Positions 1 through 64,000 are shown, numbered from the stretch's first letter. The stretch is DNA of 64,000 nucleotides from Promethearchaeia archaeon (GCA_029856145.1 JAHQWK010000011.1:117506-181505); one strand, 5' to 3'. A program made the numbers and translations. The notes: generated by a model from the sequence alone, not told the origin.

Positions 1-141
1 TTTCCCTTTTTTTCTGTTAATAATTTTGAATAAAAGATATTTATAATTATAGCAACGAAATGTATATAAAAATTTATTTGAATTACGCATAATATATAGG
101 AAATAAAGATTAAGTGTTTTAATAAACTAATTCAAAGAATT

Positions 142-1173
142 ATGAGTGAATCAGATAAGAATTTCATTATATGTTTTATATCTACTATACCTAAACATGT
201 AAGAGAATATCTAGTTGAAAATTTGAAAAAAATAAATAATGTAAGGATTATATTTCGAAAAGATTCTTCAGAAGAAGAATTATTAAAACTTGTTCCATCA
301 GCAGATATGTTGATTGGTTGGCGTCCTTCCAATAAGATTCTAAAAAATGCCACTAAGCTTAAATTATTTATCAATCCAGGAGCGGGAGTTCATCATCTTT
401 TGCAACTCTTTCATGAAATAAATAAAGAAAGGAAAGTTATTCTTATTAATGGTCATGGAAACTCTTATTTTGTAGCTCAACACACAGTTGCACTTTTATT
501 GGCTCTAATGAATAAAATTATTCCTCATCATGAATGGATGCGACAAGGAAGATGGAGGACTGGAGATGAGGATGCCGCATCAATTCCGTTAAGATTTAAA
601 AAGGTGGGATTACTTGGATATGGAGCAATAAATCAACAAGTTCACTGTTTCTTAAGTGGTTTCGATGTTGAATTTTGTATTTTAAGAAAGCACTGGGAAA
701 AACAAAAGGATCATCTACTTACAAAGATAAAAAGTTACAAAATCTCACAGCTTAATGAATTTCTTAAAGATATTGATATCCTCATAATTGCTGTACCTGT
801 AACTTCATTAACAAAGAAAATGATTGGGAAAACTGAATTAGAACTTTTGGGGCCAAAGGGGTTAATAATAAATGTTAGTAGAGGGGAAATTATTGATGAA
901 GAAAGTTTATTCAATGCTTTACAAGAAAATCATATACAAGGTGCTGCGATTGACGTATGGTATAACTATACTCCAGAAAGCAATAAAGAAGGAAAAAAAT
1001 TTCCTTATCATTTTCCCTTCCATACCCTTGATAATATTATATTATCACCACATAGAGGTTATTCCCCTTTTAATGATTTATTAAGATGGAATGAAGTGAT
1101 TGAGAATATTTCTCGAATGGCTCAGGGGCGTCAAGATTTTATTAATACAGTAAATCTGGAAGAGGAATATTAA
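142..1173 (+). CDS. D-isomer-specific 2-hydroxyacid dehydrogenase
   Basis: Rossmann GLLGYGAI, INVSRGEIIDEESL, AAIDVW and LSPHRG motifs. Confidence 0.9.
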   Translation: MSESDKNFIICFISTIPKHVREYLVENLKKINNVRIIFRKDSSEEELLKLVPSADMLIGWRPSNKILKNATKLKLFINPGAGVHHLLQLFHEINKERKVILINGHGNSYFVAQHTVALLLALMNKIIPHHEWMRQGRWRTGDEDAASIPLRFKKVGLLGYGAINQQVHCFLSGFDVEFCILRKHWEKQKDHLLTKIKSYKISQLNEFLKDIDILIIAVPVTSLTKKMIGKTELELLGPKGLIINVSRGEIIDEESLFNALQENHIQGAAIDVWYNYTPESNKEGKKFPYHFPFHTLDNIILSPHRGYSPFNDLLRWNEVIENISRMAQGRQDFINTVNLEEEY

Positions 1174-1652
1174 AAAAAAATATTTTCATTTTAAAATTCT
1201 CAAAACTTAACAAATTTTGTTATGAAATATATTTTCTCAAACATTTGGTTATTTAAATTGAAAAATTGTTTATGATTATTTAGATAAGTAAACAATTTTG
1301 CTAGTTATAAGATTTTTTTATGGATACTTTCAACTTTAAAAGAAACTCAATATAAAATTGTTCATACATCTTTATATAATAATAAAAACTTCGAAAATAT
1401 CCTTAAATTTGAGGAGTATAGAAACATTTTAAAAATTAATACATTAATATACTATTTGGAATATTTAATACATGACAAAATAGTATCTCTCTAAATATAT
1501 TAATCCGATAAAAATAAACATTTATATATTAATGTGTAATAAAATAAATTATAAAAAAAGTTGTGGTTTAAGGCGATAGTTTTAAAAAAAGGTTTAGTCA
1601 ATTTGCCGATTTTTGAATTTGGCATATTTATGAAAAAATATAGTGGGTTAAA

Positions 1653-1943
1653 ATGAAAATTGTAACTGTTAACATTCCTGAATCCTATATCGATAGTATA
1701 GAAAAATTAGTGGGGGGAAATGGGCTATATCCATCTAGATCCGAGTTAATTAGAGTAGCTGTTCGAGATTTTCTTATCAGAGAACTAAAAATGGCCAACA
1801 ATTTGGCTAAATATAAAGAGGCTGAAATTGAAGAATTCGATGATGAAAATTATGTAAGAGTACCAATCAAGCGATTAAATGAAAAAGATGAACCAGTTCG
1901 TGAATTTAAAACGTATAAGATTATCAAACGATTAGAATATTAA
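1653..1943 (+). CDS. Ribbon-helix-helix (CopG/Arc/MetJ-type) DNA-binding protein
   Basis: MKIVTVNIPE beta-strand followed by YPSRSELIRVAVRDFL. Confidence 0.85.
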   Translation: MKIVTVNIPESYIDSIEKLVGGNGLYPSRSELIRVAVRDFLIRELKMANNLAKYKEAEIEEFDDENYVRVPIKRLNEKDEPVREFKTYKIIKRLEY

Positions 1944-2167
1944 ATTTTTTTATAATATACTCTTTATAAATTAGGTATAAGTTGGTTAGAAAAAGTTTTT
2001 TCCTTTTTTTTATTTTTTTTTGAGTATCTAAACACTCTCTAAATTCCTCAATTAAGTAAAAAATAAATACAATTAAAATAATCTTAATAAATCTAATGTA
2101 AAAAAGATTCGAGGTAGTTTTTATTTCTAATAAATTAGAAAGCCAAGATCATTATGCGCCTAAATTC

Positions 2168-3400
2168 ATGGAATGGGGTATAATTAATAAAGAAAATTTT
2201 GAGAATAAAACTACTTACGATGTTCCAATTAAGAGATGGGACCCTCTATCAACAGTAAGCATACGAACTGAGGATTTTGGTTTAAGAAAAGGGAAACCAA
2301 GATATTATGGGCATTATTCTTATATTTCTCCAATTAGGGGAAAACGACCTAAAGGATTTAAGACAATAGAAGAAGAAAAGCATCTCTATGATTGTTCAAA
2401 AAAAATTGTTGGTAAATATAATGATGTATTTTCCTCAGTAATTGAAGGAAAAATAGTATATGATGATTGGGGTATGCCATTAGGAAATGGATTTACAATT
2501 ATTATTTCCGAAGATGAAAAAAGACGGGATAATCCCTTCTCAGAAGCACCACATCGAATAGATAAAATTTCAGATAAATCTAAAGCACTAACGTTAATAA
2601 ATAGATATCCTTCGATGGCAAGAGTAGTAGATCCGGATATAGATAAGCATATTCAGCAAAATCTTCCTTCTCATTTGAAATTATCAAAAGGAATAAATTT
2701 AGTTAGCATTTCAAGAAGTTTCTATCCTTCTTTATGCTTTAATTTAATACCACATGGAGTTTTAGCAGGTATTTTTCTGTCAATGAGAGCAGCAATTCTA
2801 TATTGTATTGAAGAAGCTATTAATAGGGATTATTATGATATTCCTGTTATGCCATTTTTTAATATTGGAACTAAAGTTGGAGGATCCCAACCTAGAATAC
2901 ATAGTCAAGTTTATATCGATTTAAATATGGATGGTCATGGAAGTAGATTAGAAGGATATCTTGAAGCATTTAAAGAAATGGGGAGTAAATGTCATCTATG
3001 TCAAACCACTCATGGGGGAACAGATAGGATTATATTAGAAACTGAATTCTGGACTTTTTACAATACTGGAAGTCCTGTAAGAAATTATCATATAAGATTT
3101 CATCCAAATGAACATTTAAGAAGATTTGCCCAATTAAAAGTTAACCAGATTGAAGATTTAGCAAAGTCTCTAAAAATTATTTTTCAAGCATTAGACGATA
3201 TTGAAATTGATAGAAACCGTAATATTTTATTTAATTGTTGTCCATATGGTTATGATGCTGATTTTCATATGTTTGCGGATATTATTCCACATGAAGTAAT
3301 TGGTGGAGCTGAGATGGCTGATGATATGCGAGTTGCAAGAAAATTACCTCACGTTGCAGCAGAAGAAATTAGAAATTCGCTGAAGAAATATCTTGATTGA
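2168..3400 (+). CDS. GalT-like / HIT-superfamily nucleotidyltransferase
   Basis: NRYPS, FNIGTKVGGSQPRIHSQ (variant of GASxxHPHxQ), CHLC and a second HIT-like half ending FHMFADIIP. Confidence 0.7.
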   Translation: MEWGIINKENFENKTTYDVPIKRWDPLSTVSIRTEDFGLRKGKPRYYGHYSYISPIRGKRPKGFKTIEEEKHLYDCSKKIVGKYNDVFSSVIEGKIVYDDWGMPLGNGFTIIISEDEKRRDNPFSEAPHRIDKISDKSKALTLINRYPSMARVVDPDIDKHIQQNLPSHLKLSKGINLVSISRSFYPSLCFNLIPHGVLAGIFLSMRAAILYCIEEAINRDYYDIPVMPFFNIGTKVGGSQPRIHSQVYIDLNMDGHGSRLEGYLEAFKEMGSKCHLCQTTHGGTDRIILETEFWTFYNTGSPVRNYHIRFHPNEHLRRFAQLKVNQIEDLAKSLKIIFQALDDIEIDRNRNILFNCCPYGYDADFHMFADIIPHEVIGGAEMADDMRVARKLPHVAAEEIRNSLKKYLD

Positions 3401-3502
3401 GCATTTTACTTTCTAATGCCATAACCTTTATAATTCAAATTGAATTAGATTTATATCTATTAAATATGTTACATATTTGAAAATTTCCATGAGGTACCAA
3501 TA

Positions 3503-4651
3503 TTGAGAGAATGGTCTGCTATAATCTTGGCAGGTGGTAAAGGCAAACGGTTAATGCCTTTAACTTCACAAGTTCCAAAACCTCTAGTTAAGGTTACAAA
3601 TGTTCCTATGGTCGATTATGCGATTGCACATTTATTGTATGCTAATATAAAACATATTATTATAGCATTAGCATATATGGGTAAAGAAATGAAAGAATAC
3701 ATCAAAAAAACATGGACAAAAGACAAATTGGGAGACGTGGAATTAGAATGTGAGATTCAAGAGAGTAGAGGTACCGCAGATGCGTATAGGCTTTTAACCG
3801 ATCAAATAGACTCTGAAAAAATTGTAGTTTCAATGGCAGATATTGTAACAAACCTTCCAATGAAACGTTTCATGGAATTTCACTCTGAAAAAGGGGGATT
3901 AGCTACTATTTCAATGAAAACTATTGCCAGTCATATATCTCAATATGGTGTAGTACTATTAGATGATAATAGGAAGATTTACCTTTTTTTAGAAAAACCT
4001 GCACCGATGGAATTATATTTAAGCAGTATGTCTCAACGAGAAGATCTTTTTTTACATACAAATGTTGCCAACACAGGTATATACTGTTTTAAAAAAGAAA
4101 TTGGAGATATCCTTCATGAAACAGGTTTAATGGATTTTGGTGGCGAAGTCTTTCCCTATTTGCTTGAAAACAAATATGATTTATTTGGGTTTGTTGAGGA
4201 TTATTATTGGATGGATGCAGGAAATTCTACTACCTATTTATGGGCGAATTGGGATCTTTTACGTAAATATGCATGGCCAATTTTACCCAAAGGAGTTGAT
4301 TATGATGGAATTTATATAGAGGGTGTAATAAATTCTGGACAAAATATCGTAATCGAGAAACCAACTTGTTTTGGGGAATTTGTTCAATTAGAGAATCGTG
4401 TAAAGATCAAAGAATTAACATCTATTGGAAATAATGTAACAATCGGAGAAGATACTATAATAGAGAAGAGTGCAATATGGGATGAAATTAAAATTGGTGC
4501 TGGATGTATTATAACAGAAAGTATAATTTGTAATAATTGTGAAATCGGAGATAATGTAGTTTTAGAGAGAGCGATTATTGCACCAAATTGTAAGATCAGT
4601 AGTAACTCTCAAATCAGAGATAAAACAATAGAGCTTGGAAGAGAAATATAA
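3503..4651 (+). CDS. NDP-sugar pyrophosphorylase (mannose/glucose-1-P nucleotidyltransferase family) with left-handed beta-helix
   Basis: AIILAGGKGKRLMPLT..PKPL, GTAD, FLEKP, YWMDAG, C-terminal hexapeptide repeats; TTG start preceded by GAGGT. Confidence 0.9.
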   Translation: MREWSAIILAGGKGKRLMPLTSQVPKPLVKVTNVPMVDYAIAHLLYANIKHIIIALAYMGKEMKEYIKKTWTKDKLGDVELECEIQESRGTADAYRLLTDQIDSEKIVVSMADIVTNLPMKRFMEFHSEKGGLATISMKTIASHISQYGVVLLDDNRKIYLFLEKPAPMELYLSSMSQREDLFLHTNVANTGIYCFKKEIGDILHETGLMDFGGEVFPYLLENKYDLFGFVEDYYWMDAGNSTTYLWANWDLLRKYAWPILPKGVDYDGIYIEGVINSGQNIVIEKPTCFGEFVQLENRVKIKELTSIGNNVTIGEDTIIEKSAIWDEIKIGAGCIITESIICNNCEIGDNVVLERAIIAPNCKISSNSQIRDKTIELGREI

Positions 4652-4691
4652 ATTTTATTGATATTATTAATAAAATGAAAGATAATCCATA

Positions 4692-6407
4692 TTACTTTTT
4701 AGCAAAAGGTTCAAGGTCTAATGCTTCAAATATATCATCTAAAGCTTCAATTGTTCCTAAAAAGTGCCATTCCCCTTCATCAACGTTTTGTCCGGTTGCA
4801 TACTTACTTGCCATATTATATAACCTGATGAAATTTTCATAATGTAAGGCTATTCTATTTTCTGCATAATCTCTAGCACTCCAAGTTGTTATTAGAAATT
4901 GCCAATCACTACTTTGTAAGAGTAAGAGTTCTCGTACCATCTGTTTAAGAATTTTGAGTAAATTTGGATCGCTTGAATTTTTATATTTTGCGATGATCTC
5001 TTCGCTCTTTGCTTCACATTCATATATTCTCTCCCATGTCCAAGTCGTCCACTCATTTAACCACACCCAATGAGAACTGGCTTGCCCCCATGATCCCTCA
5101 ATCACAGAAACAACCTTATTAGGTGGGTTCTTTTCTAAATGTATTCTTGTGTTCGTCAATTCTACTTCAGGATCATCCTCTACCCACCGAAGAACTCTGG
5201 CTAACCACCAGTTTCCCTCAAACCACCAATGGCCAAACAGCTCTGCATCATATGGCGACACGACAATACCATTTCTTCCATTTTTATCTTTGTAATCTCG
5301 TAAAATATCTTTAATAAGATTTAGATAATGACCCGCATTTTCATCTAGTTTCCCAGGTATGTCCTCTGGCCAATAAAGCATTTTTTTCCCTAAATCTAAT
5401 TTCGCTTCTGTAACTTTCCAATATCGGAGACCTCCCGGATAGTGTTTCTTATGGAAATCAAGATACTCGGCACAGCCGGGATACCCATGCTCTCCGCTCC
5501 ATACCACAATCCCTGTTTTTTCATCCCTAGTAAAAAAACCAACAGGTGCGGGGGTAGATGGATCAGTAGAAACTAAATATGGCTCATATTGAGATTTTTC
5601 AAAAGATGTTGGAATTTCTTCATATTGAGAAGAAAATTGTTTCCAGAGTTCCGCAAGTAAAGGAAATCGAGCTGCATAAACACCCTGAGATTTTCCTCCT
5701 AAAAGTAAGGCTGTATCAATAAAGAAATATTTCAAACCATTTTTAGCAAGAAAATATTCTACACCAGGTCTTTCATACTCCTCATCTGTAATTGGATTTT
5801 TCCATCGATATGCAGGACGATATCCACATTCGGGTAACCATGCACCAGTAGGAGCTCTCCCAAAATGAAGTTTATAATTATCAACTGCAGTTTTAAATTG
5901 GGCATCAATAGATGAATCTTTAGAAAGCAATGGAGCATATCCATGAGTTGCCCCACAAGTGATGATATCAACAAGCCCCATATCTTGTAGATTTTTATAT
6001 GCTCCCACGATGTCTTTATTGTATCTATTTAAGAAATTGTCTCTAACTCGGTCATAGAACTCCTGCCACCACTTTGTTAATTTGATTCGTCCATCTTTAT
6101 ATTTATTTTCTGTAAAATCCTCAAAATCATATAAAGCAGCATTGTATTTTTCTTCCAAATATCCTAAAAAGCCATCAACAAATTTAGGATTACGAAGCAT
6201 TTCACATAATACTGGTGTAAGACCAATGGTAAGTTTTGGATGATATCCATCATCAATGAGTTTATATAATTCTATTAAAAGGGGGATATATGTTTCTGCA
6301 GCCGCTTCATTAACCCAATCCATCCCATGCGGCCACACGCCATGGCCCAATACCCACGGGAGGTGACTATGCAAAACTAAACAGAATGAACCCAATATTT
6401 CAGTCAT
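4692..6407 (-). CDS. GH57 1,4-alpha-glucan branching enzyme (DUF1957-containing)
   Basis: HSHLPW, ETYIPLL, WLPECGY (nucleophile), PYDAELFGHWWFEG (acid/base), QSSDWQF. Confidence 0.9.
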   Translation of the reverse strand: MTEILGSFCLVLHSHLPWVLGHGVWPHGMDWVNEAAAETYIPLLIELYKLIDDGYHPKLTIGLTPVLCEMLRNPKFVDGFLGYLEEKYNAALYDFEDFTENKYKDGRIKLTKWWQEFYDRVRDNFLNRYNKDIVGAYKNLQDMGLVDIITCGATHGYAPLLSKDSSIDAQFKTAVDNYKLHFGRAPTGAWLPECGYRPAYRWKNPITDEEYERPGVEYFLAKNGLKYFFIDTALLLGGKSQGVYAARFPLLAELWKQFSSQYEEIPTSFEKSQYEPYLVSTDPSTPAPVGFFTRDEKTGIVVWSGEHGYPGCAEYLDFHKKHYPGGLRYWKVTEAKLDLGKKMLYWPEDIPGKLDENAGHYLNLIKDILRDYKDKNGRNGIVVSPYDAELFGHWWFEGNWWLARVLRWVEDDPEVELTNTRIHLEKNPPNKVVSVIEGSWGQASSHWVWLNEWTTWTWERIYECEAKSEEIIAKYKNSSDPNLLKILKQMVRELLLLQSSDWQFLITTWSARDYAENRIALHYENFIRLYNMASKYATGQNVDEGEWHFLGTIEALDDIFEALDLEPFAKK

Positions 6408-6598
6408 AATTCTATATTATCTCTAATGAAAGTTAAATTAATCGAAATTTGCTATTGTTATATAATTTTTCAATTCTTAAATATTAAAGAGAATCTTAAA
6501 TATTCAAAAATCGTTAAAGTTATATATTCTTATTTAGCTTTTTATCATATATAATATCCAATTGAAACGTTATCGATATTTTAAAGAAGTAGTTCTTA

Positions 6599-7987
6599 AT
6601 GATTCATAATCCAATAGAAGACCTTAACGAGTTAAAAAAAAACGGTAGGATTATAGGTAAAGCAAACTATGTGTTTACACCGGAGATTTCAAGCTTAATA
6701 GGATCAATTCATGGTAGTTTATTCAAACAAGGAGAATCAGTTGTTATGGGGAGAGACTATCATAATGACAGTCGGATGTTGAAAAGAGCATACACCTCAG
6801 GTATGATGTCTACTGGAATAAATCTTTTAAACCTTTCAGATTGCACGCTTCCCTTATTGCAATTTACAATAAGGCGATTTGGAGCGAGTGGTGGTTTTTA
6901 TTTCTCAGGAGGGCATTTATTTAGTGAAGATGTAGGAATTCGTTTCTTAGATGCAGGAGGAATTGAATTAGCACAATCAGAACTTCAAAGAATAATTGAA
7001 TCTTACAACAACTATCCTCAACAAGTAAGAAGAGTTGATCCTAATGAAATAGGACAAATAACAGCAATACCTCAAACTGCTGATATTTATATTAAATCCC
7101 TTCAACAATTTGTTAATAAAAAAAAGATAAAAGAGGCGAAATTAAAGATTGTAGTAGATTGTTCTTATGGTCCAACGGGAAAAATAACTCCCCTTTTAAT
7201 TAATGATATTGGTGTTGAAGTAATTGCCTTAAATACTCATTACCGCGAAAGATCTTCAAGTCCCGTACCTAGCATTAATACTATACGAAATACAGCAGAC
7301 ATCGTGAAAGCATCAAATAGCCATCTTGGTGTTTGTTTTGATGTAGATGGCTCAAGAATATTAATAATAGATGAAAATGGGTTGGAAATAACCTATGAAG
7401 ATTTATTAATGCTTTTTATTACCTTTGATAAAAGAATTCAAAAATCTAAAGGGAGCACAATTATTACCACCCCATCAATTTCTCCTGTTGTAAGAGAATT
7501 TATTGAAGATAGTAATTTCCCCATAAAGCAGGTAGAAAATTATCCTGGGGAGATTTCAAGACAAATAAGAGAAGAAAGAGCATGTTTTGCTGCTGCAGAT
7601 ACATTGAAGTTTTATTTCAGTGAGTATGCTCCCTTTTCTGATGGTAACTTCATTCTACTCAAGGTTCTTGAAATCATGACTGCTCAAAATGATCTCATTA
7701 GCTCGTTATCCAGAGGATTTCCAAAAGGTATAAAGATTAATAAAACAATATCCGTTTCCTCAGATTTAATTAATAATATTCACAATCGCTTAAGAGAATT
7801 AGCAGAACAAAACGGATATAGATATCATGATATAATAAATGAACTGAAGATCATTGGAGATGATGCATACATCATTATAAAAGTTGCACTATATAGAAAT
7901 GCAATTCTTCTTTCTGCTGAATCAGAGGATAAAGACAAGGCACAAGAAATGATCCTTAATATGGAAAAGATAATTTCCAAACTTTAA
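6599..7987 (+). CDS. Phosphohexomutase-fold protein, probably catalytically degenerate
   Basis: GRD..SRMLKRA and VVDCSYG present; ASHNP phosphoserine loop replaced by SGGHL; metal loop reads FDVDGSR. Confidence 0.8.
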   Translation: MIHNPIEDLNELKKNGRIIGKANYVFTPEISSLIGSIHGSLFKQGESVVMGRDYHNDSRMLKRAYTSGMMSTGINLLNLSDCTLPLLQFTIRRFGASGGFYFSGGHLFSEDVGIRFLDAGGIELAQSELQRIIESYNNYPQQVRRVDPNEIGQITAIPQTADIYIKSLQQFVNKKKIKEAKLKIVVDCSYGPTGKITPLLINDIGVEVIALNTHYRERSSSPVPSINTIRNTADIVKASNSHLGVCFDVDGSRILIIDENGLEITYEDLLMLFITFDKRIQKSKGSTIITTPSISPVVREFIEDSNFPIKQVENYPGEISRQIREERACFAAADTLKFYFSEYAPFSDGNFILLKVLEIMTAQNDLISSLSRGFPKGIKINKTISVSSDLINNIHNRLRELAEQNGYRYHDIINELKIIGDDAYIIIKVALYRNAILLSAESEDKDKAQEMILNMEKIISKL

Positions 7988-8046
7988 AACTTTCACTCCT
8001 AGATGATATTACATAAGTTTATCATCAAAAGTATGATTCTAATCAA

Positions 8047-8100
8047 AATTATTTTAAAACCTTTCTAATTAATTTTATATTAAGAAATTTTAAAATAATT
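8047..8100. promoter_or_regulatory. 13-bp perfect inverted repeat flanking a 28-bp core (orientation A), upstream of dppB copy 1
   Basis: AATTATTTTAAAA (8047-8059) and TTTTAAAATAATT (8088-8100) flank CCTTTCTAATTAATTTTATATTAAGAAA. Confidence 0.75.
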
Positions 8101-8223
8101 AATCCAGTTATTTTGAATTCATGTTAATAACAGCGATAGATTAAAAAGGCAAAGATAATAATCCCTATAGCGTCGTAGAAGTAATTAAAAAAATTATTAA
8201 ACTTTGGAAAATAAATAAAAATA

Positions 8224-9249
8224 ATGAGCTTGCTAAGTTACATTTTCAAAAGAATACTGATAACAATACCAGTAATATTTGGAGTGTTAACTATAACCTT
8301 TATACTTTCTAGATCAATGCCGGGAGATCCAGTGATGATACTACTAACTCAGGCGCAAATAAGAATTACACCGGAGATTTATAATGCAATGGTACGTGAA
8401 TTAGGACTTAATCTCCCTATTCATTTACAATATTTTAGATATATAGCTGATATATTTACAGGAAATTGGGGTGAATCTGTTAGTGTTGCTCGCGGATCAG
8501 ACGTTTGGGAATTAATCATTTATAGATTACCTAAAACAATGGACCTTGCTTTTTTTTCAATGCTCATTGCCTCATTTATAGGAATTAAAATAGGAATTAT
8601 TTCAGCAACTCATAGGAATAAAACCAGAGACACCATTTTTAGAAGTTTGGGCATTATAGGAGTTGCTTTTCCCGTATTTGTATTAGGAATGCTTCTGCAA
8701 TATTTTTTATCATATCAACTGCACTTATTTCCAGCAACTTACTATAAAAGTATAGAATATAGAGATCCTCCTTTTATAACAGGTTTCTATATGATTGATG
8801 CACTTTTAACAGGGGAACTCTATAAAATACCAGATTATTTATATCATTTAGCTATGCCTGTATTTTGTTTATCGTTTGTTACTCTTGCGGGAATTATAAG
8901 ACAAACTCGTTCTAGCATGTTAGATGTTTTACAACAAGATTATATAAGAACCGCAAGAGCAAAAGGATGTAGTGAAAAAGGTGTTATTAAAGGTCATGCA
9001 TTAAAAAATGCAATGATTCCGACTGTTACTGTTATCGGATTAAGTTTTGCTACAACATTATCTGGAGCAGTTATTTTAGAATCTACTTTTGGTTTACGTG
9101 GAATAGGTTTATTATTAATTGATGCTACATTGGGGCTTGATTATTGGCTAATAAACGCATGTATGGTTGTCTTAGCATTTATTTTTATAATTACTACTTT
9201 GGTAATAGATATCTTATATGGATTTATAGATCCAAGAGTAAGATTTTAA
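8224..9249 (+). CDS. ABC peptide/nickel transporter permease, DppB/OppB family (copy 1)
   Basis: YIFKR..PGDP N-terminus, EAA loop QDYIRTARAKG..HALKNA, IDPRV terminus. Confidence 0.92.
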   Translation: MSLLSYIFKRILITIPVIFGVLTITFILSRSMPGDPVMILLTQAQIRITPEIYNAMVRELGLNLPIHLQYFRYIADIFTGNWGESVSVARGSDVWELIIYRLPKTMDLAFFSMLIASFIGIKIGIISATHRNKTRDTIFRSLGIIGVAFPVFVLGMLLQYFLSYQLHLFPATYYKSIEYRDPPFITGFYMIDALLTGELYKIPDYLYHLAMPVFCLSFVTLAGIIRQTRSSMLDVLQQDYIRTARAKGCSEKGVIKGHALKNAMIPTVTVIGLSFATTLSGAVILESTFGLRGIGLLLIDATLGLDYWLINACMVVLAFIFIITTLVIDILYGFIDPRVRF

Positions 9250-9351
9250 GTCTAATCTCCGAAGAAGGATAATTAATTTCAGCTCAAACTTAATTGATAT
9301 AGTTCTCGATGATAATATAAAAGATTATTACAATACCAGCATTCTAATCTA

Positions 9352-9405
9352 AATTATTTTTAAATTTCTTAATATAAAATTAATTAGAAAGGTTTAAATA
9401 TAATT
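9352..9405. promoter_or_regulatory. Same inverted-repeat cassette with the 28-bp core reversed (orientation B); forms a BRE/TATA-like AGAAAGG-TTTAAATA
   Basis: Core 9365-9392 TTTCTTAATATAAAATTAATTAGAAAGG is the exact reverse complement of 8060-8087; arms match at 12/13. Confidence 0.75.
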
Positions 9406-9526
9406 ATCCAGATATTTTGAATAAATGCTAATAGCAGCGATAGATTAAAAAGGCAAAGATAGTAATCCCTATAGCGTCGTAGAAGTTATTAAAAAATTAT
9501 TAAACTTTGAAAAATAAATAAAAATA

Positions 9527-10552
9527 ATGAGCTTGCTAAGTTACATTTTCAAAAGAATACTAGCGACTATTCCTGTAATATTTGGAGTTTTAACAATAAC
9601 TTTTTTCCTTTCTAGATTGATGCCAGGAGATCCAGTGATGCAATTATTATTACAAGCACAAATAAGACAGGATACTTGGATGTATCGTCAAATTGTAAAT
9701 CAATTAGGACTTAATCTCCCTCTTCATTTACAATATTTAAAATATTTAATCGATATTTTTACAGGAAATTGGGGTGAATCTATTGTTTATGCTGTAGGAT
9801 CAGACGTTTGGGATTTAATCATTTTTAGATTACCTAAAACAATTGACCTTACATTTTTTTCAATAATCATTGCCTCATTTGTAGGAATTAAAATAGGAAC
9901 TATTTCAGCAACTCATAGGAATAAAATCAGAGATACTGTTTTTAGAAGTTTGGGCATTATAGGAGTTGCTTTTCCCGTATTTGTATTAGGAATGATTCTG
10001 CAATATTTTTTATCATTTCAACTGAAATTATTTCCAATGACTAATTATAAAACTATAGCATATAAGGATCCTCCTTTTGTAACAGGTTTCTATATGATTG
10101 ATGCATTATTAGCAGGGGAACTCTATAAAATACCAGATTATTTATATCATTTAGCTCTGCCTGTATTTTGTTTATCGTTTGTTACTCTTGCGGGAATTAT
10201 AAGACAAACTCGTTCTAGCATGTTAGATGTTTTACAACAAGATTATATAAGAACCGCAAGAGCAAAAGGATGTAGAGAAAAAAAAGTTATTAAAAAACAT
10301 GCATTAAAAAATGCAATGATTCCGACTGTTACTGTTATCGGATTAAATTTTGCTAGCTTATTATCTGGAGCAGTTATTTTAGAATCTACTTTTGGTTTAC
10401 CTGGAATAGGTTTATTATTAGTTGAAGCTACACTCTATAGAGATTATTGGTTATTAATCTCATGTATGGTTGTAATAGCATTTATTTACATTTTTACTAT
10501 TATGGTAATAGATATCTTATATGGATTTATTGACCCTCGAATCAAATATTAA
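9527..10552 (+). CDS. ABC peptide/nickel transporter permease, DppB/OppB family (copy 2)
   Basis: Same motifs and same length (341 aa) as copy 1. Confidence 0.92.
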   Translation: MSLLSYIFKRILATIPVIFGVLTITFFLSRLMPGDPVMQLLLQAQIRQDTWMYRQIVNQLGLNLPLHLQYLKYLIDIFTGNWGESIVYAVGSDVWDLIIFRLPKTIDLTFFSIIIASFVGIKIGTISATHRNKIRDTVFRSLGIIGVAFPVFVLGMILQYFLSFQLKLFPMTNYKTIAYKDPPFVTGFYMIDALLAGELYKIPDYLYHLALPVFCLSFVTLAGIIRQTRSSMLDVLQQDYIRTARAKGCREKKVIKKHALKNAMIPTVTVIGLNFASLLSGAVILESTFGLPGIGLLLVEATLYRDYWLLISCMVVIAFIYIFTIMVIDILYGFIDPRIKY

Positions 10553-10808
10553 GTTCTAAATTACTCATCGTATAGTAGCATAAAATCATTATAACTACTT
10601 TTTACACATAATATTTTAAATTTCATCTATAAAGATTCATAAGAAAAGGAAAAAGCTCAAAAAAGGATTCTTGAATTAGAAGAAAAATGATCTAGACTCT
10701 TATATTTTATTTTCTGTATAATATAGAGTTAAGGTTTAAAATAAATAGAATAAATTATATTATAATATTAAAATATCTTACAATCCAAAAAAAAAAGTTG
10801 AAAAAATC

Positions 10809-11477
10809 ATGGCATTTGACATTCCTAGTGTAATAATTTTGATAACTTTGTTCATCATATTTATGATATTTTTAGTTTTTGATTTATTTGGTAGGAATGA
10901 GAAGTACGGCTATTTAGCTTACGCCGTTGCTGTAATACCGGTTAATTACTTTTGGGGTATGGGAGGGGATCCACTCTTTGCTTATATCATTCTATTCATA
11001 TTGTGGATTGTTACAATACTACGAGATACAATAGGGTTATATCGAAAAAAAGAAAAAGAAATTAATGAGATACTAATGTACATAGCTATTAGTATTTTAA
11101 TACAATTGATTATCAGCGCGATTATTCCAGAAGCTAATCCCTCTTTACAAGCACCTTATACAGAGAAATTCTGGTTTTTCTGGTTACCTAATGTACATTC
11201 TGCTATTTTTGATCCAGCAATAGTTGCAACTTTCAGAATTACTGCTACAATATTGATATTCATTGTTATTGTTCCTTTAATCTTAGATATTAAAGACGAG
11301 GAAGTACCTTTACCGATTATTATTATATTTGTTGCGATATTCATTGCTCCTTTTCTTTATTTAAGCTATTTATGGATACCAGATCCAGCGGGTTTCTGGA
11401 CATTAACGTTCCTATTCTTAGTTGTGTTATTTCTAATCCTGCTTCTTCTAACAAGAAGCGGCTTGGAGACAAAGTAA
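10809..11477 (+). CDS. Hypothetical polytopic membrane protein
   Basis: About 7 hydrophobic segments; no recognised motif. Confidence 0.7.
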   Translation: MAFDIPSVIILITLFIIFMIFLVFDLFGRNEKYGYLAYAVAVIPVNYFWGMGGDPLFAYIILFILWIVTILRDTIGLYRKKEKEINEILMYIAISILIQLIISAIIPEANPSLQAPYTEKFWFFWLPNVHSAIFDPAIVATFRITATILIFIVIVPLILDIKDEEVPLPIIIIFVAIFIAPFLYLSYLWIPDPAGFWTLTFLFLVVLFLILLLLTRSGLETK

Positions 11478-11588
11478 AAAAAAAAAAATTCTTCTATTAA
11501 ATTTTTATTCTTATTTTTATATTTATTTCATGATAAAATATCAAATTTATCTGGAATTCAAATAAAAGTTTACACTTAATATTATATA

Positions 11589-12587
11589 ATGGCAAAAAAA
11601 AAAGTACAGTCTGAGGATACAAACGGTAAAGAAATTTCTAAGACAAAATCCTCTTATACTTTAAAAGATCTTCCTGGAGTGGGAGAAGCAACAGTAAAAA
11701 AGTTGAAAGAGGCAGGAATCTTATCCATAAGAACCCTTGCTTTGTATCCATTGAAAAAATTAATGGATGAAGCAGGTATAGGAGAAAAAACTGCTGAAAA
11801 AATAACCAAAGTTGCCCAAGATATCGAAAAAATGGGATTCAAGTCGGCAGATAAAATATGGGAAAAAAGAAAAACCTTACATAAATTAACTACAGGTAGT
11901 CAGAATTTAGATGATTTATTGATAGGAGGAATTGAACCTGGAGCAGTTACAGAACTTTTTGGGGAATATCGAACTGGAAAAACACAATTAGCGCATCAAT
12001 TGTGTGTTAATGTTCAACTTTCTTATGAGGAAGGAGGATTAGAAGGTGGAGCATTGTATATAGATACTGAAGGAACCTTTAGACCAGAAAGATTAATTCA
12101 AATGGCACTTGCAAAAGATTTAGATCATAATTTAATCTTGAAAAAAACAACTGTCGGAAGGGCTTATAATAGCAATCATCAAATTCTATTAGCCAAAGAA
12201 GCTCCGAAAATTATAAGTGAAAAAGAAATAAAGTTAATTATAGTTGATTCTCTTATAGGCCATTTTCGTAGTGAATATATCGGTAGAGGGACTTTAGCAG
12301 AACGTCAACAAATTATAAATACGCATATACATGATTTATTAAGATTAACTGAAACCTATGATGAATTAGCTGTTGTTTTTACAAATCAGGTGTCTGCAAA
12401 GCCAGATGTATTCTATGGTAATCCACTAACACATACTGGTGGGCATATTGTAGCTCATGGTGCGACAATACGCATATTTCTACGAAAGGGTAAAGGTGAA
12501 CAGCGAATCGCTAAAGTTGTAGATGCTCCACATATTCCTGAGAGTGATGCTATATTTTCCATTACTGAAGATGGTATAACAGATTAA
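11589..12587 (+). CDS. radA: DNA repair and recombination protein RadA
   Basis: N-terminal HhH (LPGVG), GFKSA polymerisation motif, Walker A GEYRTGKTQ, YIDTEGTFRPER, FRSEYIGRGTLAERQQ. Confidence 0.95.
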   Translation: MAKKKVQSEDTNGKEISKTKSSYTLKDLPGVGEATVKKLKEAGILSIRTLALYPLKKLMDEAGIGEKTAEKITKVAQDIEKMGFKSADKIWEKRKTLHKLTTGSQNLDDLLIGGIEPGAVTELFGEYRTGKTQLAHQLCVNVQLSYEEGGLEGGALYIDTEGTFRPERLIQMALAKDLDHNLILKKTTVGRAYNSNHQILLAKEAPKIISEKEIKLIIVDSLIGHFRSEYIGRGTLAERQQIINTHIHDLLRLTETYDELAVVFTNQVSAKPDVFYGNPLTHTGGHIVAHGATIRIFLRKGKGEQRIAKVVDAPHIPESDAIFSITEDGITD

Positions 12588-12600
12588 TTTCGAGAGAGAA

Positions 12601-13038
12601 TTAATAATCAAAATTAGTATTTATTTCAATTCCTTCTCTTAATGATTCTGAAATGATGCAGAATTGCTCGAAAATTTTCTGACATTGATCTGCTATTTTA
12701 CGCATTCGTGGATTATCAATCTTGGGATCTAATTTTATATCTATTTTCTTAAGTCTCCAAAATCCTTTTTCATTTCTCTTACTAGTAATAACTGCTTTTC
12801 CTTCGATATCAGATACTGAAAAGTTTTTCTTACGTAAGCAAAATGCAAAACTAGCAGCTAAACACCCTAGAACCGATAATGCCAACAGTTTTGTAGGATT
12901 TGGTCCAATTTTGTCTATTGATTTCTTATTTTGTTCATCAATAAATAAATTATTCATTTTAATTTGTCCAAGATCGCATTTAAAGATCATTTCTTCTTCT
13001 AGTTTTATACCAACTTCAGATTTATATTCATCTGGCAA
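12601..13038 (-). CDS. OsmC-like protein
   Basis: GPNPTKLLALSVLGCL and FEQFCIISESL two-Cys pattern; TTG start with AAGGTGA SD. Confidence 0.85.
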   Translation of the reverse strand: MPDEYKSEVGIKLEEEMIFKCDLGQIKMNNLFIDEQNKKSIDKIGPNPTKLLALSVLGCLAASFAFCLRKKNFSVSDIEGKAVITSKRNEKGFWRLKKIDIKLDPKIDNPRMRKIADQCQKIFEQFCIISESLREGIEINTNFDY

Positions 13039-13078
13039 GTAAAATTCACCTTAATTAAAAATAAATAAAAATACTGAA

Positions 13079-13555
13079 TTAAATTTCAATATTCACGTTT
13101 ACTTCGACACCAGCACGGACAGATTGTGTCACAATACAATATTGCTCAAAGAAGCTTACCCCATCTTTGGTGGCTTTTAAACATTGTTTTGCTCTTTTAA
13201 GAGTTTCGGGATCTTCTATTTTTGGTTCAATATTGACATCAATTTTTTTAATTCTCAAGAACCCCTTTTCATTCCTTGCAATAGTAACCTCCGCATCGCT
13301 TCTAAAATCATCTACTTTCATATTTCTTTTCTTTAAACAGAATATGAAACTCGCACTTAAACATCCTAAAACCCCCAATGCTAGCATTCTTGATGGATTC
13401 GGTCCTAACATATCGACTTCTTCATGATGTTCCTCATCGATATAACAATCTTTAACCTTCATGTTACCTAAGTTACATTTAAAGATCATTTGCGATTCGA
13501 ACTCATCTAATTTTATACCAACTTTAGTTTTTATCTCATTTGAAATGATGATCAC
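13079..13555 (-). CDS. OsmC-like protein
   Basis: GPNPSRMLALGVLGCL and FEQYCIVTQSV; paralog of 12601-13038; start position uncertain. Confidence 0.85.
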   Translation of the reverse strand: MIIISNEIKTKVGIKLDEFESQMIFKCNLGNMKVKDCYIDEEHHEEVDMLGPNPSRMLALGVLGCLSASFIFCLKKRNMKVDDFRSDAEVTIARNEKGFLRIKKIDVNIEPKIEDPETLKRAKQCLKATKDGVSFFEQYCIVTQSVRAGVEVNVNIEI

Positions 13556-13580
13556 CCTTTAATATTTTGTAGAGAGAATT

Positions 13581-14114
13581 TTATTTGTTAGAAGCTATAT
13601 CTCTAAAAAGCGAAAACAATTTATCTTTTTTTGATTTATCATCTCTAACATTCTCAAGCAATTGATTAATTTCAGTTAACTTAACCTTATAATATTTCAA
13701 ATCTTCTTTAATTTCTGATTGAACAATTGATAATTGAATAGAATCATCTATTATGCAAGCTCTTCTAACGAATTTGAGGCATTGATTAATTCTTTCAGAT
13801 ATTAAATCATCGTCAAAATATTTATCAACAATAATATTAATTTGTTTAATTAACCAATCTCCACTTTCATTTTTTATAGTTTTTAATTGAACATGGGGGA
13901 AATCTAATTCTTCTCTATTATTTCTCAAGCAATTTACTAAGGAAGCGTTTAAACAATTAATCAATGTCTTATCGGGTATTTTTGGAGTAGCCGTTGATAA
14001 TGTGTCAATATCTGCTTCACCTACTTCTTCAAGAATACAGTTAAACAAATTAGTATCATTTAAATCACATTCAAAAACATTTAACTCATCTTCATCCATA
14101 GAGATCAGACTCAA
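13581..14114 (-). CDS. Divergent OsmC-like protein
   Basis: FECDL, CLNASLVNCL, KNESGDWLIKQINI and QC..ACII align with the two neighbours; extra C-terminal helix. Confidence 0.6.
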   Translation of the reverse strand: MSLISMDEDELNVFECDLNDTNLFNCILEEVGEADIDTLSTATPKIPDKTLINCLNASLVNCLRNNREELDFPHVQLKTIKNESGDWLIKQINIIVDKYFDDDLISERINQCLKFVRRACIIDDSIQLSIVQSEIKEDLKYYKVKLTEINQLLENVRDDKSKKDKLFSLFRDIASNK

Positions 14115-14180
14115 TAATAATATTTTTTTTTATTTTAGAGTAACTAATACAATGTCTTACAAAAATCTTCTATCTATGAA

Positions 14181-14789
14181 TTAAAAGTTTAATGCTTTGT
14201 GGTTCTTTTCAATTTTTTTAAGAGTAAAGTGACGTTGCAAATGAAAGTATAGCCCAAGAAAATACAGTAAAATCATAAATATATATTTTAAGGCAAATAT
14301 TACAATAAAAAGCACCATTAAAATAAAAATAATAACTTCTACTATTAAGCATATCTTATTACTATAATACTTCTCATCAAAAAAGGATGCTGGTACTCTG
14401 TATTTAGCTAAATATGTAGGTAAATTTTCAAATTCTTCTTTCGAAATTAATAATCTAAAACCGACTTGTTTTTTCTGAAAGTAAAAAAAATTTGTACCCC
14501 AATCAAGAGTATCAATAAATATATGAATAGAATAACTAAAACCACCGAGAATTAATGCTGGTAAGTCCAATATATATCCAATTATAATTATAACTATACT
14601 TGGAATTATTGAATGAGTAATTAATAACCTATGATTATGATCTTTAGTAAATTTATTAAAAACAACATCAAAATCGCAAATAAATGAAAAAAATACAATA
14701 AGTATAAATTCCAACACTGTAAAATTAAAACAATAGTTTAGAATAGAGGCAAAAATAACTCCGACAGCAAAATGAATATTTATATGCAT
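14181..14789 (-). CDS. Membrane-bound metal-dependent hydrolase (YdjM/YbcI-like)
   Basis: N-terminal His, DFD, HNHRLLITHS and HIFID metal-ligand pattern with TM helices. Confidence 0.65.
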   Translation of the reverse strand: MHINIHFAVGVIFASILNYCFNFTVLEFILIVFFSFICDFDVVFNKFTKDHNHRLLITHSIIPSIVIIIIGYILDLPALILGGFSYSIHIFIDTLDWGTNFFYFQKKQVGFRLLISKEEFENLPTYLAKYRVPASFFDEKYYSNKICLIVEVIIFILMVLFIVIFALKYIFMILLYFLGLYFHLQRHFTLKKIEKNHKALNF

Positions 14790-14814
14790 AAAACTAATTA
14801 ATTTTAATTTAAGA

Positions 14815-15798
14815 CTAATTGATATATATTTTTTTTTTTAATCTTTTTAAAACTGCTTTTTTATTTTCTAGACCAGCAGGACCTTTATTTTCAACTAAAA
14901 ATGAAGCTGCTGCTGATGCTAAATAAGCAGCCTTTTCGATTGATTCCCATGATTTATCGGAATGAATATATTCATATAAGAATATTGAGAAATAAACATC
15001 TCCTGCACCAGTTTCATCTACGACTCTTCTAGGTTCAAAAGCAGGAATATTAAGGATTTTTTCTCCTTTTTTAGTGAGCATGGACCCTTTTTCTCCCAAA
15101 GTCATAATGTAAATTCCATTATTATCATAGTTATTGCAGTGAATCATAACTTTTTCAAAATCATCACATTCCCCGGCAATTAGATTCATCTCCTCCTCTG
15201 AGCCTTTCAAAATCAATCTATCTCCAATTAAATCAATAATTTTCTTCATGTTAGAGATGATTTCATTCTCATAAATATATGTTACTTTACCATCCTCATC
15301 TATTTTTCTAATAAAACCTTGCAAATCTATGCCAATATAAGCATCAGAAAAATTTTTTAAAATTTGAGCTACATATTCATATGAAATTTCATTACACAAT
15401 GGAACGAGTACAAATATATCTGGAGGATTATTAAGATATTCTAATGGAATATCTTTAAAATCAAGATTAGGGCTCTTAGATTTTAGGGTCAAAGTCCTTG
15501 AATGATCAAAGTAATCCAATACAAATTTTGTATTTTTTACTTGAGAATATTTAATTCCTCTTAAATCAATTTTCTTATTCTTAATTTTATCTAACAAAGA
15601 GTTATTAAAATTTAATTTACCTATATGTGAGATTATGCCTATTTTAGCATCTTGGGTATAATTACTTAATGCTAAGGTGCAGTAGGATACACTTCCACCG
15701 AGGCTAGGTTTGTTAAGGCGTTTAAATCTTATTATGTTATCAATCGCAAAGTGACCCGTAAATATTATAGAGGGATGATTTTTATTTTGAGTATTCAT
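14815..15798 (-). CDS. PfkB-family carbohydrate kinase
   Basis: LGGSVSY, TLGEKGS, DETGAGD signature. Confidence 0.9.
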   Translation of the reverse strand: MNTQNKNHPSIIFTGHFAIDNIIRFKRLNKPSLGGSVSYCTLALSNYTQDAKIGIISHIGKLNFNNSLLDKIKNKKIDLRGIKYSQVKNTKFVLDYFDHSRTLTLKSKSPNLDFKDIPLEYLNNPPDIFVLVPLCNEISYEYVAQILKNFSDAYIGIDLQGFIRKIDEDGKVTYIYENEIISNMKKIIDLIGDRLILKGSEEEMNLIAGECDDFEKVMIHCNNYDNNGIYIMTLGEKGSMLTKKGEKILNIPAFEPRRVVDETGAGDVYFSIFLYEYIHSDKSWESIEKAAYLASAAASFLVENKGPAGLENKKAVLKRLKKKIYIN

Positions 15799-15849
15799 AA
15801 TTTCTATTTACTTTTCTAATGAAAAATCCTTTATAAAAAATGATAAATT

Positions 15850-16962
15850 TCAGAGCTTTTCAGAGCTTAGACGCTGTAGTTCTTTATTCTTTTCTTCTAT
15901 TGTTGTTTTTAGTTTATTAATTTTGTTCTGTAAGTCTTCCACCAAACCTGACATTGGTCCTTTAGGTATTATAGGCTGAACTTGTTGAGTAGCTTTCAGT
16001 TCAGCAATCAAAAGATCTTTTTCTTTTATTTGTTCTTGAAGATTATTTATTTTCTCTTCAGACTCATTGATTTGAGGAGTCTCTTTTTGTTTCATTCTCA
16101 AAGACTCCTGTAATTGTGATAGATCATTTTTTAACGACTCATTTTCTTTTTTAAGATCTTTAATTTCCTCAGGTTCTAATTGATATCCTCCACTTTCAAG
16201 TGTTTGTTTAAGGTCATCTTTTTCTTTAGTTAGATTTTCTATATTTCTTTTGTACCTATTTAGATCTTGTTGAAGGTCTTGGCATAACCTTTCGAGTGTT
16301 TCAGTTGATGGTTGTGTTGATTGAGGCCTTATTACTGACGGTTTTGGCTGCTCCAACGGAACTACATAATCAATTGGTAAAGTTTTCTCCTTTTTTAGCA
16401 ATTGTTGGTTTAATACTTCATTTTCTTCAGTTAGCTCATTAATTTTGGTTTCTAATTCATCGATTTGAATCTTCTTTTTAGTTAAATCGGATTTCAAATC
16501 ATTGATCAAAGCGGTGGTTACTCCAGAATCCGTAGTGGTTGAACTAACTATTGATTTTGAAGTTGCTTCTAATTTAGTCTCTAATTCAATTTTCTCATTA
16601 CTTCTTGCTCTTAATTCCACTTCCTTTTCTGCTAACTGTTTTTCTAAGTTTATTATTGTATTATTAAGAACAACAATCTTTTGTTGGAGATCACTTACGT
16701 TTATTCCAATACTTAATCCCCCTTGTTTTAATTGTTCTTTTAACCGTTCGTTCTCTTCAATAGTGCTCTTAATAATATGCTCGGTTTTACTTATCAATCC
16801 TATATTATCTTTAATTTTATTTCTTAATAGTTCGTTTTCTTTTTCTACTTCTTTTATTCTATCTAAAGTCTCTCCGATGGCACTAGGTTTATCGATTTCA
16901 TTTTCCATCTTTTTTCTCCATAGACTAATGAAATCCTCAACTTTTTCATTTTCTTCTGGCAT
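15850..16962 (-). CDS. Hypothetical coiled-coil protein
   Basis: E/K/L/Q-rich heptad segments separated by P/S/T-rich linkers. Confidence 0.75.
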   Translation of the reverse strand: MPEENEKVEDFISLWRKKMENEIDKPSAIGETLDRIKEVEKENELLRNKIKDNIGLISKTEHIIKSTIEENERLKEQLKQGGLSIGINVSDLQQKIVVLNNTIINLEKQLAEKEVELRARSNEKIELETKLEATSKSIVSSTTTDSGVTTALINDLKSDLTKKKIQIDELETKINELTEENEVLNQQLLKKEKTLPIDYVVPLEQPKPSVIRPQSTQPSTETLERLCQDLQQDLNRYKRNIENLTKEKDDLKQTLESGGYQLEPEEIKDLKKENESLKNDLSQLQESLRMKQKETPQINESEEKINNLQEQIKEKDLLIAELKATQQVQPIIPKGPMSGLVEDLQNKINKLKTTIEEKNKELQRLSSEKL

Positions 16963-17000
16963 TTTATTTCAAAACTTTTTTCTACTTAATTTTTATATTT

Positions 17001-17885
17001 TTATTTTATTAATACTCCTGAAAAATATCCTACACAGTATCCACTGAAACTTCCAACTTTTTCAGAACTTGTATAATATTTTAATAATTTCCCTTTATTT
17101 GCATTTAAATTTTTACATATCATCATTAAAGAAGTTATTGTTTGAGCCCCACATACGGTTGTTTTTGAAGCTGCCTCAAGTGTTTTTTCTGGATTAAATG
17201 CGACAAAAGAATCAATTACTTGCTGATCTCTTTCCTTGAATTTTTCTAATTGTTTTGAATCATATACCTCTTTATGAGTCATATCAGAAGAGGCAACTAT
17301 TACCACATCCTTATTGTAGGATTCAATTGATTTTGCAATATCGTTTGATAATTTGCTCAATATATTAAAATCTTTAACAGATACTTTTATTGGTATAAAT
17401 TTAACATCTTTTTCTTGAGCACAATATTTTATAAATGGTAACTGTACTTCGATATTGTGTTCTCTTCCAAAAGGATGACCAATGAATGCTGACTCATCAT
17501 TTATAACTATATTACTATTATCTAATATCTTCTCAGATAATTCTTCATCAATATGTATATTTCCTAGAGGTGTTTCCCACGCTCCCTCATCCATTAAAGC
17601 AACTTTACCATAACCAATATGATCAGTGCCTAAAACTATAACAGTATCAGGTATTCTTTCTTTAAATAAATTTAAAAAAGTAAAAGCAGCACAACAACCA
17701 GAATAAACGTATCCCGCATGAGGAGATACTCCACCAATAATTGATCTTTGTTTTTGGTTTAATGTTTTGGGTTCTTCACCAGGTCCAAACTCATTATCAG
17801 TGAATGATTCTTTTAGAATGTTAAGTAAATCAGGTTTGAATCGGGGATAAAAGTGACCCGCCACCATAGCATGTCGAGTAACCAT
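17001..17885 (-). CDS. MEMO1-family protein (AmmeMemoRadiSam protein B)
   Basis: AGHFYP, PHAGYVYSG, EHNIEVQLPF, ASSDMTH, TVCG. Confidence 0.92.
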   Translation of the reverse strand: MVTRHAMVAGHFYPRFKPDLLNILKESFTDNEFGPGEEPKTLNQKQRSIIGGVSPHAGYVYSGCCAAFTFLNLFKERIPDTVIVLGTDHIGYGKVALMDEGAWETPLGNIHIDEELSEKILDNSNIVINDESAFIGHPFGREHNIEVQLPFIKYCAQEKDVKFIPIKVSVKDFNILSKLSNDIAKSIESYNKDVVIVASSDMTHKEVYDSKQLEKFKERDQQVIDSFVAFNPEKTLEAASKTTVCGAQTITSLMMICKNLNANKGKLLKYYTSSEKVGSFSGYCVGYFSGVLIK

Positions 17886-18005
17886 TTTTCTAACACTTAT
17901 ATTTTTTAGTTATATTACTAAATTTATTAATGTTGAAATTTATATAATTTCATCTAGTTAATGTAAAATTGAAAGATTTATTAAGTCATTTTTAATACCT
18001 CTTTA

Positions 18006-18602
18006 GTGATGAACCAAGTAAAGGATGAACAAATCTCTCTTGATGACATTGAAGTACCAGATAAAATTCCTACTAAATTTGTAAATTCAAGAGTGATTGT
18101 TTTCAACCCTTTGTATGCCTCTTATTTATACGTGAAGAAAGGGTTTTTTGGCTCTCCATTAGGGATCAATAAACCTAGATTAGAATATTTTTCCAAACCA
18201 AGCGAGTTATCGTTAATTGAATCATATTATCTATTAGAAAGAGATGAAATTACAATTTTCGATGTAAAAGAGAATAATTTTTTAGAGCCAAAGAAATTCA
18301 ATGAGATAGCTAAGAGGATTCATCATAAATTTGAGGAAAAATATATAATTTACAAAGATTTAAGACAAAAAGGATATATCCCGAGACCTGGGTTAAAGTT
18401 CGGAGCAGATTTCGTAATTTATAAAAAAGGACCAGGACTCGAACATTCTCTTTTTATGGTTCATGTTTTACCACATGATTCTGAAATTACTGCAATTGAT
18501 ATGGTTAGGGCGGGGAGGCTTGCAACCTCTGTAAGGAAAAAGTTTGTTATCGCAAATCCACTCACAAAATCATATTATTTCTTTGAATGGTTCAAGCCTT
18601 AA
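18006..18602 (+). CDS. endA: tRNA-intron endonuclease (single-unit archaeal type)
   Basis: LSLIESYYL, YKDLRQKGY..GLKFGADFVIY, EHS, VRKK (Tyr/His/Lys triad). Confidence 0.92.
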   Translation: MMNQVKDEQISLDDIEVPDKIPTKFVNSRVIVFNPLYASYLYVKKGFFGSPLGINKPRLEYFSKPSELSLIESYYLLERDEITIFDVKENNFLEPKKFNEIAKRIHHKFEEKYIIYKDLRQKGYIPRPGLKFGADFVIYKKGPGLEHSLFMVHVLPHDSEITAIDMVRAGRLATSVRKKFVIANPLTKSYYFFEWFKP

Positions 18603-18694
18603 AAAGCAACTTCATATTATTTATATCCATTCTTGGATTAGCATCATTATTTCTAAAAATTCTTTGATTTTATACATCTCTCGATATAGAAAAT

Positions 18695-19348
18695 TTAGTG
18701 AGGTCTCCACTTTGAAGATATTATTATTATTATAAAAAACAACAATAGAAAAGGGGATAAAATAAAAAATGTTAATGAATAATAATAATAGAAGGTCCAT
18801 GTAATGAGTATTATTGAAGCAATTAACAATGCTACTAAATAATATAGTGAATTATTTCTTTTCATTTCATATATACTACCAAATATTATTATAAAAGATC
18901 CAAAAAACATACCTATCATTCCAACACCGGGAAGATAAGACCCCCAAAGGCTCGGTGGCTTCCAAAAAAAGTATATAGTATAATTTGTTATATAAACATA
19001 TTCTATTATAATACTCAAATTTAATGTTGAAATAATCATTAATACGCTGACAGTAAACGATTCTCCAGCAAGTTTTCCAGTATTAAGATTTCCCTTATCA
19101 ATACTTCTAAAAATATAAAAAGTAATAATTATACAAGCTAAAATTAAAATAGCTAAAATAAGATTTAAACCAAAAGGACTTAAAAAAAATCTCAAACTAA
19201 AATCCTTTATTACAAAGCCCCAATAGAAGAATACTTGCCCAAATTCATTAACAACATATGATGTAAAAATCAAAGGAAATAAGAATCCAATGAAAGTTAG
19301 TATAATTCCAACCTTAAGACTAAAAATATATATTTCGTTTTCTTCCAT
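18695..19348 (-). CDS. Hypothetical membrane protein, last gene of the rSAM cluster
   Basis: About 6 TM segments; starts 17 nt after the upstream peptide gene on the same strand. Confidence 0.7.
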   Translation of the reverse strand: MEENEIYIFSLKVGIILTFIGFLFPLIFTSYVVNEFGQVFFYWGFVIKDFSLRFFLSPFGLNLILAILILACIIITFYIFRSIDKGNLNTGKLAGESFTVSVLMIISTLNLSIIIEYVYITNYTIYFFWKPPSLWGSYLPGVGMIGMFFGSFIIIFGSIYEMKRNNSLYYLVALLIASIILITWTFYYYYSLTFFILSPFLLLFFIIIIISSKWRPH

Positions 19349-19365
19349 TTTTTATTTCCTATAAA

Positions 19366-19623
19366 TTAGGATTTTCTTTTTTTGATTTTAAAATCTTTCA
19401 TTCTTACAGTTGAATATCCCGTTCCAGCAGGATAGGTATTTCTACTGATTTCTGCTGTTAATATAAGTATAGATATTGCCCAAAAAGAGATCATTATTAT
19501 AATTATTAGCTTAAAAATTAGCGTATACCTACTATTATTAAAAAATAGTACCTTATTCATTTCTTTATTTGTTAATCCTAATTCTTTACCAATCTTATAA
19601 AACTCGATGATATCCTTAATCAT
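19366..19623 (-). CDS. Small single-TM peptide, candidate precursor P2
   Basis: 85 aa; paralog of 22245-22490 sharing FYxIGKELGL and YPxGTxYSxV..DFK. Confidence 0.8.
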   Translation of the reverse strand: MIKDIIEFYKIGKELGLTNKEMNKVLFFNNSRYTLIFKLIIIIMISFWAISILILTAEISRNTYPAGTGYSTVRMKDFKIKKRKS

Positions 19624-19671
19624 TCTTTATTCCCATTTTTTATAAATTATCCATTTTTTAAATTACAGATT

Positions 19672-20796
19672 TTATATATTTAATATGCTAGAATAGATAT
19701 TTTTGTATTTTGATAAAACTGTATCCATTTTTCCTTTTACTTTAAAAATTTTCGAATTAAAACGTACATTTTCTATTGCTCGTAAACAATAGGGCGAATC
19801 TTCTGAGTTTAAGGCATATCTTGTTCCTAAACAGCCTCCTTTACATTCATTCACCATATCACAGTTTTTACAATATCCACGTAAATTTTCTTTTTCAAAA
19901 TTGCGATTATAATTAAAAGCATAAGGATTTGATATAATTTCCTTTAGACTATTGGTTCTTACATTTCCTTCAATAAATTTATCTGAAAGGGTTAAACATC
20001 CTTTAATATTTCCATTGCTTTGAATACCTAACACTGAATATCCTGCTTGACATCCAACCCATGGTGCTAATCCCAAATTTGGTATGAATCTTGAAAAATA
20101 ACCAATACAATGTGCTCCTATTACAGGGAGTCTTCGATAGGAGTATTTTTTAACATTAATTGCAATAAACATTGCTAATGCATAATATTCTTCTCTTGAA
20201 ATCATTAATTCTTTAGGAAAGCGCCCAATAGGGACTGCTAATTGAATTTGCCAAGAAATATTTTGATCCAAAATTAAATTTTTAATTAAATCTACTTCCT
20301 TTAAGTTTTTTTTATTAATGGCTGTTATTATTGAAACTGGCAGTTTTTCTTTTTTTAAAATCTTCATTGCATTTATAGTTTTATCGTAAGCTCCTTTAAT
20401 TCCTCTAAGATAATCATGAGTTTCTGGAATTCCACCGTCTAAGCTTAAAGATACACAATCTACATCTAGTTTTTTCAATTTTTGAATATGTTTAACAAGA
20501 TTTAATCCGTTAGTAACAATTGATAAGTCCATTTTATATTTCTTAACTTCTTTCGCAATTTCAAACCAGTCCTCTCTAATTAGAGGTTCTCCACCCATTA
20601 ATGCGACACCTTTATAGCCACATGAATGCAAATCTTTTACCAATTCTAACGCTTCCTCAGTATTTAACTCATCTGAACGCGCGCTACCCGCTCTGGACCC
20701 ACAATGAATGCATAAACTATTACACTTTAAAGTAATTTCCCAAACTGCACAAGAATTTTTTATTCTACGGGTTAAAAGTGATATTAAACTTGGCAT
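19672..20796 (-). CDS. Radical SAM protein with SPASM domain
   Basis: CNSLCIHC (CX3CX2C), GGEP, VSLSLDG; SPASM cysteines in GCQAG..IKGC..CKNC..CKGGC..PYC. Confidence 0.93.
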   Translation of the reverse strand: MPSLISLLTRRIKNSCAVWEITLKCNSLCIHCGSRAGSARSDELNTEEALELVKDLHSCGYKGVALMGGEPLIREDWFEIAKEVKKYKMDLSIVTNGLNLVKHIQKLKKLDVDCVSLSLDGGIPETHDYLRGIKGAYDKTINAMKILKKEKLPVSIITAINKKNLKEVDLIKNLILDQNISWQIQLAVPIGRFPKELMISREEYYALAMFIAINVKKYSYRRLPVIGAHCIGYFSRFIPNLGLAPWVGCQAGYSVLGIQSNGNIKGCLTLSDKFIEGNVRTNSLKEIISNPYAFNYNRNFEKENLRGYCKNCDMVNECKGGCLGTRYALNSEDSPYCLRAIENVRFNSKIFKVKGKMDTVLSKYKNIYSSILNI

Positions 20797-20913
20797 TGCA
20801 ATTATCGGATTCTTTTTCTGAAATATAAATTGATTAAATTTCTTTAAAAACTTTTGTTATAAAAATTGAATATTTCATAATATAATCGCTATGGAGTATA
20901 ATTTAATTGCTTT

Positions 20914-22248
20914 TTAATTTACGGAATAGTACTTATCGAGAGTTATGATAGGATTAAAGTTCGCTAATGGTACTGTTGACTTCTTTACGCAACTTATTTC
21001 TGAAGCGATATCCTTTTTGATCATCTTTTTATTCTTTATATTACTAATTCTTAACAATCTTAATGTTCTCCTGTAAGTTTTTAGTGCATCTGATCTTAAA
21101 TTCAATTTAACAAACACTTTTGCTAAATTCCAGTAATAGATTAAATCATCCCTAAATATTTGAATTGAGTCTAACAATTTCTCTTTAGCAATTTCATAAT
21201 TTTGATTGTAAACTTCCTTTATTCCTTGATAGAAAAATACTTGAGATTTTCTTTGAATCATTGCAGAAGAGAAAAAGAACAACTTATTCGGTTTATTAGT
21301 TATTGAGAGTTCTTTTAGACGAGTCAATTGTTGCTGCTTTTCATTTTTGATAAACATTAATTTCTCTATTATTCTTTCACCAAATGCTTCTATTGATGAA
21401 AATGCAAACATTTGGGATCCTGGAATTGTTGGCAGTCTTTTAAGGGAATTAAATAGAATATTAGGAAGGTTGTATTTTATTATATATTCAATTATTTCAT
21501 AAATGTATTTTATCTCAAAAATTGAAAGATAATTGATATCCTCAATCCCTTTAAGAAAAATGTTAGCTACTTGAGGAAATCTTATTAGAATGGTCTTAAT
21601 AATTTCAAATATAATATTTTTATCTTTTCTTCTTTCAAATTCTTTTAACTTTAATATTATAAAAGTTACTAAATCCTCTTGTTCTTTTGCTAAAAAAGAG
21701 TCTTTAAAATCTACTAGATTCTCTAATAACATTTGTTTTCGAATATGCGTAATAACTTGAAAGAAATTCTCTTTTGAAGGCTTTTTGCATTCAACTCTTA
21801 AAGTGGGTATTGACTCTGTGTTATAAAATTTTCTTTCCTTTATATCAATAAATCCTATTTTTCTAAGCATTTCTGCTAACAATTCTGAGGGATAACATAA
21901 CTTATGTTGAAGTCCTTTATGAGGAATACCAAATATCCATCCTAAAATTTCCTTTTGTTGTTCATAGTTTCCATTTAAATAGGATTGAAAAGCCTTTTCA
22001 ATATCAGGTGTTTCTATTATTAGAACTCCATTAAACTGTAAGACTCTAAAAAATTCGCTTAATACATAGAGAGATTTGAAAAAACCAATATGTTCAATTA
22101 ATTGAATTGCTTTAACTTCTTCACAAGAGTTATCGGAAAATGAGAGATTTATAGCAGACATTTGTTGATCTGCTAAGATATCTTCATATAAATCAATATT
22201 GTAATAATCTGGCTCATATCTTCTTCCAGAGCCCACATTTAACTTCAT
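20914..22248 (-). CDS. Class I SAM-dependent methyltransferase fused to helical/TPR-like domain
   Basis: KLNVGSG, NID, IEH, RVLQFNGVLIIETPD; C-terminal TPR-like FYQG..YEIA..YYWNLAKVF..DALKTY. Confidence 0.8.
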   Translation of the reverse strand: MKLNVGSGRRYEPDYYNIDLYEDILADQQMSAINLSFSDNSCEEVKAIQLIEHIGFFKSLYVLSEFFRVLQFNGVLIIETPDIEKAFQSYLNGNYEQQKEILGWIFGIPHKGLQHKLCYPSELLAEMLRKIGFIDIKERKFYNTESIPTLRVECKKPSKENFFQVITHIRKQMLLENLVDFKDSFLAKEQEDLVTFIILKLKEFERRKDKNIIFEIIKTILIRFPQVANIFLKGIEDINYLSIFEIKYIYEIIEYIIKYNLPNILFNSLKRLPTIPGSQMFAFSSIEAFGERIIEKLMFIKNEKQQQLTRLKELSITNKPNKLFFFSSAMIQRKSQVFFYQGIKEVYNQNYEIAKEKLLDSIQIFRDDLIYYWNLAKVFVKLNLRSDALKTYRRTLRLLRISNIKNKKMIKKDIASEISCVKKSTVPLANFNPIITLDKYYSVN

Positions 22249-22490
22249 TTTTTATTTTTAAAATCATTTAATTTAACAGATGAATATAAGGTTCCGCTTG
22301 GATAAACAGATTTAGATCCAACAACTATAGCGACAACTATAACAACAGCTAATGAAGCTAAAAAAAATATCAATGAAAGTGTAAATAATATAGAACGATT
22401 GCCTGAAAATAAAAATGTTCGATTAATTTCACTTTTTTTTAATCCTAACTCTTTACCAATTCTATAAAATTGAGTTAATTCTTTGAACAT
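22245..22490 (-). CDS. Small single-TM peptide, candidate precursor P1 (81 aa, start re-called)
   Basis: ATG at 22490 follows an AGAGGTGA SD; aligns from residue 1 with P2; stop overlaps the methyltransferase start (ATGA). Confidence 0.8.
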   Translation of the reverse strand: MFKELTQFYRIGKELGLKKSEINRTFLFSGNRSILFTLSLIFFLASLAVVIVVAIVVGSKSVYPSGTLYSSVKLNDFKNKK

Positions 22491-22500
22491 GTTGTAAATT

Positions 22501-22508
22501 TCACCTCT
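22501..22508 (-). promoter_or_regulatory. Shine-Dalgarno site of peptide P1
   Basis: AGAGGTGA, 10 nt upstream of the ATG at 22490. Confidence 0.7.
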
Positions 22509-22699
22509 TAAATATAGAATAATGCTATATGCTTTTTTATTATAATTACATATAAAAACATTTCTTTGGTATATTAATAGTCTAAGAGATTTTAAAGCTT
22601 TAAGGTGCACTTTTCGAACATTATGAAATATTCTTGAAATTAGGAAATTATTTTTAGCTTTTTTCCCTTAAAAGTTAAGTTGCACTTAATTTTAGTTAT

Positions 22700-24508
22700 T
22701 TAGATGGCAAGCAATCTTAATTTCTTCATGATTGTATCTTTAATTTTCTCGATCCGTTGAAATGCTTCATTAGGTACAGTCTGGCTTATTCGCAAAATTG
22801 AGTTTATAAGGTCTGGTTCTAAAAGATCCTCAATCAATATTCCTCGCTCTATAAGGTTTTTACCCTCGTTATAGATTAAAAGTATAACTTTGATTATCCC
22901 TAATAATTTTTTAATACTTGTATAATTATCAGTGTCATCGAAAGCGTTTTGAATTAAGAATCCGTCTCTAATCATTTTTGCAATGAATAGAACTAACTGT
23001 TGAGATTCAGGTAAATTTTTTTCTCCAACCAATTGTAGAATATGTTTCAATTCTTGTTCTTGGGATAATATCTCATTTACTTGGTTTCTACATTGAGACC
23101 AATCAATATCTATCTCTGGCCAATCTATATCTCTCTCATACCACCATTCAGAAATGAATTGGGAATAATTTGAATATGAATTCAACCAAGTAATGGCAGG
23201 ATAATGTTTTAGATAAGCAAGTTTAGGATCCAAAGCCCAAAAAACTTGAACTAAACGCTTAGTTGTTGCTGTTACTGGTTCGCTGAAATCCCCCGCAGGA
23301 GGAGAAATAGTGCCAATGATTGATATTGAACCAATTCTTTCATTTCCTAAATGATCTTTTCCTAAAGTTCTAACAACTCCTGCTCTTTCATAAAAACTAG
23401 ATAGTTTAGATGGTAGATAAGCAGGATATCCTTCTTCTGCGGGCATTTCTTCTAATAATCCTGAAATTTCTCTCAAAGATTCAGCCCATCTTGATATACT
23501 ATCAGCTAGAACTGCAACATCATATCCCATATCTCGATAATATTCTGCAATCGTTACTCCAGAAAATAAGCTAGCCTCCCGAGCAGATACAGGCATATTA
23601 GATGTATTAGCTATAAGTATAACTCTATCTAATAATGTTTCTCCGCTTTGGGGGTCTCTAATTTCTGAAAATTGTTTCAAAATATTAGCAATTTCATTTC
23701 CAGGTTCACCACACCCAATAAATACAATTAAATCAGCATTACACCATTTAGCGAGTAATTGCTGAATCACAGTTTTTCCTGTGCCAAAACCGCCCGGAAT
23801 CGCAACTGTTCCTCCTTTTGCTATCGGAAATAATAAGTCTATAACCCTTATTCCCGTGATCAATGGCTCACGAGGATCTTCTTTTCTCATATAAGGGCGC
23901 TTTTTTGTTATTGGCCATTTTTGCAGCATTGAGAAAGATTTTTCTATACTATTTTTTTTTATTAGAAAAATCTCATCTGTGATTGTATAATCTCCTTCTT
24001 GAGCAATAAAGGATATTTCTCCATTGATAAATGGAGGGACCATTATTTTATGTTCAAAAAATGTAGTTTCTTGTATAGTACCAATAATATCTCCTGCATT
24101 GACGTTATCATTATTTTTCCTTATTGGTACAAAATGCCATTTTTTACTTCTAGATAAAGAAGGATATTTTACTCCTCTCCCTAATCTTCCATTATTAAAA
24201 TCTTCAAATACTTTTCCTAATGGTCTCTGTATCCCATCGAAAACGTTTGATAAAAGCCCTGGAGCTAATTCCATTGAAAGAGGTTCATTCAAACTAACAA
24301 CTTCTTCATTTAACTGTAGGTTTATGGTATTTTCAAAACATTGACTAATTATATGATCTGAATAGATCTGAATTACTTCTCCCAGGATATTATATTTAGA
24401 GATATTAATTAGGTCGAAAAGATGGACATGATTTTCCAGACCTTTAATTTTGATAAGCGATCCATTAATTGCAGAAATATAGCCAATTTTTATTTCTGTT
24501 TCATTCAT
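22700..24508 (-). CDS. atpA: A/V-type ATPase subunit A, second copy (GER to GEP variant)
   Basis: GGFGTGKT P-loop, [25 protein letters not shown]; reads GCGEPGNE. Confidence 0.9.
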
Positions 24509-24532
24509 CTCTTTTTTTCAAGCATCCTATTT

Positions 24533-24976
24533 TTATTGGTATATTATATTTTCATTACAAAATGGACATTTTTTAACAAAATTCGGCACAATATTCCCAC
24601 AATTTTTACATTTATTTATTAAAGGTTTACGGTATTCAAACTCTAGGTTGATAGGTTTAGAAATTTTAAGGTTAGGTTGTTTTAATTCCTTCTCTTCTAG
24701 AATTCGCTTTCTTTTTGTCTGTTCACTTAGTTTAGCTCTACTTTTTTTATCTGAAAACATCCTAGAATAAAGAGTTCGTTTGTTTCGTCTGAGAAATGGT
24801 CCGATAGTAGCTAAAATAATAAAGATGAGTAAAATTGAGATAATTAAAGGGTTAAAACCAAAATTGATTAGTAGATAAAATAGGTAAAGAAAAATAATTA
24901 AATAAAGCATTATCCAAATTAATTTCAAAATAACTTGTTTGCGTGATGGTTTATTTTTTTTGTCTTCTAGCGTCAT
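24533..24976 (-). CDS. Two-TM membrane protein with C-terminal zinc ribbon
   Basis: Two hydrophobic helices, basic linker, CKNC..CPFC. Confidence 0.75.
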   Translation of the reverse strand: MTLEDKKNKPSRKQVILKLIWIMLYLIIFLYLFYLLINFGFNPLIISILLIFIILATIGPFLRRNKRTLYSRMFSDKKSRAKLSEQTKRKRILEEKELKQPNLKISKPINLEFEYRKPLINKCKNCGNIVPNFVKKCPFCNENIIYQ

Positions 24977-25016
24977 AAATTGTAGATTTTAACATTTTTG
25001 CTTATTAAATATCATT

Positions 25017-27308
25017 TTATTTAAATTCTTTTGAGATATAACTCTTCGCTTTATCAATCTCATCCTTTACCGATTTAATTTCAATTTCTTTATCTATCTC
25101 TTCGGAAATTATATCTTTCTCAAGTTCTCTACTGAATATCATTACTGAATAATCAGCATCAAGATAGAAAGGGAAATACTCAATGCCAGAACCTTGAAAG
25201 AATTTAAAAAAGAACTCATAAAAATGTAACCTCATCGTGTTGATAAATACAAGTAATCCTTCTATGAGAATAACGATAATATTACCAAAGATTAAACCAA
25301 CTATGTTAAGTATTTCAAAACCTATACCCTCTCCCTGAATCAGATTTCCCATTTCATTTATAGCATATAATAAAGCGACATGAGCAAGTGCTAGTGCTAG
25401 TAACCTAATATATGAAAGAACATTACTCATAACTGATAATAATGTATCAAATGTTTCAATTGATCCTTCACCTAATAATCCACCAAAAGATTCTTCCCGT
25501 AAATAGGATAATTTAAATACCTTCCCTAAGGGTTTTGAGAGTATCAGTAAAAGTCCTGGAATTAACACAAATAGTATAGGGTATGGAAAAGCTAACCATA
25601 CATATATATCAAATCCATAAGTAAAAATTAGAACTGTTCCTCCGATCAAAAAGAAAATTTTCATTAATGAGTCGGTAAATGCTAAATATTTCCTATGTTG
25701 CTTCCAATAATTTAGAAATTGAATGATCCACCCCAAAATTATGTGAAAAATCCCAATTAATATGGAAAAATAAAATACAGATAAAATATTATTTAATGGA
25801 TTATATAAAATGATATTTGTAAAAGGAATTTTAATTGGCTCAAGATTTAAAAGAACGATGCCAAATATTTCTATTTCTTGTTTTCCAAAAAATTCACCAT
25901 ATAAAAAACCAATAAAAAAAGCAGCCCATCCACAGAAAAAGATAATCCAAGAGAAGTTAGACATTTGTTTCTTTCGCTTTCTGAATACTAATGCTCCTAT
26001 TAATCCACATATTATTAAAGTTAAGCCATGCCCAATATCTCCAAACATAATTCCAAATAATATAGGAAAAGTAAAAGCAATAATTGGCGTAGGATCTATT
26101 TCAGAATAAGTAGGAGTACCATACATTTTTGTGATTGCTTCGAAGGGTCTTACTAAAAAAAAGTTTTTCATAATTCTTGGAGTTTGATCCCTTAAATCTT
26201 CAACGCTATCAGATTCCTCACTTAATGACTTTATAGTTTCTGTTTTTACTTTTAATCTACTTTTTTTTTTTCTGATTGATTTTGAGGGATAAATTTCATA
26301 AATAGGACGCTTTTTAGATACATCAATCGAGTCAACTATTACGTTATCCTTAAATTTATTGAATAGGGTTTCTTGAATTTTATTCTTTTTTGATAAAGGA
26401 ACAAAAAATTTGAGAATTGCCCTATTTGTTGAAGTTTTTTCAAATTGCTGATCTGCCCAATTATATTCTTCGATATTTTGAACGATTTCATTAATACCTG
26501 CAAATTTTAATAAATTATCCTTAGCGATTCTACTTTGCTCTTTGTTATACCTTAATAATAAGTCTTTGATAAAATTGATTTCCATATCAATCCTATTATA
26601 ATTAATACCTGTATCAGTCATATATTTTTTTAAAATCGGGACTTGTTCTGAATGGATTAATCGAATTCTTCCATTAAATTCATCTTCTTTATCCTTAGGA
26701 TATATTATATAAAAACCTATCCGATCATCTGGGATTTCAAATGTCTCATAGAAGTTTGGGAATTCAGAAAAAGCAAAAAGATTGTTTAAATTATCTAAAT
26801 TTTTATAAAATGTTGTAAAAACTTTAAATTTAAAATAATTTAAATTCGTAACGTTATTTTTTGTTATATTTATTTTTTCAAGGTGTTTATAACAAGCTTT
26901 TATAGACTGTAAATTCTCTAGCTCAATATTTGCTTTAGCAATATAACTTTGTAATTCTGTTACCCGATTTATGAAAAAATCTATTTCTTCAAGAATATGA
27001 TTAATTAATTCAGTAAAGTCTTGTGCTTTAAATTCAATTCTCTCAGATTTCTTAATTCGTAAATTTTCAATATCAGCTTCATTAATATCAAGTTTTTTAA
27101 ATAATGTATTCAAATTCTTTCTTAAAAGTTTAATCTTCTCAACAACAGGCCTTTTATCTTCAATTTCTCCTTTGATTTTGGTTTTCTCTTTTTGTTTAAT
27201 ATGTACAGTATTTAAATTAGATATTTCTATTAAAAGTTGATCTTTATAATTATTGTTAATGTCCGCTTTCATTAAACAAAATTCATCTTTTTTTCCCATA
27301 CCATCCAC
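25017..27308 (-). CDS. atpI: A/V-type ATPase subunit I (a)
   Basis: YGTPTYSEIDPT, FGIMFGDIGHG, SYIRLLALALAH (essential Arg), RLHFYEFF. Confidence 0.93.
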   Translation of the reverse strand: MDGMGKKDEFCLMKADINNNYKDQLLIEISNLNTVHIKQKEKTKIKGEIEDKRPVVEKIKLLRKNLNTLFKKLDINEADIENLRIKKSERIEFKAQDFTELINHILEEIDFFINRVTELQSYIAKANIELENLQSIKACYKHLEKINITKNNVTNLNYFKFKVFTTFYKNLDNLNNLFAFSEFPNFYETFEIPDDRIGFYIIYPKDKEDEFNGRIRLIHSEQVPILKKYMTDTGINYNRIDMEINFIKDLLLRYNKEQSRIAKDNLLKFAGINEIVQNIEEYNWADQQFEKTSTNRAILKFFVPLSKKNKIQETLFNKFKDNVIVDSIDVSKKRPIYEIYPSKSIRKKKSRLKVKTETIKSLSEESDSVEDLRDQTPRIMKNFFLVRPFEAITKMYGTPTYSEIDPTPIIAFTFPILFGIMFGDIGHGLTLIICGLIGALVFRKRKKQMSNFSWIIFFCGWAAFFIGFLYGEFFGKQEIEIFGIVLLNLEPIKIPFTNIILYNPLNNILSVFYFSILIGIFHIILGWIIQFLNYWKQHRKYLAFTDSLMKIFFLIGGTVLIFTYGFDIYVWLAFPYPILFVLIPGLLLILSKPLGKVFKLSYLREESFGGLLGEGSIETFDTLLSVMSNVLSYIRLLALALAHVALLYAINEMGNLIQGEGIGFEILNIVGLIFGNIIVILIEGLLVFINTMRLHFYEFFFKFFQGSGIEYFPFYLDADYSVMIFSRELEKDIISEEIDKEIEIKSVKDEIDKAKSYISKEFK

Positions 27309-27310
27309 AC

Positions 27311-27958
27311 CTAGATAATCTTTTCTTGTTTAATAATCAGGTCTTTGGTTTTTTTCAATCTTACATAATTTTCTCTTTCAATTTCTTCTAAAATTTCTTT
27401 TATTTGTTTAATAGTAGATTCTAATTTAGGGATTATAACATTTTTTAACCCATTTATTCTTCTATTAATTTTTTTAAAGTTTATTGTTACTTTTAATATT
27501 AAATCTTCGATTTCAGAAAATTCTTTAATTTTATTAAAGAATTCTTTCAGTTTTATGAGTAAATCATCAAGATAATGGCTTGTGTTTTCAAAAGTATATG
27601 CAGGAAGTTTCTCTTCTTGAAACAATTCATAATCTACTTGAGAGACAACAATTCCCATTTTTTTTACTGTTTGAATATTTATTCTCGGTTTATATTGGAT
27701 TCTACTTAGTTTGCTAATTAAATTCACGCCGTTTTTGCCCATCTCTTCATAGGTTTGTGTCAAAAAGTTAAGAGACTCTTTGAATAATTTGAGAAGTTCT
27801 TTCCTATGAGTATTGTAATCCTTCCATAATTTTTTAATTTGAAAAATGAGCTGTTCACGTCTAAATTCCAAAAAATTTTGTCCTTTACCTGCGAATAATA
27901 ATCTTTTCTGCAAATTAATCAAATTCGTTTTAGTTGGCTTTATTTCACGAAAACTTAT
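27311..27958 (-). CDS. atpD: A/V-type ATPase subunit D (start extended to a probable ATA codon)
   Basis: RRINGLKNVIIP..LEEIERENYVRLKK; conserved IKPTKTNL lies upstream of the track's TTG start at 27922. Confidence 0.85.
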   Translation of the reverse strand: MSFREIKPTKTNLINLQKRLLFAGKGQNFLEFRREQLIFQIKKLWKDYNTHRKELLKLFKESLNFLTQTYEEMGKNGVNLISKLSRIQYKPRINIQTVKKMGIVVSQVDYELFQEEKLPAYTFENTSHYLDDLLIKLKEFFNKIKEFSEIEDLILKVTINFKKINRRINGLKNVIIPKLESTIKQIKEILEEIERENYVRLKKTKDLIIKQEKII

Positions 27959-27961
27959 AAC

Positions 27962-29353
27962 TTACACCTTTGGTTTATAGTATTTATTAATAAAGTTCTG
28001 ATGAATTCTAATTAATTGGTTTTTATTTAAGTTAGATAATGTGTCCCAAGCAATAGCTAGGGTTTGGTTAAATTCTCGATTTTCATTTAGTTTTTGATTT
28101 AGGAATTTTTGTTCAAAATCTTCTCCAAACAGTAATAAATTCTTTTGATCAATGTTTAAACCATCCTCTCCAACAATTGATATAAGGTCTTTAACTTCAA
28201 GATAATTGGAATATGAAGCTAATAATTGAGAACTAACATCAGCATGATCTTCCCTTGTTTTATCCTTACCAATAGCATCTTTCATCAATCTTGATATCGA
28301 AGCTAAAACTTCGAAAGGAGGATATACAGCTTTCTTATGTAAGCTACGACTAAGAACTAATTGTCCTTCAGTTATGTAACCAGTTGTGTCCGGTATTGGA
28401 TGAGAAATATCATCATTTGGCATTGTTAAAATTGGGATTTGCGTTATTGTTCCCTTTTTCCCCTTAATCTTCCCTGTTCTCTCATAAATTGATGCAAAGT
28501 CCGAATAAATATATCCCGGATACCCTTTCCTACTTGGAATTTCTTCTTTAGCTGAACTAAGTTCTCTTAAGGCTTCTGCATAATTGGTCATATCAATTAA
28601 TATTACTAAAACATGCATGTCCTTTTCAAAAGCATAATATTCAGCAGTGGTTAATGCGATTCTTGGTATAATTAATCTTTCGATTATTGGATCGTCTGCA
28701 AAATTTATGAAGGAAATGATATTTTGAAGTGTTCCACTCTCCTGAAAACGGTTTAAAAAATATATTGCTTCGTCTTGAATTATACCGATACCACAAAAAA
28801 TTATTACAAAAGGCTCCTCTGAAGTAACTTTAGCTTGAGTTGCTATTTGAGCTGCCAATTTATTATGAGGTAATCCTTGCCCACTAAAAATCGGAAGTTT
28901 TTGACCCCTAATAAGGGTAAATAAGCCATCAATTACAGATATACCTGTTTGAATAATATCCTGGGGATATTCTCTAGCAAAGGGATTAATAGGAATTCCA
29001 TTAATATCTCTTCGAACGTCAGTCAATATATCAGAATCCAGAACGTTTTTTGTTCTAATATCAATTGGGTTTCCAAGTGAGTTGAATGTCTGTCCAAACA
29101 TATCTTTTGAGATATTAATCTTAAATGTGTCTTCTGTAAATATGATTTCTGCATTTTCTGAAGATAATCCAGAAGTATCTTCGAAAACTTCAACGACTAT
29201 CATATCTTCACTCATTTTTACTATTTGCCCCGTTCTAATATTATTATCATCTGTTTTAATCTTAACAATTTCGCCATATTGAGCATCATGCTCATTTTTT
29301 AAAAACAAGAGTGGTCCTATTATTTGTTGAATCTTCTTATAAATTATACTCAT
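27962..29353 (-). CDS. atpB: A/V-type ATPase subunit B
   Basis: [45 protein letters not shown] arginine finger. Confidence 0.95.
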
Positions 29354-31194
29354 TTTTTCTTATATACCCCATGAGTTAGTTTTAATGCTTCTATTTCACT
29401 TAGTAGTTTATTTTTAAGACTTTCTAATTTATGAAAATCTTCATTACGTATAGAGCGATTTATTCTTAAAACTGTATTTATAACAGTAAGTTCCTTAATA
29501 TCGTCAATATAAAATCCTTGTTTAAGAAGTTCTTTGCTTTCTTTATATATTAAAAGAATTATTTTAATCATTCCAAGTAATTTTGTGATACTTGTATAAC
29601 TATCAATGTCATCGAAAGCATTTTGAATTAAAAATCCATCTTTAATTAATTTAGCAATAAATATAGTTAATTGCTGATCTTCAGGTAAGTTTTCTACCCC
29701 TATCAATTGAGTAATATACTTTAACTCATTATCTTTAGATAAGATCTCATTTACTTGTCTACGGCAATCAAACCAATCAATATCAATCTCCACCCAATCA
29801 AAATCTCTTTCATACCACCACTCAGAAATGTATTCTGGATAATTTGAATATGAATCTAACCAGTTAATTGCGGGATAATGTTTAGAATATGCTAATCCGG
29901 CATCTAAAGCCCAAATACCTTGAACAAAGTTTTTAGTTGTAGCTGTAACAGGTTCACTAAAATCACCCGCAGGTGGAGAGACAGAACCAATAATTGTTAA
30001 AGAACCAATTCTTTCCTTTCCATCTAAATCAGTTCCTAATAATTCTACAATTCCAGCGCGTTCATAAAAGCTTGAAAGTCTGGAGGATAAGTATGCAGGA
30101 TAACCCTCCTCTGCGGGCATTTCTTCTAATAATCCTGAAATTTCTCTTAAAGATTCAGCCCATCTTGATGTACTATCAGCTAGAACTGCAACATCGTATC
30201 CCATATCTCGAAAATATTCTGCGATAGTGACTCCTGAAAATATACTAGCTTCACGTGCAGAAACAGGCATATTTGATGTGTTTGCAATAAGAATTATACG
30301 TTCTAATAAAGGGCGTCCAGTTTGGGGATCAATTAATTCAGAAAATTGGTTTAAGACATCAGCTATCTCATTTCCACGCTCCCCACAACCAACGTATAGC
30401 ACGACATCAGCATCACACCATTTCGCTAACGAATGTTGTATAACTGTTTTACCTGTTCCAAACCCTCCAGGAACCCCAATTGTACCACCCTTAGTTATTG
30501 GAAATAATAAATCTATAACTCGAATCCCCGTAATCAAAGGCTCTTGAGGCATATTTCTCCTCTTGAATGGCCTAGATTTAGTTACTGGCCATTTTTGTAG
30601 CATAGAAAACGATTTCTCTTTATTATTTATTTTTAAACGGTAAATTTCATCAATAATAGTATAATCCCCTTCCTCTACTAGAAATGACAATTCTCCAGAA
30701 ATATTAGGAGGAACCATAATTTTATGCTCTATTAAAGCTGTTTCTTGCACTGTTCCTATTATATCCCCACTTGAAACTGTTTCCTTAAGTTTTCTCTGTG
30801 GAGCAAAATACCATTTCTTTTTTCGTGAAATTGGATTTATTTCTAGACCTCGTTGTAGTCCCCCTTCTTTAAAGGAATTAAAGGCTTTTTTTAATGGTCT
30901 TTGGATTCCATCAAAAACATTACCCAATAATCCAGGTGCTAACTCCATAGAGAGTGGTTCATTTAAACTAATTACTTCATCATTAATTCTTAAATTTACA
31001 GTACTTTCAAAACATTGAGCTACAATATGATCAGAATAAATTTGAATTACTTCTCCTAAAATATTATATTTTGTGACTTTAATCAGATCATGAAGTCTAA
31101 TATGGCGTTCTAATCCTTTTATCTTTATTAAAGACCCCACTATTGTTGAAATGTATCCACGACTTTGATTATCTTTATATTTGGATTTGATCAT
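29350..31194 (-). CDS. atpA: A/V-type ATPase subunit A, canonical copy
   Basis: [29 protein letters not shown]; stop overlaps the atpB start. Confidence 0.95.
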
Positions 31195-31903
31195 ATTGCT
31201 TGAGATATTCTATTATTTTTGTTTTTTGATTTTGAATAAAAGTATTGAAATCTTTATCAATTTCCTTAATTTCTGAGTCATTTACAATCTTTGAGACTTC
31301 TATTTGGATGAAAGAAGATTTTTTATTAATTAAGTTATCAATAGTATAATCATAGGATATTAATCCGCCACCCAATGAAATTTTAAAACCTCCAATAAAA
31401 TCCATATTTTCTTTGTTTATTTCGACGGGATTTTTGAATAAATTTTGAATTTTTTCTGAGTTTTGAAGAAAATAACTATAATCTTTTGAATTAAGGATTA
31501 ATTCTATTGCTTGAGGTTTATCAACAGTTTTTTTAATTTTCTTAATAATCTTTAATAAGAACTTAATGTAATTTGAATAATTATTTTTTATATTTACCTT
31601 AATATTATTAAATAGACTTGTTTTCAACTCTTTTATTAATTTATTTTTTAATTTCAAAAATTTTTCTTTTCCCTCTAAAAGTGTTGAAGATAAGGATTGA
31701 TTTAAGAACTGATCAAAATTTTCTGTAAATTGTTCTTTGAGTCTTAGGGAACGTTCTTGACTTCTTTCTATATACCTCTTTTTTATTTCAGCTTTCTGAA
31801 ATAATGTTTGGCGATTAAATTCGTCTATTTCTTTTTGAGCTTTCTCAATTAAATAAAGCCCTAGATCCCCAAACTGTTTTTTTAACTCTTTTTCTTCAGA
31901 AAT
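31175..31903 (-). CDS. atpE: A/V-type ATPase subunit E (start extended to a probable ATT codon, ~242 aa)
   Basis: C-terminal FIGGFKI..YDYTIDNL; the frame stays open 82 codons above 31657 and encodes a helical N-terminus (LIEKAQKEIDEF). Confidence 0.75.
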   Translation of the reverse strand: MSEEKELKKQFGDLGLYLIEKAQKEIDEFNRQTLFQKAEIKKRYIERSQERSLRLKEQFTENFDQFLNQSLSSTLLEGKEKFLKLKNKLIKELKTSLFNNIKVNIKNNYSNYIKFLLKIIKKIKKTVDKPQAIELILNSKDYSYFLQNSEKIQNLFKNPVEINKENMDFIGGFKISLGGGLISYDYTIDNLINKKSSFIQIEVSKIVNDSEIKEIDKDFNTFIQNQKTKIIEYLKQYDQIQI

Positions 31904-31917
31904 TTTATATCAACTCC

Positions 31918-32241
31918 CTATGATATAACAACGTCTCCAATAGATTCTAATATTTTATTTATTACTTGTCCTTCTTCTTCAATGTGAGGATGGAAAATAT
32001 CTGGAAGGATAAATATGAAGGGTATCCTATTATTAAGTTTAAAATTTATTATAAAATTTATAATATCGTCGGGTAAAGGTATTGCAATTATTATCATGCC
32101 TATTGAAGGCCTTTTTATTAACTCTTTAAATTCGATCATAAAATCATCTCCAGAATTAATTATTGTGCCTTCTATACCTAAAAGACCTAACATTACTACC
32201 AAATCTTCTTCTCCTAAAATATGAATTTTTTGATTGACCAT
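31918..32241 (-). CDS. atpF: A/V-type ATPase subunit F
   Basis: KIHILGEEDLVVMLGLLGI..IGMIII..ILPD..ESIG; position in operon. Confidence 0.85.
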   Translation of the reverse strand: MVNQKIHILGEEDLVVMLGLLGIEGTIINSGDDFMIEFKELIKRPSIGMIIIAIPLPDDIINFIINFKLNNRIPFIFILPDIFHPHIEEEGQVINKILESIGDVVIS

Positions 32242-32552
32242 TAGAAATCTAACCTTGCCTCAGATATAATTAATTTATTTAGATTTTGAATACTATTCTG
32301 AAATTGCTTTTCAATTTTTTTAATTGCTATATCCATCTTATCCCTAAAGATTTTAGTTTCAGAGCCCACATCTTTTGAGAGTGTAATTAAGGCATTATTT
32401 ACAAGATCATTTTTCTTTCTTAGATAATCCTCAAATTCCTTTCTTTGGATCTCTCTGAACTGTTCTATATCATTTAAATTAACATTTTTCGCACTATTTA
32501 TTAATTCTTCATATACGTTTTCGATATCTTTTATCCATTTAAAAATATCCAT
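32241..32552 (-). CDS. Probable A/V-type ATPase peripheral stalk subunit H/G
   Basis: 103-aa charged helix (IKDIE..A), TAATG-coupled to atpF. Confidence 0.55.
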   Translation of the reverse strand: MDIFKWIKDIENVYEELINSAKNVNLNDIEQFREIQRKEFEDYLRKKNDLVNNALITLSKDVGSETKIFRDKMDIAIKKIEKQFQNSIQNLNKLIISEARLDF

Positions 32553-32597
32553 AGCTCAACAACCCGAATTATTGTCTCCTATTTTTACATTAATCTC

Positions 32598-33662
32598 TCA
32601 TTTTAATAATTTGTATTTTTCATGCACAATTTTTACTAATTTTGGGAGAATGAATAAGCGAATTTCTTTATCTTTTTTTATTAGTATTTCCAAGATTTTA
32701 AATATCGCTTGATATTCAATATCCACTTTCTTAGTTTCTAACATTTTAAAATAATAATCTAAATATATTTTCTCTACTGACCAAATAAAATGTTCTTCAT
32801 CAAGAGAAGAATGAGATAAACTTGATTTTAGTTCTTTTATATTAGTTAGAAATTTTTTAAAAACTACTATAAATTCATCTACATCGTTTGAAAACACTAA
32901 ATCCTTCAGTTTTTTCTCATTCATAAATAAATAAGTTTTAACCAAAAACTGTAATAAAAGATTTTTATCAATATTATTTTTAATCCCTCTATATATAACA
33001 TTCAAATTGTAAATTTCTGATACATAATTGATATAAGAAGAAATCATTGTTTTTTCTTTTTGAGTTAACAATCTCATCTCTTTTTTCAGATTTTCATAAT
33101 ATAATTGGTCTAAAAAGGCTTCTAACACGAATATTTCATTTGTTTTTTTAAAATAAAGAATTCCTTCTCTAATTACCTTATTATATAGGGTAGGTTTCAT
33201 AAACAGTTGTATTGTTTCTAGAGATGTAATTTCAATCAACTCTGTCATAAAATTTGCATTATTTAGGTATTTCTCGACTAACATATTAACCATAGAATTT
33301 TTTTCATCAGTACTTATACCTAAAATTGTACCAAGGATAATGTGTTTTATATTCATTATTTCATATTTCAATAAATAGTTCCTCAAAAAGATTCTCATAG
33401 TTTTTGGAGATATATAGAGAATTTTCCCTATTAATTTTATATAAGTGTGAAAAAGAGCTTTCTCAATATCTTCAATTGTATAAGATTTAAAAGTGAGTCC
33501 AGGATAAAATACGCTTATATATTCAATAAATTGTTTAATCTCAGTAATTTCTTCTAACTTTTGCAGTGTTGTGTCATCCATTATTAATTGTTTTAAAAAA
33601 CCAATTTTGATTAAAGAAAAAGCGTAAGATGGTACTTCGATAGCACTCGTAAAATTCACCAA
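32598..33662 (-). CDS. atpC: A/V-type ATPase subunit C (d)
   Basis: 354 aa; YEIMNIK, LEAFLDQLYY, EIYNLNVIYRG. Confidence 0.8.
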   Translation of the reverse strand: MVNFTSAIEVPSYAFSLIKIGFLKQLIMDDTTLQKLEEITEIKQFIEYISVFYPGLTFKSYTIEDIEKALFHTYIKLIGKILYISPKTMRIFLRNYLLKYEIMNIKHIILGTILGISTDEKNSMVNMLVEKYLNNANFMTELIEITSLETIQLFMKPTLYNKVIREGILYFKKTNEIFVLEAFLDQLYYENLKKEMRLLTQKEKTMISSYINYVSEIYNLNVIYRGIKNNIDKNLLLQFLVKTYLFMNEKKLKDLVFSNDVDEFIVVFKKFLTNIKELKSSLSHSSLDEEHFIWSVEKIYLDYYFKMLETKKVDIEYQAIFKILEILIKKDKEIRLFILPKLVKIVHEKYKLLK

Positions 33663-33690
33663 AAATATAATATTTATAAATTAATAACGG

Positions 33691-34059
33691 TTACGGAGGT
33701 GCTGGGATATTAAACACCAATAGGATTGCTATGATCAAGCCATAAATCGCAATCGCTTCTCCTAATGCAACAATAACTACTACCTTTCCAAATGCGCCCT
33801 CCCTTTCTGAGATTGCTGAAATTGCAGCAGTCCCTACGGTTTTTATAACATGAGCTGCAGCTAATCCTGAGATTGAGATCGCTATAGCAGCAGAAATTGC
33901 TAATATAGCAGTCGTTGGAGAGTTATAATAGTCAAAATTTGTCTCTTGGGCGGTAACAAATCCTACAAGACCATTAATAGTTAAAAGAAATACCATAACT
34001 AATATAACTTGAACAAGAGCAAGATAAAAATAAAATTTTTGTTTACCGTTCATATACAT
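33691..34059 (-). CDS. atpK: A/V-type ATPase proteolipid subunit K (c), single hairpin plus N-terminal hydrophobic segment
   Basis: GTAAISAISE..ALGEAIAIYGLIIA with the conserved Glu. Confidence 0.9.
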   Translation of the reverse strand: MYMNGKQKFYFYLALVQVILVMVFLLTINGLVGFVTAQETNFDYYNSPTTAILAISAAIAISISGLAAAHVIKTVGTAAISAISEREGAFGKVVVIVALGEAIAIYGLIIAILLVFNIPAPP

Positions 34060-34298
34060 TACATCTAAGTTTTTATTTAAAAAAATTATTCTTTTGAATG
34101 AGAATAATTAAAATTTGCGTATAAATCTTCTTATTCAAAACTGAGAGATTTAACAATTGATGAAAATATGTATATAATACAACTATTGAAGTATCATAGA
34201 TTATATACTATACTTTTTCTATTAATTTCAAGAAAATTGAAGGTTAATGATATATAATAAAAACAGAGACTAGTGACGGGGTAATTTACAGCCCCAAT

Positions 34299-34934
34299 TC
34301 ACTGATAAAGTAAAACTCTTATGAGATCTGCAATATCGTGGATGCGGTCTGCAAGACTTTCCAGCAAATTTATACTATCTCTTAATCGTAAAAGGACTCT
34401 TATATCAATATCTTCATTAGAATATAAATGTTCAAGAAATTGCCTGTATATTAGATCAATTTCATTTTCAATCTCATGAATCGTTGTGGTATTCTTAAAT
34501 ACAACATCTGGTTTATCTCTTAAGCCTTTTATAGTTGATTTTAATACATCAGCCATCTCAATAGTTTTATTGATCAATTTCTCGTATCTCTTGACTATCT
34601 CTGGGTTATTTTTAGTATCCAGTTTAATGTTAGGCAACATATCTACAAATTCGAGAGGATAATTGATCAAATTATCCATTCGGAGGATTAAAGCAACGAA
34701 ATCGTCTAATCCGGCGCCCGATTCAGAAAAGTTTTGAATTAACTGAATTTTAATGGCATCTGCATCTTCTTCATTTAATTGCATTTTAATCTTTTTCTTT
34801 TCCAGTGAGGGTTTATGTTTTTCATAATCTTCAACCCATCTATTATAAAAAACCCCCATATCGCTGAGAACAGAATATATAATTCTGGAGTGTTCTATTA
34901 GTATTGATATGATTTCTTCCTTATTTTTATTCAT
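34299..34934 (-). CDS. DUF47 / PhoU-like protein
   Basis: Two repeats of the E..AD/ENEID motif, LESLADRIHDIAD. Confidence 0.8.
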   Translation of the reverse strand: MNKNKEEIISILIEHSRIIYSVLSDMGVFYNRWVEDYEKHKPSLEKKKIKMQLNEEDADAIKIQLIQNFSESGAGLDDFVALILRMDNLINYPLEFVDMLPNIKLDTKNNPEIVKRYEKLINKTIEMADVLKSTIKGLRDKPDVVFKNTTTIHEIENEIDLIYRQFLEHLYSNEDIDIRVLLRLRDSINLLESLADRIHDIADLIRVLLYQ

Positions 34935-35066
34935 AAAAATCTCTTCAAATAATTTATTATAGTAAGGTTTGTAATCTCTGAAATGATATAAATTTTATGA
35001 ATTACAGTAAACCTCCTTAAATTTATATAATACAAATTTATTTTATAGCATAAGAGAAAGAAAAAA

Positions 35067-36422
35067 ATGTTAATTTCAATGTTACAATTTAAGATAAATG
35101 AATTTATTACCCTAAAACTTGAAGATAAGAAGACTAATCTTTATATAAATGGAGAATTGTTTGAGCAATGTTCATATATCTTACTAAATAAAAGAGCTGA
35201 TAAATTAGAAGAGCTGCAAGCTATTGACTCTGTTGATGAATTAGCAGAATTATCTATAGATGAAATAGCGAAAACTCCTTCTCATATAAAAGAAGATGAT
35301 TTTGAAATAGAAATATTAGACATTCCTGCTCATGTGAGATTCTTAGTCCACTGCTCAAATCTACAAGCATGGGCAGAGAATAATTATGACACTCGACTTC
35401 TTCATAGTAATCTTTCATTTCCTTTATTAAAAAAGCTTACTGAAGTCGGAGACACAAAAGCAAAACAAAAATTTAAAGAAGAAATAATTTTCCGATTTTT
35501 TAATGGTACTAAAAATATCCAGAAATATCTACTACAAGAGGGATATATGAAGTTGATCACTATTGATGAGAAATATATCCTATTCAAATTAGAGGAAGAG
35601 GAAAATGTGATTAGAGAATTAGAAAGGTTAACTGGAAAAGAATTCAATATAGACAATGAAGAATTTCTTTATTATCAAAGTCTTGTATTAAAAGAGGGGA
35701 AAGTAAAGGAACTAAATCTAGTAAGGTGTAATATAACAGAAATACCTAGAATAATTAAAAGACTAAAAAACTTAGAAGTATTGAGGATTTATAGTAATCA
35801 ATTGAGACAGCTTCCTGATTGGATTGGAGAGATAAGTTCTCTGAAAATTCTTAAGATACTTGAAGAACTAGAAGAATTACCTGATTCAATCGGACATCTA
35901 AAATCTCTAGAAATATTAGAATTGCATGACACTATGATCAAGACGCTACCTGAATCGTTTGGTAATCTCTATAAGCTTAGGAAATTAGACCTTAGTCATA
36001 ATAAATTAAAAAATCTACCCGAATCATTTGGAAATTTAAAAGCACTTGAGCAATTGATTGTAGTTAATAATGAATTAGAAATTTTGCCAAAATCATTTGG
36101 AAACCTTACTTCATTGAAAGAATTAGAGTTAAGTGAGAATAAACTGATAACACTTCCAGATTCTTTTGGATACTTAAAGTCTCTTAGGGTAGTCGATCTA
36201 TCTAATAATCAATTAAAGCAAATCCCAGAATTAATCGGAAATCTTAAATCAATAAAAACTATTACCTTGAACACAAATTTATTGGAATATATACCTAAAT
36301 CAATAGGAAATCTTAAGACACTTATAAGCCTTGATTTAAGTAATAATAAGATAGCAAAACTCCCTTATTCTATTGGAGATCTAACTCTGAGGGAGTTTGA
36401 AGATAATTTGGAATATCTTTAA
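35067..36422 (+). CDS. Leucine-rich repeat protein with Loki-type N-terminal domain
   Basis: About ten 23-aa LPESFGNLxxLxxLDLSxNxL repeats; N-terminal FKINEFITLKLE..HCSNLQAWAENNYDTRLLHSNL. Confidence 0.9.
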   Translation: MLISMLQFKINEFITLKLEDKKTNLYINGELFEQCSYILLNKRADKLEELQAIDSVDELAELSIDEIAKTPSHIKEDDFEIEILDIPAHVRFLVHCSNLQAWAENNYDTRLLHSNLSFPLLKKLTEVGDTKAKQKFKEEIIFRFFNGTKNIQKYLLQEGYMKLITIDEKYILFKLEEEENVIRELERLTGKEFNIDNEEFLYYQSLVLKEGKVKELNLVRCNITEIPRIIKRLKNLEVLRIYSNQLRQLPDWIGEISSLKILKILEELEELPDSIGHLKSLEILELHDTMIKTLPESFGNLYKLRKLDLSHNKLKNLPESFGNLKALEQLIVVNNELEILPKSFGNLTSLKELELSENKLITLPDSFGYLKSLRVVDLSNNQLKQIPELIGNLKSIKTITLNTNLLEYIPKSIGNLKTLISLDLSNNKIAKLPYSIGDLTLREFEDNLEYL

Positions 36423-36547
36423 TAGACAAATAGAAGATCTCTAAAGTACACATTTTTTTATTTAAATACGAGTGTGATTATTTAATATTAGGCAAGAATT
36501 TCATCATTAATTCAATAGAATAACTTTTTACTATGATAAGAAAACAT

Positions 36548-36666
36548 GGGCCCTACTTACACCCTGGATTTTTGTCTTTTGGTAGTGTAAATTCTTACAC
36601 TCTGATTTCGCCCTCCTCCACCTATTTTGTTTTGACGCTCATTTGCGTCTCGTACAGTAGGGACCC
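36548..36666. other. GC-enriched multi-hairpin element (candidate ncRNA or MITE-like remnant)
   Basis: Terminal imperfect IR GGGCCCTACT/AGTAGGGACCC; internal hairpins at 36584-36601 and 36634-36649. Confidence 0.4.
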
Positions 36667-36768
36667 CCCTTTCTCCAAACTATTATTAATTTACATATTG
36701 TCTAAATTTTTTATTTAACCACAGCTCTCATACATTTTATATAATGCTAAATCCATTTTATAAGCAGG

Positions 36769-37017
36769 ATGTCTCAAAAAAGTGACGCTGTAAAACAAGC
36801 AAGAAGGGAGTTAATTCAACATACTCTGGATAAAATTTGTGGGACTCGTGATTTTTGGGAGCTTAAGAGGAGTACTTTTGTTGTACTCGCACATTTATAG
36901 CTCCACACTAAAGCAGAAAAAGAAGGACTGTTTGAATTAGATGAATGGGCGCACCCTCAGCTTAGAGAACGCCTTATTGAAATAATTGAGACCTTTCTCA
37001 CTAAGCATATAAGATAA
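36769..37017 (+). pseudogene. 82-codon ORF interrupted by a single in-frame TAG
   Basis: MSQKSDAVKQARREL..VLAHL-TAG(36898-36900)-LHTKAEKEGLFELDEW..HIR-TAA; TTTATATA ~25 nt upstream. Confidence 0.5.
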
Positions 37018-37220
37018 GGAGTTTGACTCCATGGTGAAAAACTGTTTTCTTCTATTGTAATAAACTTAAGGATTCATATGTCGCATTTTATATTCATCAC
37101 TCCAGAACAGTAATTATATTTAAATATCTTCTTCAATAACATCCTATACGAATCCAATTTTTACTTTTAAAAGGTAAAAAATGGATGAAATCTAATTATA
37201 AATGTAAAAGATGAAAAAAT

Positions 37221-38711
37221 ATGAATAAAAAAAACAAATTTAGTTTAATAGGTCTAAGCCTTTTATTTATCATTGGATTTTCAACCAGTGGAATGGCATA
37301 TTTCGATCCTGGTAGTGGGGGCGGTTCTCTTCTTCCTACTCCTGAACTTTATCAACCCACTTCCCCAGATTATGATGGTATTATTATATTAGAGTGGAGT
37401 GAAGTAAGTGGAGCTGATTATAAAATATACAGATGGAATTCACAGACTGGAATATATAAGCTTATAGCAGCAACAACGAATAGAGCGCGAACTTATATAG
37501 ATGCAATTCCTAATGGCACTTGGGCATATAAAGTCAAAGCATATAACCCTGATACGGGGCAACAGTCATTATGTTCTAACCCTAAATCAGTAGTTGTAGA
37601 GTTACCCGCACCAAAACCTTTAATAGGTTCAACCCAAAGATTCTTTCCTCAAGAACTAGATGCGAAATTAGGATTTACAATTTTGAGTATTGATACCTAT
37701 TATACTCCAACAATTGAGTTTAGTCTAATTAACACAATGGATCCTGATAAAACTATAGATATTAAAATATATGTTGATAATTCAGAAATCTATAATGAAA
37801 TGGGCATTATACTAACAAAAAATGACCTGTATCCATTTATAATCGATGCAAATGAACTCACAACTCCATTAACGCATCAGATAGTAATAGAACTTTCTCA
37901 TGGTCAGAATATCAGATTAGAAGATCTATTTATTAACAATCTATGGTATATCGAAAACACACTTGATAATAATAAAAGATATACCCCCTTACAGAATTGT
38001 ATTTATAATGATTTACCAGATGATCCTGTTGTTGATCTTGAAGTCTTTGTTCCCTATACTGAGCCAGATGGGGAGGTAAATGATTATTTGGCTACTTTTG
38101 GAACGTCTCTTTTAGTTAATATTGATCCTGATACTTATGACTTCACTAGAAGAGCTGGTGTACTACTCGAGATATGTACTTATTATATTCATGGAGTCTC
38201 TCTTCAATGGAGAGTTCTTTGTCCTGATGGAACTTATATGGATAATCAGAATTTAGGTATATTTTGTGATATTTCCACAAGTTATGAGGGAACGGATTTT
38301 TATGAGCAAGTTAACCATGTTCTTAAACAGATAAGTAATATAATAAACCTTATCAATTTTCCCGAATATATAGAGGATCCATTAAATTGGGCAATTAAAT
38401 TTCTTACTTTTATGAACCCTGATGACCCAGTTATTTCTAAAGAAAGAATTGATAATGATAAATTCGTTGCATCGTGGCATGCAGGAGGATTCTTAGCGAT
38501 TCCAAACCCAACACTAGAAAGTCTTAGTATGTATACTGGTTTTACAATTCAACTACCTAATCCAAAAATTCTAGGTTCTTATCAAATGGAAATAACATGG
38601 ATGATTGATATTGATCTTCTAGTATATCTATCCGGTTATCCAGCTGCTACTTCTCATGAAGACGCATATGAAGTATCATCAACCTATTATCTGAACTTTG
38701 AGTATGTTTAA
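37221..38711 (+). CDS. Secreted protein with fibronectin-III-like domain
   Basis: Signal peptide MNKKNK+hydrophobic..GMA, Gly/Ser linker, ILEWSEV..YKIYR..TYID..WAYKVKAYN. Confidence 0.75.
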   Translation: MNKKNKFSLIGLSLLFIIGFSTSGMAYFDPGSGGGSLLPTPELYQPTSPDYDGIIILEWSEVSGADYKIYRWNSQTGIYKLIAATTNRARTYIDAIPNGTWAYKVKAYNPDTGQQSLCSNPKSVVVELPAPKPLIGSTQRFFPQELDAKLGFTILSIDTYYTPTIEFSLINTMDPDKTIDIKIYVDNSEIYNEMGIILTKNDLYPFIIDANELTTPLTHQIVIELSHGQNIRLEDLFINNLWYIENTLDNNKRYTPLQNCIYNDLPDDPVVDLEVFVPYTEPDGEVNDYLATFGTSLLVNIDPDTYDFTRRAGVLLEICTYYIHGVSLQWRVLCPDGTYMDNQNLGIFCDISTSYEGTDFYEQVNHVLKQISNIINLINFPEYIEDPLNWAIKFLTFMNPDDPVISKERIDNDKFVASWHAGGFLAIPNPTLESLSMYTGFTIQLPNPKILGSYQMEITWMIDIDLLVYLSGYPAATSHEDAYEVSSTYYLNFEYV

Positions 38712-39177
38712 CAGATTTTAGTAAAATTTAATCTTCTAAAAACTTTTTTTTATTTTTTATACATATTATATCTATTATTGGTTTTCTATAATTCTAATCC
38801 GATGGATATAAGTTCCGCTTCTTCGTCTTTAACTCAGAACGTAGAATAAAATACACTTTGATAACCATGCTCTTTTGATTCTAATAAGATATATCCTGTC
38901 CCAACTATATTTATTAGAAAACTCTCTGAGATATAACTACGCAAATAAATGTTAGTGGCTTTACTCATTTAATTATTAAACCACAAGAGAGTATGAATTT
39001 TGAGATTATAATATTTTTGGATGAATCCCATAGAGCATAGCTTTTAGGAACATCTCATAAAAATCTTCATCCAAACTTCTGTCTTTTTCTTTACTCTCTT
39101 TATGGTCTTCTTTTACAGATTTTGTAATTATTTAATACACCCTAACATAATTTTTTATGCACATATATATTGTAGAA

Positions 39178-39606
39178 TTAATTCTCAGGAGGATCCTTTC
39201 TTTTAAAATATTTAACAATATCAAAGTTGAGGAATTTTTGAGGTTGGTTAGTTGATACCTGTAAATCTTTAAAATTCATTAACGGATGGGACACTCGTAA
39301 ATAGAGTATAGTAGAACTATCTTCTCCACTCCGCAGAGCAAATAAATAGTAATCGATATTATCATGGCTATTAAAGATCTCAGTTGCATTTCCAAACACA
39401 AGCTCAATTCTCTCCTCCTCTTGAATTTTCTCACGTTTCTCAGCTTTCTCATCTGTTAAGCCTAATGCTTCAAGGACTTTTTGGAGCACCCCAGCTGACT
39501 TTACTAGACTGACAAATCCTTCTACTTTATATTTTTTGACTATTTTCTTTTTCACTTTTTCAGTTGCATAAGCATCAGTTGCATAAATGCAATATTCGGA
39601 TTCCAT
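39178..39606 (-). CDS. Hypothetical protein, possibly truncated
   Basis: 142-aa ORF with no motif; start only 6 nt from the divergent ORF. Confidence 0.45.
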   Translation of the reverse strand: MESEYCIYATDAYATEKVKKKIVKKYKVEGFVSLVKSAGVLQKVLEALGLTDEKAEKREKIQEEERIELVFGNATEIFNSHDNIDYYLFALRSGEDSSTILYLRVSHPLMNFKDLQVSTNQPQKFLNFDIVKYFKRKDPPEN

Positions 39607-39612
39607 TTTGAG

Positions 39613-40293
39613 ATGAGCATTGTTATTGGTTGTTTACTTCGGCATTATAAGATTGGTAAATTTCCCAGCTCCATAATTGATTTTTTAGATGACCTCAAGA
39701 AATATTTGATTGATCATCCGTATAGTGAAGATTTTAACGAGAGTAATATCAAAAGTATCGAAAAGACAATTGAATTCATTCAAGAGGATCCTGTTCTCCA
39801 AAGAACATTATGGATGTCCTTGGATATTCCTCGATGGTTAGGATTATGGAGTGAGGGGAAGAAGATATGTATTGATTTATCAGGGTGCGATCTTCATTAT
39901 CAGAAAATACTATTTCCTTTGCTCTTTCAGGTAGTTAAGAACTCCATCCCTATAAAGAATTCAGATACTCCGATCGGTGTTGTTGTTTTAGAAGATGCTG
40001 ATGATCTCCTTCAGAAAGTACCGTTTGACTATTATAGTAAAAATTTTAAGTTAAATAGAGATTATTATTACCAATTTGAAGAAGAGGCATATTTTCTTGC
40101 AAAAGAGCAATTAATAAAGGTATTTGGAGATAAAGATTACCTAATGAACGTTCAGCTCGAAAGTGTGTTCAATAGGTTAGTTTTTGATGAGTTAATTTAT
40201 AGAAATATCTCTTTTATTACCACATGTAGAGATCCTTTAGAACTCCATTATCCATATAAAACACAATTTCAAATTAAAATAAATTTAGATTAA
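39613..40293 (+). pseudogene. C-terminal fragment of a P-loop ATPase-like protein (possibly HerA-like)
   Basis: ICIDLS and Walker B-like VVVLEDAD but no Walker A; no room for a promoter. Confidence 0.45.
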
Positions 40294-40832
40294 AGAAACT
40301 GATCATAGATTAATGCCAATGTTAACCAAATGCAAAAGAGTAAACCTTTCTATTTTATGTCCTTGAGGAAATCAGTAATTTATAACTCTGGATTTAGGAT
40401 TAATGCACACATTGATACTATCCCTCATGGGGATGTGCGGTATTCCAATTTTCTTCCATATTACTTTCTGAACTTTCGATTTATCTGAAAATAATATACA
40501 AAAATTCCAAAACTTCCTTCTATAATCCATCTGCTAAAGGAAAAGAACAAGATAGCGCAGAGTTAGAAAATATAGTATCCAATGAGTATGTGGCTATGGA
40601 ATTATCTGAGGATGTTTTTGAAGTTTCAATTTAAATATTTAATTAACTCTTATAAATATAAAAAATTAAATCAATAAAAAATATAGTATTTAGAGAAATT
40701 TTAATATATTCTTAATTTTATTTATAAGTAAATTCTAAAAGAATTGGATATATCTTTTTAATAAAATAATCTTATTGAGAATTGTACAATTTAAGCTTGT
40801 AAACATTGATAAAAAGGTGAAAAAATAGCATA

Positions 40833-41489
40833 ATGCCTATTAAGAAGAAATTTCAGCAATGGAAAGAATATTCTAAAATGTCTGATTTAGGAATAATCGT
40901 AAGAAGAAAATTCTTTAATAATGCTTTTGACGGCGCCTTAACTTGTGCTGGAATTGTAAGTGGGATTTTTATAATATTCCTCGCAGATCCTTTAAAATTT
41001 GAGTCTCAACAGGTTCTCATAACAGGATTTGCAACAGCCGCAGCAATTGGAATTAGTGGGTTGTGGGGAGCATTTCTTTCTGAGGAAGCTGAAAGAAAGA
41101 AAAAAGTAATGGACATGAAAAAGGATATGGCGATTGTTAAAGAGGAAAATCTTGATTTAGAGTCTAGGCGTGAAAAAAGTAAAAATAAGAAAGAAAATAA
41201 TTCTAAAACAATAATAGGAAAAGCAGAAAATTTCGCAACAATTGTGGCTTCTTTAGTAGATGGAGGTGCTCCAGTTCTAGGAAGTTCTCTTCCTCTAATT
41301 CCTTTTTTCTTTGGGGTATCTCTGACTTTGTTTCATTTTATATTTTCTTACGTTATACTTGCCGGTTTGCTTATATATTTAGGTGTTTTTTTAGGACAAA
41401 TTTCAGGAGGGGGCCGTTTAAGATATGCTTTGCATTTAATAACCGCAGGTGTGGTAACTCTAATAGTTTCGATACTACTTGGTCTCTAA
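40833..41489 (+). CDS. VIT1/CCC1-family metal transporter (archaeal type)
   Basis: RRKFFNNAFDGAL, ISGLWGAFLSEEAE, PLIPF. Confidence 0.8.
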   Translation: MPIKKKFQQWKEYSKMSDLGIIVRRKFFNNAFDGALTCAGIVSGIFIIFLADPLKFESQQVLITGFATAAAIGISGLWGAFLSEEAERKKKVMDMKKDMAIVKEENLDLESRREKSKNKKENNSKTIIGKAENFATIVASLVDGGAPVLGSSLPLIPFFFGVSLTLFHFIFSYVILAGLLIYLGVFLGQISGGGRLRYALHLITAGVVTLIVSILLGL

Positions 41490-41604
41490 GATTATAAGGT
41501 GTATCAAAATTTTAATTGATAATCATCTCTTTAATTGAAAAATAAGATTTGAATAGATTAAATAAGAAATTCTACTCCCGATTGTAGTTTAAATAGTAAA
41601 TAAA

Positions 41605-42318
41605 ATGTTAGAAAAAATCAGAACTTACGCAAAAATTACGAATTTATGGGCAATTGCTAGACGATATTTTGTAAATAACTTTTATGATGGGATGTTAACA
41701 GTTTTAGGAATTTTATTAGGTTTTTTTGTTATAGTGTTAAAGGGAGATCAACCGACGATTGATAGTCATCTTGTTATTTTAACCGGGGTGGGGAGTTCCA
41801 TATCAATGCTCATTTCAGGTTTAACTGGATCATATCTTTCAGAGAAGGCTGAACAAAAAAAAATTAAAGAAGAATTAAAAAAAGCAATGGTAATAGATGT
41901 TAGTGAGGAACAAGAAGAGATTGAAGGGGATTCTGATAATATTAAAGAGATTGAAAAAGCAATGTTGATTAAAATAAATCAGAATATAATTTCAAAAGCA
42001 CAAATCAGACGGAGAAAAGAGAAGAAAAAATTTAAAACCCTTCAAGAAAAAGCTGAGAAATTTTCAAGTGTAATTGTTTCTTGCATAAATGGAGGTTCTC
42101 CATTTTTAGGAGGGTTAATACCTTTAATTCCTTTTTTATGCGTACCATCTGCCAATTTATTAATTTTTATTATATCCTTTTTAATAATCCTTATTTGTGT
42201 AATTTTACTTGGAGTCTTTTTAGGAGTAGTTTCTAAAGAATCAATTATCAAAAATGTACTTCAGATGACATTTGCCTTTTTTATAACCATTTTAATTTCT
42301 ATCTTTTTATTAAGTTAA
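41605..42318 (+). CDS. VIT1/CCC1-family metal transporter (archaeal type), paralog
   Basis: RRYFVNNFYDGML, ISGLTGSYLSEKAE, PLIPF. Confidence 0.8.
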   Translation: MLEKIRTYAKITNLWAIARRYFVNNFYDGMLTVLGILLGFFVIVLKGDQPTIDSHLVILTGVGSSISMLISGLTGSYLSEKAEQKKIKEELKKAMVIDVSEEQEEIEGDSDNIKEIEKAMLIKINQNIISKAQIRRRKEKKKFKTLQEKAEKFSSVIVSCINGGSPFLGGLIPLIPFLCVPSANLLIFIISFLIILICVILLGVFLGVVSKESIIKNVLQMTFAFFITILISIFLLS

Positions 42319-42383
42319 ATTATTATCATAAATTTTAATTTTTGATTTTCATTTTACACATTAGCTAGATTACATACTATAGG

Positions 42384-43187
42384 ATGAATGGAAAATTGAA
42401 GACTTGTGGAGTAGACATTGGATCATTAGAAACAAAAGTAGTATTGCTTGACGATAAGAATATTATGGGCTATCGGGTAGGGCGATCTACCTTTGATTTT
42501 AAACGTGTTGGGAATAATCTATTTAATGAGCTATTAGAACAATGTAACCTAAAAAAGAGTGATGTTTATGTAATGTCAACTGGTTATGGCAGAAATACTG
42601 TATCTTTTGCTGATGACCGCATTACAGAAATCACAGCGCATGCTCGTGGAGTGCAATTTTTCTTCCCAGAAGCTCAATCTGTAATTGATATAGGAGGCCA
42701 AGATAGTAAAGCAATTGTAATATCCAAGAAAACTGGTAGTGTTATTGATTTCCAGATGAATGATAAGTGCGCCGCTGGAACAGGTCGTTTTATAGAAGTA
42801 ATGGCAGGAGCTCTTGAAGTTCCGATCCAGCAAATTGGAGATTTAGCACTTAAATCTAATAATCCAGCATCAATTAGTTCGACCTGTACTGTTTTTGCTG
42901 AATCTGAAGTTATATCTCTTTTTGCAAAAGGAACTAAAAAAGAAGATATCGCTGCGGGAATTCATAAATCAATCGCAAAGCGGGTTGCAGGGATGGCTAA
43001 ACGTATCGGAGTTGCACCTCTTTTAGTTTTTTGTGGCGGAGTTGCTAAAAATATAGGAGTTAAGAAATTTTTAGAACAAGAGTTAGGGTTTGAGATTGTC
43101 ATACCAGTGCTTAATGGAGAAAGTAAGGCCCAACTAACTGGAGCAATTGGTGCAGCTTTGATTGCTCAAAACCAAAATAACAGCTAA
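42384..43187 (+). CDS. 2-hydroxyacyl-CoA dehydratase activator (HgdC/HadI-type ASKHA ATPase, 4Fe-4S)
   Basis: GVDIGS, STGYGR, IDIGGQDSK, MNDKCAAGTGRF, SSTCTVFAESE, GGVAKN. Confidence 0.93.
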   Translation: MNGKLKTCGVDIGSLETKVVLLDDKNIMGYRVGRSTFDFKRVGNNLFNELLEQCNLKKSDVYVMSTGYGRNTVSFADDRITEITAHARGVQFFFPEAQSVIDIGGQDSKAIVISKKTGSVIDFQMNDKCAAGTGRFIEVMAGALEVPIQQIGDLALKSNNPASISSTCTVFAESEVISLFAKGTKKEDIAAGIHKSIAKRVAGMAKRIGVAPLLVFCGGVAKNIGVKKFLEQELGFEIVIPVLNGESKAQLTGAIGAALIAQNQNNS

Positions 43188-43294
43188 ATTCTTTTACTAG
43201 TTTATTTGTAATTTTATGTTTTGGTTTATTATAATAAATTTTATGAATAATTAACTCTTTTTTGATTAATAATTCAAAGTTATAAAAAATTATA

Positions 43295-44431
43295 ATGGAT
43301 AATTTAGAGCTTTTATCTGATTACGCAACATTTTTAAGAGAAAAAAAGCAAGAAGGAAAAAGAATTATTGCATTTATTTCTCATGATAATATACCTGAAG
43401 AGTTGTTAGATGCTGCTGGTTTCATTCCTTTAAGGTTAATCTTTGCGGGAAATGATGATTTAATGGATGCTAGCCATGATTATTTACCTCCTTCCACTTG
43501 TGCATTTGCTCAGTCTTGTATTGGATTCTTTTCGATAAAACCTAGGCAATATGAATTTTTAGATTTAATTGATTATTTCATCATTTCAAATCATTGTGTT
43601 TCAGATATTTGTGCCTCTGAAATAATTTCTAAATATTTTAATATACCTTCTTTGAAATTCTATATCTCATATACTAAAAATAAGAATAGTTTGAAATATT
43701 TCAAATTGGAATTAATGGAGTTGAAAAAACAATTAGAAATAATCAATGGAAACAAAATTAAGGATGAGGTTTTTATACAGAGTATTAAAAATTATAATTC
43801 CTTTAAGAAAAAGTTATTAGATTTTAGTTTTTTAAATATTAAAGGTACAGAAAAGCTAAAAATCATTCAAAGTGCTATGCTATATGGACCTTTATTTCTT
43901 CCCAAATTAGAGTCATATATTCAAAAGCATAAGGAGAATCAAATTCAAAAACTTACTGATTTAAAGGATATTTTAATAACAGGAGGATCTATCTTTATTA
44001 ATGATTATCTAATTGATTTAATAGAAGAAGGGGGAGGAAATATTGTTTTTTTTGATTCCTGGATTGGAAATAACTATTATTCCCAAATTTTTGAAGATAA
44101 TATTATAGATTCAATAGGAAACCCGTATGATTTATTAGTTCACCGCTTTAAAAATAATAAATTTGGAGATCATTCAGTTCCTAACTTTCTAGAAAATAAA
44201 ATATCTCAGATTGAGAAAATCTATCAAGATCATCTAAAGAAAACAGGAAGAAAGTTAGGGATCATAAATCATATTATAAAATTCTGTGATCACATCTCAA
44301 TTATGTCTTCACATTTTAAAAATGGATTACAAGAAAAAGGGATTCAAGTTTTAAATTTAGAAAGAGATTATTCAAGAGCTATTCGTGGTCAGCTTACTAC
44401 TAGGATAGAAGCATTTTTGGAGATGATTTAA
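43295..44431 (+). CDS. 2-hydroxyacyl-CoA dehydratase subunit (HGD-D family, beta-like)
   Basis: PEELLDAAGFIP, TCAF, IKFCD, GQLTTRIEAFLEM. Confidence 0.85.
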   Translation: MDNLELLSDYATFLREKKQEGKRIIAFISHDNIPEELLDAAGFIPLRLIFAGNDDLMDASHDYLPPSTCAFAQSCIGFFSIKPRQYEFLDLIDYFIISNHCVSDICASEIISKYFNIPSLKFYISYTKNKNSLKYFKLELMELKKQLEIINGNKIKDEVFIQSIKNYNSFKKKLLDFSFLNIKGTEKLKIIQSAMLYGPLFLPKLESYIQKHKENQIQKLTDLKDILITGGSIFINDYLIDLIEEGGGNIVFFDSWIGNNYYSQIFEDNIIDSIGNPYDLLVHRFKNNKFGDHSVPNFLENKISQIEKIYQDHLKKTGRKLGIINHIIKFCDHISIMSSHFKNGLQEKGIQVLNLERDYSRAIRGQLTTRIEAFLEMI

Positions 44432-44434
44432 AGC

Positions 44435-45805
44435 GTGAGTCTTATAGCTGATGAGATTGTTAGATTTAGTTCCGTGCTGAGAATTTCGTATAATCTTTTA
44501 ACAGGTAGAGATTATTTAAAAAGAAAGAAATTTCGAGAGAAAAAGAAATTAATTTCAGTAGCATTACCATTTTCTGATTTAGTTTATGGATTTCCTGATT
44601 TAGTTCCTGTATTTCCAATTAGAACACATGCTTTTAAAATACATAGATATCTAACATATTTAGGTTCTACAGCTAGCATATTCGGTTGGGAAAACGTTTC
44701 TAAATTCTTGGGTTTTGTAAAAAACCTTGGTATTGGAGATGTTAGCAAAATTATTGATGAAATAATTGATAGTGTAATAGATACGGTAAATGATAAATAT
44801 AATGAAATGTATGATCTTGGAATCGAAAGTGGTGTTCCAACTGATTTTTGTTATGGAATAAAATCTCTCTATGGAATGCATGTTTCAAAAGGAAAGAATT
44901 ATGATGCTAATTTAAATTATACCATTCGATGTAGTGCTTGGAATAAATATTTAGAATCCTTAAAAACAATTGAAAATCCTGCAAAACAAATTTGGATTGA
45001 TATTCCTCCAAGAAATATTGGAAATGCGATAGAATTATTGACAGAGAATCTTTATGATGGTATTAGAGAATTAGAAAAGATAAGTGGGAATAGTTATGAT
45101 GAAAACATTCTACGGAATCATTTTCATGTTGCTAATGATATAAGAAACTATTATAAAACTATTCTTTATGATATAAGTTTATCCGAATTTTATCCTTGTA
45201 ATCCTGCTACATTTAGTGAAATATTAGTGATACTAAACAATAGTTTTCAGGATTATAATTCTAATGCAAATCGATATCGGGATAATATGGCATCATTAGT
45301 AAAGGAAATGAAAGAGAGAATTAGAAATAAAATTGGTATGGATGTTAGTAATATGCCTCGAATTTTAATTACTCCAATGTTTGGTGGATGGGAGCCAAAA
45401 ACTCATGAAATAATTTATGAATTAGGAGGCCGGGCATTATATGCTGATTGGGATATTTTATTACTTTTAGATGATATTCCTATTACTAAAATTTCTGATC
45501 CCGTCGAAGCCTATGCTCATTATTTAATGAATGCGACAACGAATGGGATTGGATGTGATAATAATGCTCTGACAGATTCATATTTGAGGATAGCAAAAAA
45601 GCTTAATGTGGATGGCTTAATTTTCTTTGAGCTTTACGGTTGCCATTCAATATCGAATTGTTTTACAATGCTCAAAGAAAAGATCCGTCGAGAACTAGAA
45701 ATCCCAAGCATTTCTCTTACTTTTAATAAAATAGGTGAAAATATTGAGCAAGTAAAGACTAGATTAGGTGCATTTATGGAAATGAATTTAAGTAGAAATT
45801 TATGA
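44435..45805 (+). CDS. 2-hydroxyacyl-CoA dehydratase subunit (HGD-D family)
   Basis: DFCYG, IRCS, IDIPP, VDGLI..GCH, QVKTRLGAFME. Confidence 0.8.
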   Translation: MSLIADEIVRFSSVLRISYNLLTGRDYLKRKKFREKKKLISVALPFSDLVYGFPDLVPVFPIRTHAFKIHRYLTYLGSTASIFGWENVSKFLGFVKNLGIGDVSKIIDEIIDSVIDTVNDKYNEMYDLGIESGVPTDFCYGIKSLYGMHVSKGKNYDANLNYTIRCSAWNKYLESLKTIENPAKQIWIDIPPRNIGNAIELLTENLYDGIRELEKISGNSYDENILRNHFHVANDIRNYYKTILYDISLSEFYPCNPATFSEILVILNNSFQDYNSNANRYRDNMASLVKEMKERIRNKIGMDVSNMPRILITPMFGGWEPKTHEIIYELGGRALYADWDILLLLDDIPITKISDPVEAYAHYLMNATTNGIGCDNNALTDSYLRIAKKLNVDGLIFFELYGCHSISNCFTMLKEKIRRELEIPSISLTFNKIGENIEQVKTRLGAFMEMNLSRNL

Positions 45806-45961
45806 AAAGATCTTAATTTCTTACTAAAAATATATAACTTAATAATTTTTTAATAATAATTTCTTTCAATGTTACAAGAGATTTATTACCTCAGCAAGGA
45901 TGAGATCCGAATCTGAATCTTTAATTGATAGATTGTTTGGTGATATATTCTTTTAATTATA

Positions 45962-46372
45962 ATGAAAAATAGTGCGGAAAAAATGGAAAGTAAAGAACCT
46001 AAAAAGCTCAAATGCAATAATCTATTTGCCTATGGTACATTACAACATGGACAAAGTCGGAATTATATTCTTAGAGGTCTAAAGTATGAAAAAGCCACCT
46101 TATTCAACTATAGAAAAGCGAAACCTCCTTCTCTGGACTTTCCATTTATTATTCGTGATGATTCATCTAAAGTTCAAGGTGAAATATATTTTGATTTGGG
46201 ACAATCCCTTATTAATTATATCGATATAATAGAAGGAGAAGGGGAATTATATTACAGAATTCTAGTGAATGTCAAGTTAGATAATGGAATAGATTTAGAC
46301 GCTTATACATATTGCCCTTCTGATATTTTAATTAAAAATTACTTAGACAATTTGGATGATATTAATGGTTGA
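45962..46372 (+). CDS. Gamma-glutamylcyclotransferase family protein
   Basis: LFAYGTL, VQGEIY, DIIEG..LYYR. Confidence 0.85.
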   Translation: MKNSAEKMESKEPKKLKCNNLFAYGTLQHGQSRNYILRGLKYEKATLFNYRKAKPPSLDFPFIIRDDSSKVQGEIYFDLGQSLINYIDIIEGEGELYYRILVNVKLDNGIDLDAYTYCPSDILIKNYLDNLDDING

Positions 46373-47102
46373 AAAAAATTCTTCTGATAATGATAAACTT
46401 AAGCAAATCCTTATAATCGACAATTATTCTCGAGGTTTTCCAACAGATAGAATAACACGAATAGAATCAATTATAAGAGATTGTCTAACAGAAGTAGAGT
46501 TTAAAACAATCCATTTTACTCAATTTAAATCAGAATTGACAGAAAATTATATAGGAATAATACTTTCGGGGTCTGAATTGAATGTTTCTAGTTTTTACTA
46601 TAATGAAAGAATAAAAAAGAAATTTAAACCCCAATTAGAATTAATTCAACAAAAAATTCAGACACCAATCCTTGCATTGTGCTTTGGATTTCATTTAGTA
46701 GCGTATGCTTATGGGGCTCAAATAGGTAGAATGAGAATACTCGGTTTAGGAGGAAGGATTATTTTTATCTTAATTAAAGAAAAAGATGAGCTAATTACTC
46801 AAAAAAATATTCCGGTAAACGCCCATCACCTTGATTTTGTATCTCCTAATGATTATAAAATTCAAAAAAATTTCAAGATTCTCAGTACTTCCAGAACAAT
46901 GGGCTACAATATTGTTCAATATATACGACACATTAAAAAACCAATTTTTGCACTTCAATTTCATCCTGAAACTCATAATCCTTACTATTTTCATCCAAGT
47001 TTGTTTGATGAACGAATTGCTAACAAGACTAGAATAATCGGACAAGAGATCATTGAAAATTTCATATGGTTGTGTTTGCATAAAAGAAATAATTTAGAAT
47101 AA
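46356..47102 (+). CDS. Class I glutamine amidotransferase-like protein
   Basis: ILIIDN, GIILSGS, LALCFGFH, LQFHPE (Cys-His-Glu triad). Confidence 0.85.
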   Translation: MILMVEKNSSDNDKLKQILIIDNYSRGFPTDRITRIESIIRDCLTEVEFKTIHFTQFKSELTENYIGIILSGSELNVSSFYYNERIKKKFKPQLELIQQKIQTPILALCFGFHLVAYAYGAQIGRMRILGLGGRIIFILIKEKDELITQKNIPVNAHHLDFVSPNDYKIQKNFKILSTSRTMGYNIVQYIRHIKKPIFALQFHPETHNPYYFHPSLFDERIANKTRIIGQEIIENFIWLCLHKRNNLE

Positions 47103-47165
47103 ATTTTCACTGTGAATTTTTTTTAATTCTCAAAATTCTTAAATTTTTTTCTACATTTGGTTTCT

Positions 47166-47651
47166 TTATTCTTCCTTTTCTTTTAAAAAGACCATCTTTC
47201 TTCCTGAATGAGCCACATCAAAGTAATTCTTATAATTTTCGATTTCTTCATGAATTTCTGCTAATTCTTCATTTTCCAACATTTTATTGAAAATATTTTG
47301 AAGGGATATGTATAGTTCAGGAATAAAAGTATTAATTTGAGATAATTGATAAGCTAATTCTTTAATAGAAGAAAAATCTAATCTTAAATCAATTTCTTTT
47401 TTTTTAATTTGTCCAATTATTTTTTTCTCAAGTTTTCTTCTAGAAATATTACTCCAAGTTAATTCATAGAAGAAATAGTTTACACTTTGCACAGACTCTG
47501 TTAAAAGTGCCATTCCTGTAGCAATTGCAATACTACCAGTAATAAGATATGCTGTCAGAGTCCCGAGTACTAATGTTAATGATCTATAAATGAGACTTTT
47601 AATTAGACTTTCCTTCCATTCTATTTTACGCGATTTCATTTTGGTTTTCAC
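47166..47651 (-). CDS. DUF2061-like membrane protein with soluble C-terminal extension
   Basis: SLIKSLIYR..AYLITGS..YFFYELTW. Confidence 0.7.
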   Translation of the reverse strand: MKTKMKSRKIEWKESLIKSLIYRSLTLVLGTLTAYLITGSIAIATGMALLTESVQSVNYFFYELTWSNISRRKLEKKIIGQIKKKEIDLRLDFSSIKELAYQLSQINTFIPELYISLQNIFNKMLENEELAEIHEEIENYKNYFDVAHSGRKMVFLKEKEE

Positions 47652-48073
47652 TTAAAATGATAATTTAAATTTAAGTTTATATTCTCAATATTCTCCTTCA
47701 ATTAGTATGAGCAAATTATTTAATTATAGCAAGATAGAGCAAATCTTTTTTAAATGAAATAATCTCAAATTTATTAGCTACCTTTTTGAAGGACATTTTA
47801 CTGAATTATATCAATAAGAATATTTAAATCTTGGTCTCGTTTAAATAAGTTCGGCTTCAAATTTTTATTTTATCGAATTCTATATTTTCTATAAATATTT
47901 TAAATAATTTGAGCTCTATCAGTATTGGAAATTGAAAAAAAGAAAAAGACATAATAATTTATGATGATGAATTATGAATGGTTATAAAATCTTTAAAAAT
48001 AATATTAGAATAATAGATTATATTATAAAAGAGTAATAATGATTCTTTTACCCATTTTGGAGATAATATAAAA

Positions 48074-49429
48074 ATGAGTATATATGCCGATGATATTGCT
48101 AACTTTACGTCAGTCTTAAAAATTGCATACAATTTCTTAACGGGTAGAGATTATTTACAAAGGAAGAAATTAAAAGAAAGAAAGACTTTAATTTCTGTTG
48201 CTTCTGGATTCCCGGATTTGGTGTTTGCTGCGGACTCAATTCCTGTTTTTCCGATTCGCATGGAAAAATTTAAACTTAATTTATATTTGCTCGCGTTAAA
48301 TTCAGCAACAAGTCTATTCGGTTGGAATCTTACAACTAAATTATTAGGAATAGTAAGGCAAGTAGACTTTTTAAAAATAGTAGATAATGTTTTAAATGAT
48401 GTGATTAACTCGATCAATTCAAAATATAATTTATTATACGAACGAGCAATCAAAAAAAATGTGTCACCAGATTTTTGCTTTGGGATTAAATCTATTTATG
48501 GAATGCATGTTTCAGAAGCAAATAATTGTGATTGTACTTTAAATTTCACTTTACGATGTAATAAATATAATCAATATCTTAAATCTTTAAGAGCAATAAT
48601 ACCAAATCAAGTTTGGGTAGACATTCCCCCAATTGATAAAGAAAATAAAGAAAAAACCTTAGAAATTATGGTTAATAATGTCCAAAAAGCTATTTCAGAA
48701 ATTGAAAATATAACAGGAAATATTGTAACAGATAATAGCTTAAATAAGCAATTTCGAATAGGGAATCAAGTAAAAAGATATTACAAATCAATTATTTATG
48801 ATATTAGCACTTCAGATTTCTATCCTTGTAATCCTGCTACATTTGCAGAAATCTTAGCTTTATTGACGATCTCTTTCCAAGATTATAATTCCAATGCCCA
48901 GAGATACTTGGAAAATATTAGCCAATTAGTAAAAGAAATGAGAGATCGTATAGATCGGGGTATTGGGATGGATGTATCCAATATGCCAAGAATATTATTA
49001 ACTCCAATATTCAATGGTTGGGAACCAGAAAGCCAAGAAATTATATATCAATTAGGAGGTAAAGTAATTTATTCAGATTGGGACATATTAGGTTTATTAG
49101 AAGAAATTCCAGTTTCAAAAGACTCTAATCCAGTTGAGGAGTATGCCCGATTCCTCTTAAATGCCTCAAATAAAGGCTTATTATGTTTAAATAATTGTGA
49201 CGCATTAATCAAATCTTACCAAAAATATATTAAAAGAACGAGAATCGATGGTATTATTATTAATGAACTTGCAAATTGTCATCTAGATTCTAATTGTTAT
49301 GATTTACTAAAAAATAAATTTAGAACTAATCTTAGAATACCATCAATTAGTATTAAATTTAAGAAGATTGGTGAGAATATAGAAAATCTTAAGGCTAAAT
49401 TAGGACCTTTTATGGAGTTATTTAGTTAA
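48074..49429 (+). CDS. 2-hydroxyacyl-CoA dehydratase subunit, paralog of 44435-45805
   Basis: Shares LTGRDYL, FYPCNPATF, GMDVSNMPRIL, GWEP. Confidence 0.8.
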   Translation: MSIYADDIANFTSVLKIAYNFLTGRDYLQRKKLKERKTLISVASGFPDLVFAADSIPVFPIRMEKFKLNLYLLALNSATSLFGWNLTTKLLGIVRQVDFLKIVDNVLNDVINSINSKYNLLYERAIKKNVSPDFCFGIKSIYGMHVSEANNCDCTLNFTLRCNKYNQYLKSLRAIIPNQVWVDIPPIDKENKEKTLEIMVNNVQKAISEIENITGNIVTDNSLNKQFRIGNQVKRYYKSIIYDISTSDFYPCNPATFAEILALLTISFQDYNSNAQRYLENISQLVKEMRDRIDRGIGMDVSNMPRILLTPIFNGWEPESQEIIYQLGGKVIYSDWDILGLLEEIPVSKDSNPVEEYARFLLNASNKGLLCLNNCDALIKSYQKYIKRTRIDGIIINELANCHLDSNCYDLLKNKFRTNLRIPSISIKFKKIGENIENLKAKLGPFMELFS

Positions 49430-49441
49430 ATTAAAAGAGAA

Positions 49442-50011
49442 TTATGTACCGAAAAAGTCAGATGGTTTTAGCAGGTGCTGATCTTCTTTCTCCTTTTTTG
49501 CCTTTTCATGGGGATCTACCCATTCTGATTCACCTTTAGATGCTGGTGCGCTTGCTCCTCCTGGAGTTTTTAATCCTTGTGGCTTTAAATTAATATCGGC
49601 AGAAATAGATTCTGGTTGTTGTCCCACTGCCACTGGTGCGGCTTGTACGTAAGTAACACCTCCTGCTTTCAAGAATTTTAATTCACTTAAAACCTTTTCA
49701 AGATTCATTGATTGAACACTTTTATTCATTGTATCCATTATTTCCTTTAGGGATTTTGATGTTTCTCTTAATCCTTTTGGATTTATTCCTGTAAGTAATG
49801 AATCTAAATTGGCACTTATGTTATCATTTAATTCTTTTAACGATCCCAACACTGTATTCCAATGTTTATTCATTTGAGATTCAATGGCACTAATCATTTT
49901 AATTGTTTCATTCATGAAATTGACGTGAGCTTCGTATCGTTCCTCGTCCTTTGCACGTAAATCTGATATAAGCATTATTAACTTCCGTAATGCTTCTTTC
50001 TCTTCACTCAT
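49442..50011 (-). CDS. Hypothetical protein (helical N-terminus, low-complexity tail)
   Basis: 189-aa ORF with a GAGTTGA SD-like site. Confidence 0.7.
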   Translation of the reverse strand: MSEEKEALRKLIMLISDLRAKDEERYEAHVNFMNETIKMISAIESQMNKHWNTVLGSLKELNDNISANLDSLLTGINPKGLRETSKSLKEIMDTMNKSVQSMNLEKVLSELKFLKAGGVTYVQAAPVAVGQQPESISADINLKPQGLKTPGGASAPASKGESEWVDPHEKAKKEKEDQHLLKPSDFFGT

Positions 50012-50174
50012 TAAATATCAACTCAAATCTTTATCTAATTTTAAATATAATTTATCTATAATTTTATTTTTTCTATTATATTTATGATTATAAAGAAATT
50101 TATATGTATCTTTTCCATTAATAAACAGATTCATAATAAAATCATTAACTAATAAAAATAAGTTAGATATTAAA

Positions 50175-51662
50175 ATGTCAATAAAAAAAATACAATGGGT
50201 AAGAAATCCAAAAATTCTTGAAATTAATACCGTTCCATGGCTTCACTCATTATCAGAAATTTATAATATCCCAATAAATTTGAAGAATATTCCCGAACAA
50301 GTATTTAACCAAGAGATTAGATTATTTGACGCAGTATGGTTAATGGGCGTTTGGGAAAGAAGTCCTTCTAGTAAAAATATAGCTCTTGAACATCCTGATC
50401 TATTAAAAGAGTATCATAAGGCTTTACATGATTTTAGGGATGAAGATGTTATAGGTTCACCTTATGCTGTATATTATTATCATGTTGACAAAAATATTGG
50501 GGGAATAGATGGCTTAAAGGAAGCCCGGGAGAAATTAGCTGAACGAGATATTCAATTAATATTAGATTACGTCCCTAATCATGTTTCTATCGATTCTTTA
50601 TGGACATTTGAATCAGATCTATTTATTGAGGGAACGTTAGATGATTTAATGTCTCATCCATATGATTATTTCAGTATTGGTGAAAAAATATTTGCCTATG
50701 GTCGCGACCCCAATTTTCCATCTTGGACAGATACAATCCAAATTAATGCATTTTCAGAAGATGCCAGAAATAAAACAGTTAACACATTACTCAGTATTGC
50801 TGAACTTTGTGATGGAGTTCGATGTGATATGGCTATGTTGATGACTAACAAAGTTTTTAGTAAAACTTGGGGTGAAAAAGCGGGAGTCATTCCTGATAAA
50901 GAATTTTGGGAAGAAACCATTCCAGCTATTAAAGAAAAATATCCAGATTTTATTTTTATAGCAGAAGTATATTGGGGTATGGAATGGGAACTTCAACATC
51001 AAGGATTCGATTTCTGCTATGATAAAAGGTTATATGAAAGATTAGTCTATGAGAATGTTAATGCTATTAAAGATCATCTAAAAGCAGAATGGGCTTTTCA
51101 AAGTAAACTTGTTAGATTTATTGAAAATCACGATGAATTAAGAGCTATTGAGAAATTTGGGGAAGAAAAATCACGAGCAGCAGCGATTATAACAACAACT
51201 TTACCTGGAGTAAGATTAATACATGAAGGTCAAATTCATGGTTATAAAATAAAATTACCTGTCCAATTAGGAAGGCGACCTTTTGAAGAGAAAAATAGTC
51301 AAGTGTTAAATTTTTATCTAAGTTTATTAAATGCAATACCAAGTCAAGATTTTAAGACCCCTAACTGGTCACTCTGTGAAGTAGAACCAATTAATAATGA
51401 TGATGATTCATTTTCAAATATAATCTCTTATTTATGGTGGAAAGATAGTAATTATCGCCTCGTTGTTGTTAATTATAGTTCAAATTACTCAAAAGCTCAT
51501 GTAAAAATAAGTCCATTCCATTTTGACACCTATAAGTGGAGATTTACTGATTTACTTGATAATAAATCTTATACTTTTCATGGAGAGGATTTGTATAAGC
51601 ATGGATTATATATTGAATTAAATGCATGGAAAGGACATATTTTTGAAATTTCGAAGGAGTAA
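50175..51662 (+). CDS. GH13 alpha-amylase-family glycosidase
   Basis: LDYVPNH, DGVRCDMA, FIAEVY, FIENHDE (regions I-IV). Confidence 0.92.
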   Translation: MSIKKIQWVRNPKILEINTVPWLHSLSEIYNIPINLKNIPEQVFNQEIRLFDAVWLMGVWERSPSSKNIALEHPDLLKEYHKALHDFRDEDVIGSPYAVYYYHVDKNIGGIDGLKEAREKLAERDIQLILDYVPNHVSIDSLWTFESDLFIEGTLDDLMSHPYDYFSIGEKIFAYGRDPNFPSWTDTIQINAFSEDARNKTVNTLLSIAELCDGVRCDMAMLMTNKVFSKTWGEKAGVIPDKEFWEETIPAIKEKYPDFIFIAEVYWGMEWELQHQGFDFCYDKRLYERLVYENVNAIKDHLKAEWAFQSKLVRFIENHDELRAIEKFGEEKSRAAAIITTTLPGVRLIHEGQIHGYKIKLPVQLGRRPFEEKNSQVLNFYLSLLNAIPSQDFKTPNWSLCEVEPINNDDDSFSNIISYLWWKDSNYRLVVVNYSSNYSKAHVKISPFHFDTYKWRFTDLLDNKSYTFHGEDLYKHGLYIELNAWKGHIFEISKE

Positions 51663-51730
51663 TATATTGAAAATTTATTTAGAGAAAAATAAATTATATT
51701 ACCAAAAGAATCAAAAAGAGATTTTGAAAT

Positions 51731-53584
51731 TTAGTGAACTGTAACCGTTTTTGCAAGATTTAATGGTTTATCAGGATCTAAATTATGTTCAAGGGCTGCA
51801 TAATAAGCTAATAATTGTAGGGCTGGAATAAAAGTTATTGAACTAAAAAGACTATGATATTTATCCTCAGGTTGAGGTATTCGAATTGTAATATCACTCA
51901 GATTAGTAATCTTTACGTCGCTTTCTACGACTAATGAAATAATTTTACCCCCTCTTGCTTTAAATTCCATAACATTTCCAACCAACCTTTCATAGGTTTC
52001 ATCTGGAGGTGCGATAAAGATAATAGGGTATCCCTCTCTTACTAAAGAAATTGGTCCATGTTTTGCATGTGCTGCTGAATATCCTTCAATAAAACGACAA
52101 GCAACTTCTTTTAATTTTAACCCCCCTTCTTTTGCTGTTGCTATTGAAGCGCCACGGGCTAGAAAGAAAAAATTTAGATTTTTTTCTAAGTTTTTTACAA
52201 TATATTTAATTAAATCAACATTTTTTTCAAGAAAGTTCTCTATAATATCAGGGACAGATTGTAAAGCCTCATAATATTTCTGAATTTCTTCATTTGACAG
52301 TTTTTTTCTCAATTTAGCAATCTCTAAAGCGACTAATGCAAGTGTTAGAACTTGGGAAACATATGTTTTAGTAGCAGCAACTCCAATTTCAGGACCTGCT
52401 TGAGTAATTAAAACTTGATCTGAATGTCTAGTAAGTGTTGATCCAACAATATTTGTAATTGATAATATTTTTACACTTGGATTATATTTTTTTGCCCATC
52501 GAATTGGTTCAATTAGATCAATAGTTTCTCCCGATTGTGATACTGCTATTATTACAGAATTATCTTCAAGACAATTATCTAATTGAGTTTTAAATTCAGA
52601 ACATTCTATTGCTTCAATATATTTGCCAAGAAATTTTGTTACAATAAATTTTCCTGCTAATGAAGCATAGAAAGAGGTTCCAGCAGCTGTGATATATATA
52701 TGTTCTGCATTTATCAATGACTCAGAGAATTCTTTCAAAGACTCAGTAGGTATTTTCATAGTTCTTCTTAGAGCCATGGGTTCTTCATAAATCTCTTTCA
52801 ACATGAAGTGATCGTAGCCCTCCTTCTCAGCAGCACCAATATTCCAGTCAATAGTCATTAATTTTTTATTTTCTATTCTCTTTTCGCTCATTATATTGAA
52901 AAACTCAACACTATTGGGTCTTAAAATTGCTAATTCATCATCATCCAATATATAACATTTTCTAGTGTATTTTAAAAAAGCAGGAATATCAGATGCACAA
53001 TAAGTAGTGTTTTTCGCAATCCCTAAAACTAAGGGTGATTCTCTTCGAACAACAATAATAGTATCTGGATAATCAGCATGACAAATAGCCAGTGCAAACG
53101 CACCTTTACACTTTTTAATAGCAGAAACCACAGCTTCTTTTAAATTTCCATGAGTGTTCAAATTTTCTTCAATTAGATGAGGAATGATTTCTGTATCAGT
53201 TTCAGATTTAAAAACATGCCCCTTTGATATTAACTCCTCTTTCAGTTCAAAAAAATTTTCAAGAATTCCGTTATGTACTACGGCAATTTTATTATTACAA
53301 TCTAGCTGAGGATGACTATTAATCTTTGTCGGTGGACCGTGAGTTGCCCATCTGGTGTGAGCTAACGCAAGTTTAGAACCATTCGGAAACTCATTTAATT
53401 TCAACTTTTTATGGATCTCATCAATTTTACCAGAATCTTTTTTAACAAATAATTTTTTATTTGCTATATAAACAATTCCACAAGAATCATATCCACGATA
53501 TTCTAGGCGTTTTATTCCTTCGAATACATTATTACCTATGTTTAAATTCTCTTCATTAGTAACAATACCAAAGATGCCACACAT
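51731..53584 (-). CDS. glmS: Glutamine--fructose-6-phosphate transaminase
   Basis: MCGIFG start at 53584, RLEYRGYDS, HTRWATHG, SQSGET, NLAKTVTV. Confidence 0.96.
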   Translation of the reverse strand: MCGIFGIVTNEENLNIGNNVFEGIKRLEYRGYDSCGIVYIANKKLFVKKDSGKIDEIHKKLKLNEFPNGSKLALAHTRWATHGPPTKINSHPQLDCNNKIAVVHNGILENFFELKEELISKGHVFKSETDTEIIPHLIEENLNTHGNLKEAVVSAIKKCKGAFALAICHADYPDTIIVVRRESPLVLGIAKNTTYCASDIPAFLKYTRKCYILDDDELAILRPNSVEFFNIMSEKRIENKKLMTIDWNIGAAEKEGYDHFMLKEIYEEPMALRRTMKIPTESLKEFSESLINAEHIYITAAGTSFYASLAGKFIVTKFLGKYIEAIECSEFKTQLDNCLEDNSVIIAVSQSGETIDLIEPIRWAKKYNPSVKILSITNIVGSTLTRHSDQVLITQAGPEIGVAATKTYVSQVLTLALVALEIAKLRKKLSNEEIQKYYEALQSVPDIIENFLEKNVDLIKYIVKNLEKNLNFFFLARGASIATAKEGGLKLKEVACRFIEGYSAAHAKHGPISLVREGYPIIFIAPPDETYERLVGNVMEFKARGGKIISLVVESDVKITNLSDITIRIPQPEDKYHSLFSSITFIPALQLLAYYAALEHNLDPDKPLNLAKTVTVH

Positions 53585-53723
53585 TGCCACACATTTTACC
53601 AAATCATATTCAATGTTATCAAGTTAAAGATATTTTGAAAAATATTTTAAGATTATTGAATTTTGGATAATATAATATAAAATTAAAGAATAATTACAAT
53701 TGGGCTAAAAAAAACTAAAACCT

Positions 53724-55142
53724 TTATATGAGATTTAATTTCTGCATATTTCTCATTGCTACATTGTTCATTTCTATTGAGTGGTTTATATCTATGGTAG
53801 ATTCACCTGAAATTCTTAAATAAGGGCTTGTTCCAGATCTTCTTATTAAAAGCCAACCATCTTCAAAATCGAATCTACATCCATCCATTCTATTGATGTT
53901 TGCTTCTTCTTTTCCCAAATCATCAAAAGTCTCTTTCATTTCATTAATAATCATCTGATGAATTTCTTCTGTAAATGGGATATCCTGTTTTAGTGCAAAT
54001 TTCTCAGCATAGTATGGGTATTCAGGAATATCTTTTAATAATTCTTTTAAATTACTTCCTGTCTTGATTATCATTTGCAATATAGTAGCTATAGAAACTA
54101 TTGAATCAGGACCAAAATGATAATTAGGCCAGATATACGTGCCAGAAGTTTCACCTCCTAAAAAGCCACCATATTTTTGTAGTGCTAGAGATACCTTAAT
54201 ATCTCCAACTTCTGTTCGAATAACTTCACAACCAAGAGGATTTAAGACATCTTCAATTAGACTTGATGAATTAACAGGAGTTGCTACTTTCATTTCATCC
54301 TTGGATAATGTATTTTCTTGAATAATATGTGTTGCTAATAGTGTTAACAATCGAATTGGATCAACTATTTCACCAGCTTCATCTAAAAAGATAACTCTAT
54401 CAGCGTCTCCATCAAGTGCGATACCGATATCTCTTTGTTGAGAAATTTTTAAAAATTTAGATATTTGGATCAAATTCTCTTTACTTGGTTCTGAATGACG
54501 TCCAGGGAATCTCCCATCCATTTGACTATTTATTGTCATTATATTTATGTTATAAGTAGAAAGAAGTTTTGGCACTATATCACAGCCAGAACCATTCCCC
54601 GGATCTACAATAATATTTAACTTGCTTCCATCAAATTTTATACGATTGGTTATATCTGAAATATGAAGATCATTTATGTCATTAATTTCAGTTACTTTTC
54701 CTATCTGGTCATATTCAATTTTAAGAAAATCCTTCTCATCATAAATTCTCGAAATTTTAATTTCTTGTTCGGGAGAATATCCTACACCAGAGGGGTTCCA
54801 TAACTTTAACCCTATATATTCGGGAGTGTTATGTGAAGCAGTTATCATAACTCCAGCATCAGCCTCTAAAAAACGCAAAGATGCCGCTAAAGTAGGAGTA
54901 GTAACAATTCCTAAAGTTTTAACATTGCATCCACTACTGATAATTCCAGAAATTAGTGCATATTCTATTGGTAATGCTGAAATTCTAATATCTTTTCCAA
55001 TTACTACAGTGCCGCCATTTAAATACGTTCCTAGTGCTAACCCTACCTCAAGACTCATTATTGGTGTGAACATAAGATCTGATTCAGAATAATTTAAAAA
55101 TACACGACGTATACCGGAGGTACCAAAAATCGAATCTGTCAT
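53724..55142 (-). CDS. glmM: Phosphoglucosamine mutase / phosphohexomutase
   Basis: FGTSGIR, ITASHN, DGDADR, RRSGTSP all intact; directly upstream of glmS. Confidence 0.85.
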   Translation of the reverse strand: MTDSIFGTSGIRRVFLNYSESDLMFTPIMSLEVGLALGTYLNGGTVVIGKDIRISALPIEYALISGIISSGCNVKTLGIVTTPTLAASLRFLEADAGVMITASHNTPEYIGLKLWNPSGVGYSPEQEIKISRIYDEKDFLKIEYDQIGKVTEINDINDLHISDITNRIKFDGSKLNIIVDPGNGSGCDIVPKLLSTYNINIMTINSQMDGRFPGRHSEPSKENLIQISKFLKISQQRDIGIALDGDADRVIFLDEAGEIVDPIRLLTLLATHIIQENTLSKDEMKVATPVNSSSLIEDVLNPLGCEVIRTEVGDIKVSLALQKYGGFLGGETSGTYIWPNYHFGPDSIVSIATILQMIIKTGSNLKELLKDIPEYPYYAEKFALKQDIPFTEEIHQMIINEMKETFDDLGKEEANINRMDGCRFDFEDGWLLIRRSGTSPYLRISGESTIDINHSIEMNNVAMRNMQKLNLI

Positions 55143-55428
55143 AGTTTTCTTCTTAAGCAATATTATATTTTTTTACAATTACAACTGTATCTTAATATAA
55201 GATTAAGAAGGTTTTTTACTTTTTATATTTAATTTATGTAATTTTTCACTGTGGTATTGGGAAATTAATACAAGAATTAGATAAGAATTAGACATTAGCT
55301 AAATTTAACTGGTTTTTTTCTTCTTTTAAATACCGAATTTTAATAGAAAATGGAAAACTATTAATTTTTTCACAACAATAATTTAATAAGTATTGAAACA
55401 AGAGTTATATCTTTAGACTTTTAATCAA

Positions 55429-56907
55429 ATGATCTTTCAAGGATTATTCAACATTTTGGACCTTTATTTTAAAGAGACTGATCTATTCTATAATAATATT
55501 GATCTCTATTTCCGAGATAAAATCAATAGTTATTTTGTGGAAACTCATGTAAATAAGAATAATATAAACCAAAAAATTGAAGAACTCACAACATATCTTA
55601 TAAAGATATTGAAAGAAATTGGGTTTGAAAGGTCTGGTATTGAAAATGAATTCTTGGATCCATTTTTAGAATTAAGAAATAAAGAAAAAGAAAAAATTAC
55701 TTCAATAATAGAGCTTTATGAAATAAAGATAGCACCAATAATTTATGAAATCTTTTTAGAAACAATTGTTGATTATCTTGTGGATATTGAATTAGCCCCT
55801 TTAATGTTAAAGTTGAAATCTGAAGGTTTTCTAACAATTGAGTTTGTTATAGAACTTCGGAACTTGAAAAACTTGATTGAGAGCTCCCCTGAAAAGAGAG
55901 ATAATTTAAAAAAATATATTCAAATTCAAGAAAGAATTATTGATAAATTCAAAAGGAATAAACAAAATATTGAAAGTTTGGAAGATTTACCAGAGCCTCA
56001 ATTTAAACTTCAAATATTGTACTTAATTTATAGAATCATTCATTTCTTCCACCTTCAAAAGATGTTTGATTTTTCTCACTTAAAATCATATTTAGAAGGA
56101 AATGTGGATGAATGGTTAATAGATGTTCCTTTGGTTTCACTAAAAAATCCCGATATTTATTTTTGTGGCATTTATCTAGCTAAAAATCTGAATATTAATC
56201 TTGATGAGAAAAAAATTATCGATTTTTTAATAAATTTATATGAAGAAGCTATAGATAGATATGAATCTCCTCTCATCGAGGCTACTGACGGAGCTTATTA
56301 TTTCATCAAATCAACCGAAATGATGAGATTTTGGTTGGATTTTGAAAAAGTAAAGAATATTATTAAATCTGAACCGCAATTTTTTGAATCTAATTATTTA
56401 AAAAATCTAGAAACATCTCAATTAGTTGTTATATTAAAATTATATCACCATCTTGGAGTAAGTAAATTCGAAAATGAAAAAAGGGCAATCAAAGAAGAAA
56501 TTGAATTAAGAATAACACCAGAAGGAATCAAACAATTCAGAGAAGGATTTGTATCATCAGAAGCTACATATTATGTTCTCTTTTGTAATTATATGAACAA
56601 TTCACTTGATAAGCTAAAAGATTTTAATCTTTTAAAAAATGTTGTGTCTCGTATCTATAGGAATTTAGAACTTCTTGATTTTTCAATAGATACAAATTAT
56701 GATTTAATAAGTGAATTATTTTACTCAATTGAAAGTTTAAAATTATTCAATTGTATAGAAACTAAAGAAATGATAATTCATCTAGCAAAATTTTTGTTTC
56801 CACAAGAAATTAATGAAAGAATCTCAATCACTAAAGAAATAATTAGGGAAAAAGCAAAATTCAGACATTTGAAAGTGGATAGAGTTACTGGAGAAACAAT
56901 TTATTAG
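55429..56907 (+). CDS. Hypothetical helical protein, possible alpha/alpha-barrel C-terminus
   Basis: 492-aa ORF with repeated EATDGAYY / SEATYY-like helices. Confidence 0.6.
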   Translation: MIFQGLFNILDLYFKETDLFYNNIDLYFRDKINSYFVETHVNKNNINQKIEELTTYLIKILKEIGFERSGIENEFLDPFLELRNKEKEKITSIIELYEIKIAPIIYEIFLETIVDYLVDIELAPLMLKLKSEGFLTIEFVIELRNLKNLIESSPEKRDNLKKYIQIQERIIDKFKRNKQNIESLEDLPEPQFKLQILYLIYRIIHFFHLQKMFDFSHLKSYLEGNVDEWLIDVPLVSLKNPDIYFCGIYLAKNLNINLDEKKIIDFLINLYEEAIDRYESPLIEATDGAYYFIKSTEMMRFWLDFEKVKNIIKSEPQFFESNYLKNLETSQLVVILKLYHHLGVSKFENEKRAIKEEIELRITPEGIKQFREGFVSSEATYYVLFCNYMNNSLDKLKDFNLLKNVVSRIYRNLELLDFSIDTNYDLISELFYSIESLKLFNCIETKEMIIHLAKFLFPQEINERISITKEIIREKAKFRHLKVDRVTGETIY

Positions 56908-57022
56908 TTTAGATTAGATCTTGATTATTTTTGTTTATTTAATGAATTTAATATATAATATCATTAAGACTAAAAATTATTTATTAATCTTAATCATTTT
57001 ACTAAGATAATAAAAAAACCTA

Positions 57023-58510
57023 TTGATATTTATGGATTTAAAAGATTTTGAACTAATTTATAAAGAAAATCGAAATGAAATTAAAGATAAACAGAAGATA
57101 GAGAAAAGACTAAGAGAAATTGTTGGAGATAACAATGTTTCAACGAATGAGATTGATATTTTAGCTTATACAAAGGATGCATCCCTTATAACGTTAAATT
57201 GGGCAATTCAAGGAAAAATTGCAGGTTTACCTGATTTTATAACGTGGCCAGAAACGATAAAACAGATATGCGAAATTTTAAAGTTTGTAAATCAAGAGAA
57301 GATCCCAGTCATACCTTATGGAGAAGGATCTGGAGTTGTTGGGGGCGCAATAGCTATTCGGGGTGGAATTATTATTGATATGAAAAAATTTAATAAAATT
57401 CTCGAAATTAATGATAAAAATTTGACTGTTACGGCTCAAACTGGTATTAATGGAATGAATTTAGAACGTTATTTAAATGCTAAAGGATATACAACGGGTC
57501 ATATACCTCAATCTCTCTACATTTCCTCTTTAGGTGGATGGATAGCACATCGTGCTGCCGGTCAATTCAGTACTAAATATGGAAAGATAGAAGATATTAT
57601 CTTAGGAATGGAGGTTATTTTACCTCAAGGTGACATTGTAGATTTTAAAACAACCCCCAGAGCTTCAACAGGACCTCAACTTGAAAAATTATTTATAGGT
57701 GGAGAAGGTACTCTTGGAATAGTTACCAAAGCTACTCTAAAGATTTGGCCGAGTCCAGAAAAAAGAAAATTAATCTCTTATGCTTTTCCTTCCATTGAAG
57801 ATTCTTTTGATGCCACACGACAAATATTAAGAGAAAATATATATCCTGCAGTTATACGAATTTATGATCAATTTGAAACAATGAGACATTTTCCAGATAT
57901 TGATAATGCAAAAGATAAAGTTATGGTTATATTTGTCTGTGAGGGAAATACAAAGCTCGTCGACTTGGAAGAATCGATCACTAGAGAAAAATGTGAGAAT
58001 AATTTTGGTGTAGATTGTGGAGTACACCCCGTAGAACATTGGTTTGAGACTAGATTTAGAGTAACAGAAACTTCAGCAATGCCCCCATATAAAATAGTAT
58101 TTGACACGATTGAAGTTGCTTCTCTTTGGGAAAATGCATCAGATATCTATCATAACGTTTTAGAATCAATGAAAAAACTACAAGGTGTTATAATGATTAC
58201 TGCTCATGTTTCACACTTTTATCCAAATGGAGTTGGGATTTATTTCAGTTTTGGTGGAGTCCCTGCAAAAGAGCAAACAGATTTGGAGTATTACCAAAAA
58301 TGCTGGGATACAATAATTAAGGCAGTATTAGATGCTGGTGGCTCAATTGCCCACCATCATGGAATAGGTATTAATAGAGCTCATTGGATGGAAAGCGAGT
58401 TGGGTGAATCTATGAATACTTTAAAAGATATTAAAAAATTACTTGATCCAAATAATATTCTAAATCCAGGGAAAATTTATGTAAACACTTGGAAAGGAGG
58501 TGAAAAATAA
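57023..58510 (+). CDS. FAD-binding oxidoreductase, VAO/GlcD family, alkyl-DHAP-synthase-like
   Basis: PYGEGSGVVGG, GHIPQS..SSLGGW, KYGKIED, GGEGTLGIVT, HHHGIG, DPNNILNPGK. Confidence 0.88.
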   Translation: MIFMDLKDFELIYKENRNEIKDKQKIEKRLREIVGDNNVSTNEIDILAYTKDASLITLNWAIQGKIAGLPDFITWPETIKQICEILKFVNQEKIPVIPYGEGSGVVGGAIAIRGGIIIDMKKFNKILEINDKNLTVTAQTGINGMNLERYLNAKGYTTGHIPQSLYISSLGGWIAHRAAGQFSTKYGKIEDIILGMEVILPQGDIVDFKTTPRASTGPQLEKLFIGGEGTLGIVTKATLKIWPSPEKRKLISYAFPSIEDSFDATRQILRENIYPAVIRIYDQFETMRHFPDIDNAKDKVMVIFVCEGNTKLVDLEESITREKCENNFGVDCGVHPVEHWFETRFRVTETSAMPPYKIVFDTIEVASLWENASDIYHNVLESMKKLQGVIMITAHVSHFYPNGVGIYFSFGGVPAKEQTDLEYYQKCWDTIIKAVLDAGGSIAHHHGIGINRAHWMESELGESMNTLKDIKKLLDPNNILNPGKIYVNTWKGGEK

Positions 58511-59785
58511 ATGGGTGTTGAAGAAACATTAAAAAAATATAGTTGGATTTTACCGCTTATCCAAAAAGCTGATAGAGCAACCAGATCAATGATAATGAAG
58601 AATTTTAGGCAAAAAAAGACAAATTTTTATCCTGAAGGCGAAGTTAAAGCTGATGTTGGAAATTTAATTAATTGCATGCTTTGCCCAAATATGTGTCGCT
58701 TCGATTGCGGGACTTTGGTTGCTTCACAAAACGAAAGTATGAGTCCTGCTTATAAAGCTAGAATTGGTTACTATATAACAATGGGATTGATAGATCCAAT
58801 GAAAAAAGAAAACAAGGCTTTCATTGATTTGATGTACAAATGTACAAATGAGGAAAACTGTAAGATTTGGTGCCCTTTTGATTTTTCTGTCGTATCACTT
58901 TTAGAAACTGTCAGAGATGATTTAAATGATAAAGGATTAATGCCAGAATATTGCAAAAAGCAAATAAATAAATTAAATAAGACCAATACCATAGAAGATT
59001 ACAATATTTTCGAAACTTATGAGGAAAAAGGAATAGAAAATACAGAAACAGATGGGAACGATGATGTTTTTTATTATATTGGATGTGAATCTATGAAATT
59101 TCCTGAAGTAGTAAAAGCAAATATTCAAATTTTAAAAAAAGCAGGAGTCCATTTTTCAACCAATCTTGAGAAAAAAGTTTGTTGTGGCGGTCCAGCTTTT
59201 AATATTAGAGATCTAGAAACTGCTAAAGAATTTGCTAATAAAAATAAAGAACTGATTGAATCTTCTGGTGCTGAAATTATTATATCAGACTGTCCTGGCT
59301 GTGTTCTAACTTTAACAAATAGATATGAAAAAGCGGGAATTAAAATTGAAAAGCAAATACTCCATACTGTTCAATATTTTAAGAAATTAATAGATAATGG
59401 AAAATTAAGATTCAAAAATAGCATTCCAGAAGAGTATAGAAAGATAACAATTCATGATCCTTGTCTAATTGCGAGGAATCTAAAGGATACAGAATCAATT
59501 AGAGAAATTCTTAAGAAAATTCCAAGTTTAGAAGTAGTTGAACCTATTTATAATAAAGAATATGTTCATTGTTGTGGTTGGAGTGGTACTGCCCATTGGG
59601 CAGATAAAGACTTAGCTGTTAAAGAAGCACGAAATAGAATTAATGAATTAAAGGAAACGGGAATGAGCGTATTTGTTTCTGCTTGCCCTCTTTGCGAACT
59701 AGGACTAGGTTATGGGATTGCAGAATCTGAAAAAGAAAAATATAATATACTAGATATATCTGAATTATTATTAACATTACTTTAA
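58511..59785 (+). CDS. Fe-S oxidoreductase with CCG domains (GlpC/HdrD-like)
   Basis: CMLCPNMCRFDC, CTNEENCKIWCP, CCGG, CPGC, HDPC, CCGW, ACPLC; GGAGGTGA SD. Confidence 0.88.
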   Translation: MGVEETLKKYSWILPLIQKADRATRSMIMKNFRQKKTNFYPEGEVKADVGNLINCMLCPNMCRFDCGTLVASQNESMSPAYKARIGYYITMGLIDPMKKENKAFIDLMYKCTNEENCKIWCPFDFSVVSLLETVRDDLNDKGLMPEYCKKQINKLNKTNTIEDYNIFETYEEKGIENTETDGNDDVFYYIGCESMKFPEVVKANIQILKKAGVHFSTNLEKKVCCGGPAFNIRDLETAKEFANKNKELIESSGAEIIISDCPGCVLTLTNRYEKAGIKIEKQILHTVQYFKKLIDNGKLRFKNSIPEEYRKITIHDPCLIARNLKDTESIREILKKIPSLEVVEPIYNKEYVHCCGWSGTAHWADKDLAVKEARNRINELKETGMSVFVSACPLCELGLGYGIAESEKEKYNILDISELLLTLL

Positions 59786-59813
59786 TATTTAAATTAATAA
59801 TTTAAGTGGTTAT

Positions 59814-61274
59814 ATGAGCGATTTGATTTGTATATTTGATGTTGGAACGACTGGGGCAAGAACAATTGTATTTGATATTAATGGTAAAGAAGTTGCTAAA
59901 GCTTATGAAGAATATCCTGTTATAAAGCAGCCAATAGGAATTTCTGAGCAAAATCCAATAATTTGGTGGAATGCTGTTAAAAATACATGTAATAAAGTGG
60001 CTAGAACAATTAATCTTGAAGATATAATTGGAATAACTGCAACATTTCTTCGAGCAGCAGTAACAATTATTGATAAAAAAGGTGAAGTACTCCATCCTGC
60101 TTTAACTTGGATGGATGAAAGACAAGAACATACAGCAATAGAATGGAAAAAAGATGTGGATCTCAGAAGATCGATTCCAAAAATACTCTGGGTTAAGAAT
60201 AATAAACCAGATTTATTCAGTAGATCTGATAAAATTATCCATACTGATTCCTATATTTATATGAAATTATGTGAAGAATGTGTAACAGACCCAACAATGG
60301 GGATTTGGGGAATATTAGATAATAATTCACTTGAATGGGATGAGGGATTAGCGGAACGCTTTGATTTACCCATAGACCTTTGGCCAGAATTGCATCGACC
60401 CGGAGAAATTATTGGTGAATTATCCAGTAGTGCTGCGGATGTTTTAGGTTTAAAGAAAAACATTCCTATTATAACAGGGGGCAGTGATCAACAATGTTCA
60501 GCATTGGGATTAGGTGTTATTAATGTAGGTCAAGCTAAAGCTACTACTGGGACAGGAACATTTGTAGATTATGTTGTAGATCACCCTATTGAACCCGCGG
60601 GAGATTTTCCTATTTTTTCACTACCTTCTGTTATAAAGGGTAAGTGGAATATTGAGGGTGTTTATCCAGGAACGGGTGATGCATTAAAATGGTTTGCGAA
60701 TAATTTCTCACAATTACATCTTAAACAAAGCCAAGAGCAGGGTAAAAATGTGTATGACATGCTAACTTCAGAAGCAGCAACGATTCCCCCCGGAAGTGGA
60801 GGATTGCTATTTTTAACGGCATTATCTATCTTCCGAAAAGGGACAATTCATGGTTTAGATTGGAATCATACTAGAGCGCATATAATACGTTCGATAATGG
60901 AATCCGCTGCCCTGGGTACTCGATATTATCTCCAAACAACTGAAGCAATGGGGGGTGAAAAAACAACTGAATTAAGAGTTGATGGAGGAGGAATGAATAG
61001 TGATTTATGGGTTCAAATTTTTGCAGATACTATAGAGAAAAAAATATTAGTTTCAGAGAATAAAGATGGTGCTGCTATGGGTGCAGCGATTTTGGGATAT
61101 TTAGGATGTAAAAGATATAATACAATTGAGAAAGCTGTTGAAAATATGATTAGATTTCCTACATTTAAAAATCCAATTAAAGAAAATTCAAAAATATATA
61201 GAAAATTATATAGAATTTTTCTACCAACACTTCTAGAAATTTATTCAAAAAAGCGAGTCACTAAAGATTTATAA
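59814..61274 (+). CDS. FGGY-family carbohydrate kinase
   Basis: FDVGTTG, TWMDER, GGSDQQ, TGTG, VDGGG..W.QIFAD. Confidence 0.92.
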   Translation: MSDLICIFDVGTTGARTIVFDINGKEVAKAYEEYPVIKQPIGISEQNPIIWWNAVKNTCNKVARTINLEDIIGITATFLRAAVTIIDKKGEVLHPALTWMDERQEHTAIEWKKDVDLRRSIPKILWVKNNKPDLFSRSDKIIHTDSYIYMKLCEECVTDPTMGIWGILDNNSLEWDEGLAERFDLPIDLWPELHRPGEIIGELSSSAADVLGLKKNIPIITGGSDQQCSALGLGVINVGQAKATTGTGTFVDYVVDHPIEPAGDFPIFSLPSVIKGKWNIEGVYPGTGDALKWFANNFSQLHLKQSQEQGKNVYDMLTSEAATIPPGSGGLLFLTALSIFRKGTIHGLDWNHTRAHIIRSIMESAALGTRYYLQTTEAMGGEKTTELRVDGGGMNSDLWVQIFADTIEKKILVSENKDGAAMGAAILGYLGCKRYNTIEKAVENMIRFPTFKNPIKENSKIYRKLYRIFLPTLLEIYSKKRVTKDL

Positions 61275-61403
61275 TTTTTTTTTATTTATTAACACTTTTT
61301 CAAGATGATTAGGAGTTAAAATCAGCAATTTTGAAAATTTAGTAAAGTATTTTTGGAATATATTATTTCAAAAATTATAGAATATAATAAGTTTCTAGCT
61401 CAC

Positions 61404-62231
61404 ATGCCTTATTTCAAGAACCAAGAGGGTTACAATCTATATTATGAAAATATTAACCCAGATTCAAAAACTTGTACCATTATTTTACTTCATGGATTTG
61501 CCTCTTCTGCTTCTTTCTTTAAAGCACAAATAAATATCTTGAAGAAGAATTATCGAATTATTGCTTTTGATGCATTAGGGCATGGGAGGAGTGATCACCC
61601 CCAAGAAATTAATCTCTCAAAAAATCTCAGATATGATATCATTAGAGACTTAGAAGATCTTCTAAAATATTTGGAAGTAAGCGAAAAATACGGTATAATA
61701 GGGCACTCTCTTGTAGGGGGGATGATTGGTCAACTCTTCGCAGTAAAACATCCTGAAGATATCAAATTTCTTATCTTATTGAATTCCGGATACATTATGA
61801 TTGATAATGTTATAAGAAATATATTTTATAATTTACTCCCATATTTTATCCGAATGAATTTTCTTGATGTGCTAGCAAATTCTGTTGAAAAAATATTAGA
61901 TAAAACTATACCATATATTATTACGGCTTTATCTGATTCTTTAGCTGGACTAAAATTAACAAAAGATCAATTACATATGCAAATTGAAGATCAAATTTTT
62001 CGAATGATTCATGAAATAAAAGAATACGATCCATCAGATATTAGCTGCCCTACTCTAATAATTGGTGGAAGGCTTGATAATTTTGCTCCAGAGCAGATGT
62101 CGGAAGAATTGCATAGAATGATCCCTAATTCTTCATTAAGTATAATTGATATTGCAGGACATTTCGCTCCTGCTCAGAGGAAAGAGGTAGTTAATGAATT
62201 AATTTGTGATTTTATTAAAACTCTTAAATGA
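61404..62231 (+). CDS. Alpha/beta hydrolase
   Basis: LLHGF, DALGHGRSD, GHSLVGG, PTLIIGGRLD, AGHF; start re-called to MPYF. Confidence 0.85.
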   Translation: MPYFKNQEGYNLYYENINPDSKTCTIILLHGFASSASFFKAQINILKKNYRIIAFDALGHGRSDHPQEINLSKNLRYDIIRDLEDLLKYLEVSEKYGIIGHSLVGGMIGQLFAVKHPEDIKFLILLNSGYIMIDNVIRNIFYNLLPYFIRMNFLDVLANSVEKILDKTIPYIITALSDSLAGLKLTKDQLHMQIEDQIFRMIHEIKEYDPSDISCPTLIIGGRLDNFAPEQMSEELHRMIPNSSLSIIDIAGHFAPAQRKEVVNELICDFIKTLK

Positions 62232-62252
62232 ATTCGTTTAGATTGATATATC

Positions 62253-62624
62253 ATGAATGAAAAAAATGACACAAATACAACTATTTCATTTTTTAAAAAA
62301 GAAGTAAAAAAATTTGTTGAAGACCGAAATTGGATTAAATACCATACTCCTAAGAATTTGGTTCAAGCTATAAATTGCGAAGCTGGAGAATTATCTCAGT
62401 TATTATTGTTTAAAGATTATATGAAAGAGGATATTTTTGATAATAAGGCTCTCCTTACAAATATTTCTGATGAAATTGCTGATGTATTTATTTACCTTAT
62501 AAGTCTGATTAATGCTTTAGACATAGATTTAAGCCAAATTTTTATAAACAAAATGGAAAAAAATAAAAAAAAATATTCAAGTAAAGAATTTAATAATGGA
62601 ATATATTATAAAAAATCAAATTAA
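62253..62624 (+). CDS. MazG-like nucleotide pyrophosphohydrolase (dCTP pyrophosphatase type)
   Basis: RNWIKYHTPKNL..EAGEL..DEIADVFIYL. Confidence 0.88.
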   Translation: MNEKNDTNTTISFFKKEVKKFVEDRNWIKYHTPKNLVQAINCEAGELSQLLLFKDYMKEDIFDNKALLTNISDEIADVFIYLISLINALDIDLSQIFINKMEKNKKKYSSKEFNNGIYYKKSN

Positions 62625-62635
62625 GAGAATTAAAA

Positions 62636-63106
62636 ATGACTAATATAAATAAAGATCTATTAGCTCCATGTGGGCTTTATTGTGGTGTATGTGCTATACA
62701 TATCGCTGATAGAGACAATAATTTAAAGTTTAAAGAAAAACTCGTCGATGTCTACAAACCTTTTACAAAATCTATTGAAGATATTAAATGTTCGGGCTGT
62801 CTCTCAGAAAACCAAGAGAATATATTTGGATATTGTCAAACATGTCCAATCAGAGATTGCATAAAAAGTAAAGGAATTGATGGTTGTTATCAATGTGATG
62901 ATTTTCCGTGCAAAATCATAGAACGATTTCCTTTCCCTGTTGGTAAAAAAGTTATTCTAAGAGCAATACCTCGATGGAAAGAAATAGGAACTGAAAAATG
63001 GGTTGAAGAAGAGGAGAAAAGATATCATTGCCCTGAATGCGATAATTTTTTATTCCGAGGGGCAAAACGATGTAATAAATGTGGAATTTCAGTTAATGTA
63101 GATTGA
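62636..63106 (+). CDS. DUF3795-type Cys-rich protein with zinc ribbon
   Basis: APCGLYCGVC, CSGC, CPIRDC, CYQCDDFPC, CPEC..CNKC. Confidence 0.85.
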   Translation: MTNINKDLLAPCGLYCGVCAIHIADRDNNLKFKEKLVDVYKPFTKSIEDIKCSGCLSENQENIFGYCQTCPIRDCIKSKGIDGCYQCDDFPCKIIERFPFPVGKKVILRAIPRWKEIGTEKWVEEEEKRYHCPECDNFLFRGAKRCNKCGISVNVD

Positions 63107-63168
63107 AGGAAATTTTATTTTTTTATTAATAATAAGAATTTTTATGGCTTTTTCTATTATTATTTACC

Positions 63169-64000
63169 ATGGTTGCTAAGAATTTGGATGAGATAATTAA
63201 GGAACAATTAAACTACACCTTAAAGGAAACAGAATTTTCTAACTTGGGGGAATTTTATCAAGGAAAAGTTAGAGATAACTATACAAAAAAAGATAAAAGA
63301 ATAATTATTGCAACAGATCGTTTAAGTGCTTTTGATAGAGTAATAACTACAATTCCATTTAAAGGGCAATTATTAAACCAGGTTTCATCCTTCTGGTTTG
63401 AAAAAACTAAAGAAATTGTTAAAAATCACATTATTGATATACCAGATCCGAATGTATCTGTCGTTCATCAATGCAAGACAGTTCCAGTCGAAGTAGTTAT
63501 AAGAGGGTATTTGACTGGAAGCATGTGGCGTGATTATGATAAAGGAAAACCCACTTCTGGTATAATGCCTCCAAACGGAATGAAAAAAAATCAGAAATTT
63601 GATGAAATAATAGTTACCCCCTCAACAAAAGCAGAATCAGGTCATGATATTTACCTACCAAGAGAAGAGATCCTAAAGCGTGGTTTGGTTGATAAAGATG
63701 TTTATGAACAAATCGAAGAAGCTGCGTTTAAATTATTTAAATTCGGACAAGAGTTTTGTGAAAAGAATGGTCTTATTTTGGTCGATACCAAGTATGAATT
63801 TGGGGTAAAAGAAGGAGAATTAATGGTTATTGATGAAATTCATACTCAAGACTCATCTAGATTCTGTATCATCGATACTTAAAACGAAAAGTTTGAAAAA
63901 GGAGATGATCCCGATATATTAGATAAAGAAATCTTTAGAGGGTGGCTTATGGAAAGTTACCCCACAATTTTTCCTGATAGTAAACCCGATGAAGTTATTC
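63169..64000 (+). pseudogene. purC: SAICAR synthetase with an in-frame stop (pseudogene or sequence error); runs off the window end
   Basis: GKVRD, TDRLSAFD, LVDTKYEFG, DEIHTQDSSRF; TAA at 63880-63882 followed in frame by NEKFEKGDDPDILDKEIFRGWL. Confidence 0.85.

Follow-up and report, generated by a model that had tools for sequence, protein, structure and literature searches.

Among the described systems closest to the locus analyzed here are the spliceotides, in which tyramine splicing removes C8H9NO (135.06 Da) and forms a ketoamide (PMC11626197), X-Y-G being the splice site of the spliceases (PMC11414181, PMC11626197, PMC11002830). In the binary, Y-protein-free systems of Rheinheimera, RhaX/RhaA, RcsX/RcsA and RasX/RasA, a radical SAM (rSAM)/SPASM enzyme without an RRE or partner adjoins the precursor (PMC11414181, PMC11626197), and the type I systems, PlpX/PlpY/PlpA of Pleurocapsa and a plasmid locus of Nostoc sp. 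C057, use Nif11/NHLP leaders and depend on a small PqqD-like Y protein. The GDL (DUF1843/DUF1842) rSAM/SPASM maturases of TIGR03913 are accompanied by tandem small precursor genes; the encoded DUF1843 peptides are soluble and have a G-D-L motif but lack a Tyr core. These maturases form a sub-branch beside PlpX with a different, uncharacterized chemistry. In the mycofactocin (MftA/B/C) and PQQ (PqqA/D/E) pathways, the target of an rSAM/SPASM enzyme is a conserved Tyr close to the C-terminal end of a ribosomally made small peptide, and an RRE chaperone (MftB/PqqD) is required along with a peptidase and additional enzymes. Spliceotide clusters are said to occur in "bacterial and archaeal genomes," without further detail (PMC11626197). 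Our full-text searches found no description of the cassette presented below and nothing on TIGR03913, TIGR04103 or archaeal rSAM/SPASM enzymes with transmembrane precursors, one survey of splicease types (Scott et al., 2022, Chem 8:2659) lying outside their scope.

The cassette lies in a 64,000-nt stretch of DNA from a Promethearchaeia archaeon (GCA_029856145.1, JAHQWK010000011.1:117506-181505; hereafter the window), and consists of an rSAM/SPASM enzyme, a methyltransferase-TPR protein (MT-TPR) and two small paralogous peptides, P1 and P2. As in the binary spliceotides, the enzyme adjoins the peptides without an RRE or partner of that kind, the leader is helical, and the core has an invariant Tyr preceded by a variable residue and, in the majority of the archaeal relatives, followed by Gly. 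Unlike in those systems, the archaeal enzymes form a clade of their own, with scores far short of the TIGR04103 cut-off, the window precursors carry Y-S, the leader of most archaeal precursors is separated from the core by one or three membrane helices, and MT-TPR is an obligatory component of the Asgard cassettes; splicing has not been demonstrated for the cassette. The type I spliceotide enzymes belong to the same branch of the superfamily, but their leaders and Y protein are both absent here. A class I methyltransferase gene is adjacent in one GDL example, from Aureibacter, as in the cassette, whereas GDL enzymes are about 100 aa longer than the cassette rSAMs and fall in a separate clade, and P1 and P2, with no G-D-L motif and no Pfam match, do not qualify as DUF1843/GDL precursors. 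The cassette likewise has none of the additional components of the mycofactocin and PQQ pathways.

We observed all five open reading frames of the minus-strand run described in the first-pass annotation, in the order P1, MT-TPR, rSAM/SPASM, P2 and a gene for a protein with about six transmembrane (TM) helices (Table 1). Direct reading of the sequence also bore out the strong Shine-Dalgarno element claimed for P1 (AAGAGGTGA) and the overlap of the MT-TPR start with the P1 TGA stop, as ATGA, and 48 nt separate the rSAM stop from the P2 start. The only possible trace of RNA was a single 309-nt contig (19238-19546), from a run labelled metatranscriptomic but flagged as probably DNA, and we base no conclusion about expression on it.

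Table 1. Coordinates of the cassette, its parts and the adjoining multi-TM gene, counted from the first nucleotide of the window.
Feature	Position	Strand	Basis or remark
P1 (81-aa putative precursor)	22245-22490	-	ORF
MT-TPR (444 aa)	20914-22248	-	ORF
rSAM/SPASM enzyme (374 aa)	19672-20796	-	ORF
P2 (85-aa paralogous putative precursor)	19366-19623	-	ORF
Multi-TM protein (217 aa)	18695-19348	-	ORF
Shine-Dalgarno-like AAGAGGTGA	22501-22509	-	direct sequence reading; 10 nt 5' of P1 ATG
P1 leader, residues 1-31	22398-22490	-	family alignment, AF2 model
P1 TM spacer/anchor, residues 33-58	22317-22394	-	family alignment, AF2 model
P1 core, Y63-F77	22260-22304	-	family alignment
P1 invariant Tyr69	22284-22286	-	followed by Ser70
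P2 core, Y64-F78	19390-19434	-	alignment, peptide profile
rSAM CX3CX2C, residues 25-32 (C25/C29/C32)	20701-20724	-	sequence reading
Class I SAM-MTase domain of MT-TPR, residues 1-159	21772-22248	-	AF2 model, structure alignment
About 3 TPRs ending the helical repeat region of MT-TPR, residues 330-428	20965-21261	-	AF2 model, structure alignment

P1 and P2 share 40% of their residues (BLASTP, E = 9e-21), and the alignment agreed with the earlier description of paralogues that share an N-block (F-Y-[RK]-I-G-K-E-L-G-L..E.N) and a C-block (Y-P-[SA]-G-T-x-Y-S-[ST]-V...D-F-K.K-K) around a weakly conserved hydrophobic stretch. This similarity is far beyond chance, as a peptide profile detected one to four copies in 55 related genomes; neither peptide had a match in Pfam, NCBIfam or PDB sequence searches. 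Across the family alignment, the invariant positions of P1 are G12, L17, Y63, G66, Y69 and D76. Its AF2 model comprises helices at 2-14 and 19-29, a TM helix at 32-59 and a low-confidence tail, and the core falls in this unstructured tail. Since the peptides contain no Cys, thioether products of the sactipeptide or ranthipeptide type were ruled out. Membrane topology could only be inferred, from the positive-inside rule: charge bias was ambiguous for the one-TM forms, and for three-TM relatives it predicted the leader inside and the Tyr motifs outside, so that a cytoplasmic rSAM enzyme would need to act on them before membrane insertion.

The rSAM enzyme matched the Pfam models for both the rSAM core (PF04055, 92 bits) and SPASM (PF13186, 34 bits), and carries a full seven-Cys SPASM motif (CX13GX4C...CX2CX5CX3C...C). 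Because CX3CX2C begins already at residue 25, the enzyme has no N-terminal domain, and the earlier observation that there is no room for an RRE domain holds. Its best NCBIfam models were TIGR04103, the tyramine splicease or PlpX family (IPR026482; 226 bits over residues 14-342, against a cut-off of 725), and then TIGR03913 (192 bits, against a cut-off of 592), and the enzyme thus qualifies as a member of neither family. These were the two best models, with TIGR03913 second, for every cassette rSAM tested, the other cassette enzymes scoring 169-230 bits against TIGR04103. Lower scores were obtained with the haem and haem d1 models AhbD (150 bits), NirJ2 (135), AhbC (117) and NirJ (114), mostly over the N-terminal part only, and with MftC (120), PqqE (84) and dynobactin DynA (74).

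In our trees, the cassette rSAMs, together with an Agathobacter enzyme, were placed as the sister group of a clade of Nostoc PlpX-type (TIGR04103), Tropicibacter and GDL enzymes, rather than inside the PlpX clade, with a support of 98/99 for the joint clade (97 in a second tree); the PlpX type was represented by one reference (n = 1). AhbD/NirJ-like, TIGR04053, MftC and MoaA enzymes fell outside the joint clade. By HMM scores and trees, the cassette enzyme groups with peptide maturases and not with AhbC/D or NirJ, in favor of the first-pass annotation, which a grouping with those cofactor enzymes would have contradicted. An assignment to AhbC, AhbD or NirJ was rejected on the same grounds, the genome's own AhbD/NirJ2-like paralogue lying outside the clade. 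In a quick tree, the genome's anSME-like paralogue fell within the clade, but its branch was very long (6.9) and we treated the placement as an artefact.

MT-TPR combines two recognizable folds in one model (AF2, pLDDT 89). Foldseek retrieved class I methyltransferases at E about 1e-6 (E = 2e-6), VIA-align superposed residues 1-159 on 3sm3 (Z 15.1, rmsd 2.6 A over 151 residues), and the SAM-binding residues N4, G6, G8, D19, D27, E52 and H53 were invariant in 25 homologues; the fold, the G-x-G motif I and the acidic residues expected of a class I SAM-dependent methyltransferase are therefore all present. The C-terminal region shows the stacked helix-turn-helix units of about 34 residues that define TPRs, residues 332-426 aligning with the idealized three-TPR protein 1na3 (Z 13.6, rmsd 2.1 A over 86 residues), and helical repeats commonly give Z values of this order. 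Homologues matched PF13489/PF08241 and PF07719, and the window protein itself gave marginal Pfam matches (PF08241, E = 0.01; PF07719, E = 0.27).

To the extent that precursors should adjoin and co-occur with their enzymes, P1, P2 and their relatives behave as precursors, both within the order and in more distant Asgard families and Thermoplasmatota. An rSAM orthologue was found within about 3 kb in 54 of the 55 peptide-positive genomes of the order, the single exception being a locus cut by a contig end, and we did not find the peptide homologues independent of the enzymes that would have refuted the earlier reading. Of the family's 134 genomes, the same 53-57 carry all three components, which are always adjacent. 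The MT-TPR family was present in 108/400 genomes of the phylum (27%), with the rSAM gene beside it at 16 of the 18 loci fetched, nearly all of which 16 also encode small paralogues bearing these peptide motifs; peptide copy number ranged from one to seven per locus. The enzyme pair and one to four peptide paralogues are thus a fixed module. No other gene was conserved across 40 loci, whether for a protease or other peptidase, an exporter or other transporter, an RRE/PqqD protein or another tailoring enzyme, in keeping with the lack of an adjacent protease or exporter noted in the window. In Thermoplasmatota, the rSAM enzymes are present and MT-TPR is absent, so the TPR domain, which had been put forward as the supplier of rSAM substrate recognition, is unlikely to be its basis.

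The division of the peptides into leader, anchor and core gained strength from distant relatives. In a search of 1.84 billion representatives, the peptide profile matched no more than 79 clusters, and among the matches were soluble proteins that keep a single leader, repeat the core two to five times in tandem and have no membrane helix, as well as one relative with three leader-plus-core units. This leader-core organization, typical of precursors, identifies the N-block as leader, Y..GT.Y[GS]T as core and the membrane helix as a replaceable spacer. A pattern scan located loci in Thermoplasmatota MAGs at which multi-core precursors are encoded among three rSAM paralogues sharing 40-49% identity with the window enzyme. 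The invariant Tyr is followed by Gly in 32/51 distant cores, in 19/23 three-TM tails and in 15 cores of the Thermoplasmatota loci, and by Ser in 50/51 copies of the window's family, where the X-Y-G splice motif is accordingly absent (L-Y-S in P1, G-Y-S in P2). The reference precursor beside the Nostoc TIGR04103 enzyme has L-Y-G near its C-terminus, and an unannotated ORF upstream of the Agathobacter rSAM gene ends in M-Y-G-T.

We consider it well supported that P1 and P2 are substrates of the two enzymes, the modification itself being inferred and none having been demonstrated. As to what happens to them, we favor, with moderate confidence and in the absence of experimental or RNA evidence, an rSAM reaction centred on the second Tyr followed by methylation. 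The ribosomally made peptides would be acted on by the enzymes encoded between them. The rSAM enzyme would most likely recognize the N-terminal two-helix leader (I-G-K-x-L-G-L..K-E-I) directly, as in the Y-protein-free bacterial spliceases, with the hydrophobic helix serving as spacer and membrane anchor, and would carry out its radical reaction at the invariant second Tyr (Tyr69 in P1, Tyr70 in P2) of the core Y-x-x-G-T-x-Y-S-T..D-F, borne on the unstructured basic tail. The class I methyltransferase may next methylate the product or a nearby residue, the acceptor being inferred only, while its TPR domain would hold the leader or the basic C-terminus. Since the module has no protease or exporter, the modified protein probably remains intact and anchored in the membrane.

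The chemistry at the second Tyr is a matter of inference. Backbone splicing, leaving an electrophilic alpha-keto-beta-amino acid, further methylated, on the membrane-proximal tail, is a tentative proposal, and against it stand the Y-S of the window's family, the 226 bits where 725 are required, and the position of the enzyme outside the PlpX clade, whose GDL sub-branch has a different, uncharacterized chemistry. If it took place, the −2 Da shift anticipated in the first-pass annotation would have to be amended, as we infer that tyramine excision may give −135 Da instead. SPASM enzymes often cross-link aromatic residues, examples being PqqE, the enzymes that form three-residue cyclophanes, and DarE. 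The main alternative to splicing is that two atoms within Y-x-x-G-T-x-Y-S become joined in a Tyr-based cross-link (C-C or C-O, resembling a cyclophane or PQQ; −2 Da), followed by O- or N-methylation. That two invariant tyrosines flank an invariant Gly speaks for such a link, as do the missing Gly of X-Y-G and the placement of the rSAM enzyme in the tree. It remains possible without being probable, however, since the three-TM and soluble relatives often retain just the C-terminal x-Y-G-[VT] part, DynA scored so far below TIGR04103, and the cyclophane families XyeB, GrrM, YhhB, FxsB and AmcB were absent from the 25 best NCBIfam matches of the enzyme and fit the anSME-like paralogue instead.

Two further readings were weighed. 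P1 and P2 might be small membrane adaptors that hold the rSAM enzyme and MT-TPR at the membrane, where the target of modification would be a lipid, a quinone or a different protein; the highly conserved N-block could be a TPR docking helix, the peptides are membrane-anchored and modification has never been observed. Yet soluble tandem-core relatives without a TM helix make no sense as anchors, the invariant residues sit in an unstructured tail, the copy number resembles that of precursor genes, and the nearest families of the rSAM enzyme are peptide maturases, which makes an adaptor role very improbable. Scarcely more credible is a diffusible product, a PQQ- or mycofactocin-like cofactor or a secreted peptide, freed from the tail by an unlinked protease. 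The conserved Tyr-containing C-terminus does resemble MftA and PqqA, the Thermoplasmatota multi-core precursors suggest release of units, and the patchy spread through the phylum fits an accessory metabolite, but none of the genes such a pathway calls for is conserved in the 40 loci, the MftC and PqqE scores are much lower, and the core is highly conserved in a basic tail that adjoins the membrane.

If the preferred reading, modification of P1 and P2 at the second Tyr, is right, about one quarter of the sampled Asgard genomes and some Thermoplasmatota MAGs would carry a protein-editing system, as yet unproven, and no archaeal enzyme would be more closely related to the bacterial tyramine spliceases than that of the cassette. 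The substrates, intact small membrane proteins without release machinery, would be unusual for RiPP-type chemistry. Backbone-editing or Tyr-radical chemistry would then extend to archaea and to membrane proteins, a new pair of enzymes (rSAM and MT-TPR) would be available for protein engineering, and the surface or membrane biology of the prokaryotes most closely related to eukaryotes would become more accessible. Were splicing itself to be confirmed, backbone splicing of ribosomal products would be documented for the first time in archaea and for the first time in a membrane protein, and the window's family would extend the splice site from X-Y-G to X-Y-S. Thanks to the natural soluble multi-core precursors and the split between Y-S and Y-G clades, the chemistry is open to direct testing in E. 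coli.

The 217-aa multi-TM protein is a sporadic accessory neighbor and not a core part of the module, because direct BLAST placed its homologues next to the module at just two related loci (L043 and L046) besides the window. It had no match in Pfam, NCBIfam or PDB sequence searches, an ESM Atlas search returned only weak topological look-alikes, and a role as exporter or immunity partner is unsupported, given how few modules it accompanies. An ATPase context was rejected as a functional link, being common only to the nearest relatives (L041-L043). The usual gene order in relatives is rSAM-P-P-MT, and the window order, P1-MT-rSAM-P2, has the two halves swapped while retaining both couplings, an rSAM gene followed by a peptide gene and a peptide gene overlapping that of the methyltransferase.

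Re-reading the window recovered five minus-strand ORFs within 18695-22490 (see table), and everything that the first-pass annotation had described there was seen again: the five-gene run, the ATGA in which the P1 stop overlaps the start of the 444-aa methyltransferase-TPR protein (MT-TPR), and the blocks shared by P1 and P2. AAGAGGTGA precedes P1. The two peptides were 40% identical (E = 9e-21), with the likeness lying mostly in N-terminal and C-terminal blocks that flank a variable hydrophobic stretch. The genome holding the window measures 3.55 Mb at 28% GC, homologues carry the names of Lokiarchaeota or Promethearchaeota MAGs, and the window DNA was found again in marine-sediment metagenomes from several studies. 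One 309-nt contig, 100% identical, ran from the 3′ portion of P2 into the beginning of the 6-TM gene; its source run was labelled metatranscriptomic and flagged as probably DNA, so as a hint of P2/6-TM co-transcription it is weak at best.

Features of the cassette and of related or neighbouring loci (L, fetched locus; G, genome)
Feature	Source	Position	Strand	Note
P1, 81 aa	window	22490..22245	-	ORF
444-aa protein (MT-TPR)	window	22248..20914	-	ORF
rSAM/SPASM protein, 374 aa	window	20796..19672	-	ORF
P2, 85 aa	window	19623..19366	-	ORF
Multi-TM (6-TM) protein, 217 aa	window	19348..18695	-	ORF
309-nt contig match	window	19238-19546
A/V-ATPase subunit A, two genes	window	22700-24508; 29350-31194	-	full length
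147-aa zinc-ribbon protein	window	24533-24976	-
Unannotated 35-aa ORF	Agathobacter rectalis NZ_CP143948.1, L086	~3600-3990	+	just upstream of rSAM homologue
Thermoplasmatota loci	L079; L080; L081	3389-7651; 6852-10759; 6747-12084		three rSAM/SPASM genes interleaved with two soluble precursors
GDL cassette	Aureibacter tunicatorum plasmid, L088	1650-4420
Seven three-TM paralogues	L077, G191	59-3944	+	146-174 aa, tandem
65-aa ORF	L070, G281	4521-4718	-	Lys/Pro-rich

We class the cassette, on sequence grounds, as a putative radical SAM (rSAM)/SPASM maturation system of RiPP type, spliceotide-like in character, and comparative evidence strongly supports the proposal that P1 and P2 would be substrates of the neighbouring enzymes. 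Among 154 genomes of the window's order, strong peptide-profile matches occurred in 55, all of one family and with 1-4 copies apiece, and these genomes also carried, at the loci of the peptides, orthologues of both the rSAM (at least 57% identity) and MT-TPR; the rare mismatches were genes truncated at contig ends. The co-occurrence of peptides and enzymes, which the first-pass annotation had proposed to test, holds in the peptide-bearing genomes of the order. The commonest arrangement in 20 fetched loci was rSAM, then 1-4 tandem peptides, then MT-TPR, with the final peptide overlapping the MT-TPR start, while in the window and its closest relatives the halves are exchanged (P1-MT, rSAM-P2) with both couplings retained. 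Neighbour clustering over 40 loci found no further conserved gene, and hence no conserved protease, transporter or RRE. The 6-TM protein adjoins the module at just two other loci. In one subclade (L052-L056), the MT-TPR gene is followed directly by one or two genes for membrane proteins of ~340 aa that bear a CxxC..CxxC motif.

The best NCBIfam models for every cassette rSAM tested were TIGR04103 (nif11-class maturase 3) and TIGR03913 (GDL-peptide maturase), at ~170-230 bits, far under the curated cut-offs; models for AhbD, NirJ, MftC, PqqE and sactipeptide enzymes scored lower. We take TIGR04103 to be IPR026482, that is, the subclass of the bacterial tyramine splicease PlpX, which is supported by a Nostoc plasmid locus where a TIGR04103-annotated enzyme adjoins a small protein resembling the Y partner of type I spliceases and a Nif11 precursor with L-Y-G at its end. 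The IPR026482 PlpX subclass is named in PMC11002830. In a maximum likelihood tree of 40 sequences, the archaeal rSAMs and an Agathobacter homologue were sister to a group of Nostoc PlpX-type, Tropicibacter and GDL enzymes; this joint clade received support of 98/99, with TIGR04053, MftC and others outside it. A second tree also excluded the genome's own AhbD/NirJ2-like paralogue; the rSAM groups with peptide maturases, as anticipated. The Agathobacter enzyme was the best bacterial plasmid match (38% identity), and the C-terminus of the small ORF upstream of it reads V-M-Y-G-T-G-V-R-M; the two are likely an undescribed bacterial spliceotide-like pair. An MFS transporter follows this rSAM gene, and the replicon is labelled a plasmid yet has tuf and fusA. 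In the Aureibacter GDL cassette, three DUF1843 peptides are encoded together with an rSAM and a class I methyltransferase of small size, a bacterial parallel to the archaeal rSAM and methyltransferase pairing.

The rSAM matched PF04055 and PF13186, with a complete SPASM cysteine pattern. Because its CX3CX2C motif already stands at residues 25-32, there is no space for an N-terminal RRE, as the first-pass annotation had observed. Pfam matches to the 444-aa protein were only marginal; its SAM-binding motifs were invariant in an alignment of 25 sequences, and its AF2 model was confident (pLDDT 89). Residues 1-159 form a class I methyltransferase in this model, with Z 15.1 against 3sm3 and a Foldseek E of ~1e-6; RiPP methyltransferases, LahSb and CgnL for example, are among the structures matched. 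Residues 332-426 fitted an idealised protein of three TPRs with Z 13.6 and an rmsd of 2.1 Å. The P1 model has short helices at 2-14 and 19-29, a TM helix at 32-59, and a low-confidence tail that holds the C-block.

Of 400 genomes searched across the phylum, 108, from many families, matched the MT-TPR profile. An rSAM 41-68% identical to that of the window or its type-B relative adjoined MT-TPR at 16 of the 18 loci fetched, nearly all with small paralogous proteins nearby. Precursors were of three kinds. Those with one TM helix, like P1 and P2, have tails such as T-Y-x-P-G-T-x-Y-G-[ST]-I..D-F; those with three (145-175 aa, up to 7 in tandem) share the leader and carry Y-P-[YF] after TM1 and a C-terminal x-Y-G-V-[YF]. 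Soluble relatives appeared among the 79 clusters, the only ones that a 27-peptide profile matched in 1.84 billion representative proteins: a single leader is followed by 2-5 tandem Y-K-[AS]-G-T-x-Y-G-T-[IV]-S cores, and one protein comprises three leader-plus-core units. A pattern scan placed soluble multi-core precursors in Thermoplasmatota MAGs, interspersed with three rSAM paralogues that share 40-49% identity with the window enzyme; each precursor at L079-L081 has a single leader and a Y-K-A-G-T-x-Y-G-T core repeated 2-3 times, and MT-TPR was absent from these loci. One leader with repeated cores is the classic RiPP precursor architecture, and the soluble relatives show, as far as sequence can, that the N-block would act as leader and the Tyr motif as core, with the membrane helix serving as a spacer that can be exchanged.

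Several individual loci deserve mention. The seven three-TM paralogues of L077 lie directly upstream of an rSAM-MT pair. The L070 ORF, between rSAM and MT genes, lacks a TM helix and leader motif, retains G-Y-P-Y and a C-terminal S-Y-G-V-Y-S-R-K, and may be a minimal soluble substrate. At L079 and L080, an unrelated class I methyltransferase gene lies ~2 kb downstream on the opposite strand.

As to chemistry, we infer tyramine excision only tentatively for the family, and somewhat more weakly for the clade with Tyr-Ser cores. In binary splicease systems the Y protein is unnecessary and the leader helix binds the enzyme (PMC11414181, PMC11626197). The second Tyr of the archaeal precursors was invariant, with a freely variable preceding residue, and Gly came next in 32 of the 51 distant cores, in 19 of the 23 three-TM tails and in 15 cores from the Thermoplasmatota loci; of 51 copies from the window's own family, 50 have Ser at that position. 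We give slightly less weight, for the family, to some other Tyr-centred radical reaction, for instance a cross-link; cyclophane-forming families were not among the top NCBIfam matches of the cassette rSAMs. In the tree, the Tyr-Ser family's rSAMs are nested among Tyr-Gly-associated enzymes on a long stem branch (0.63), which makes the Gly-to-Ser change a derived one, coincident with accelerated enzyme change; as a single event this is only suggestive.

The methyltransferase would probably act on the product of the rSAM reaction, methylation itself being inferred. The first-pass annotation had suggested that the TPR domain may supply substrate recognition for the rSAM, which now appears less likely: since the Thermoplasmatota systems do without MT-TPR, the domain more likely serves the methyltransferase. 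Carboxylate-clamp TPRs bind C-terminal peptides, and by analogy the ligand of this one could be the leader or the basic C-terminus, which is conserved. Charge bias was uninformative on the topology of one-TM precursors; for three-TM relatives it predicted that the leader lies on the inner side of the membrane and the two Tyr motifs on the outer side. The TM helices of P1 and P2 end ~23 residues before the C-terminus, as in tail-anchored proteins, which makes post-translational insertion, and hence prior modification in the cytosol, plausible.

Full-text literature searches returned no account of an archaeal membrane-peptide rSAM/MT-TPR system; because the main survey of splicease types lay outside them, an earlier bioinformatic listing of the archaeal clade cannot be excluded.

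A second atpA and the remaining ATPase operon lie beside the module in the nearest relatives only. The window's two A/V-ATPase subunit A genes are 70% identical, an arrangement retained in L041-L043, its nearest relatives; the second, the last gene of the operon that lies immediately upstream of the cassette, scored 750 bits, below the archaeal AtpA equivalog cut-off of 972. The gene between atpI and the second atpA, conserved in the same three relatives, encodes the 147-aa protein, which has a zinc ribbon at its C-terminus and two TM helices.
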